Virus record (IMG/VR): IMGVR_UViG_3300042923_000752
Coordinates: 1-33,234 of that record
DNA length: 33,234 bases
Source: a virus
Taxonomy: Duplodnaviria > Caudoviricetes
Direction: 5' to 3' (one strand)
Each line of letters begins with the position of its first letter. The first letter of the stretch is position 1. A program made the position numbers and the translations under genes. Shown in pieces: positions 1-33,234 of the stretch. The notes under the pieces are model-generated. The model saw only the letters and a list, made by a program, of their open reading frames with translations, had not been told where the DNA came from and ran no database searches.

Positions 1-468
1 TTTCAAAATCGGAAGATCACCTTTTTCACTGACCGCAAAAAACGTCTTGCGAATCAGTTTTTTAAAAACGGCGCCCTCGATCGAAATAAAATCTTCGGAA
101 GACGGCTTGTGCTGCTTCGGAAAAAACTCCGCATCCAGCCCCATGATTTCAAGTTTTGTTTGCTCGCAAATGAAAGTAGTTTTTCCGTCCTTCGTTACCG
201 ATATTTCGATGTCTCCTGTTGGCATATGCTTCGTAATTTCAATCGCCGACTTCGCCGGGAGCAACACTTCCCCCGGCGAATGGACGGTAACCTCGTCCAG
301 ATCGGCTTGAATCGTAAGATCGTAATCACATCCTACGAGCGTTAATCCATCGTCTGTCGCTCGAAACAAAATCCCTTGAAAAGCAAAATTTCCACTTTTA
401 GTCGGAACCGCCTTGCTCACCTGTTGCAACGGCTCCAGCAAAACATACCTCGGAATCGTAATTTTCAA
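1..468 (-). CDS. dnaN: DNA polymerase III beta subunit (sliding clamp) homolog, phage-encoded, 3' end outside window
   Basis: Not in ORF track. Manual translation from TTG at 468 (RBS GGAGGAG 474-480): MKITIPRYVLLEPLQQVSKAVPTKSGNFAFQGILFRATDDGLTLVGCDYDLTIQA...PGEVLLPAK...FPK...FKKLIRKTFFAVSEKGDLPILK, matching the N-terminal pattern of DnaN. Open to window edge. Confidence 0.85.
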   Translation of the reverse strand, partial: MKITIPRYVLLEPLQQVSKAVPTKSGNFAFQGILFRATDDGLTLVGCDYDLTIQADLDEVTVHSPGEVLLPAKSAIEITKHMPTGDIEISVTKDGKTTFICEQTKLEIMGLDAEFFPKQHKPSSEDFISIEGAVFKKLIRKTFFAVSEKGDLPILK

Positions 469-484
469 CCTTGCTCCTCCTCAT

Positions 485-949
485 CTACGCTAATACTTCC
501 AAATCCAGCATGAAGGCGAGTGTATAAAGTGCCTTGTATTTGATTCGCCGGAATGTCCGATCGCTGATCCCCATATCAATACTGAGCTGATAGTCGTAGT
601 CGTCCGCTGCTTCGATGTCCAGATACCTTTTATCGATAACTTCTCGCTGACGCTTCCGTAGGCACCTGAGTGCTCGATCCAGATTTTCCGAATTCCGTTT
701 GATGCGCGATTCTTTGTCCACGTTCCAAATGGCAGCGTCGGCCGTTTGATCGCTCGTTACGTTCGTACTGCCATGTTCACGAAGCGTATACCCTTGAGTG
801 GTCTTGATTTCTCTGCGAACAAACCCAATTTGACGATATATGCGAATCTCTTCCAGGTATTCCTCGATGCGTTCCGCTGTCCGTTCCTCATCGATCGGTG
901 GAAGAATCGAGAGCTGCCTGTCGTTTCTATTTTTTTTCGTTCTTCTCAT
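485..949 (-). CDS. ArpU/RinA-family phage late transcriptional activator
   Basis: 154 aa; N-terminal QLSILPPID and C-terminal sigma-region-4-like HTH (QREVIDKRYL...MGISDRTFRRIKYKALYTLAFML); at end of early operon. Confidence 0.85.
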   Translation of the reverse strand: MRRTKKNRNDRQLSILPPIDEERTAERIEEYLEEIRIYRQIGFVRREIKTTQGYTLREHGSTNVTSDQTADAAIWNVDKESRIKRNSENLDRALRCLRKRQREVIDKRYLDIEAADDYDYQLSIDMGISDRTFRRIKYKALYTLAFMLDLEVLA

Positions 950-971
950 GCTTGTCCCCTCACTCTCAAAC

Positions 972-982
972 TGTGTTATAAT
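972..982 (+). promoter_or_regulatory. Extended -10 sigmaA-type promoter, antisense to the arpU leader
   Basis: TGTG-T-TATAAT matches the Bacillota TRTGnTATAAT consensus; no good -35 at 17 bp. Confidence 0.5.
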
Positions 983-1011
983 TTGGAGTGAGAAGTTTTG
1001 TCCTTTTTTTA

Positions 1012-1048
1012 CCCCGGAATCCCTTCCCCAAAGGAGCCGGGGTTTTTT
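1012..1048 (+). terminator. Rho-independent terminator on + strand, antisense to the early operon
   Basis: CCCCGG...CCGGGG stem followed by TTTTTT on + only; the - strand reading is followed by A-run. Confidence 0.65.
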
Positions 1049-1057
1049 AATGCTCCC

Positions 1058-1456
1058 TTACTTCGCCTCTAAATCTAGCCCTTCTTCGATGAGTATTTGA
1101 TTAAGCACGAGCTTACTGACTCCAGCCTTTGAAGCGATATGCAGACGTTTCGGCTGCGGATTCTTGGTCGCCTCAGCTATGATGAATTGCCTGATTCTGG
1201 CCGGAACGTTTGTGTCGATGCTGAACGGTTCCCTAACACTATTACCGCGTCCGATAGAATAGGCGACATCTTTTGCTTGATAGAGCCCCTTTCCCGCTTT
1301 ATCAAGCGCCCCTTTTTGAACGAGCCTTAGAATTGAATTCATTGCCTTGCGATAATCTAAATTTACTTCTCTAACGACTTCGGACGTCCTTGTAGCTCGT
1401 CCGATCTGCAATATCGTTTTGTATATTTCAGCTTCCATTTCGGAAAGGTTGGTCAT
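1058..1456 (-). CDS. Winged-helix DNA-binding protein, phage early gene
   Basis: 132 aa; N-terminal wHTH pattern (LSEMEAEIY...TSEVVREVNLDYRKAMNSILRLVQKGAL); ATGA overlap with upstream gene. Confidence 0.6.
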   Translation of the reverse strand: MTNLSEMEAEIYKTILQIGRATRTSEVVREVNLDYRKAMNSILRLVQKGALDKAGKGLYQAKDVAYSIGRGNSVREPFSIDTNVPARIRQFIIAEATKNPQPKRLHIASKAGVSKLVLNQILIEEGLDLEAK

Positions 1457-2016
1457 TCTCTCCCCTCCTGAAGAAGCTTTTGGAAAACTATTCGATGGTT
1501 ATCATCGACGAGCATCTTGTCCAAGACGGCTACCTCTGTGGGTTTTAATTCCCTGCCAGCCCATTCCGTGAAGAAATCGAGAACCGGTTTTATAGCACAC
1601 ATCCGTCTTTTCCTACGTTCATATTCCCGTTGTGCTCGCTGATGAGCCCGGTTGTGTTCTTCCCAATCCTGCTCATCGAACCAAAAGTAATTCCCGTATT
1701 TTTCTCGATACTTGTCAATCCAAAGTTGCAGTTCAAACTCACTACTTTGAATTCTCGTATGACATTCCGAGTGGAGTCGTAAGCCGTTCGCCTTCACTCC
1801 ACGCCCTCCCCGGCCTCGTGGATAGATATGGTGTGTTTCTTGGTCCACCTTCCCACAACCACATTGACAACGCCCGTTTGCCTCGGCCTTTAACTCTAAA
1901 ATGACTTTAACAGGGAATTCCGCCCGATCTGCTGCGCTTGGTCTCGCCTTATGATGAGACAGGATGTTCTGACGCCAAGGCATGAGTTGTTTTTTGGGTT
2001 TCCGCTGGGTTAGCAT
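1453..2016 (-). CDS. HNH endonuclease-family protein
   Basis: CQCGC...THHIYPRGRGG...NGLRLHSECH: Zn-finger HNH motif. Confidence 0.8.
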   Translation of the reverse strand: MLTQRKPKKQLMPWRQNILSHHKARPSAADRAEFPVKVILELKAEANGRCQCGCGKVDQETHHIYPRGRGGRGVKANGLRLHSECHTRIQSSEFELQLWIDKYREKYGNYFWFDEQDWEEHNRAHQRAQREYERRKRRMCAIKPVLDFFTEWAGRELKPTEVAVLDKMLVDDNHRIVFQKLLQEGRE

Positions 2017-2489
2017 GTTCCGCCTCCTACCGCTTTGCTTTCTGAAGCTCTACTGACAATCATCTTGATCATGTGCCCGTTTCCTTCTTGTACAACCCCG
2101 TCCTTCAGACGCTTAACCTTGTATTTCACCCACGAAGAGGAACGAATTATATCTATGACTTCAGCTTCAGCGAAGTGGAGCCCGTCTCTCTTAAATCCTC
2201 CGAGAAGCGTTCCAGTCGGGATCATCTTGGGAACCTTGACAATATCTCCCACGTCCGGCGACATGCGTTCGCTGGTTATTTCCTTTGCACGTTGCTGTAC
2301 GTCACGTTTTAGGGACGCTTTTTGCTTACCTGGCATCTTTCCTGTTCCGTACTCGTGCATCAGTATCACTTTCAAAGCTTTATCGAAGGTGTATCCATCC
2401 GCGCATATAAGGGCTAATTGCTCGACGCAAGCAAGGCGATCGTTCCATTGGAATTTAGCTGTTGCTATAATTTCGCTCACTTGGTTCAC
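2010..2489 (-). CDS. Hypothetical phage protein
   Basis: 159 aa; RBS GGAGGT; overlaps both neighbours in the operon. Confidence 0.7.
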   Translation of the reverse strand: MNQVSEIIATAKFQWNDRLACVEQLALICADGYTFDKALKVILMHEYGTGKMPGKQKASLKRDVQQRAKEITSERMSPDVGDIVKVPKMIPTGTLLGGFKRDGLHFAEAEVIDIIRSSSWVKYKVKRLKDGVVQEGNGHMIKMIVSRASESKAVGGGTC

Positions 2490-3559
2490 ACCTCCATTTT
2501 GACTTTGTTTGCTTCGTCCAGCTTTGCGACTTTCTCCCGGATCGCTGCCAGCCGATCGTCAGATACGACTGGAGCCGGGCCGGGCTTGATCAAATCCATT
2601 TTGGGCTTTCCACTTGTTGTTCTGTAGCTGTTTCGATTTGGTGTAGAACCTTTTGAACCGCTCTTTTTCTTGAATTCATCGGCCATTTTTATGCACAGTT
2701 CGTCGTATTTCTCGCGGAACTTTGCAGCTGACAGAACGTTCTTCTGCCAAAAGTCGTCAGTGGTCACCCAATCTATGACTTGACGAATCTCGTCCTTGTC
2801 CCTTTTCTTGAGTTCGACGAGTTTTCTGAATTCATCCGCCCACACTTGGAGATTAGCACCCTCTACGAGATGGGCCTTTGAAATGCTTGCGGCATAAGCC
2901 ATCACCCTGTCGTAAAAATAACGAGCCATTTTAAAATAAAGGCTATCCTCGGCATACGTCTTTTGTTGCCGAGAAGAAGGTTTAGGTTTTAAATCTTCTT
3001 TCTTGTCATTCTTTACATTCTTTACATTCTTGTTTGTATTGTCGGGTTGTCGTTGCTTTCGCGTTGCTCCCGTTTCAGTTTCGCCGTTGCTTTCGTCGTT
3101 GCTGTCGTCGTTGCTGTCGTCGTTGCTTTCGTAACTTCTAAAATCCTGATAAACACCGTAGTTATCAATGGTTATCAGCAATTGATGCGTTGCTTTCATA
3201 GTCGTTATCATCGTTTCTTTCAACGTCTTGGTGGTCGTTGCTTCCGCGTTGCTTTCGACAGGGTTTCGTTTCGATTTCATCGCTTTACCGCGTAAAAACT
3301 CTAAAACCTGAAAGACTTGATCTTTCGTTGGCCTCACAACCCGAGCTCCAACCCTCCAGGACACGCCATCCATGATATCCGGGATCGACATCAGCACTTG
3401 TCCGCGCCGCAGTCCCTTATACTTCGAATGCTGCGCCGATGTAAGAAGAAAAATCCAGATTTTAATGTACAAAGGAGGCTTGTCCCATATCTCACTTTCG
3501 ATAATTTTCCTTGCCAGCAGAATACAACCGCCGGGTATTAAGGGCTCTCTTTCCGCCAC
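2486..3559 (-). CDS. Phage replication initiator / replisome organizer
   Basis: 357 aa; N-terminal wHTH (LARKIIESEIW...KIWIFLL...LRRGQ), low-complexity linker carrying iterons, C-terminal DDFWQKNVLSAAKFREKYDEL motif typical of Bacillota phage initiators. Confidence 0.85.
   Translation of the reverse strand: MAEREPLIPGGCILLARKIIESEIWDKPPLYIKIWIFLLTSAQHSKYKGLRRGQVLMSIPDIMDGVSWRVGARVVRPTKDQVFQVLEFLRGKAMKSKRNPVESNAEATTTKTLKETMITTMKATHQLLITIDNYGVYQDFRSYESNDDSNDDSNDESNGETETGATRKQRQPDNTNKNVKNVKNDKKEDLKPKPSSRQQKTYAEDSLYFKMARYFYDRVMAYAASISKAHLVEGANLQVWADEFRKLVELKKRDKDEIRQVIDWVTTDDFWQKNVLSAAKFREKYDELCIKMADEFKKKSGSKGSTPNRNSYRTTSGKPKMDLIKPGPAPVVSDDRLAAIREKVAKLDEANKVKMEV
3009..3256. repeat. Iteron array plus AT-rich tract; probable phage replication origin inside the initiator gene
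   Basis: Nine copies of a CGTTGCTTTC-like 10-mer at 3051, 3062, 3085, 3097, 3109, 3121, 3188, 3236 and 3247, adjacent to AT-rich TTCTTTACA repeats (3009-3040). Confidence 0.8.
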
Positions 3560-3572
3560 AGTTCAACCCTCC

Positions 3573-3878
3573 TCATCCGCCGGGATCGTCGTTGCGAAAC
3601 ACTTCATAGTCGTAAAACAGCATGTCCGATGAACGAGAGATTAGAAGACTTGTCCGATCATACATAGCCGCATATTTATAAGGACCTGGTCCGGCGACAC
3701 AATAACGGAATGCCGCCGGTTCTTCGCCTTTCATTGCAGCGCACTTGAAAAATCTGCAACGCGATTTGGTCAAAAATATCCGCTTTCCAGCCGGTTCGAC
3801 GATCCATCTTCCACGCGCGTTAAACGGCTTCTCCGACACTTCAACCTCGGCACGGGTGTAATACCCACCCTCAGGCAT
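3573..3878 (-). CDS. Hypothetical phage protein
   Basis: Start moved from 3923 to ATG 3878 behind RBS GAGGAGG; tightly packed in operon. Confidence 0.65.
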   Translation of the reverse strand: MPEGGYYTRAEVEVSEKPFNARGRWIVEPAGKRIFLTKSRCRFFKCAAMKGEEPAAFRYCVAGPGPYKYAAMYDRTSLLISRSSDMLFYDYEVFRNDDPGG

Positions 3879-3879
3879 T

Positions 3880-4284
3880 CTATCCCTCCTCAGCCTTGTC
3901 AGAATCGCGAGATAAGGGTACAATTGATGGAGATGCTTTTATGGATGGCATCGATTCGTAGTCGCCCTGCTCGGCGGCTATTTGTTTTATATCAGATATA
4001 AAGTCCGCTACTTTGTATACATCGCAAAGCAATACATCCAGATCAACAAAGAAGTATCCATTTGAGCGATTGTATGTTAGTTCGATAAAATACGAAGGAA
4101 CGCGAGTACCTGCGACTAAGCGAAATGCCAAGTAGTTATTTATTTCCATGGTGTCGATTTTAAAAATTTTAGTACGCTTCCTGAGTGTTTCTTTTATCTT
4201 CTGAACGAAATCCGCGCTCGTCATCGCTTCTATTGCTTCGTAATTCAGTTCCTGCTGGCCGTTCGCTCTGATCTTGAGCAGCAC
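3880..4284 (-). CDS. Hypothetical phage protein
   Basis: 134 aa; strong RBS AAGGAGGGG before GTG. Confidence 0.7.
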   Translation of the reverse strand: MLLKIRANGQQELNYEAIEAMTSADFVQKIKETLRKRTKIFKIDTMEINNYLAFRLVAGTRVPSYFIELTYNRSNGYFFVDLDVLLCDVYKVADFISDIKQIAAEQGDYESMPSIKASPSIVPLSRDSDKAEEG

Positions 4285-4298
4285 CCAAACCCCCTCCT

Positions 4299-4397
4299 TT
4301 ATCTAAAAATTGCCGCGAAGCAAATCATCGAAAACATAAACAATGGAAACAATATGTAAATAGCGATAGCAGATCCAATAACTTCTTTCTTATCCAT
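4299..4397 (-). CDS. Small single-pass membrane peptide (32 aa)
   Basis: Manual translation MDKKEVIGSAIAIYILFPLFMFSMICFAAIFR; fills the gap between flanking genes; RBS-like AAGGGG is somewhat distant. Confidence 0.55.
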   Translation of the reverse strand: MDKKEVIGSAIAIYILFPLFMFSMICFAAIFR

Positions 4398-4402
4398 CTG
4401 GA

Positions 4403-4912
4403 CTACCGGTCCCCTTTCCTGATTTCCATTTCATGCTTCTTGATTAGTCGAGCCCGATCTAGTCCGAACTCTTCTTCAAGCACTCCCTGCATAACCAAAC
4501 CCTTTTCCAATACATCCCGAATTTCTTGCCATACCCTTTCAGCCGATTCCCTGCGCTTTTCCGGATCAATATGTTTAGCCAATACCAGTTCCCCCAATAC
4601 GCGCTCAGCTTCGCTCATCTCTTTTAGAAACAAGTCCTTGAGTGCTGCCGGGTGCAAATCCATATTCGGAACGTGGTCAAGATAATACGAGATATATCCG
4701 TCGGTACGCTCATCAGCAACTTTTAAGGCAAACTTCCAGTTCATTCCCGAGATTGCATGATCAAAACTAAGGGGCAAATCTCGTTCACCGTTCTCGATTC
4801 TGGACAATGTGGTCCGATCCATTGGATGATCTTTGGAGAGTTGCTGGACAAAAGCGTCTTGCGACATTTTGTTATCTTTCCGGTACTGGAGTATTGTTTG
4901 ACCGATCGACAA
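4403..4912 (-). CDS. XRE-family HTH transcriptional regulator
   Basis: IGQTILQYRKDNKMSQ...DRTTLSRIENGER HTH; start moved to TTG 4912 behind AAGGAGGG. Confidence 0.8.
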   Translation of the reverse strand: MSIGQTILQYRKDNKMSQDAFVQQLSKDHPMDRTTLSRIENGERDLPLSFDHAISGMNWKFALKVADERTDGYISYYLDHVPNMDLHPAALKDLFLKEMSEAERVLGELVLAKHIDPEKRRESAERVWQEIRDVLEKGLVMQGVLEEEFGLDRARLIKKHEMEIRKGDR

Positions 4913-5187
4913 TGAGAAGCACCCTCCTTTTCTGCACATCTTTCGAGGATATTGTGAAATACTTGCACGGAACTGCTATTTATTTGTGACATGGGTATGA
5001 GGTAATATTTTCCTTGTAAGGAACAACCGCGAACCGGATTCCCCAAGTAGATTCCCCGATCTACTTCCCCATATCGCCCGCCGCCATGTCCTCGGCTGCG
5101 GGCCCTCACTTTAATCTGAAGGAGAAAATACAATGGTTGAAATCGATATTAAGCGCCTTTGCTTACTACTAGGCATACATTTCCCGC

Positions 5188-5370
5188 CTAATTTGATCCA
5201 CTTATGAGCTTGTACTCTTTCCCGGTCTCGATCATTGCGGCTATTACTTTGCATGAATTGGTCAATTGAGGGAAATCTTCTGGCCGGTTCCCAACAACTA
5301 CATCCGGGTTTGCCCGAGAGACAACTTTTTCACTGACAATTCTCAGCTTCTTTTGCGCTTCACCCTTCAT
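5188..5370 (-). CDS. Small hypothetical early protein (60 aa)
   Basis: ATG 5370 preceded by AGAGGAGG; directly after cro. Confidence 0.65.
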   Translation of the reverse strand: MKGEAQKKLRIVSEKVVSRANPDVVVGNRPEDFPQLTNSCKVIAAMIETGKEYKLISGSN

Positions 5371-5383
5371 TTGGTTTCCTCCT

Positions 5384-5611
5384 CTAAGTAGTTGGCGCCC
5401 CATCTACTTCGCGTAACGCGTAGCGACTAGGCAAAAAAATATTCTCCCTGCTTGTACCATATAAAGATGAGATGTTTTCAGCACGCTCTGCACTCACTTG
5501 TCTCTTGCCATTCTCAATCTCTGACAAGTACCCCGCTGGAATACCTAATTTCCGAGCTGCTTCTTCAATACTCAAACCGGCTTTGTTGCGAGCTCGTTTA
5601 ATGCCATTCAA
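5384..5611 (-). CDS. Cro-like XRE HTH regulator
   Basis: IKRARNKAGLSIEEAARKLGIPAGYLSEIENGKR; TTG 5611 behind GGAGGTG; divergent from repressor. Confidence 0.85.
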   Translation of the reverse strand: MNGIKRARNKAGLSIEEAARKLGIPAGYLSEIENGKRQVSAERAENISSLYGTSRENIFLPSRYALREVDGAPTT

Positions 5612-5628
5612 TTCTCTACACCTCCAAC

Positions 5629-5740
5629 TTCGCGAATCGCGATGCCATATACTGATAATACAACGCACAATGCGAAGTGTCAACGCATTTTGCGAAGTTT
5701 ATTAATATAAATTCACATTTCGCATAGTGCGAAGTATAAT
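5629..5740. promoter_or_regulatory. Lysis-lysogeny switch: divergent sigmaA promoters and four palindromic operators
   Basis: Operators near TTCGCAnnnTGCGAA at 5629-5643, 5662-5676, 5682-5696 and 5719-5733. Leftward promoter TTGACA(5683-5678)-17-TATTAT(5660-5655). Rightward promoter TTCACA(5712-5717)-17-TATAAT(5735-5740). Confidence 0.85.
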
Positions 5741-5759
5741 AGTTCGTAGGTGATGATTG

Positions 5760-6137
5760 ATGTTCCCCCAAAGACTAAGGCTATTGAGAAAAGAAAAAAA
5801 GTTGACCTCTAAGGAATTTGGTAAACTATTTCAATTAGCTGAGTCGACAATTTCCGGCTATGAAACTGGTGCGAGAAAACCTGATCTTGAGACCATCGAG
5901 AAATTCGCTGACTACTTTGCGGTTAGTGTAGATTACCTTAGTGGAAGATCAGAAATCCGTAATGCCGAAGAAATCGCTTCAAGAAGTGACAGCCGAAATT
6001 TAGACGAAGGCAGCTTAATCCGTGGTCGCGCCTATTATGATGGCGGAAAAGACTGGACCCCCGAGGAAATTGAGTTAGCTGATGCTTTCATCAAAGGTCT
6101 GAGGCAAGGAAATAAAAAGAATGATAAACAAGGCTGA
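5760..6137 (+). CDS. ImmR/CI-like immunity repressor (XRE HTH)
   Basis: RLRLLRKEKKLT...STISGYETGARKPDLETIEKFADYFAVSVDYLSGR; no S24 peptidase domain; followed by ImmA. Start could be TTG 5757. Confidence 0.9.
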   Translation: MFPQRLRLLRKEKKLTSKEFGKLFQLAESTISGYETGARKPDLETIEKFADYFAVSVDYLSGRSEIRNAEEIASRSDSRNLDEGSLIRGRAYYDGGKDWTPEEIELADAFIKGLRQGNKKNDKQG

Positions 6138-6165
6138 GCCCGTTTTCTTAGTGGGCTTTTCTTTT
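6137..6165 (+). terminator. Terminator after repressor
   Basis: AGCCC...GGGCT stem followed by TTTCTTTT. Confidence 0.55.
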
Positions 6166-6176
6166 CACCATAAATG

Positions 6177-6190
6177 CGAACATATATTCC
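6177..6190. promoter_or_regulatory. Putative LexA (SOS/Cheo) box upstream of the immA-orf-integrase operon
   Basis: CGAACATATATTCC versus Bacillota consensus CGAACRNRYGTTYC (one mismatch in the right half). Confidence 0.55.
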
Positions 6191-6212
6191 CGTTATGATG
6201 AGGGGGGAACTC

Positions 6213-6845
6213 GTGGATTTAACTTATTACAAGCCTACGGAGCTTGAATGCTGGTTGAATAATAAATACCTAGAAAACGGGATCTATCGCCCCTCCGACA
6301 TGAAAATTAAACGAATCGCAGCGATATTTGGTATTGAAGTACATCCGTTTACCGGAAGGTGTTTTGCTGATTGGCATGATAATGAAAACGGATATTTCAA
6401 TGCGATCATCGCACTAAATTACATGCTAGACGAAGAAACAAAACGCGAGCGCTTTTTTCATGAGCTATGTCATCCCCTTAAACATGTAGGATCTCAAAAC
6501 GAATTACCCGAATTAGCGAAGCAGCTCCAGGAGATTCAAGCATCACAGTTCCAACTCTACGCCGCTCTGCCGATCTACATGATCAAGGAATACATAGAAC
6601 AATGCTCAACTATCCAGATCCTCGAAAAAACACTTGCTGCTGCATTTTGTTTGCCTGAATCCCTTGTAAGGAGGCGATTACAACAAATCGAAAACAGGAT
6701 CTATTGGGGGCGAATTGAGTATTTACAAAAATCCCCTTCACCAAGAATTGTTATTACGAAGGAACATGTAAAGAGAGTCCAAGAAGAGTTTGGACGAAAG
6801 CGTCAAGAAAAAGAAGAAAAAGAGAGGATGATGAGAAATGGTTAA
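6213..6845 (+). CDS. ImmA/IrrE-family zinc metallopeptidase anti-repressor
   Basis: RERFFHELCH (HExxH) and QEIQASQFQLYAALP; start moved to GTG 6213 behind GAGGGGGG. Confidence 0.9.
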   Translation: MDLTYYKPTELECWLNNKYLENGIYRPSDMKIKRIAAIFGIEVHPFTGRCFADWHDNENGYFNAIIALNYMLDEETKRERFFHELCHPLKHVGSQNELPELAKQLQEIQASQFQLYAALPIYMIKEYIEQCSTIQILEKTLAAAFCLPESLVRRRLQQIENRIYWGRIEYLQKSPSPRIVITKEHVKRVQEEFGRKRQEKEEKERMMRNG

Positions 6846-7290
6846 AGTCGCAGTTTACTACGAGGAGCATCCCGAAACACTGGAAGTCGTACCGATGAAA
6901 ATGGTTGTTTATTTTGGGCGAGGGAAAATAAAATGGGACAAAAATTATTTTTATCTTGCCTTGACTACCCCTTTCAATCGCCAGCGCGTTGAAGACTTTG
7001 ATGCTGATATGATGTCGATAACAATTACTCAAGGAGAGATGGTACGAAATCCGGAGAAGGAAGCACAAATCGGGCCTTGCTTCGGTATATATCTCCCATA
7101 TTTGATTGAACGTCTTGAGAAAATGAAAGCAGACCGGGTAAATGAATTGGAACAACAAGGGTACTATGTAAACCCCGAGGAAGTTGAAAAAGACGATTAC
7201 ACTTCAGCCGAACAGTTTATCATCCAAATGGTTGATGTAGAAGAAGTGATGCAAATGGAAGATCTTGATCGCTTTTTTAAATGGAACTAA
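6838..7290 (+). CDS. Hypothetical acidic protein between immA and integrase
   Basis: 150 aa; overlaps immA stop by 8 nt. Confidence 0.7.
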   Translation: MVKVAVYYEEHPETLEVVPMKMVVYFGRGKIKWDKNYFYLALTTPFNRQRVEDFDADMMSITITQGEMVRNPEKEAQIGPCFGIYLPYLIERLEKMKADRVNELEQQGYYVNPEEVEKDDYTSAEQFIIQMVDVEEVMQMEDLDRFFKWN

Positions 7291-7308
7291 CCTAAGGAGG
7301 GGATACTT

Positions 7309-8763
7309 ATGCAGCCACTAGCGTACATTCGAGTAAGTACAGACGAGCAAGTTGAAGGGAACTCGTTGGAGGAACAGGAAGAGCGTCTTCGAGCTTACTG
7401 TATCACTTATGGCCTAGAAGAACCGGTATTTTACGTCGATGACGGTCGTAGTGCAAAAGACATGCGCCGCCCAGGTTTAACTAGTTTGCTTGAGGAAGCT
7501 AAAAAGGGGAAGGGCCGGATCGTCATCATCACAAAGATTGACCGCATATGCCGGAAGCTCCTTGATCTACTCAATCTCATTGAATATTTAGAAAAATATG
7601 AGTGCGAATTCGCTTCGGCTAGTGAAAAGTTTGATACGACAACACCGGCTGGTAGGATTACCCTTCAGGTACTTGGCGCCGTCGCTGAGTTTGAACGTGC
7701 GCGCGTCGCTGAGCGAGTCAAAGAAAATATGCTATCGCTTGCGAAAAAAGGCGAGAAAGTTATTACAAGGCCGTGCTATGGGTACGATGTTATAGACGGG
7801 ACTATGTTAATCAATTTCGAGGAAGCGCTTATTGTTCGTCAAATGGCAGAATGGGCCGTCAATGGGGAAGGCGGCCGGGGAATAGCGAAACGCTTGAATG
7901 AAATGGGTCTGAAAACAAAGGACGGCAACCAATGGCATGAGAAGATTGTGCGCGAACTTTTGAAACGCGAAACGCTAATTGGTAATTTTGTTTATAATAA
8001 AACTTATCGTAAAGGAACTCGAATTATCACCAGACCAGAAAGCGAATGGATTCGAATCGAGGAGCATCATGACGCTATTTTAGAAACAGAGACTTTCGAA
8101 ATAATTCAGCAGCAGTTTGAAGGGCGCAAAACCATTGGTCGCCACATCCGGAACGACACTTATCTGTTATCTGGATTGGTTCGTTGCGGTCATTGCGGAG
8201 CTTCAATGAACGGAAAAACACAAAAAAGCCGATCTAAGCGGAGTGATCAGCAAGACCCCTTTCATAAATATGCATGTGATGGGTACTTAAAAAAAGGGAA
8301 TTGCTTCTACCATCACGTCGACCGAGATGAACTAGAACGCCTGGTTATTAAGCGAATTACTGAGCTTGCATATGCGGCTCCTGGATCAATCCAAATTGTG
8401 CTAGCCAAACCGAAAGTCCCATCACTTGAAAAGGAATCGATTGTCGCAAAAATTGAACGTCTTGACAGGAGGATGCAAAAACAAATCGAAGCATACACAG
8501 ACGGGTTAATCACAGCGGATGCATTGAAAAGAGCTACTGAACAAGTCGAGGAAGACCGTAGGAGGCTTTCTGATACGTTGAAACAGTTAGGGGAAGGGGA
8601 TCAGTCTTCAGAACAGAAAAAGGTGCAGGAGACAGCTAAGAAGATACTAGGGGATGTGTTGTCGATTGATCGTATTAAAGCCAAGAATGCTATCCGGCAA
8701 GTTGTTCAATCTATCCGGATACAGAACAGCGAAATTGTGGAGCTTGCTTGGTTTTCAAACTGA
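7309..8763 (+). CDS. Large serine recombinase (phage integrase)
   Basis: YIRVST catalytic Ser, RPGL, KIDRICR, recombinase domain (PCYGY), Zn ribbon YLLSGLVRCGHCG...C...C, coiled coil; RBS AAGGAGGG. Confidence 0.97.
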   Translation: MQPLAYIRVSTDEQVEGNSLEEQEERLRAYCITYGLEEPVFYVDDGRSAKDMRRPGLTSLLEEAKKGKGRIVIITKIDRICRKLLDLLNLIEYLEKYECEFASASEKFDTTTPAGRITLQVLGAVAEFERARVAERVKENMLSLAKKGEKVITRPCYGYDVIDGTMLINFEEALIVRQMAEWAVNGEGGRGIAKRLNEMGLKTKDGNQWHEKIVRELLKRETLIGNFVYNKTYRKGTRIITRPESEWIRIEEHHDAILETETFEIIQQQFEGRKTIGRHIRNDTYLLSGLVRCGHCGASMNGKTQKSRSKRSDQQDPFHKYACDGYLKKGNCFYHHVDRDELERLVIKRITELAYAAPGSIQIVLAKPKVPSLEKESIVAKIERLDRRMQKQIEAYTDGLITADALKRATEQVEEDRRRLSDTLKQLGEGDQSSEQKKVQETAKKILGDVLSIDRIKAKNAIRQVVQSIRIQNSEIVELAWFSN

Positions 8764-8812
8764 TCTCTACTGAGATGTTCGGGAGACCGACTATCCCACA
8801 AGAGAGCCCCAT
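8752..8812. other. Predicted attP, with crossover near 8775-8780 at the end of the ychF homology
   Basis: Immediately after the integrase stop; the minus-strand YchF match stops abruptly after codon 12 (AAC, 8779-8777). Boundaries approximate. Confidence 0.7.
8777..8812 (-). pseudogene. ychF: Replacement 5' fragment of ychF (Obg-family ATPase), codons 1-12
   Basis: ATG GGG CTC TCT TGT GGG ATA GTC GGT CTC CCG AAC = MGLSCGIVGLPN; YchF N-termini read MxxxxGIVGLPNVGKST. RBS GAGGGGTG lies 8 nt upstream. Confidence 0.85.
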
Positions 8813-8853
8813 AATATAAACACCCCTCAATAATCTTGGCTTAATTCCATACA

Positions 8854-8882
8854 ATTATATATTAGCAACCTGTTATTCACAA
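8854..8882 (-). promoter_or_regulatory. sigmaA promoter driving the ychF fragment
   Basis: TTGTGA(8882-8877)-17-TATAAT(8859-8854). Confidence 0.75.
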
Positions 8883-8891
8883 CATACCCCG

Positions 8892-8940
8892 AAAATAAAG
8901 AAGCAGCTCGGGCGTTGAATAACGGAGCTGCTTACTTTTT
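8892..8940. terminator. Bidirectional Rho-independent terminator
   Basis: AAGCAGCTC(8901-8909)/GAGCTGCTT(8925-8933) with U-rich tails in both directions. Confidence 0.75.
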
Positions 8941-8960
8941 GCGATATTTAGAAAGGTGCT

Positions 8961-9368
8961 TTAGTTGCGGAACCCAAACATTCTACGCATACCTGTCGCT
9001 CTAGATCGCCTCCGAGCTTCTTTATGTATAAAGTCCTCAAATCGATTGAAGCTCGGATTTTCCCAAAATAAAAGTAAAATCGTATATCCGGGATCTAATA
9101 CCCACGGCTTTGCATGCTTTGTTTCAGGCTCACCTAATAATTCAATTAGAAACGGAACTATGCTTGCGTTAGGATCGGGACCAATATCGACAATCGATAT
9201 TATGAGGTGATTTTCTTGGTACGTAAAAAGGTAACTGACCCCATCGTCATCAATAAATTGCGACCTCCCTCCTCCGTTCCGTACGGAATCGATCGCAGTT
9301 CTGATCTTTACCTTAGTGCTCTTCGGTACACGACGAATCTTTGCTCGAACTGCAATTGTCTCCTCCAA
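8961..9368 (-). CDS. Hypothetical protein, predicted SOS-regulated
   Basis: 135 aa; TTG start with RBS AGGAG; own promoter, LexA box and terminator. Confidence 0.75.
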   Translation of the reverse strand: MEETIAVRAKIRRVPKSTKVKIRTAIDSVRNGGGRSQFIDDDGVSYLFTYQENHLIISIVDIGPDPNASIVPFLIELLGEPETKHAKPWVLDPGYTILLLFWENPSFNRFEDFIHKEARRRSRATGMRRMFGFRN

Positions 9369-9393
9369 CTAAATCATCTCCTAAAATATAATA

Positions 9394-9437
9394 GGAACAA
9401 TTGTTCCCATTATACATAGGGCTACTTAATTTTTCAA
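9394..9437 (-). promoter_or_regulatory. sigmaA promoter with LexA box at the transcription start
   Basis: TTGAAA(9437-9432)-17-TATAAT(9414-9409); perfect palindrome GGAACAATTGTTCC (GAAC-N4-GTTC) at 9394-9407. Confidence 0.75.
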
Positions 9438-9493
9438 CATGCATAAATAATGCGCATTTTTTATTGACATGCATAATTTATGCGTGTTATAAT
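9437..9493 (+). promoter_or_regulatory. hicAB promoter with two repeated palindromic operators
   Basis: TTGACA(9464-9469)-18-TATAAT(9488-9493) with TG extension; ACATGCATAAATAATGCG (9437-9454) and ACATGCATAATTTATGCG (9467-9484), 30 bp apart. Confidence 0.75.
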
Positions 9494-9517
9494 AAGATTA
9501 AGAAAGGAGGACAACGA

Positions 9518-9706
9518 TTGAAGAGTTACTCGTCTAGGGAACTAATCAAAATGGCTGAGTCAAAAGGTTGGTACTTTACACAAGCGGAAGGCAGTCATCA
9601 TCATTTCAGACATCCAACCTACAAACACAAACTCACAATCCCTCACCCTAGAAAAGACTTCAAGCCAAAAACATTAAGAAACATTCTAAAGGACATGGGG
9701 CCGTAA
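9518..9706 (+). CDS. hicA: HicA-family toxin (mRNA interferase)
   Basis: 62 aa from TTG 9518 behind AAAGGAGG; SSRELIK...GW...GSHHHFRHP...TIPHPRKD...TLRNILK. Confidence 0.93.
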   Translation: MKSYSSRELIKMAESKGWYFTQAEGSHHHFRHPTYKHKLTIPHPRKDFKPKTLRNILKDMGP

Positions 9707-9735
9707 GGCTCCTGTCCGAAAGGAGAGAATATAGA

Positions 9736-10152
9736 TTGGATAAATACGTGTTTCCAGCTTTGTTTGAATCAGAGGAAGGAGTACCAGGGTATACCGTATC
9801 ATTTCCTGATTTGCCCGGTTGTCATACAGAAGGCGATACGTTGGAAGAAGCGTTGACCATGGCACGTGAAGCGCTGGGGCTGCATTTGTACGGAATGGAG
9901 GAGGATGGAGACGAAATCCCCGTTGCTTCTGCTCCAGGAAAGCTACCACCGGTAGAGGAAGGCTTTTACACACTGATCGAGGTTAGAACGGGACCGGTCC
10001 GCGATAAGCAACTTAATAAGTCCGTGACCAAAAACGTCACGCTGCCGCGTTGGTTGGAGCTCGAAGCGACTAAGGCGGAATTGAATTTTTCACAAGTTTT
10101 GCAGCATGCGTTAAAGCAAGAACTTCGTATATTCGATAAGAATGCCAAATAA
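9736..10152 (+). CDS. hicB: HicB-family antitoxin
   Basis: YVFPALF...YTVSFPDLPGCHTEGDTLEEALTMAREAL...C-terminal RHH KNVTLPRWL...NFSQVLQ. Confidence 0.95.
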   Translation: MDKYVFPALFESEEGVPGYTVSFPDLPGCHTEGDTLEEALTMAREALGLHLYGMEEDGDEIPVASAPGKLPPVEEGFYTLIEVRTGPVRDKQLNKSVTKNVTLPRWLELEATKAELNFSQVLQHALKQELRIFDKNAK

Positions 10153-10167
10153 TGCACTAAAACACAC

Positions 10168-10207
10168 ACCCCCGCCAGCCGAAACCTGCGGGGGATTTTT
10201 CTCTTTT
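10168..10207 (+). terminator. Terminator after hicB
   Basis: CCCCCGC...GCGGGGG stem followed by ATTTTTCTCTTTT. Confidence 0.7.
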
Positions 10208-10293
10208 CCACTTATCGCCAAATGCATAATTCTGTTGTAATATATTTAGAACACTATTACATATATTTTGGTGTTTTTTGGGAGGGGATTTAC

Positions 10294-11139
10294 TTGGGAG
10301 TTGATAAGTGGAAAGTAATGAGTGCATGTACTAAATGGGTGTTCAAAGCGCTTTCGATGCCAGAAAAACTAAACAAGTCAGTTTTTGATAGATTTTTTAC
10401 ACAAACCGATGATTCCTTACCAGTTACAAAGTGGTTTGGTATGAATTATATGCACATATTGTCCGACAATTTAAAATTTGGATCATTCCCATATGTTCCT
10501 AGCATGAAGTATCCGCCGATTGTAAAGGCATTCGTGGTGCCTTACGATGAACAACAGGATTTAAGTCACTATCCATCACTATCAGACTTAGGGTTCCAAA
10601 CAGTATTAGGGACTGAATGTGTGTATACCCTTGTAAGCAATAAACCACAACACCCGATAGGAGTTGGTCTGCATTGCGTCTTTCTTCCTGATTTAAGGGA
10701 CTTGGAAAGATTAATTATGGTTGATGAGAAAATATCTGATTTTTCATTGGAGGCATTTCGAACTCTTCCGCTTATAGAGCAACTTGAACAAGAATTGACC
10801 GAGGCTAGGGCGTGCAAAGATAATAATCTTGCCATTGCAACAGTGGCCACTCTTTCAATAGCTATTGAAACTGCATGTAAAGTAGTTCTTGAACAGAGAA
10901 ATATTACATACCAACGCGTACGAGATGGATTGAACGATTTATTAAACCACTTAGTTCGTAATGGGTTCCTATCCGAGAAAGATAGGCAGGCTTGTCTCGC
11001 TTTAAAAGGGCTCAGAAATGCTGTTGATCACGGACATTCCGGTATTTTAACGATACAAAACGCCGAACTTTTCTTTTCGTCAGGATCAGGATTAATACAA
11101 ACAATACTACAAAGTGCCATACATGATGGAACCACCTAA
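10294..11139 (+). CDS. Accessory protein with C-terminal HEPN/DUF4145-like domain
   Basis: ELTEARAC...ATVATLSIAIETACK...L..L...G.L...LKGLRNAVDHG (Rx4H). AT-rich. Start moved from 10222 to TTG 10294 behind GGAGGGG. Confidence 0.7.
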   Translation: MGVDKWKVMSACTKWVFKALSMPEKLNKSVFDRFFTQTDDSLPVTKWFGMNYMHILSDNLKFGSFPYVPSMKYPPIVKAFVVPYDEQQDLSHYPSLSDLGFQTVLGTECVYTLVSNKPQHPIGVGLHCVFLPDLRDLERLIMVDEKISDFSLEAFRTLPLIEQLEQELTEARACKDNNLAIATVATLSIAIETACKVVLEQRNITYQRVRDGLNDLLNHLVRNGFLSEKDRQACLALKGLRNAVDHGHSGILTIQNAELFFSSGSGLIQTILQSAIHDGTT

Positions 11140-11271
11140 TTTTTTTTCCCATTTTCGTAACAACAGAAGCTCGGGGGATTCTTCGTCTAAGTTGTATTCA
11201 TTTACGCATGAATCCAATACACGCAAGAAAGTTACAAGATCCTCTCGATTAACTTCAAATTTTTCGTCCAT
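11107..11271 (-). CDS. Small acidic hypothetical protein (54 aa)
   Basis: Manual translation MDEKFEVNREDLVTFLRVLDSCVNEYNLDEESPELLLLRKWEKKLGGSIMYGTL; RBS AAGGGGG; overlaps the HEPN gene 3' end by 33 nt. Confidence 0.55.
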   Translation of the reverse strand: MDEKFEVNREDLVTFLRVLDSCVNEYNLDEESPELLLLRKWEKKLGGSIMYGTL

Positions 11272-11360
11272 GAAGTGTCGCCCCCTTACTGTAAATTATG
11301 TCTTATCATTGATATATTGACCCATTATATCCATAGTATTCAGTAACAATAACCCTATGA

Positions 11361-11402
11361 GAGTAAAGCCTCAAATCAGTATATTAGTTGGAGGCTTTAC
11401 TC
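11361..11402. terminator. 12-bp perfect inverted repeat, probable end of the late/lysis transcript
   Basis: GAGTAAAGCCTC / GAGGCTTTACTC with 18-nt loop, about 85 nt past the endolysin stop; weak U-tail. Confidence 0.5.
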
Positions 11403-11486
11403 GGTACGAGATCACATACGAATCATATATCTCATTTTACAGCATTAATAACGTTTTTGCTTGGATTGTCCTGAGTGTCAGAAATT

Positions 11487-12236
11487 TCATAAGTTGACGC
11501 CCTGCTGTCTGGCATAAATGATCGTATTCAGCCATACCAGCTCCGTCTGCGTCAACTCGCCTTTATACGCCTTCTGTGCCCAGCCGTAGTCACCGAACAG
11601 TCCTTTGTGGTACAGACCGTCAAGCGAATCACCAAGCATCTGCCACTGCCATTGTTCCAGTTTCATCATATCGTCGTCCTCCCTAATCGCCCGGTTAATA
11701 CTCTTCTTAAACTCTTTCCACGCCTCCGGATAGTCGACGTATGGAGCCGGACAGTTCTTACCAGTTACATCATAATGCCGGATCACGTCCTGCAACGGAT
11801 CTAGTGCATAGCGTTTACACAGCTCTGCGACGATCTCAACCGTGCGCCGGACCGTCTCCGGATGAAATGAACCATCTGGCTCGATGCACATTTCTATTCC
11901 GATGCTGTCCGGGTTAGCCTGACTCGCATGATACGCCAGCTCGTCCAATGGGATAATAAGCACAGCATCACCAGGATCCACAAATAGTTGAGCTGAAGCA
12001 TAACGGACTTCCTTAAGCTTCTTTTTCTTTTGCTCCTCGGGCAACCTTTCCGCTTCCGCAATGATTTTCCGGTTCGCCGTCGGTAACGTCTTGCCAAAGT
12101 AAATAACATGGTTTGCAGCCGAAGCCCCACGGTTACCGGTATAGTGGATAACGATTTTACGGACAATCCGGAGAGGAGTACCCGGCCGTGTGAAAGGGTT
12201 GACTGGAATCAGTTCTTCGCGCCACAAAGTTGTCAT
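11487..12236 (-). CDS. Endolysin, N-acetylmuramoyl-L-alanine amidase (Amidase_2)
   Basis: IVIHYT, AYHA, SIGIEMC, VIRHYDVTGKNCP motifs; C-terminal helical domain. Confidence 0.92.
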   Translation of the reverse strand: MTTLWREELIPVNPFTRPGTPLRIVRKIVIHYTGNRGASAANHVIYFGKTLPTANRKIIAEAERLPEEQKKKKLKEVRYASAQLFVDPGDAVLIIPLDELAYHASQANPDSIGIEMCIEPDGSFHPETVRRTVEIVAELCKRYALDPLQDVIRHYDVTGKNCPAPYVDYPEAWKEFKKSINRAIREDDDMMKLEQWQWQMLGDSLDGLYHKGLFGDYGWAQKAYKGELTQTELVWLNTIIYARQQGVNL

Positions 12237-12550
12237 CCCTTATCACCGCCCGGCGGATTAATTGATTTAATTTGCATCTGTGCAGCAGCCGCCGCGACTA
12301 GAAACGCATTTGCGAACGCAAGGAAATAGATTCGCCAATCCCCCATAGGCGAACCCGTCGCAAACTGAGCAGCCAGTAGCACGAGCCAAGCGATCAGCAC
12401 GGCATAAACGTCCGTAGGGATGCCCCATCGAGCCGTTAAACGATCAACGAGCACCTTTGTGTACTGCACGATGTAGAACGTCAATAAAGAAGCCCCGCCG
12501 ATTGTCAGCAGGGCCGCCCATGTGAATAGTTGTTGTCCTTCTTGCATCAT
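12233..12550 (-). CDS. Holin-like membrane protein
   Basis: Three hydrophobic segments; immediately upstream of endolysin; tandem ATG ATG behind AAAGGTG. Confidence 0.75.
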   Translation of the reverse strand: MMQEGQQLFTWAALLTIGGASLLTFYIVQYTKVLVDRLTARWGIPTDVYAVLIAWLVLLAAQFATGSPMGDWRIYFLAFANAFLVAAAAAQMQIKSINPPGGDKG

Positions 12551-12551
12551 G

Positions 12552-12782
12552 TCACGCACCTTTCGTCTTCAGTACCATCGCTATAACGGCCAAAATTACG
12601 CTTCCTATAATCGTTGTAGACGCCCAATACACGATCTTCTCCAAGCGGTCTAATCTGTGATGTGCTGCTTTCGTGGACTGTAGCGCCTCCTGTGCGATAT
12701 CACGAGCGGACACCATATAGTCAATTTTCGTTTCGACACGCGCTAGTCGTTCTAATATCTGCTGCTGGGTTTCTTCCTGCAA
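12552..12782 (-). CDS. XhlA-family (hemolysin-like) lysis protein
   Basis: ERLARVETKID...STKAAHHRLDRLEK plus C-terminal TM segment. Confidence 0.85.
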   Translation of the reverse strand: MQEETQQQILERLARVETKIDYMVSARDIAQEALQSTKAAHHRLDRLEKIVYWASTTIIGSVILAVIAMVLKTKGA

Positions 12783-12827
12783 TGGTGACCGCCCCTTTCA
12801 ACCCGCCTACACGGGAAATAAAATACA

Positions 12828-13043
12828 CTATTCCTCTTGCTCCGATTGCTCTTTTACCTGCACCGCTTGTTCGATACTGGAGACCGTCTCCCCCATCCAC
12901 ATGTCCAATTGGTTTAAAATCTCCAATTGCTTGTTTGGGTGGGCTGTGACGATAGCAAGGATACAGCCTTTTATTTCTTCAATAGGGTTGTCCAGGTCAA
13001 CGAGGAGTTCAAGTTTATGTGACACTCTTGGCACAAGATTCAC
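12828..13043 (-). CDS. Hypothetical phage protein
   Basis: 71 aa; RBS AAGAAGGA; lies between moron and lysis genes. Confidence 0.6.
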   Translation of the reverse strand: MNLVPRVSHKLELLVDLDNPIEEIKGCILAIVTAHPNKQLEILNQLDMWMGETVSSIEQAVQVKEQSEQEE

Positions 13044-13056
13044 GTCCTTCTTCGGG

Positions 13057-13087
13057 AATAAAAAAAGCGCACTCGTGAGGAGTACGC
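13057..13087 (-). terminator. Terminator of the moron gene
   Basis: GCGTACTC-CTCAC-GAGTGCGC followed by TTTTTTTATT on - strand. Confidence 0.8.
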
Positions 13088-13106
13088 CTGTCGATACTGT
13101 CTTAAA

Positions 13107-13553
13107 TTATTTTTTTAAGCTCTCTTGAAACTTTCTTTCTTCTTCGAGCAATCTTTGTTTTTCTGCCTCAGCAGCAGCTTCTTCTTCCTTTATTTTATCT
13201 ATATTCTCTTCTTTCTCCTTTTCAAGCTTTTCATACAGTTCTTTTTTTTCGTCGGCTTCCTTTTTTAATTTTTCTAATACATCCATATTCACAACACCTT
13301 CTTTCGCCTTTAAAACCACTTGCGAATCAATGAACCCGACATCGTATCCAAACAATTCGCCAGCAACTCTAACGGGCACATAGCTTGTTCCGTCGATTAC
13401 AATAACATCTTTATCCGCTTTTTGTCCGTTTATCAGGAGAGGAAACGAACCCTCAACCGCCCTCCCAACTAGAGACTTAACATCCTCTGCATATGCCGTA
13501 ATTGAGATGGAGAGAACTACGCCAATGATTGCGCCTACTAAATACTTTTTCAT
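13107..13553 (-). CDS. Secreted stalk-domain (copper amine oxidase N-terminal-like) protein; moron
   Basis: Signal peptide MKKYLVGAIIGVVLSISITAYA; INGQ...VIDGTSYVPVRVAGELFGYDV motif; charged C-terminal helix; own promoter and terminator. Confidence 0.85.
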   Translation of the reverse strand: MKKYLVGAIIGVVLSISITAYAEDVKSLVGRAVEGSFPLLINGQKADKDVIVIDGTSYVPVRVAGELFGYDVGFIDSQVVLKAKEGVVNMDVLEKLKKEADEKKELYEKLEKEKEENIDKIKEEEAAAEAEKQRLLEEERKFQESLKK

Positions 13554-13561
13554 AACATATT

Positions 13562-13617
13562 ACCCCTTCCACTCTATAATATGGCTCCATTATATGACAG
13601 GGGGAAGGGGTTGTAAA
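13562..13617 (-). promoter_or_regulatory. Moron sigmaA promoter embedded in an RBS-sequestering inverted repeat
   Basis: TTTACA(13617-13612)-17-TATAAT(13594-13589); 9-bp arms at 13562-13570 and 13603-13611. Confidence 0.7.
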
Positions 13618-16008
13618 TTATGTTAGGTCTGTAACATAATCCACTTTCGGTATATTCTTCGAATCAAAAAATATTGTGTATCCTTCATGATAAGAGCGGA
13701 TAAAGGCGCGGTCTTCAAGAAATTTAAGCCTAGCTTCTAATCCTGGAATTGAATTCGTGCTTAAACCGGAGACTGTCCCCAAAAAGTTGACGTTGTTGAA
13801 GAACTGGACATTCGCTCCCGAAAATCCCGAGCCGATCGCTACGGTCGGTGCTTGGATATCTACCCTGTTATTCGAAACGACAGCAGCCAATAAGTTATGA
13901 CCGAAAACTAGTTGTTCGCTAGAACCCGAGAAGTTTTTATAAATCCCTCCCATTATGGACCCATTTGAGTACCACTGTAGGTATCCAGTAGAACCATCCA
14001 GCGTAAATCCATCTTGAGTATTAGTGTTTAACGATTTCAATTGTGATCCTGACAATTCGATCCTTCTGCCTACGGCGGACGTTTGAATGATTCCTCCTGT
14101 AACAGTAGGGGAATAAATTTGACTTCCACTAATGAACGTCCCGCCTGAATATGTCCCGTTTGCTATGGCTTGGGCAATCGAGACGGCGCCATTTGCTGTA
14201 CTCTGAGCCCCATTAGCTACGGATTGCGCATTCGTCGCCACCGGATCGGAGTTAATACTCCCCCATGAAATATGTCCTCCTAACATGGTTATATTACCGG
14301 CGACCGTGACATTTCCCCCGCTGTCTACAGCGAATGTCGTTTGAGATCCATTCGATACGGACGTTCCTTTTATTTCGAATTGCGACGCCGTTATCTTCCC
14401 ACCCGTCACATCAATCTGATTCGCCTTTATTGACTCAATCAGAGCTGATGTTATCTTTGCGGAACCGGCAATCAATTGATTTGTGGTTAGGGTCCCCGTA
14501 TAAATTCCGCTGCCGGTCAAAAGCGTCGTTTTCCCGTTCCAATTGGCCGCGCTCTGAAGCAGTCCGTCCGCGATCTTTTCCCCGGAATCCCCTACAACAA
14601 TTTGATTTGCTCGGAGCTGCACGAATTGCCCGAGAAGGCCGACAATCACTTCGGCCACGACTCCATTCGCTGTAACGGCAGCACGAGGCGTCACCCCGCC
14701 GTCTGTGGTCAGGTATATACCGTTTGAGGACATAACGACTTGGTTTTGTATGTTTGTTTTGTCCTGGAGAACAATCCCGCGCTGATCATACTTGACTTCG
14801 GTCTTTGAATTATTAACGTCATAGATCGCCTGTTTCGCAAAAGCTTCGAACACCGTTGTGCGAACGTTTCCGCCGCTGATAATATCATTAACGATCCGTT
14901 TCGCCCGATCCAAGTCCGCGATGATGTCTTCAAAGTCGCGTTTCATCACATTGGCTAACGTCGCCTTTGTATGCTTGTCCGGTGCAAATGGGTATTCTGT
15001 GATGTCAACGATCCGGGCCGTCAGGTTATTCAGTTCCAGATCCGGATCGATCATATAAACGGTGTCCCCTAGAGCCGGTGGAGGCTCGTCCGGGTCGATC
15101 TTGTGCAAGTCGGCTGCATTAATATCGACATTAAGGATTGGAGCCTCTTGTTCCTTCAAAGCTTTCCTTGTAGCTTCAAGAAGTTCCAAAGGCTCCTCTA
15201 GGTCCTGGTCGATTAATTCGCCATCAAAGTACTTGTTCGTGCTATTGGACCAATACGACCAATAAGGAGAGATCAGGTAATTGACCCTGATTTCTCCGTT
15301 TACGATCGCGCCCGGGACTGCGTTCAGCAGATTGTATTCCTCTGCCGTCAGGTTCGAAGCCGGAAGGCCGATGAACGAAAGCCCGTCCTTCATTTGGGAA
15401 AACATTCGAGTAACCAAGGATCGGGAGTCGTCCTCGTAGCTGCTGCCGATGATATTTTTCTTGTACCTGTATTGTAGCCCCCTGTCGCTGCCGATCTTCT
15501 TTTTCAAATGGATCACAAAATTATTCGGGTCCACTTCGGCACCATACGTTTTAAGGACGTAATTAAGGGCTTGGAGTGCATTGCCGCGCCCAAAGTCTTT
15601 AACATCCTTCAGTTCAAAAACGTCGTCCAGCACGAACAGAAACTTTCCTTTTGTGGCGTCCGTGATGGCGTTCGTTAGGGTCAAGATATTGACCCCATAG
15701 CCTTCCTCCATATACGAATCGTAAGGCATTAAGAAATCGGACAGTTTGAACATGACATGCATGCAGCTAATAGCTGCCGTTCGTTTCAATCCTTCCCTTA
15801 CGCGCTTCCGGCTATTGATAACGTAGTATTGGCCTCGTTCGTCCTGGACGTGACCTTTGAGCGTGATTTTTTCTTTATAGTCGTCTGATATCATGGGAAC
15901 TAAAAAAGACAGCTCATAATCGGAGTTGAGCCGTCTTTTTCGTTCGACGTCATAGGCATCGGGCAACACGCCGACCGGTGTTAAATTTTTATCGAATACC
16001 TTCAGCAA
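13618..16008 (-). CDS. Tail tip / baseplate hub protein (Tal-like prophage tail endopeptidase family) with beta-rich C-terminal spike
   Basis: RRLNSDYELSF...GLQYRYKKNI...LVTRM...LGDTVYMIDPDL...ARIVDITEYP...TLAN, followed by ITANQI-like repeats. Confidence 0.85.
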   Translation of the reverse strand: MLKVFDKNLTPVGVLPDAYDVERKRRLNSDYELSFLVPMISDDYKEKITLKGHVQDERGQYYVINSRKRVREGLKRTAAISCMHVMFKLSDFLMPYDSYMEEGYGVNILTLTNAITDATKGKFLFVLDDVFELKDVKDFGRGNALQALNYVLKTYGAEVDPNNFVIHLKKKIGSDRGLQYRYKKNIIGSSYEDDSRSLVTRMFSQMKDGLSFIGLPASNLTAEEYNLLNAVPGAIVNGEIRVNYLISPYWSYWSNSTNKYFDGELIDQDLEEPLELLEATRKALKEQEAPILNVDINAADLHKIDPDEPPPALGDTVYMIDPDLELNNLTARIVDITEYPFAPDKHTKATLANVMKRDFEDIIADLDRAKRIVNDIISGGNVRTTVFEAFAKQAIYDVNNSKTEVKYDQRGIVLQDKTNIQNQVVMSSNGIYLTTDGGVTPRAAVTANGVVAEVIVGLLGQFVQLRANQIVVGDSGEKIADGLLQSAANWNGKTTLLTGSGIYTGTLTTNQLIAGSAKITSALIESIKANQIDVTGGKITASQFEIKGTSVSNGSQTTFAVDSGGNVTVAGNITMLGGHISWGSINSDPVATNAQSVANGAQSTANGAVSIAQAIANGTYSGGTFISGSQIYSPTVTGGIIQTSAVGRRIELSGSQLKSLNTNTQDGFTLDGSTGYLQWYSNGSIMGGIYKNFSGSSEQLVFGHNLLAAVVSNNRVDIQAPTVAIGSGFSGANVQFFNNVNFLGTVSGLSTNSIPGLEARLKFLEDRAFIRSYHEGYTIFFDSKNIPKVDYVTDLT

Positions 16009-16021
16009 TGTAAATCACTCC

Positions 16022-16159
16022 TTACGCTGCGTATTCGTCACCAGTAATGTCCTGGTATTGCTGTTGAGTAATTTTCCCAAACTGAACATACTGTGCAACC
16101 TGGGGTTTTGTAGCCCAACCCTTATCATAATAGAGCTTTATCCGTTGAAAATCTGTCAT
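16022..16159 (-). CDS. XkdX-family small tail-associated protein (45 aa)
   Basis: Manual translation MTDFQRIKLYYDKGWATKPQVAQYVQFGKITQQQYQDITGDEYAA; ATGA overlap with upstream gene. Confidence 0.9.
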   Translation of the reverse strand: MTDFQRIKLYYDKGWATKPQVAQYVQFGKITQQQYQDITGDEYAA

Positions 16160-16800
16160 GCCCCTGCACTTCCTTCCAAGGTTAATAGTCTCAAATCCAG
16201 TCCCACGACTTGTTGACCAAGTAAAGCGTTATCCGTCTGCAAAGAAAGCACTTCAAGTTCTCTCTGAACCAGTTGAGCGCCGATCATGTCGCGTTCCTCT
16301 TTCGCTGCCAAGGATTCCAATTCACGCTCCACGAGTTGTTGACCAATCAGAGCGTTTTCAACTTCCAGACGCGCTATCTTTTCCGCGCCCGTCTCCGGCT
16401 GCGGCGCGTTGCGGATCGCATCAATTTCGGCCTGCGTCAGCCCTTCCACCCAATAGGCTTGCAAGTCTACCGGTGCAGGGAGCTGCGGCAGCCCGTCTTC
16501 CGAATCCGGGTCGTAGGCGGCCAGCGCTGCCCGATAGGCGTCCATAGCATCGTCATAAGCCGTTAGCGCCGCCTGCCATGCGTCCAGATCGTAACGAAGC
16601 TTAAACAATCCCTGTGGAGCTGGGACGGCCACACGGTAACCTACAAGGATCGGCTCGGGCTGCTCCGGTGGTTCTTCACCTTCTTCCGGCTCGGAAAGTG
16701 TAGGCGTTTCGTAGATTTCCGTTACTCCGTATGTGTCGAGTGGTACGAGTTCTGGTTCGATGTAAAAGCCGTCAAGGTCGATTCTAATTGCTTCCTTCAT
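16156..16800 (-). CDS. Tail-fibre-associated protein (XkdW/YomQ-like position)
   Basis: ATG 16800 behind AAAGGAGG; RIDLDGFYIEP...GLFKLRYD...WVEGLTQAEID plus coiled-coil repeats; precedes XkdX. Confidence 0.7.
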   Translation of the reverse strand: MKEAIRIDLDGFYIEPELVPLDTYGVTEIYETPTLSEPEEGEEPPEQPEPILVGYRVAVPAPQGLFKLRYDLDAWQAALTAYDDAMDAYRAALAAYDPDSEDGLPQLPAPVDLQAYWVEGLTQAEIDAIRNAPQPETGAEKIARLEVENALIGQQLVERELESLAAKEERDMIGAQLVQRELEVLSLQTDNALLGQQVVGLDLRLLTLEGSAGA

Positions 16801-16814
16801 CGATAATCCTCCTT

Positions 16815-19800
16815 TCAACCAATGTATATAGGCGGCAAGTCCAAAGAAAACCATAAGGCTGTTGTTCCTGTTGTGGCTACAACTGCACCATCAGGAGTTA
16901 TGGTTACTCTGCTAACAACTTCTGATATATCCTTAGAAACTGTGCCTACAATTACAGTTTTGCTAGGGCGATAATCACGAGGTAAGTAAAATATTACCGT
17001 ACCGATCGTACCGCTTTTCACTAGCCCTCTAATATGCAGAAAACCATCATCTTTCAAGTAACCCGCCTGCTCGTATGTTGTGTCAAAGTTTAAGAAACCG
17101 TTAAGAAAAGTCGGTTCAATCCATTGCGGTAATTGCTTCTGCGCCTTAGTATTCTGCAATACGGATACGTCCCGGCGTATCCCGGTTATCGCCTGCACCG
17201 CATCGTCAACCGTTTCCTTGATGTTAGGCGTCACAGCGCCGATTATTGATAGTGGGGCGATTCCGAGCTTGTATGTGTCGAGTGCAAGGTATGTGACGCT
17301 GTAGGCGGCTGTTGGGTCGAATCGATCAGTCGGAAGGTATAGCGCATCGTTTCCGTACTTATGGGAACTTTGCGAATGAAGCCAGATGTCCTTCTCATTG
17401 TTTTGATAGGCTCTTAAGATGCGATTTGCCCTTTTTGATAAAGGGGAAGCACTTGGCGGCCATGTTGTACTTATATTGATGAAGGCATTTAAACCGTCAA
17501 TAGCAGGTTTCGCTTCTTCCCGCACCACAATGCCCGTTCCCATCACGATCTGATTCGGGCCGTCATGAAGCATCAATTCGCCTTCGTAGGTGACCGGCTC
17601 GTCTACGCTTTGGGCGAGTTCGTACATGAGACGGTAGGGCGTGTAACCAAACCCGGTCGCAAGTTGAATCGGCATAACGGTAACATAGTCCCCCGTGTAG
17701 GGGTTTGTATCGCCTATTTTACACCAAGCCTTTGTCCCACTTCCGTTAAACAAAGTTGTTGTCGGTTGTCCTAATTCAAACATCTTCCAACCATTGAAAT
17801 ACGTCTTAATCTCGCCCTCTGTCGGTGTGTAATCGTCGCCCCAACCGGTATCGGCACCGGAAACAAACAATTTAAAAGTTGACCCTGCCAAATCAAAGTC
17901 GAACATATCTGCCACATTATTTGTACTTGGATCAGCAAAATTATAAAAAGGTAATATTTTTCCGTCATACTTAATAGTATTTGCTTTATTCAATTTGCTC
18001 CCATCGAAAGCCGTAATCGGACACTTCACGCGTTTAAAACCTGTGAAACCGTTGTCGAATGTCCATCCCAACGAACCATCCAACGACATCTCCCGAAAAC
18101 GCCTAACAGCCCTAGGCTTGCCTTCCCCGTCCATATACAGCCGATCCGCAACGCTGCCGTCTACGTTCGAGCGTAGGTTGCAGTCGGGTAGGAATACGTA
18201 AGACGGCTTTTGCGGTTCGAACGGAAGGGCTGTAGAGCCGATATTGAGCATGGGATTTTCTATATATGCAACAGCATTACTTCCGGGGTCCCCGCTATCG
18301 AATCCTATATCTGCATACGCAACGTTCGCCCCCGTTGTGAACGTTAGTGTTTGATCGTTGGTTGCTATCGCTGATGACGGTAATGCATTTTGATTTCCGT
18401 CCCTAAATCCGGCAGAAATTCTACCATCATGCGTAGCGCTGTATACGTATGTGGTATTAGGTTTTAACTTAATTCTTACCGTGGTTTGTTGCAGTTGCGT
18501 CCTTGCCGATAACGCTAATCGGTATGGACTGACAACAGTTGAAAACTCGTGAACCAACCAATCCGAAAACGGTGGAAGCAGATTCTTCCCCGGATTCTGG
18601 ACATATACAGCATTGACGTGCTTCATGTCGTCCACATACGGATACATTGCGGCGATTTGTTCAGGCGTCATCGAGTCAATGGCATCGTATTCCGCTTGGG
18701 TGACTTCGTAAACGCGCACGTCATCAAAGTTCCCGTATTGTCCTGCCGCGCCGGTCACGTTTAGACCGATTTCTAATTCAGTTGCCGTTCCCGAGTCGAA
18801 CGTGACGTAGTTAACCCCCCATGAAGCAGCGGAGTAATTGGGTATGGAAACAGTCGCCATGCCCGTACCCGCGAGATAGGCAGAAACGTTAGAGGCTGTT
18901 CCATTCTTCATCTCTGCGGCGAATATATACTTCCGCCCCGCTTTGATGGCTATTTTTTTCGCGTTGTTATTAATATTTCCGGCATTAAATCCGCTTTGTA
19001 TGGTTACCTTGTAGGAACTCTTCCCCGAAACGAAATTAACAGTATCAAGCGAGAATGTCGTTTGGTACGTTGCCCAGATACTCGATAGAGACTCGCAGCC
19101 ACCTTCCCGCCCAGGCAAATTAACCAGCGTCCGTCCAGTGATCTGCATATCCTTAAACCGCGACTTTCGGTCTGCATTGACTATGGATACGCCTTGTGGA
19201 ACGGTGACTGGCACGGCTGGGGCAGCGGATAGTTCATCCTGGACCGCGCTAGTTTCTGACTCTAGGGTGACGATCCGGCCTTCATGGTCGGTAGCCTGTG
19301 TTTGTGTAGCAAAATAGTCGGCGTGGTGACCGCCAAGCATGTCCGAGTTCAGATTGACCTGAAGTGTCCCGTCCCTCTTTACGGACTGATTAATGACCTC
19401 GGGCCGGTTCTCGAAGAATTTAACATAATATTTTTCGCCACCAGCAGCCGCCGATACCAATTCGAACTGAGATGGGCTTTTTTCAATGTACTCCGATTCC
19501 GGAACAAGGCAATACTCATTGTTGTGCATTTTGTAAACCGTTATCGCGTTCGTGTTTGTCTCATACTGGCCGACCGTAATATCAAAAACGGTTTGTCCTG
19601 GAAGAGCTTCGAAATCCTCATCACGAATGACCGCACCCTTGCCGGATATGTCCACCCAACCCTCAACAGCTCCTTTGTAGAGCATTAAGCGCTGGTTTGT
19701 CGTGTCATACCATTGTTGCCCTTCTTCCGGGTTTACTGGGGCAACTGTGGATCTGTGGACAATAAAGTTTCTCGCCTCATTGCCAGAGAAGTCAAGGTCT

Positions 19801-20456
19801 GCCGTAAGAGGACCGCCCTGGTTAATCTTCGTTTCCATTTGGCTATCAATTTGCGCCTTTAAGTAATACCTGGAATCACCACGGGCGTCCGTATGGTACT
19901 GGGGATGGTCATCATTTGTAAGGTCCTTCAGTGAACTATGGGACGTTAGCCCGTTCCCCATCGCGCCGATCGGGACCCACTTATTTGCAGAAGTATTGTC
20001 GCCGTCCCACTGATAGACCGTTTCGTCGTCCAACACAAGCCGAATATCGCCGTCTTCATTTCCGGTTAACGGTAGATCGTTAAATGTAGCCGCTGGCGCT
20101 TTCCAACGAGCATCCGCAAAGTTTGGCTTGTCCGTAATGTTATCCCAGTGTACAAGAGCCTCACCGGACGTCTGAAGCTGTGATTTTGTATTGTACCGGA
20201 CATCGTGGTCCCCGCTCGCCTTATGGTTATCTAAAGCGTTTTGCGCACCTGCCGAAACCGCTGTATCCTTTGCGTCGGTTTGCGCTTTCGTGTACGTGTT
20301 TGCAATCGCGTCGGCGTTGGCCTTGATTGTTTCCGTAGTTCTCCCACTTCCGGCCAAATCGTCCAGCGCCGTTGCAATGTCGGCATAATTGTCATTATGC
20401 TTCTGTAGATTGGCGAAATCTAAGAAACGCTCGATTAATCGAGGGATGAATTTCAT
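16815..20456 (-). CDS. Tail fibre / receptor-binding protein
   Basis: About 1213 aa, ATG 20456 behind AAAGGAG; DDHPQY motif, two beta-sandwich carbohydrate-binding-like modules (GRTLVNL, GKNLL), C-terminal IFYLPRDYRP tip domain. Confidence 0.8.
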   Translation of the reverse strand: MKFIPRLIERFLDFANLQKHNDNYADIATALDDLAGSGRTTETIKANADAIANTYTKAQTDAKDTAVSAGAQNALDNHKASGDHDVRYNTKSQLQTSGEALVHWDNITDKPNFADARWKAPAATFNDLPLTGNEDGDIRLVLDDETVYQWDGDNTSANKWVPIGAMGNGLTSHSSLKDLTNDDHPQYHTDARGDSRYYLKAQIDSQMETKINQGGPLTADLDFSGNEARNFIVHRSTVAPVNPEEGQQWYDTTNQRLMLYKGAVEGWVDISGKGAVIRDEDFEALPGQTVFDITVGQYETNTNAITVYKMHNNEYCLVPESEYIEKSPSQFELVSAAAGGEKYYVKFFENRPEVINQSVKRDGTLQVNLNSDMLGGHHADYFATQTQATDHEGRIVTLESETSAVQDELSAAPAVPVTVPQGVSIVNADRKSRFKDMQITGRTLVNLPGREGGCESLSSIWATYQTTFSLDTVNFVSGKSSYKVTIQSGFNAGNINNNAKKIAIKAGRKYIFAAEMKNGTASNVSAYLAGTGMATVSIPNYSAASWGVNYVTFDSGTATELEIGLNVTGAAGQYGNFDDVRVYEVTQAEYDAIDSMTPEQIAAMYPYVDDMKHVNAVYVQNPGKNLLPPFSDWLVHEFSTVVSPYRLALSARTQLQQTTVRIKLKPNTTYVYSATHDGRISAGFRDGNQNALPSSAIATNDQTLTFTTGANVAYADIGFDSGDPGSNAVAYIENPMLNIGSTALPFEPQKPSYVFLPDCNLRSNVDGSVADRLYMDGEGKPRAVRRFREMSLDGSLGWTFDNGFTGFKRVKCPITAFDGSKLNKANTIKYDGKILPFYNFADPSTNNVADMFDFDLAGSTFKLFVSGADTGWGDDYTPTEGEIKTYFNGWKMFELGQPTTTLFNGSGTKAWCKIGDTNPYTGDYVTVMPIQLATGFGYTPYRLMYELAQSVDEPVTYEGELMLHDGPNQIVMGTGIVVREEAKPAIDGLNAFINISTTWPPSASPLSKRANRILRAYQNNEKDIWLHSQSSHKYGNDALYLPTDRFDPTAAYSVTYLALDTYKLGIAPLSIIGAVTPNIKETVDDAVQAITGIRRDVSVLQNTKAQKQLPQWIEPTFLNGFLNFDTTYEQAGYLKDDGFLHIRGLVKSGTIGTVIFYLPRDYRPSKTVIVGTVSKDISEVVSRVTITPDGAVVATTGTTALWFSLDLPPIYIG

Positions 20457-20470
20457 GAAATCGACTCCTT

Positions 20471-21268
20471 TCAATACAGGAATGTGTGTCGGAAAATGAA
20501 TTCGATTTTGTAGTTTGGATTCGTGGAGTTACAAACGAATGTCGTAACGCCGGGACGGAGTAAGAAAAAAACGCCATTGGTTAGTCCATAGGCGTTTAAT
20601 CCGTTTTTCTTGACCTTGTACCCTTTACAGTCAATTTCGATGGCGTCCGTCGCCGCTGTCGTTCCTGCGAAGGTGAACGTCTGCGCCCCATCAAATATCG
20701 ACAGGTTTGTGAAGACTCCCGTGATCCGGATTAATGGCGCGACGTCGATCGTTCCGAGATTTTCAATTGGGATTGCCGCTGAACTCGTAGTGACAAGGAT
20801 GGACGATGAGCTATATTCGTACCCTTGCCCGTACTCATATCCCTGTCCGTATTCTTTGGCTGCTGTATCTTGCTCGCTCTCCGGAAACGAATTGTGCATT
20901 TTTAACGGTATCGTTACATTCCCATCAAAAATTAATTTTTCGATCGGCATAGTACCGGCGTACCTACACATATAGCGCCTGCCTTGCCGGTCACTAAACT
21001 TAAGTTCCAAGTCGCCGCGCTTGGCATTGAAGATCGAGGCGATCGCGGCGATCTTGTTGTGGTAATCGTAGGTCGGATTCTCCGCCATTACGACACATTC
21101 CAGGGTGAAGGTACGAGCAGCATACACGCTCCCGAAATCGACTTCACCGTCCCGGCCTGCTATCTCGACGTTGTAGTCCTTGGTGTCTGGCAGCACGGGG
21201 ATGTCATTCCTTTTCAACCCAAGACCTAGAGAAGAGAAGGTAACGCCGTTTACCGTAACTTCGATCAT
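20471..21268 (-). CDS. Distal tail protein (Dit)
   Basis: Follows tape measure; VEIAGRDGE..FGS.Y..RTFTL and ENLGTIDVAPLIRITG...FFLLRPG motifs. Confidence 0.88.
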   Translation of the reverse strand: MIEVTVNGVTFSSLGLGLKRNDIPVLPDTKDYNVEIAGRDGEVDFGSVYAARTFTLECVVMAENPTYDYHNKIAAIASIFNAKRGDLELKFSDRQGRRYMCRYAGTMPIEKLIFDGNVTIPLKMHNSFPESEQDTAAKEYGQGYEYGQGYEYSSSSILVTTSSAAIPIENLGTIDVAPLIRITGVFTNLSIFDGAQTFTFAGTTAATDAIEIDCKGYKVKKNGLNAYGLTNGVFFLLRPGVTTFVCNSTNPNYKIEFIFRHTFLY

Positions 21269-24200
21269 CGCGCCTTCACCCCCGCCGTGCTTTGCATTCT
21301 TCGAATTAGAATGTCCCGTTCCGAAAAATAGGTTTGAATATCAGCATCGTCGTGTAAGTTCACGTCCCCCGAGGAGATGGAGAAATGATTTTCGATGTGC
21401 TGCACCGTTTGCCTCGGCATATCGAACGAAGGCGCCGCAAAGCTGATTTGTGGCATGCGGAAATTAAGCAACCTGAACAACTGCGCTTGCTGCCCTTCGT
21501 TGAGAAACATCTCACCGGCATGAGCAACGATGGGAACGGGACTTCCCTTCATCCCTCGGACAACCCCGCCGTCGGCAAAATGCTGTAGCTTCCCCGTATC
21601 GCTCGATATCCCATACTTATTCCGCAAACTTTCGTTTTCAGCGTGTACCCGCGCTTTGGTCCCTTCGTCTCCAGCTTTGTCGGCAGCATACCAAGCGTCT
21701 ATATTCCCGTTATACCTCTGCAAGTCGATTTGTTGCTGGGACTGGGATAATAATGAAATGGAAGCCATTTTCGAACGGTACTGGGTTACGAATAGTTCCA
21801 GATTGCGAAGAATCGTTTCATTTTTCTCGGATTCCTTCTGGATCTGGATGTTTTTAAGCGCTTCTGCCCGGCCCTCTGCGTCGTTCTTGAACGAATCCAA
21901 TGCCCCAATCAAGGAACTGTAATGCGATTCAACTGTTTGCTTTTCTTGATCGAAAGATTTCTCCTTTTCCGCTTTCTCGTCTTGGAGAGCTTTCTTTTGA
22001 GCTTCAAGGGCTCGCTTCCGCTGTTCGCGTTCCTGCTGCTCTTGTAGCTCCTTTATTTCTTTGAGAACTTCTCTTCGCTCCCGCTTTCCCTCGGGACCTA
22101 CCGCAGATTCGAGTAATTTCGCCCGCGCCTGCTTCTCTGCCAGCTTGTCCGCCGCATCCTTGTCTTCATTCGCCCTCTGCTCCGCTTCTAAGAGACGTTC
22201 AACTGCACGTATCTTTTCGTCCTGGGCAGATATAAAGGCGTCTTGTCTTTCTTGGATAACCTGCAATTCGTGCTTTTTGGCTTCTTCAAACAAGTCCTTT
22301 TGCTTCTTAACCAGTTCGTCAAGTGACTTCTCTTCTTCCTGAAGCAAAGCCTTTTTAGCCGCATATACCTGTTCGTCAGCCCGCTTGCGGTGTTCCGTCC
22401 CTTCCATGTAACGACTTTGAACCCGGATCCAAGCGTCATACTCTTGCTGAGCGGACAACTCGCCGATGGCCTTTTGATGCGCGATCCATTTGTCCGAGAA
22501 ATCGAACGTGTCCTTTAACTGCTGGTCCTTGGCGTCCTTCATGGCTTTTGCATCGTTCCACCATGCAATCGAGTTTTTGTTGATCGAATCCGTAATGCTC
22601 TTTATCCTGCTTTGCACATCTTCTGAAGCTTTATTGTATTCCTCTGCCGTAATGCTGCCCGCCTCGTACAACTCGTTAAGCATGTTTTGCTTTCCGGTCA
22701 GTTGGTCGACAGAAAACCGAAGGGCGTTGTTGGCCTCGTGAAGTTTTTCTTGATGTTGGGCATAGAGCCCGACTTTTTCCGTTGTTTTCCCAATGCTGTC
22801 CGAAAGGGAGAATTCTTGAGCTGCGAACATATCAATCAGTGACTGGGAATCATTGATTAATTGTTCGGCTGTAATTTTTTGAACGTCGATGTCATTCAAG
22901 GGAAAGGAAAACGCCTTTCTGACGTCTTCTTTCGGAGCCTTGATTCCTTTGGCTGGGGCCTTGATCCCCTTAGAGGCCCGGTATATTTCCTCGTCGATCC
23001 CATACAAGTCCGCTGCATCGAGGTCCGAAAACTCGCTGCGAATTTCTTGAAGCTGCCTCAACTGTGCAGAAGCATCCTGATAACCGTCGGCCTCTACGTT
23101 CACCATATGACGGAATTCATTCATTCGATCCGAGAAAGCTTCACGGCGGTTCCTGTATTGGTCCGCCAACTCCTCATCACTCATTTGACGTCCGCCGCGA
23201 TTTCGCTCTATCGCTGTAGGAGTAGATTTTTTTCCTTCAATCAGGTCTAACGTATCTCTCGATACTTCCAATTTTTGATTAACCTGATCCAGCTCAGAGC
23301 CCATTTCAAGGATTTCATCAGCTATTTTTTTTCTTGATTTCTCAATAGTATTTCCTGTAAAGGAATCCCATATCGATAAGTCCCGTTTTGAAATATTGGC
23401 TTGTGCGACCTTCTTTAGTTCGATTTCACTTTCTAATTCGGCTTTTCGCTTCGTCAAGCTCGTGATGTTTTCCTTTTCCACGATTCGAACGGATTCGGCG
23501 TACTTGAGCTTCCATTCTTCCAATTTGCCGATGTTAATATCGATCGCTTTTCCGTGTTGATCCCATTGAGAGACTAGGTTAGGCATGAGTGCGCTTATTT
23601 TCTCAATCACACCAGCTAACTCCGTTTTTGCGGTCTTAATATCTTGATCGGCCTTCGTATTGTCGTCCACAATAGCCTTCAGTTCTTTGTACCGGTCCGA
23701 TAACGTCATAACTTCCCGCTGATTGGCATCGATCGCGCTTGACGCTTCGTTGACCGTTCCATTGTGGCGCGACCACGCGATTGTAACGATTCCAATAACA
23801 GCAGCAAGCGCCGTTAATGTTGCGCCGATCGGCGTTGCGATGAAAGCTTTCTGCGCCACATTCGCCGCATTGGTTGCAACTTGAAGACCGAACATAGACC
23901 TAGTGGCCGCAACAAGGCCCGTCACCATCGCAATTAACGATTGTCCGGTCAGCAGGCGCATTCCCGCGTTCAAAGCGGTGATCCCAGCTCCAAGGGACAA
24001 TGTGACGATTAAAGTATTACGGATCGGGCCGGGCAAGGAATTGAATCCGTCGACGAGTAATTTGGATTCGTGAACAATGGCTTTCAAAATCGCTAAGAAT
24101 CCACTTTCCCCGATCGAGATCATTAAGCCTTCCCACGACGCTTTGAGTTGGGCCGTTTGTTTACTAAGTGATGTCATGGCTAGCGTGTTTTCTCGGTGAG

Positions 24201-25653
24201 CAGAGCCTAGGGAGTTTTCCGCCGTCGCCGCCACCCGGATCACCTTATCGTAATTGTCCATAAGGGCGATAAAACGTGAGGCTTGATCACCACGAGCAAC
24301 GGCTTGTGTAATCTCGTGCCGCTCCGCGTCCGATACCTGATACCATTTTTGCGAGATTTTCTCTAGGAGTTCCGAAAATGGCATCATTTCGCCGCTTGCC
24401 TGCTTGATCGTCCCGACATACTTCTCAAGCTTGTCGATCGCAATATCACGAGAAGAAAAAGAAATGAACGACTTGATTGCGTTGCCTGCAACGGATCCTG
24501 TAAAACCAGCCTCGTTCAGGACTGTCAAATACCCAATCAGTTCGTTAATTGGAACACCGGCATTCTTCGCGGCAGCTCCTACGCGGTTAATCCCTTGAAG
24601 GAGCTTATTCGAATCCGTCGCATAGTCGTTAGATACTTGATTCAATCGATCAAGCAATCGTTCAGAGTCTTGAGCCGCAAGCCCGTAGTTGAGAATCGCG
24701 CCGGTAAGTAGCTGCTGGGCTTGCTCCGCATCACGGAACGACGATTCAACGTTTTTCGCCATAAGCGCTGTCTTCGCTAGCGCTGCCGTTTCCCTCTCGT
24801 TAAACCCTTGCTGCGCGATCTGGACATATACTTCTCCAACGTCCCTTAATGCGTATCCGTAGTCCTTTGCATCCTGGATCATGGATGCTTCGACGAACTT
24901 AATGTCTGCACCGGATTCCATAACCCGCTTCAAGTTAATGACTGAATCCTCGAAATCGCTTATGACGCGAATCGCTTCCGTTGCACCCTGAATGGTGTTG
25001 TAGTACAAGGTTCCGGTCGCCATATACTGAAGCGAACGCCCGAGAACCCCCTGTTCGACCTGAGTTACCCGTTTCATTTGCTCCGCATGCTTCTCGGCGG
25101 AATACACCATTAACTGATTGTGGCGTTCCGTTTGCTGCTGCATCCGTTGATGATACGACTGGATAACGGTAAGCTCTCGATCCATTTTGGATTTCGTAAG
25201 GCTCTCCCGATTGGAGGCTGCTGCCGTCTTTTGCTGGAGAGCAGCCATTCGTTCTTGGTGTTCTTTCTCCTGCTGTTCAATCGCTTGCTGCCGCTTCGTT
25301 ACAATTGCTTCCTGCGCTTTAAGCTTTGCATCCAAGGTTTGGTTCGTCGTGTCGAGCATGTTCTTTTTCGCGGTCAACAATTCGGTTTGGGCCTTGCGTT
25401 GTGCGATAAGAGCGTTCGACTCGTCCAGAATCTTTTTTCGGCGCTCATCGGATGTTAAAGCGATCTTATCCATCGCTTTTGCAAGGGCAGCATAGTTCCG
25501 TTCAGCGACCTTCAATTCCGCATTAACTACACGGAATGACTCTGCATTCTTCCTGGCGCCTCCATCAATTACCTTAAAGGCAGGCAATATTTTGCTGGTA
25601 TCGAAATTAATGCGGCCCGCAACAACGTCGCGGTTTAATTCCTCGGCTGCCAT
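21265..25653 (-). CDS. Tail tape measure protein
   Basis: 1462 aa helical; TP901-type core (GAAAKNAGVPINELIGYL...GSVAGNAIKS), hydrophobic middle, HFADGG near C-terminus. Confidence 0.95.
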   Translation of the reverse strand: MAAEELNRDVVAGRINFDTSKILPAFKVIDGGARKNAESFRVVNAELKVAERNYAALAKAMDKIALTSDERRKKILDESNALIAQRKAQTELLTAKKNMLDTTNQTLDAKLKAQEAIVTKRQQAIEQQEKEHQERMAALQQKTAAASNRESLTKSKMDRELTVIQSYHQRMQQQTERHNQLMVYSAEKHAEQMKRVTQVEQGVLGRSLQYMATGTLYYNTIQGATEAIRVISDFEDSVINLKRVMESGADIKFVEASMIQDAKDYGYALRDVGEVYVQIAQQGFNERETAALAKTALMAKNVESSFRDAEQAQQLLTGAILNYGLAAQDSERLLDRLNQVSNDYATDSNKLLQGINRVGAAAKNAGVPINELIGYLTVLNEAGFTGSVAGNAIKSFISFSSRDIAIDKLEKYVGTIKQASGEMMPFSELLEKISQKWYQVSDAERHEITQAVARGDQASRFIALMDNYDKVIRVAATAENSLGSAHRENTLAMTSLSKQTAQLKASWEGLMISIGESGFLAILKAIVHESKLLVDGFNSLPGPIRNTLIVTLSLGAGITALNAGMRLLTGQSLIAMVTGLVAATRSMFGLQVATNAANVAQKAFIATPIGATLTALAAVIGIVTIAWSRHNGTVNEASSAIDANQREVMTLSDRYKELKAIVDDNTKADQDIKTAKTELAGVIEKISALMPNLVSQWDQHGKAIDINIGKLEEWKLKYAESVRIVEKENITSLTKRKAELESEIELKKVAQANISKRDLSIWDSFTGNTIEKSRKKIADEILEMGSELDQVNQKLEVSRDTLDLIEGKKSTPTAIERNRGGRQMSDEELADQYRNRREAFSDRMNEFRHMVNVEADGYQDASAQLRQLQEIRSEFSDLDAADLYGIDEEIYRASKGIKAPAKGIKAPKEDVRKAFSFPLNDIDVQKITAEQLINDSQSLIDMFAAQEFSLSDSIGKTTEKVGLYAQHQEKLHEANNALRFSVDQLTGKQNMLNELYEAGSITAEEYNKASEDVQSRIKSITDSINKNSIAWWNDAKAMKDAKDQQLKDTFDFSDKWIAHQKAIGELSAQQEYDAWIRVQSRYMEGTEHRKRADEQVYAAKKALLQEEEKSLDELVKKQKDLFEEAKKHELQVIQERQDAFISAQDEKIRAVERLLEAEQRANEDKDAADKLAEKQARAKLLESAVGPEGKRERREVLKEIKELQEQQEREQRKRALEAQKKALQDEKAEKEKSFDQEKQTVESHYSSLIGALDSFKNDAEGRAEALKNIQIQKESEKNETILRNLELFVTQYRSKMASISLLSQSQQQIDLQRYNGNIDAWYAADKAGDEGTKARVHAENESLRNKYGISSDTGKLQHFADGGVVRGMKGSPVPIVAHAGEMFLNEGQQAQLFRLLNFRMPQISFAAPSFDMPRQTVQHIENHFSISSGDVNLHDDADIQTYFSERDILIRRMQSTAGVKAR

Positions 25654-25735
25654 TGATCTATATTCACCCCTTTTCGATAGGCAAGATTGGTTTTCTCACC
25701 GCCGGGATTGTATTCGATGGTAGGGCTCGCCCCGA

Positions 25736-26015
25736 TCAGGAACGAGCACGCGGAAAGAAGCCAAGATCCGAAAGGTATCTAGCTTTCTTGGGCTTCTTCT
25801 TGATTTCCCCGCCATGGAGGACGATTTCGAATTCTTCTTTTTTGTTTCGAACCTTCATAAGGGCTCGGATTTTGGGAATGGTCATGTTCGGCCACTCTTC
25901 GTCCGATATGCCACTACTTACACATAAGGCCCACATGCCCAGCCAATCGGTTTTAGGGCCTTCATTTTCGTCGTCTTCTTCATCCAAATCCGGATCCGGA
26001 GGGATCGACTCATTA
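25736..26015 (-). CDS. Tail assembly chaperone C-terminal extension (lambda gpT-like), probably reached by frameshift
   Basis: DWLGMWALC...GISDEEWPNMTIPKIRAL pattern; no convincing RBS; overlaps upstream gene in the +1 frame (ORF track 25736-26062). Confidence 0.7.
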
Positions 26016-26339
26016 AAGAAATCGTTCGAGGAGCTTGTCCAACTCCTTGATCCCATCCTCATCTACTTGCTCGTATTCTTCGTCTGTCAATCCTTCAACA
26101 AGGATCGAACTGAAAACGTCCTGATATTTCCTTTCCATTGCTGGGATATCCACTTCATTTCCTTCAACGACCATTTTGTCTCGACCGATGCAGAATGCGA
26201 ATTTGTACGGAATATCCTTGGTTGCCTGCCGGACTTCGCGAATAAGCTTAATCGTTCCAATTCGAACGTGTTTCGTCAGTCCTTCTGCTAGGTGGACTTC
26301 CGATCCGATATTCATTGACTGATCCATAGATTGATCCAC
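26013..26339 (-). CDS. Tail assembly chaperone (lambda gpG-like)
   Basis: Between major tail and tape measure genes; GTG 26339 behind GAGGAGG. Confidence 0.75.
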   Translation of the reverse strand: MDQSMDQSMNIGSEVHLAEGLTKHVRIGTIKLIREVRQATKDIPYKFAFCIGRDKMVVEGNEVDIPAMERKYQDVFSSILVEGLTDEEYEQVDEDGIKELDKLLERFL

Positions 26340-26360
26340 GATGATTCCTCCTCGAATGGA

Positions 26361-26400
26361 AATGCCCCTTGCCGATACCGACAAAGGGCATTATTTTTTT
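26361..26400. terminator. Hairpin after the major tail gene
   Basis: AATGCCCCTTGCCG...CGACAAAGGGCATT; strong T-run on + strand, weak tail on - strand. Confidence 0.6.
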
Positions 26401-27184
26401 AGATACCGAAAATCAATTCAGCAGCGACGCCGTTCGGGTTGTCGGGTGTAATCCCCGGTTCCATGATTTCGACGCTCATGGTGTTGACTGTCGGCTTTTT
26501 CCGCTCTTGCGAAATGTCCAATGTGCCACCACCAAGCGCTTTGAAAATGGTCAACTGGCATTGCACTTCCTGACCGGATACATCGTCAAGCAGCTTGAAG
26601 CGATGAACGAGCTTGAACGGCTTCGGTCGGCGAGTTCCGGACATGGCCGTCTTGGTCCCGTTGGTTTTGCTCCACTTGAAAATGACGATGACATTTTTGT
26701 TATCATTCGTCGTATCCGACGTGATTTTCCCGTCAGACGTGATCATATATTGGTCTGCCGTCGGACTAGCAGCAACCCGTTCTAATTTGGTAAGTTTGCC
26801 GTTTGCATCCTTCAAGTGCACTTCATCACTACCAGTGACAAAGGTTCCACTGTACGCCGCAGGAGCTTTAACGGTGTATCCGTTGGCTCCGTCCAAAATG
26901 CCCTCTTCGGACTCATCAAACGTAACGGCTCCCTCAACCGTTTCCGCACCTTGAGAGAGTTCGGCAAGAGCTGGCGAGAATCGTGGTACTTCGATACTGA
27001 CCTTATCGGCCAAGTCCTGAGCGGTATAGTGGAAAGCATATCCGGAATCGCCGCCCATGACCTTCTCCCAATCAAGCTGAGCCTGGAACGTGACTTTATT
27101 GATTTTTTCGTCGATGAATTTCAAATTGCCGTTCATGTCGTGCACGAACAATGTGCCAACCCCGTCAAATACCAATGGATTCAT
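26399..27184 (-). CDS. Major tail tube protein
   Basis: 261 aa, beta-rich; position before chaperones; strong RBS AAGGAGG. Confidence 0.8.
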   Translation of the reverse strand: MNPLVFDGVGTLFVHDMNGNLKFIDEKINKVTFQAQLDWEKVMGGDSGYAFHYTAQDLADKVSIEVPRFSPALAELSQGAETVEGAVTFDESEEGILDGANGYTVKAPAAYSGTFVTGSDEVHLKDANGKLTKLERVAASPTADQYMITSDGKITSDTTNDNKNVIVIFKWSKTNGTKTAMSGTRRPKPFKLVHRFKLLDDVSGQEVQCQLTIFKALGGGTLDISQERKKPTVNTMSVEIMEPGITPDNPNGVAAELIFGI

Positions 27185-27212
27185 GCTGCATCCTCCTTCA
27201 AAATAAAAAGAC

Positions 27213-27392
27213 CTAGCCCTTTGATTTGACTAGTTCCCATAATCGTTGATCAATTTCATTGATGCGCTGATACTGGTCCGTTTCGCGATATCGCGGATCG
27301 TCCCGCACTTCGTTCCAGAGCTTCGCTTTCTCTGATGCTAATCGTTCGAACTCAGAGGGCTCTTTCGGTGATTGATCTTTCTTTCGGTTCAT
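27213..27392 (-). CDS. Small hypothetical protein (59 aa)
   Basis: Manual translation MNRKKDQSPKEPSEFERLASEKAKLWNEVRDDPRYRETDQYQRINEIDQRLWELVKSKG; RBS GAGGTG. Confidence 0.65.
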   Translation of the reverse strand: MNRKKDQSPKEPSEFERLASEKAKLWNEVRDDPRYRETDQYQRINEIDQRLWELVKSKG

Positions 27393-27401
27393 GTCATCAC
27401 C

Positions 27402-27836
27402 TCAATTCACCCGAAGATAGTCCACGTCATACATGGTTTCATAGCCCTTCACTCCCGTTATGCCGGTTGCAAAGTCGGATTCATAAGCCAGCGTACAACG
27501 GTACGAATGGAAGCCCGCTGAGACAATGTATCGATCGTGGAACAGTTTGAAGACTCGTTCGGCAATCTGCCGGGCCTGTGCGGCCGTCTTGGCGTAAACA
27601 TCAAGACTAAACTTGCCTTCATACACCAAATGGTTGCGACCGAAGCTTCCCGGCTTCTGGTAGATCATGACTTGAGGGACGTTCCCAGCGGTAAGGGGGT
27701 GTTCCGGCTCCATGCCGCGAACAATCCTTTTCGTGATCTCGTCCGGATCGGAACCGGGTGTCAGGCCGAACTCGCTCATGAAATCGCCGTCTTGCTTCAG
27801 CGTCATATATATTGCGTCAATCAGTTGTCCCTTCAA
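27402..27836 (-). CDS. Tail terminator-like protein
   Basis: Position and FSLDVYAKT...ARQIAERV pattern; TTG 27836 behind GGGGGTG. Confidence 0.7.
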   Translation of the reverse strand: MKGQLIDAIYMTLKQDGDFMSEFGLTPGSDPDEITKRIVRGMEPEHPLTAGNVPQVMIYQKPGSFGRNHLVYEGKFSLDVYAKTAAQARQIAERVFKLFHDRYIVSAGFHSYRCTLAYESDFATGITGVKGYETMYDVDYLRVN

Positions 27837-27840
27837 CCCG

Positions 27841-28425
27841 TCACCCCCGAACGAAATATTTGTGATACGGGAACTCATCGATGATCCGGCTAATTCCTTG
27901 CAAAATGCGGTTTCGATTCGCCTGGAGAGCTTTTCGAAGGAAAAACGTCGGTGGCGTGGGTCCGAATGATCGGTCGATGTCCCCGCGTTCCGCTAATTCT
28001 TCAAGATCCACCCCGGCATACGAACCGCCTGAAGATCGAATCGTCCCATCAATGCCTCGATACTTTCCCTTTATCCGGCCTACAACAACCCGCGATCCCC
28101 GCGAACGTAGTCGGTTCCACGATTCCGAGTTGAAATATCTCGCCAGTCCGGGGTTTTGGTCCGGACCGGCCATCATGGAACCCTTCCCAAATTGCTCCAG
28201 CCATGCCTGCCAGTAATCCGCCGTCACTTCACCCGTGATCATCTGATTGGCAAGGATCGTCATTTGCCTCTCTAAATGGTTTCGTACATCCGGGTAATGA
28301 CGGACATTTGATTTCGCTGTCTCAAGCACAAGCCCCGTCAGGCCGGAAATTTCGACGGCCAGCTTGTTGTGCAAATCGTTCGACGCCCTTACATGGTCAT
28401 AACCCCCAAGCATGTCCGTAATCAT
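27841..28425 (-). CDS. Tail completion / HK97 gp10-like neck protein
   Basis: AWLEQFGKG...PTPPTFFLRKAL pattern; position in neck module. Confidence 0.65.
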   Translation of the reverse strand: MITDMLGGYDHVRASNDLHNKLAVEISGLTGLVLETAKSNVRHYPDVRNHLERQMTILANQMITGEVTADYWQAWLEQFGKGSMMAGPDQNPGLARYFNSESWNRLRSRGSRVVVGRIKGKYRGIDGTIRSSGGSYAGVDLEELAERGDIDRSFGPTPPTFFLRKALQANRNRILQGISRIIDEFPYHKYFVRG

Positions 28426-28997
28426 CGGGTGTCCTCCGATAACTGAACGAACAAAAGGTTCGGATATTTAACCGCATCCACCACGTCAACTTGATAGGGC
28501 AAGCCGTTCAGAACAACTCGATCTGGAGACCGAAGACCGTCTTTTGGACTTTTGACACCAGCGCTTAATTGAAGCTGCATGATGTAAACCGTCGTCGGCA
28601 ATAGTCCGGGCTCGTCCTGGCGAAGTTGGGCCGTTATCAGCTGTACGAATGCGATAACGCTGGATGCGACGGGGGCGAAATTGATATCTGGTAACGGATT
28701 ATCGCTCGCGTCGTACTGTCTCCCGTATCGCTGCACGTCAATAACGGCATTCGTTTTGATAAGGGAACAGTATTTGTCCCTTTCCGTCGTCCGGCGAGTC
28801 GTTTGAACCAAATGCGCATCCGGCCCCACTTCGACCATTGACCCATTCTGGACAGGCGAATCCGGCGCAAATAGTCCGTTGTACAGGTATTCCTTACCGA
28901 TAATGGTCGTCGCTCGGGTATCGCGAGATAATATGACGTGATCTGCTGCGCCGTCAACCAAACAAGAGATATGACGATGAGAAAAATCATAAAACAT
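28422..28997 (-). CDS. Head closure / stopper protein
   Basis: DRVVLNGLPYQVDVVD beta-barrel pattern; position. Confidence 0.6.
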   Translation of the reverse strand: MFYDFSHRHISCLVDGAADHVILSRDTRATTIIGKEYLYNGLFAPDSPVQNGSMVEVGPDAHLVQTTRRTTERDKYCSLIKTNAVIDVQRYGRQYDASDNPLPDINFAPVASSVIAFVQLITAQLRQDEPGLLPTTVYIMQLQLSAGVKSPKDGLRSPDRVVLNGLPYQVDVVDAVKYPNLLFVQLSEDTR

Positions 28998-29009
28998 ACA
29001 ATCCTCCTG

Positions 29010-29582
29010 TCATCTAAATGTCATTAGTACGTATTCGGATAGCAGCCCCGCTACTTCCGGCGTGACCATACTGGCCCCGAAATACTCGATCGTATAGTCG
29101 AAATCTTTCTTCGACTTTACATTTGCGTTCGGATTGCTGGAGAGCTGCGCCATTAGCATCCCGCTTGCCGTTTTCACGTTATCTGGAATCGGGTCCCACC
29201 CACTCGTATACGTAACTTCAAGTTCTACATACGCGGATCCAAACATTGAATACCCACATACAAGAGAGCCGGTTGATGGATCGACATCCAGCGTGCCAAG
29301 ATCGGCAATATCTTCAAACGGTGGAGGGCCGAAGAAACTGCCCATTATCCCGTATTGCGGCCTACCCATTGCCGCCTCGACTTGTACGACGGGGGCATAG
29401 GTCAAATGACCGCGCTGGGTATCGGTCAGCCGAATTCGTTCGGTGTAAGATTTGACCCCGATCGAACGTTTACAGTACCCGTCAATAAGAGCAGACGCCC
29501 GTATGATCATGCTGACGTCAGGCGTCACGCCCGGCGGAAAGAATCCGGCGTCGGCTGCGTCTGTGGTCAAGTATTGACTCAT
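29010..29582 (-). CDS. Head-tail connector/adaptor (HK97 gp6 / SPP1 gp15-like)
   Basis: RASALIDGYCKR...VTYTSGWDPIPDNVKTA...LLSEY. Confidence 0.8.
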   Translation of the reverse strand: MSQYLTTDAADAGFFPPGVTPDVSMIIRASALIDGYCKRSIGVKSYTERIRLTDTQRGHLTYAPVVQVEAAMGRPQYGIMGSFFGPPPFEDIADLGTLDVDPSTGSLVCGYSMFGSAYVELEVTYTSGWDPIPDNVKTASGMLMAQLSSNPNANVKSKKDFDYTIEYFGASMVTPEVAGLLSEYVLMTFR

Positions 29583-29959
29583 TCGACGATACCGGCGTCC
29601 CGCAGCCGATCGGCGAGATCATCCGACACTTCAGCGATGCCGTTTCGGAACGTCACGATCGTTGACGCGTCATAGTGAACGGTGTGATTCCCGGTTCGCT
29701 CGGATTCGGTTCCTTTCAGGCTAACGGGCACCCGAGTCGAAACTTGATGTTGCCCCTCACCACTTTTACCCTCGTCTGTAACTTTCGATTCCCCGTCATT
29801 CGAAGATGTGGGTTTATTTGATTCGCCCGTTTTGGACTCGTCAGCGTCCTTCTGAACGACTTTTTCGCCTTCCGGCGTCTTGTTGCCTTCCTCTGCAATT
29901 GGAGGCGTCTGTACGCCCTCCAGCGTCTCGGGAGCGCACCCTTTAGCCTTTACCTTCAT
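29579..29959 (-). CDS. Hypothetical head-associated protein
   Basis: ATG 29959 behind AAGGAGG; disordered N-terminus, C-terminal VTFRNGIAEVSD. Confidence 0.65.
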   Translation of the reverse strand: MKVKAKGCAPETLEGVQTPPIAEEGNKTPEGEKVVQKDADESKTGESNKPTSSNDGESKVTDEGKSGEGQHQVSTRVPVSLKGTESERTGNHTVHYDASTIVTFRNGIAEVSDDLADRLRDAGIVE

Positions 29960-29981
29960 AGCTCGTTCCTCCTTCACCATG

Positions 29982-30010
29982 AGAAAGAGAGCGACCAGCG
30001 GTCGCCCTCC
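29982..30010 (-). terminator. Terminator after the major capsid gene
   Basis: GAGGGCGACC-GCT-GGTCGCTCTC followed by TTTCT. Confidence 0.6.
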
Positions 30011-30021
30011 TCAAACGGTCA

Positions 30022-31023
30022 TTAGTCGATTGCTTCGATAGTCGGTCGTTCGATCGTGCCGTAAGCATGCGCATAGCTCGGACCTTTCGCCACCGGCGCA
30101 CCGTACTTGATACCGACGAACTGCTTTTGCAAATTGCCTGTCGTGCCGAGCTCGAACAAATACATACCCTTTTCACCGACATAGTGGTACTCCAGCATGG
30201 GCTCGGTCACGATCGCGATCCCGTAGTCGGTATTTTCCGGCGTTGTCGTGTTGACTTCGGCTGGCATGAAAGGTTCCGGGATGATAGGCAGCAAACCAGC
30301 AGCCGTCATCACCGCCAAGACTTCAAGACCGGCAACGGTCGTTTTCTTCAAGTTGCTGATTTGCGTTTGGTTGTTGGCCGCTTGGCGTTCTTCCTCTTCG
30401 AGGTAGTGGTGGCCGATCGGGTTGATATAGATCGCCGTAGGCATCAATACATACCTTTCGCTCGCGACCATTGCCGCAACTTTTGCTCGAATGGCCGAAA
30501 CGATCGAAGCCGACGGACCGACTTTGAAGGTATTTGTGATTTGTTTCGACAACCCGACGTATTGCAGCGTTGTCGGCGCGGCCAGGTTCGTATCCGTACC
30601 TCTCCAGAGCATCCGCGCATGATAAAGGCCGATCCCGTTCAGCATGTCGTCCAGGTCTTTCGCCTGCAATTCCGTAAAATGTGCTTGCTGCTGTCCGAGC
30701 ACGACGTCGTAGTGACCGAAGTTCACTTGATTTGTCATGGCTTTGACCTTCAAGCCGTGCGGTGTACGTGGGTTGCTTGTTGGTGTAGCAGACGGGTTTC
30801 GAGGATCGACGGACGCGCCTCCGTTCACGGTGTTTTGCTCGTAATAGGTCGAAATGTCACCCGTCGCCGGTGTATATTTCATCCGACCGTCGAGAATCGA
30901 GTTTCTTCGGAGGCAGTCCGTGATTTCTTTTTGGAAATCGTCCACAATAAGAGCGCCCGGCCCTTGGAACTGCGTGGCTGCTGCCACATCAATCGAATAC
31001 GCTTGCCCAACACGTCCGTTCAT
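30022..31023 (-). CDS. Major capsid protein
   Basis: About 333 aa after the scaffold gene; HK97-like pattern (LWRG...QYVGLSKQI...PTAIYINP); ATG 31023 behind AAGGAG. Confidence 0.85.
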   Translation of the reverse strand: MNGRVGQAYSIDVAAATQFQGPGALIVDDFQKEITDCLRRNSILDGRMKYTPATGDISTYYEQNTVNGGASVDPRNPSATPTSNPRTPHGLKVKAMTNQVNFGHYDVVLGQQQAHFTELQAKDLDDMLNGIGLYHARMLWRGTDTNLAAPTTLQYVGLSKQITNTFKVGPSASIVSAIRAKVAAMVASERYVLMPTAIYINPIGHHYLEEEERQAANNQTQISNLKKTTVAGLEVLAVMTAAGLLPIIPEPFMPAEVNTTTPENTDYGIAIVTEPMLEYHYVGEKGMYLFELGTTGNLQKQFVGIKYGAPVAKGPSYAHAYGTIERPTIEAID

Positions 31024-31024
31024 C

Positions 31025-32050
31025 TTATACACTCTCCTTTGCGCCAAGCTCTGCCCTGGCTTGCATTTTCAAACGAAGCGATTCGGTCGGCGAGAGGTTC
31101 AGCCGGTCAACAGAAGCGCAAAACGACCGGATGTCGTTTGCTTCCTCGGCATTCCCGCCGAACTTGGAAAGCAGTTGGGATGCGGAAACGGTTTTCCGAG
31201 TCGGCTCCTCGCTCTTCCCGGCTTTCAATGCGGCCAACTCCCGTTCCGCGTTGTCGGCTCTTTCTTTCGCAGCTTTAAGAACAGCAGATTCCTTGTCTTC
31301 CTCGCTTTTCTTTTCTGCGCTAGCGTTTGCTGCTTTAACGGTATCCAGTTCCGTTTTGATGGTACCGACATCCGTCACTACGCTTTGAACGCTCGCCGTC
31401 AGAGTGGTCATCCCTTCTGTAATGGCTTTAAGCGCGTCCTGCATGGCTTTCAATTCTTCTGGTTTCATATCAGGTTCGTCCTCCTTATTTTTAGCTGCAA
31501 TGCTGGTTGTTTTATAAGCAGCACTATCCGCGAACAAGATCGCCGCGCCGGTACCGCAAAATTCAAGAACGTCCAGGACGTCCGGCACATCTTCCGCATC
31601 CTGCACCGCCGCCTCCATCTCCAGCGATGCGCCGAATTGGAATTCCGTCCAGCCGTATTCGCTGGCAAGGCCGTTATAATAACGGATCGTCGCAACGACA
31701 TCGGGAAAGTCCTTGCCGTAAATGTAGCCCTCGACCCACGCCATGTTGTCCAGCGCTCGGTACGCTTTTTCGATGACCGCAACTTTGAAACGCGGATCAT
31801 GGTCGGCCATCCCATTCGCATAGTCAATATTGAGTGCCATCCCGACAAAGGTTTGCAGGTACTTGTCACATACGCCGGAGGAAATGCGGATCTTTTTGCC
31901 TCCGGCCCCGTGCGGAGATCCATCCGAAGGCGTACCAATTGCGAACAAAGCACATTTAAACGGGACTTTGTTCGGATGGCCGCTCTCCTCAGACATTTGG
32001 AAATGCTGGACGCGAATGGACGTATTGCTCATTTTCAACGTTGCAAGCAT
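31025..32050 (-). CDS. Prohead protease / scaffold fusion
   Basis: N-terminal protease-like fold (DHDPR...VEGYIYGKDFPD...GASLEM...TGAAIL...AY) plus coiled-coil C-terminus; directly before capsid gene. Confidence 0.75.
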   Translation of the reverse strand: MLATLKMSNTSIRVQHFQMSEESGHPNKVPFKCALFAIGTPSDGSPHGAGGKKIRISSGVCDKYLQTFVGMALNIDYANGMADHDPRFKVAVIEKAYRALDNMAWVEGYIYGKDFPDVVATIRYYNGLASEYGWTEFQFGASLEMEAAVQDAEDVPDVLDVLEFCGTGAAILFADSAAYKTTSIAAKNKEDEPDMKPEELKAMQDALKAITEGMTTLTASVQSVVTDVGTIKTELDTVKAANASAEKKSEEDKESAVLKAAKERADNAERELAALKAGKSEEPTRKTVSASQLLSKFGGNAEEANDIRSFCASVDRLNLSPTESLRLKMQARAELGAKESV

Positions 32051-32087
32051 GGTTGATGTTCACCCCCTGGAGCTTCATCGCGCTCCG

Positions 32088-32303
32088 TCATACCCTTTCA
32101 GGCCAGTTCCATTGACCGCCGCTGGAACCTTGCTTCACATTCAAGTTGAAGAATTGTTCCGTCGGATTAAACACGCACAAATGGACTGTTGTGTCGTCAA
32201 CTACGCCCGTGATAACCGCGGCTCGGGGTTCGCTTTTATATTCGCCGCCCGGCGTACCGTAACTGAAATAATGAACCATACGCCCTACTGATGGTTTCTG
32301 CAA
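32088..32303 (-). CDS. Small phage protein (PSVGRxVHY motif)
   Basis: QKPSVGRMVHY...PRAAVIT...LCVFNPT...WNWPERV; TTG 32303 behind AAAGGGGGTG. Confidence 0.75.
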   Translation of the reverse strand: MQKPSVGRMVHYFSYGTPGGEYKSEPRAAVITGVVDDTTVHLCVFNPTEQFFNLNVKQGSSGGQWNWPERV

Positions 32304-32326
32304 ACTTTTCACCCCCTTTCGAGGCA

Positions 32327-32356
32327 AAATAAAAACACCGTCTATTCGGCGGTGTC
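32327..32356 (-). terminator. Terminator after the portal gene
   Basis: GACACCGCC-GAATA-GACGGTGTT followed by TTTATTT. Confidence 0.65.
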
Positions 32357-33234
32357 TTCAGGTGGATCGTTTAACTTGTCCGGTGGATCGGTTGAAGGCT
32401 TGTCGATAGCTTCGTCCACTTCCTGCTGCTTCTGGGATCGGTTGATGTCGATAATCTTCCGATTCGCCGGAAGGGTAATGACCTCGCCTCGCTTGTTCGG
32501 AAGTTCCTTCTTCCCTCGACTGTTCCTTACCTCGTCGATTGTATCGACTCCCCGGTCTAGATATACGGCGTCAATGTCTGCTTTCAGCTTTTGATGCTTG
32601 AGCGACGTTTCATAATGGAATTTGAATTCGATCTTGCCGCCCATGTGGAAAATGCCGTCTATGATGTACCGATTGATATGCTCGACGATATTCTCGGCTA
32701 CAGTTTGGACGGTTGCGTCTGTATCGTCGTCTTCGCTGTCCGCCGTGTTGCGGTTGACATCCTTCGTCTGCCCGAGCTTCTTCGGACTGATCCCGAAGGC
32801 GATCGCGATGACCTCGATTAGGAATCGCTGCCACTCAAGAAACAAAGCCTTGTCATCCGTCGCGCCAAGGTCAATGACGCTCGGGTTATCAGCCCCGATC
32901 ACCGGCATATGTCCCTGCCCCATAACTTCGTCGTTCCAATACTTAGTAAAGGCTTGGACCTTGCCTCCGTTATCCTTACCGAGATTCAGGATTTTGCGTA
33001 TGAACGCGTTCTTAGCCTGCTTCCCGGCGCTCCGGTGCGATTCGATAAAGTTATTGACGGATTCCCATACCGTTTCCAAAGGCGCAAGACCAAACGGTGT
33101 ATTCGTTCGCGGATTCATCCGGATATACATCATTTCCGAGTCCGTCAAATGGACATAGCTGCCGTTCACGCGCTGCGCATATCGATACGACTTCGGGCTT
33201 CCGTTCCAATTCGGATACAACTCAACCAAGAACG
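32342..33234 (-). CDS. Portal protein, 5' end outside window
   Basis: MYIRMNPR...FGLAPLE...FLEWQRF...IAIAFGISPKKLG...DVNR...TIDEVR...G. Confidence 0.92.
   Translation of the reverse strand, partial: FLVELYPNWNGSPKSYRYAQRVNGSYVHLTDSEMMYIRMNPRTNTPFGLAPLETVWESVNNFIESHRSAGKQAKNAFIRKILNLGKDNGGKVQAFTKYWNDEVMGQGHMPVIGADNPSVIDLGATDDKALFLEWQRFLIEVIAIAFGISPKKLGQTKDVNRNTADSEDDDTDATVQTVAENIVEHINRYIIDGIFHMGGKIEFKFHYETSLKHQKLKADIDAVYLDRGVDTIDEVRNSRGKKELPNKRGEVITLPANRKIIDINRSQKQQEVDEAIDKPSTDPPDKLNDPPEDTAE

Follow-up and report, generated by a model that had tools for sequence, protein, structure and literature searches.

The viral record analyzed here (the window, 33,234 bp, which record G000 spans entirely) is the genome of an unintegrated temperate phage. 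With a probability of roughly 0.88, the site that follows its large serine integrase gene is the attP of this phage, the integrase likely cuts the ribosome-associated host gene ychF in codon 10, and one attP arm would leave a full-length ychF on phage signals. Judging from the sequence comparisons described below, ychF as the target and restoration of its reading frame are very probable, and use of the predicted phage promoter for ychF is moderately likely. Integration likely swaps the control region of ychF without destroying the gene. In the proposed mechanism, the serine integrase would cut host ychF within codon 10 at a CT core, and the phage arm would bring a predicted terminator, a promoter, a ribosome-binding site and nine in-frame codons, so that the integrated phage would leave a full-length ychF to be expressed from phage signals. 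Selection would keep ychF, a gene that appears to be non-essential yet relevant to fitness.

The genes of the window are ordered as replication and immunity genes (a DnaD-like loader, a repressor-like HTH protein and a metallo-protease), the integrase, hicAB, and the lysis, tail, neck and portal genes. The integrase gene (7309..8763, plus strand, with its stop codon at 8761-8763) encodes 484 aa with resolvase, recombinase and zinc-ribbon domains; PF00239, PF07508 and PF13408 all exceeded the Pfam cut-off, and phrog_95 was matched with an E value of 3e-116. The catalytic-serine region Y6-R8-V9-S10 was unchanged in 41 of 41 aligned integrase relatives. No family match was found in domain and profile searches for the 150-aa ORF (6838-7290) preceding the integrase gene. 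Upstream of the ychF stub, on the phage side, accessory genes (8961..10152) comprise a 135-aa ORF without known function (minus strand) and hicA-hicB (plus strand), and these run on into the lysis and tail genes. Because phage genes flank the integrase end on both sides, the site after the integrase is attP and not attL. Between 9401 and 11139, hicA-hicB and a 305-aa gene without known family occupy the space from attP to the lysin, where cargo is typically located. The tail genes of the window phage (Dit and tape-measure) are siphovirus-like. The same integrase-attP module is present in the G377 prophage (L318), whose tail genes, compared with the window at 13.6-27 kb, are by eye of the baseplate type.

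The original prediction had placed on the minus strand, in this order, a terminator, TTGTGA-17-TATAAT, a ribosome-binding site, a ychF start and then antisense integrase sequence, and all of these elements were located. The predicted intrinsic terminator (8892..8933, minus strand), possibly bidirectional, consists of a hairpin at 8933-8901 and a T-rich run. The hairpin folds at -18.5 kcal/mol with a z value of -5.2 on the minus strand (none of 200 shuffles reached this stability) and a z value of -3.8 on the plus strand; a strict terminator scan of the region returned 0 sites and so missed it. The predicted sigma-A promoter TTGTGA-17-TATAAT (8854..8882, minus strand; TTGTGA at 8882-8877 and TATAAT at 8859-8854) shows 10 of 12 consensus matches and is the top of 4 consensus sites in 1 kb, where shuffles expect 1.7 +/- 1.4; the promoter match taken alone is poor evidence. 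The sequence TTGCTAATATATAATTG in the promoter region is common to the window and L008, a complete phage record with terminal repeats whose integrase is 78% identical to that of the window and whose attP has the same anatomy. A Shine-Dalgarno-like GAGGGGTG (8821..8828, minus strand) lies 8 nt ahead of an ATG (8812-8810) that opens MGLSCGIVGLPN on the minus strand, after which the reading enters the antisense integrase end. DNA coding for GIVGLP occurred once in the real window and 0 times in 300 first-order Markov resamples of it. The sole family match of the 33-aa ORF at the stub was to positions 1-13 of the YchF model TIGR00092, a weak match (E 0.12).

The attP itself is an imperfect dyad of ~56 bp (8757..8812) with its center at 8784-8785, 21 bp past the integrase stop. 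About this center, 15 of 25 positions in the arms are complementary, against 10 for the next best center, and the predicted fold of 8760-8840 pairs the arms about 8784-8785 too. The P arm (8786..8812, minus strand) contains the replacement ychF codons 1-9, MGLSCGIVG, and in five lysogens its counterpart continues in frame into the ychF body; TCTCT at 8805-8801 in this arm is mirrored by AGAGA at 8768-8764. The P' arm (8757..8783, minus strand) reads P-N-I-S-V-E by chance of frame and, after integration, would be expected to adjoin the host stub in attL. At its outer end it shares bases with the integrase stop codon, and in lysogens the same arm lies 3' of the host stub at attL. When phage arms were compared, an SD-like purine-rich stretch ahead of the ATG was seen by eye in all eight, and a -10-like hexamer stood 32-43 nt ahead of the ATG in 8/8, generally behind a hairpin, with the qualification that promoter picking, used without a shuffle control, returns a best site for any sequence. 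Three Brevibacillaceae phage arms match the promoter consensus at just 7-8/12 (with a TG extension). The promoter-like site aims antisense into the 3' end of int, as the phage promoter in attP and as the host ychF promoter in attL.

Lysogens of related phages had the arrangement expected for integration into the start codons of ychF with repair of the gene. In all five Paenibacillaceae or Brevibacillaceae genomes with an intact stub (G053, G260, G377, G408 and G411, with integrases 51-54% identical to that of the window), the integrase lies beside a ychF stub and the other prophage end is fused to the ychF body, leaving a single full-length, stop-free ychF with a non-host start. The restored genes encode 365-366 aa without stops and scored 525-538 bits against the TIGR00092 cut-off of 279 (5/5 genomes). 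The YchF P-loop GxxNxGKS is intact in the restored product, and the G377 product aligned end to end with the solved YchF 1jal (E 3e-146). The intact ychF lies 40.2-58.6 kb from the stub, in the same orientation, in four genomes and on another contig in G053; by eye, the G377 interval contains integrase, repressor-like, replication, tail and lysin genes. Stub translations are MALKAGIVGLP or MGASCGIVGLP, with host genes upstream, among them genes for GNAT and NAD(P)H-binding proteins at the true attL sites. The intact genes start with MPLSCG (two genomes), MLSCG, MGFSTG or MGFATG, with phage-side genes upstream.

The starts and flanks of these genes were also compared with those of non-lysogens. 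The MALKA start was found in 50 of 52 matched genomes of the G053 genus; the other two, G053 and G260, are lysogens, as is the one genome left unmatched, G377. Likewise, 28 of 30 Brevibacillaceae ychF loci begin MGASCGIVGLPNVG. DNA upstream of attL aligned to non-lysogen relatives and the alignment ended at most ~11 bp past the core in all five lysogens; the aligned stretch covered all of the 600 bp examined in three lysogens, the greater part in G053 and ~115 bp in G408. DNA at attR aligned to non-lysogen relatives onward into the ychF gene. Since the stub starts match those of non-lysogens and the alignments break close to the core, it is the phage end that provides the working ychF with its start.

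No lysogen of the window phage itself was found, the nearest mapped lysogens being those with integrases 51-54% identical. Among public sequencing runs, the region was present in one DNA run, which may be the source sample and contains the attP form only, and no RNA run with the region was listed. The contigs of the DNA run showed no joint or loose end at the core, a result that is uninformative on lysogens because contigs drop rare forms. Elsewhere, ychF at G457:C14:5102 (L317, L320) starts with MGFSTG behind phage-end genes and forms a sixth attR; a matching integrase or stub was not found in this 3.6-Mb assembly. At G376:C33:648059 (L314), an orphan MPLSCGIVGLP stub with TATAAT upstream stands without an adjoining integrase; the ychF of G376 is intact on another contig with the host start MALKAG, an observation that counts against the proposed mechanism.

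The suggestion that lysogens carry altered N-terminal residues held in part. The lysogen ychF differs from that of the host in residues 2-5 only, but the new start is not phage-specific. An xLSCG start (at most 1 mismatch) was found in 26 of 401 Paenibacillaceae genomes, which consisted of 3 lysogens, 1 orphan stub and 22 non-lysogens in which it is native to an ordinary ychF, and xLSCG was rejected as a phage signature. The window P arm matches 23/27 bases in the best non-lysogen xLSCG hosts. This similarity points loosely to xLSCG-type Paenibacillaceae as the host, and the host of the window phage may see one changed residue or none. The placement of ychF upstream of rpsF-ssb-rpsR, known from B. 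subtilis, was recovered in 5/5 Brevibacillaceae loci but in 0/8 Paenibacillaceae loci (by eye), where prfA or other genes lie 3' of ychF (RF-1 was confirmed for L019). Recent capture of the phage promoter from the current host was rejected, because within a given lysogen the two promoter regions, phage and host, resemble each other too little to be close copies (z 1.8-3.4).

The position of the crossover had been predicted within 8765-8812, and it was mapped inside this interval. We infer strongly that it falls at Leu10 of GIVGLP, with a 2-bp core, CT, formed by the first two bases of this codon (8784..8785, minus strand, read 8785-8784). Six dinucleotide positions, the first two bases of each GIVGLP codon, are common to all five attL/attR pairs, and among these Leu10 alone is the dyad center of both natural attP sites (window and L008). 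At the Leu10 center, complementary pairs number 15/25 and 14/25 for the natural attP sites; the five reconstructed sites have 12-18 and the attB sites 6-8. The dyad score summed over 7 attP sites was 100 at the Leu10 center versus 27-64 at the other 36 offsets, where 5 of the 7 sites were reconstructed by joining at the center under test. In single sites, a rival offset scored higher in G377 (offset 10, 14 versus 12), tied in G053 (offset 28, 12) and came close in L008 (offset 11, 13 versus 14).

With the crossover at Leu10, the phage would supply nine codons and the 2-bp core instead of the twelve codons proposed originally, and P11-N12 would end up at attL. G6-I7-V8-G9 is invariant in 8/8 phage arms, with two or three synonymous codons for each residue, and the P' arm has drifted (N12T in 3/10, a stop at codon 15 in 2/10). 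This drift, set against the fixed GIVG of the P arm, is consistent with the supply of nine codons. Conservation of GIVG could also stem from integrase binding, with G9 and P11 forming an inner dyad, and dyad symmetry accounts for part of the constraint on the inner codons. TCTCT, found as a mirrored pair at positions -20 to -16 of the two arms in 6/7 attP sites, overlies codons 3-4; from the structure of serine integrases, we infer that it is an attP-specific integrase-binding motif. Codons 3-4 would thus have a double use, and for this reason the replaced residues would differ from those of the host. Strand exchange by serine integrases requires a matching core dinucleotide. The 2-bp core would have to match the host Leu10 codon, and hosts with TTG or TTA at codon 10 would consequently resist integration of the window phage; in 28 non-lysogen loci of one genus, this codon was CTN in 18 and TTR in 10.

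The phage-type promoter of G411 also precedes ychF in four genomes without an intact prophage (G407, G419, G427 and G438), giving 5 of 61 Brevibacillaceae genomes including G411, and this retention indirectly favors use of the promoter. Between the usual upstream gene and ychF, inserts of ~2.3-3 kb were found in G407, G419 and G427 (L327-L329) and one of ~5 kb in G438 (L332), and parts of these inserts match the right end of the G411 prophage at 78-90% identity. In a search that left out G438, the native ychF promoter pattern was absent genome-wide (at most 3 mismatches) from G407, G419 and G427 and present in both controls. G438 has lost the attL stub and keeps a 75% identical C-terminal integrase piece in the expected place. 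Because the remnant junctions are shared, the four genomes probably derive from one ancestral event. Host-type codons, MGASCG, stand behind the phage-type promoter in these genomes, which is unexplained by simple decay. A different decayed element, of 4.9 kb, was seen at G446:C1:2120275-2125200 (L316, L048): its integrase is broken, its ychF stub is frameshifted, and 47 bp of host upstream sequence recur at both of its ends. The ychF of this genome retains a host-type promoter.

The remnants point to a way in which a core gene may come permanently under a phage-derived promoter. In B. subtilis, yyaF-rpsF-ssb-rpsR is a two-promoter operon. Competent cells contain more YyaF and more SsbA protein. 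We raise only tentatively, and regard as rather unlikely, the idea that ychF, together in Brevibacillus perhaps with rpsF-ssb-rpsR, is freed by the phage promoter from host control by growth phase, stress or competence. Lysogeny would then act as a reversible promoter switch on a translation ATPase that is conserved universally, and some Brevibacillus lineages would have fixed the phage promoter once the prophage and their own promoter had been lost.

The same observations bear on the possibility that the site is right and the repair incidental, with the ychF-like codons serving as the attB-like inner arms of the integrase and the promoter serving the phage, for example, as antisense to int mRNA. 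The inner dyad, GG-N-core-N-CC, does fix parts of G9 and P11, P11 is kept in 10/10 P' arms though it is never translated with ychF, and the attP promoter points into the int 3' end, head-on in the free phage. However, the in-frame ATG, and an SD-like stretch outside the dyad, are kept in 8/8 phage arms, third positions vary while GIVG stays fixed and the untranslated arm gains N-to-T changes and stops, and phage-type promoters outlast the integrase in 4 genomes. We consider purely incidental repair improbable; the phage-serving and ychF-serving roles of the arm and promoter are not exclusive.

Integrase loci were collected from host genomes and viral records. An integrase at E <= 1e-90 was found in 14 of the 401 genomes of the Paenibacillaceae family and 9 of the 61 of the Brevibacillaceae family, the family names following the named seed genomes of each set; 3 candidates were scored per genome in the 401-genome search, so the lysogen counts are lower bounds. 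Of the 24 loci inspected, 5 carried an intact ychF stub beside the integrase end, 1 had a frameshifted stub (G446) and 18 had other flanks. The GIVGLP motif lay beside the integrase stop in 2 of the first 17 integrase loci (L008 and L001), and a host ychF stub at attL was also present in L058, L067 and L001. Scans of viral and metagenome contigs gave the motif in L060 and L067 among at least 160 loci, both records having also been reached otherwise. L055 and L057 (among 5 pattern matches) and L225 (among 4) were rejected as unrelated, the first two being unrelated ORFs. No second stub was found beyond attL in five provirus records, which are trimmed, and no integrase above 33% identity was present among the best 30 of 791 matches in an annotated phage collection. 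L001 (NZ_JBEOSM010000016.1), labeled Microbacterium, consists of a Paenibacillus-type attL and integrase followed by high-GC actinobacterial sequence, and this contig is likely chimeric or contaminated.

A quick maximum-likelihood tree built from 47 integrases placed all 10 ychF-labeled rows in one 12-row clade (SH-aLRT 94). The remaining 2 rows of this clade are records trimmed at the integrase stop, and 0 of the other 35 rows carried the ychF label. The predicted attB thus stood for one integrase clade but not for distant integrases (39-48% identity), which were found at other genes. Sister integrases (L002, L004-L007, L029-L038, L044-L049) adjoin an Mn-catalase gene, which we take to be cotJC-like, at two positions and in both orientations, and the L039 integrase adjoins an Mg-chelatase gene. 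L034, L037, L066 and L069 were labeled ABC substrate-binding by eye. In G363, the same integrase occurs twice, 36 kb apart, one copy being flanked by host and the other by phage sequence.

Target switching is common in the wider group, where relatives 39-48% identical adjoin the Mn-catalase or Mg-chelatase gene, and G376 has an orphan stub; the stub in the window might accordingly be a relic of an integrase that has since moved to another target. We regard this as very unlikely, as the dyad arms, frame and signals are all intact in the window and L008 and ychF is adjoined by 10/10 clade members with a readable flank. That the window is instead an attL, with a host stub and host promoter, or a misassembly is scarcely credible even though MGLSCG resembles native xLSCG starts and the arm matches 23/27 bases in some non-lysogen hosts, because hicAB, lysis and tail genes lie upstream of the stub where true attL stubs have host genes, a public contig covers 7471-9493 with zero differences (it may come from the source sample), and L008, a complete phage, repeats the anatomy.

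If an attP that repairs ychF is accepted as the preferred reading, an enzyme with a 2-bp core could use a universally conserved gene by writing the start of that gene into its own attP, and one DNA arm would act as both integrase-binding site and coding sequence. Pairs of attB and attP with a predicted core are now given for an uncharacterized integrase clade, and ychF is a candidate non-disruptive landing site for genetic tools in Paenibacillus and Brevibacillus. A single synonymous codon (Leu10, CTN versus TTR) is predicted to set the hosts that a given phage can lysogenize. PMC2375889 describes ychF as non-essential and its loss as slowing pneumococcal growth. In passages of PMC8138138, E. 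coli without ychF loses in competition yet withstands stress better, and YchF levels drop under stress; given these effects on fitness and stress, control of the ychF promoter could matter.

Several known systems share parts of this arrangement. SPbeta at spsM and A118 at comK are serine-integrase phages that disrupt their target gene. Disruption is also described in passages on the M. abscessus serine integrases of MabI and MabJ and on Bxb1 at groEL1 (PMC8092301), and serine-recombinase IMEs are described in part of PMC5704250 as disrupting dispensable genes. As far as these passages go, MabI/MabJ, Bxb1 and the IMEs share the enzyme class, the short core and insertion inside an ORF with the window clade; they disrupt dispensable genes until excision, whereas the window clade would keep the gene whole while integrated. 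The MabA1 phages, in passages of PMC8092301, replace a 5' end at tRNA-Met, but with an RNA gene as target, a tyrosine integrase and a long identical core.

Two systems concern ychF itself. In Actinomycetota pipolins, large serine recombinases are placed at ychF from gene context in the passages of PMC11551731 and 10.1101/2024.05.22.595293; these elements share the target gene and recombinase class of the window and differ in phylum and element type, and the passages, which assign the site by gene context, give no crossover position, replacement start or promoter. A pneumococcal defective prophage upstream of ychF alters the ychF promoter on integration and excision (passages of PMC6375853, PMC8637289 and PMC10383233), with a measured change in ychF mRNA and adhesion (PMC6375853, PMC8637289). 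In contrast to the window, its site as described there is intergenic, in the -35 region, with 14-26 bp repeats, and the coding sequence is neither cut nor replaced. A literature search, with subscription papers mostly outside it, found no report of a Bacillota phage inside ychF. The term ychF was absent from the main text and 8 supplementary files of Durrant et al. (PMC10083194), whose full database may lie elsewhere, and from the main text of ProBord (PMC13626063).

The closest parallel is with the SXT/R391 ICEs and the dusA islands. The integrases of both are of the tyrosine class. SXT/R391 ICEs, at the prfC 5' end, and dusA islands such as IMEVchUSA3 supply a promoter and an N-terminus, according to passages of 10.1101/2021.06.18.448947. 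The window clade resembles them, so far as described there, in that recombination falls within the 5' coding region of a host gene and an in-frame start is supplied. The SXT/R391 and dusA elements are conjugative or mobilizable, are described from Gammaproteobacteria and have longer homology cores, whereas the window is a tailed phage with a serine integrase, a 2-bp core and a coding arm doubling as an integrase-binding dyad; its serine integrase, virion and lysis genes and ychF target place it outside both families. Replacement of a 5' end (SXT/prfC, dusA) and ychF as a serine-recombinase site (pipolins) are thus already known, and what appears new in the present comparisons is the repair of a conserved protein gene, from its 5' side, by a phage with a serine integrase, along with signs that the promoter of such a phage can outlive it.
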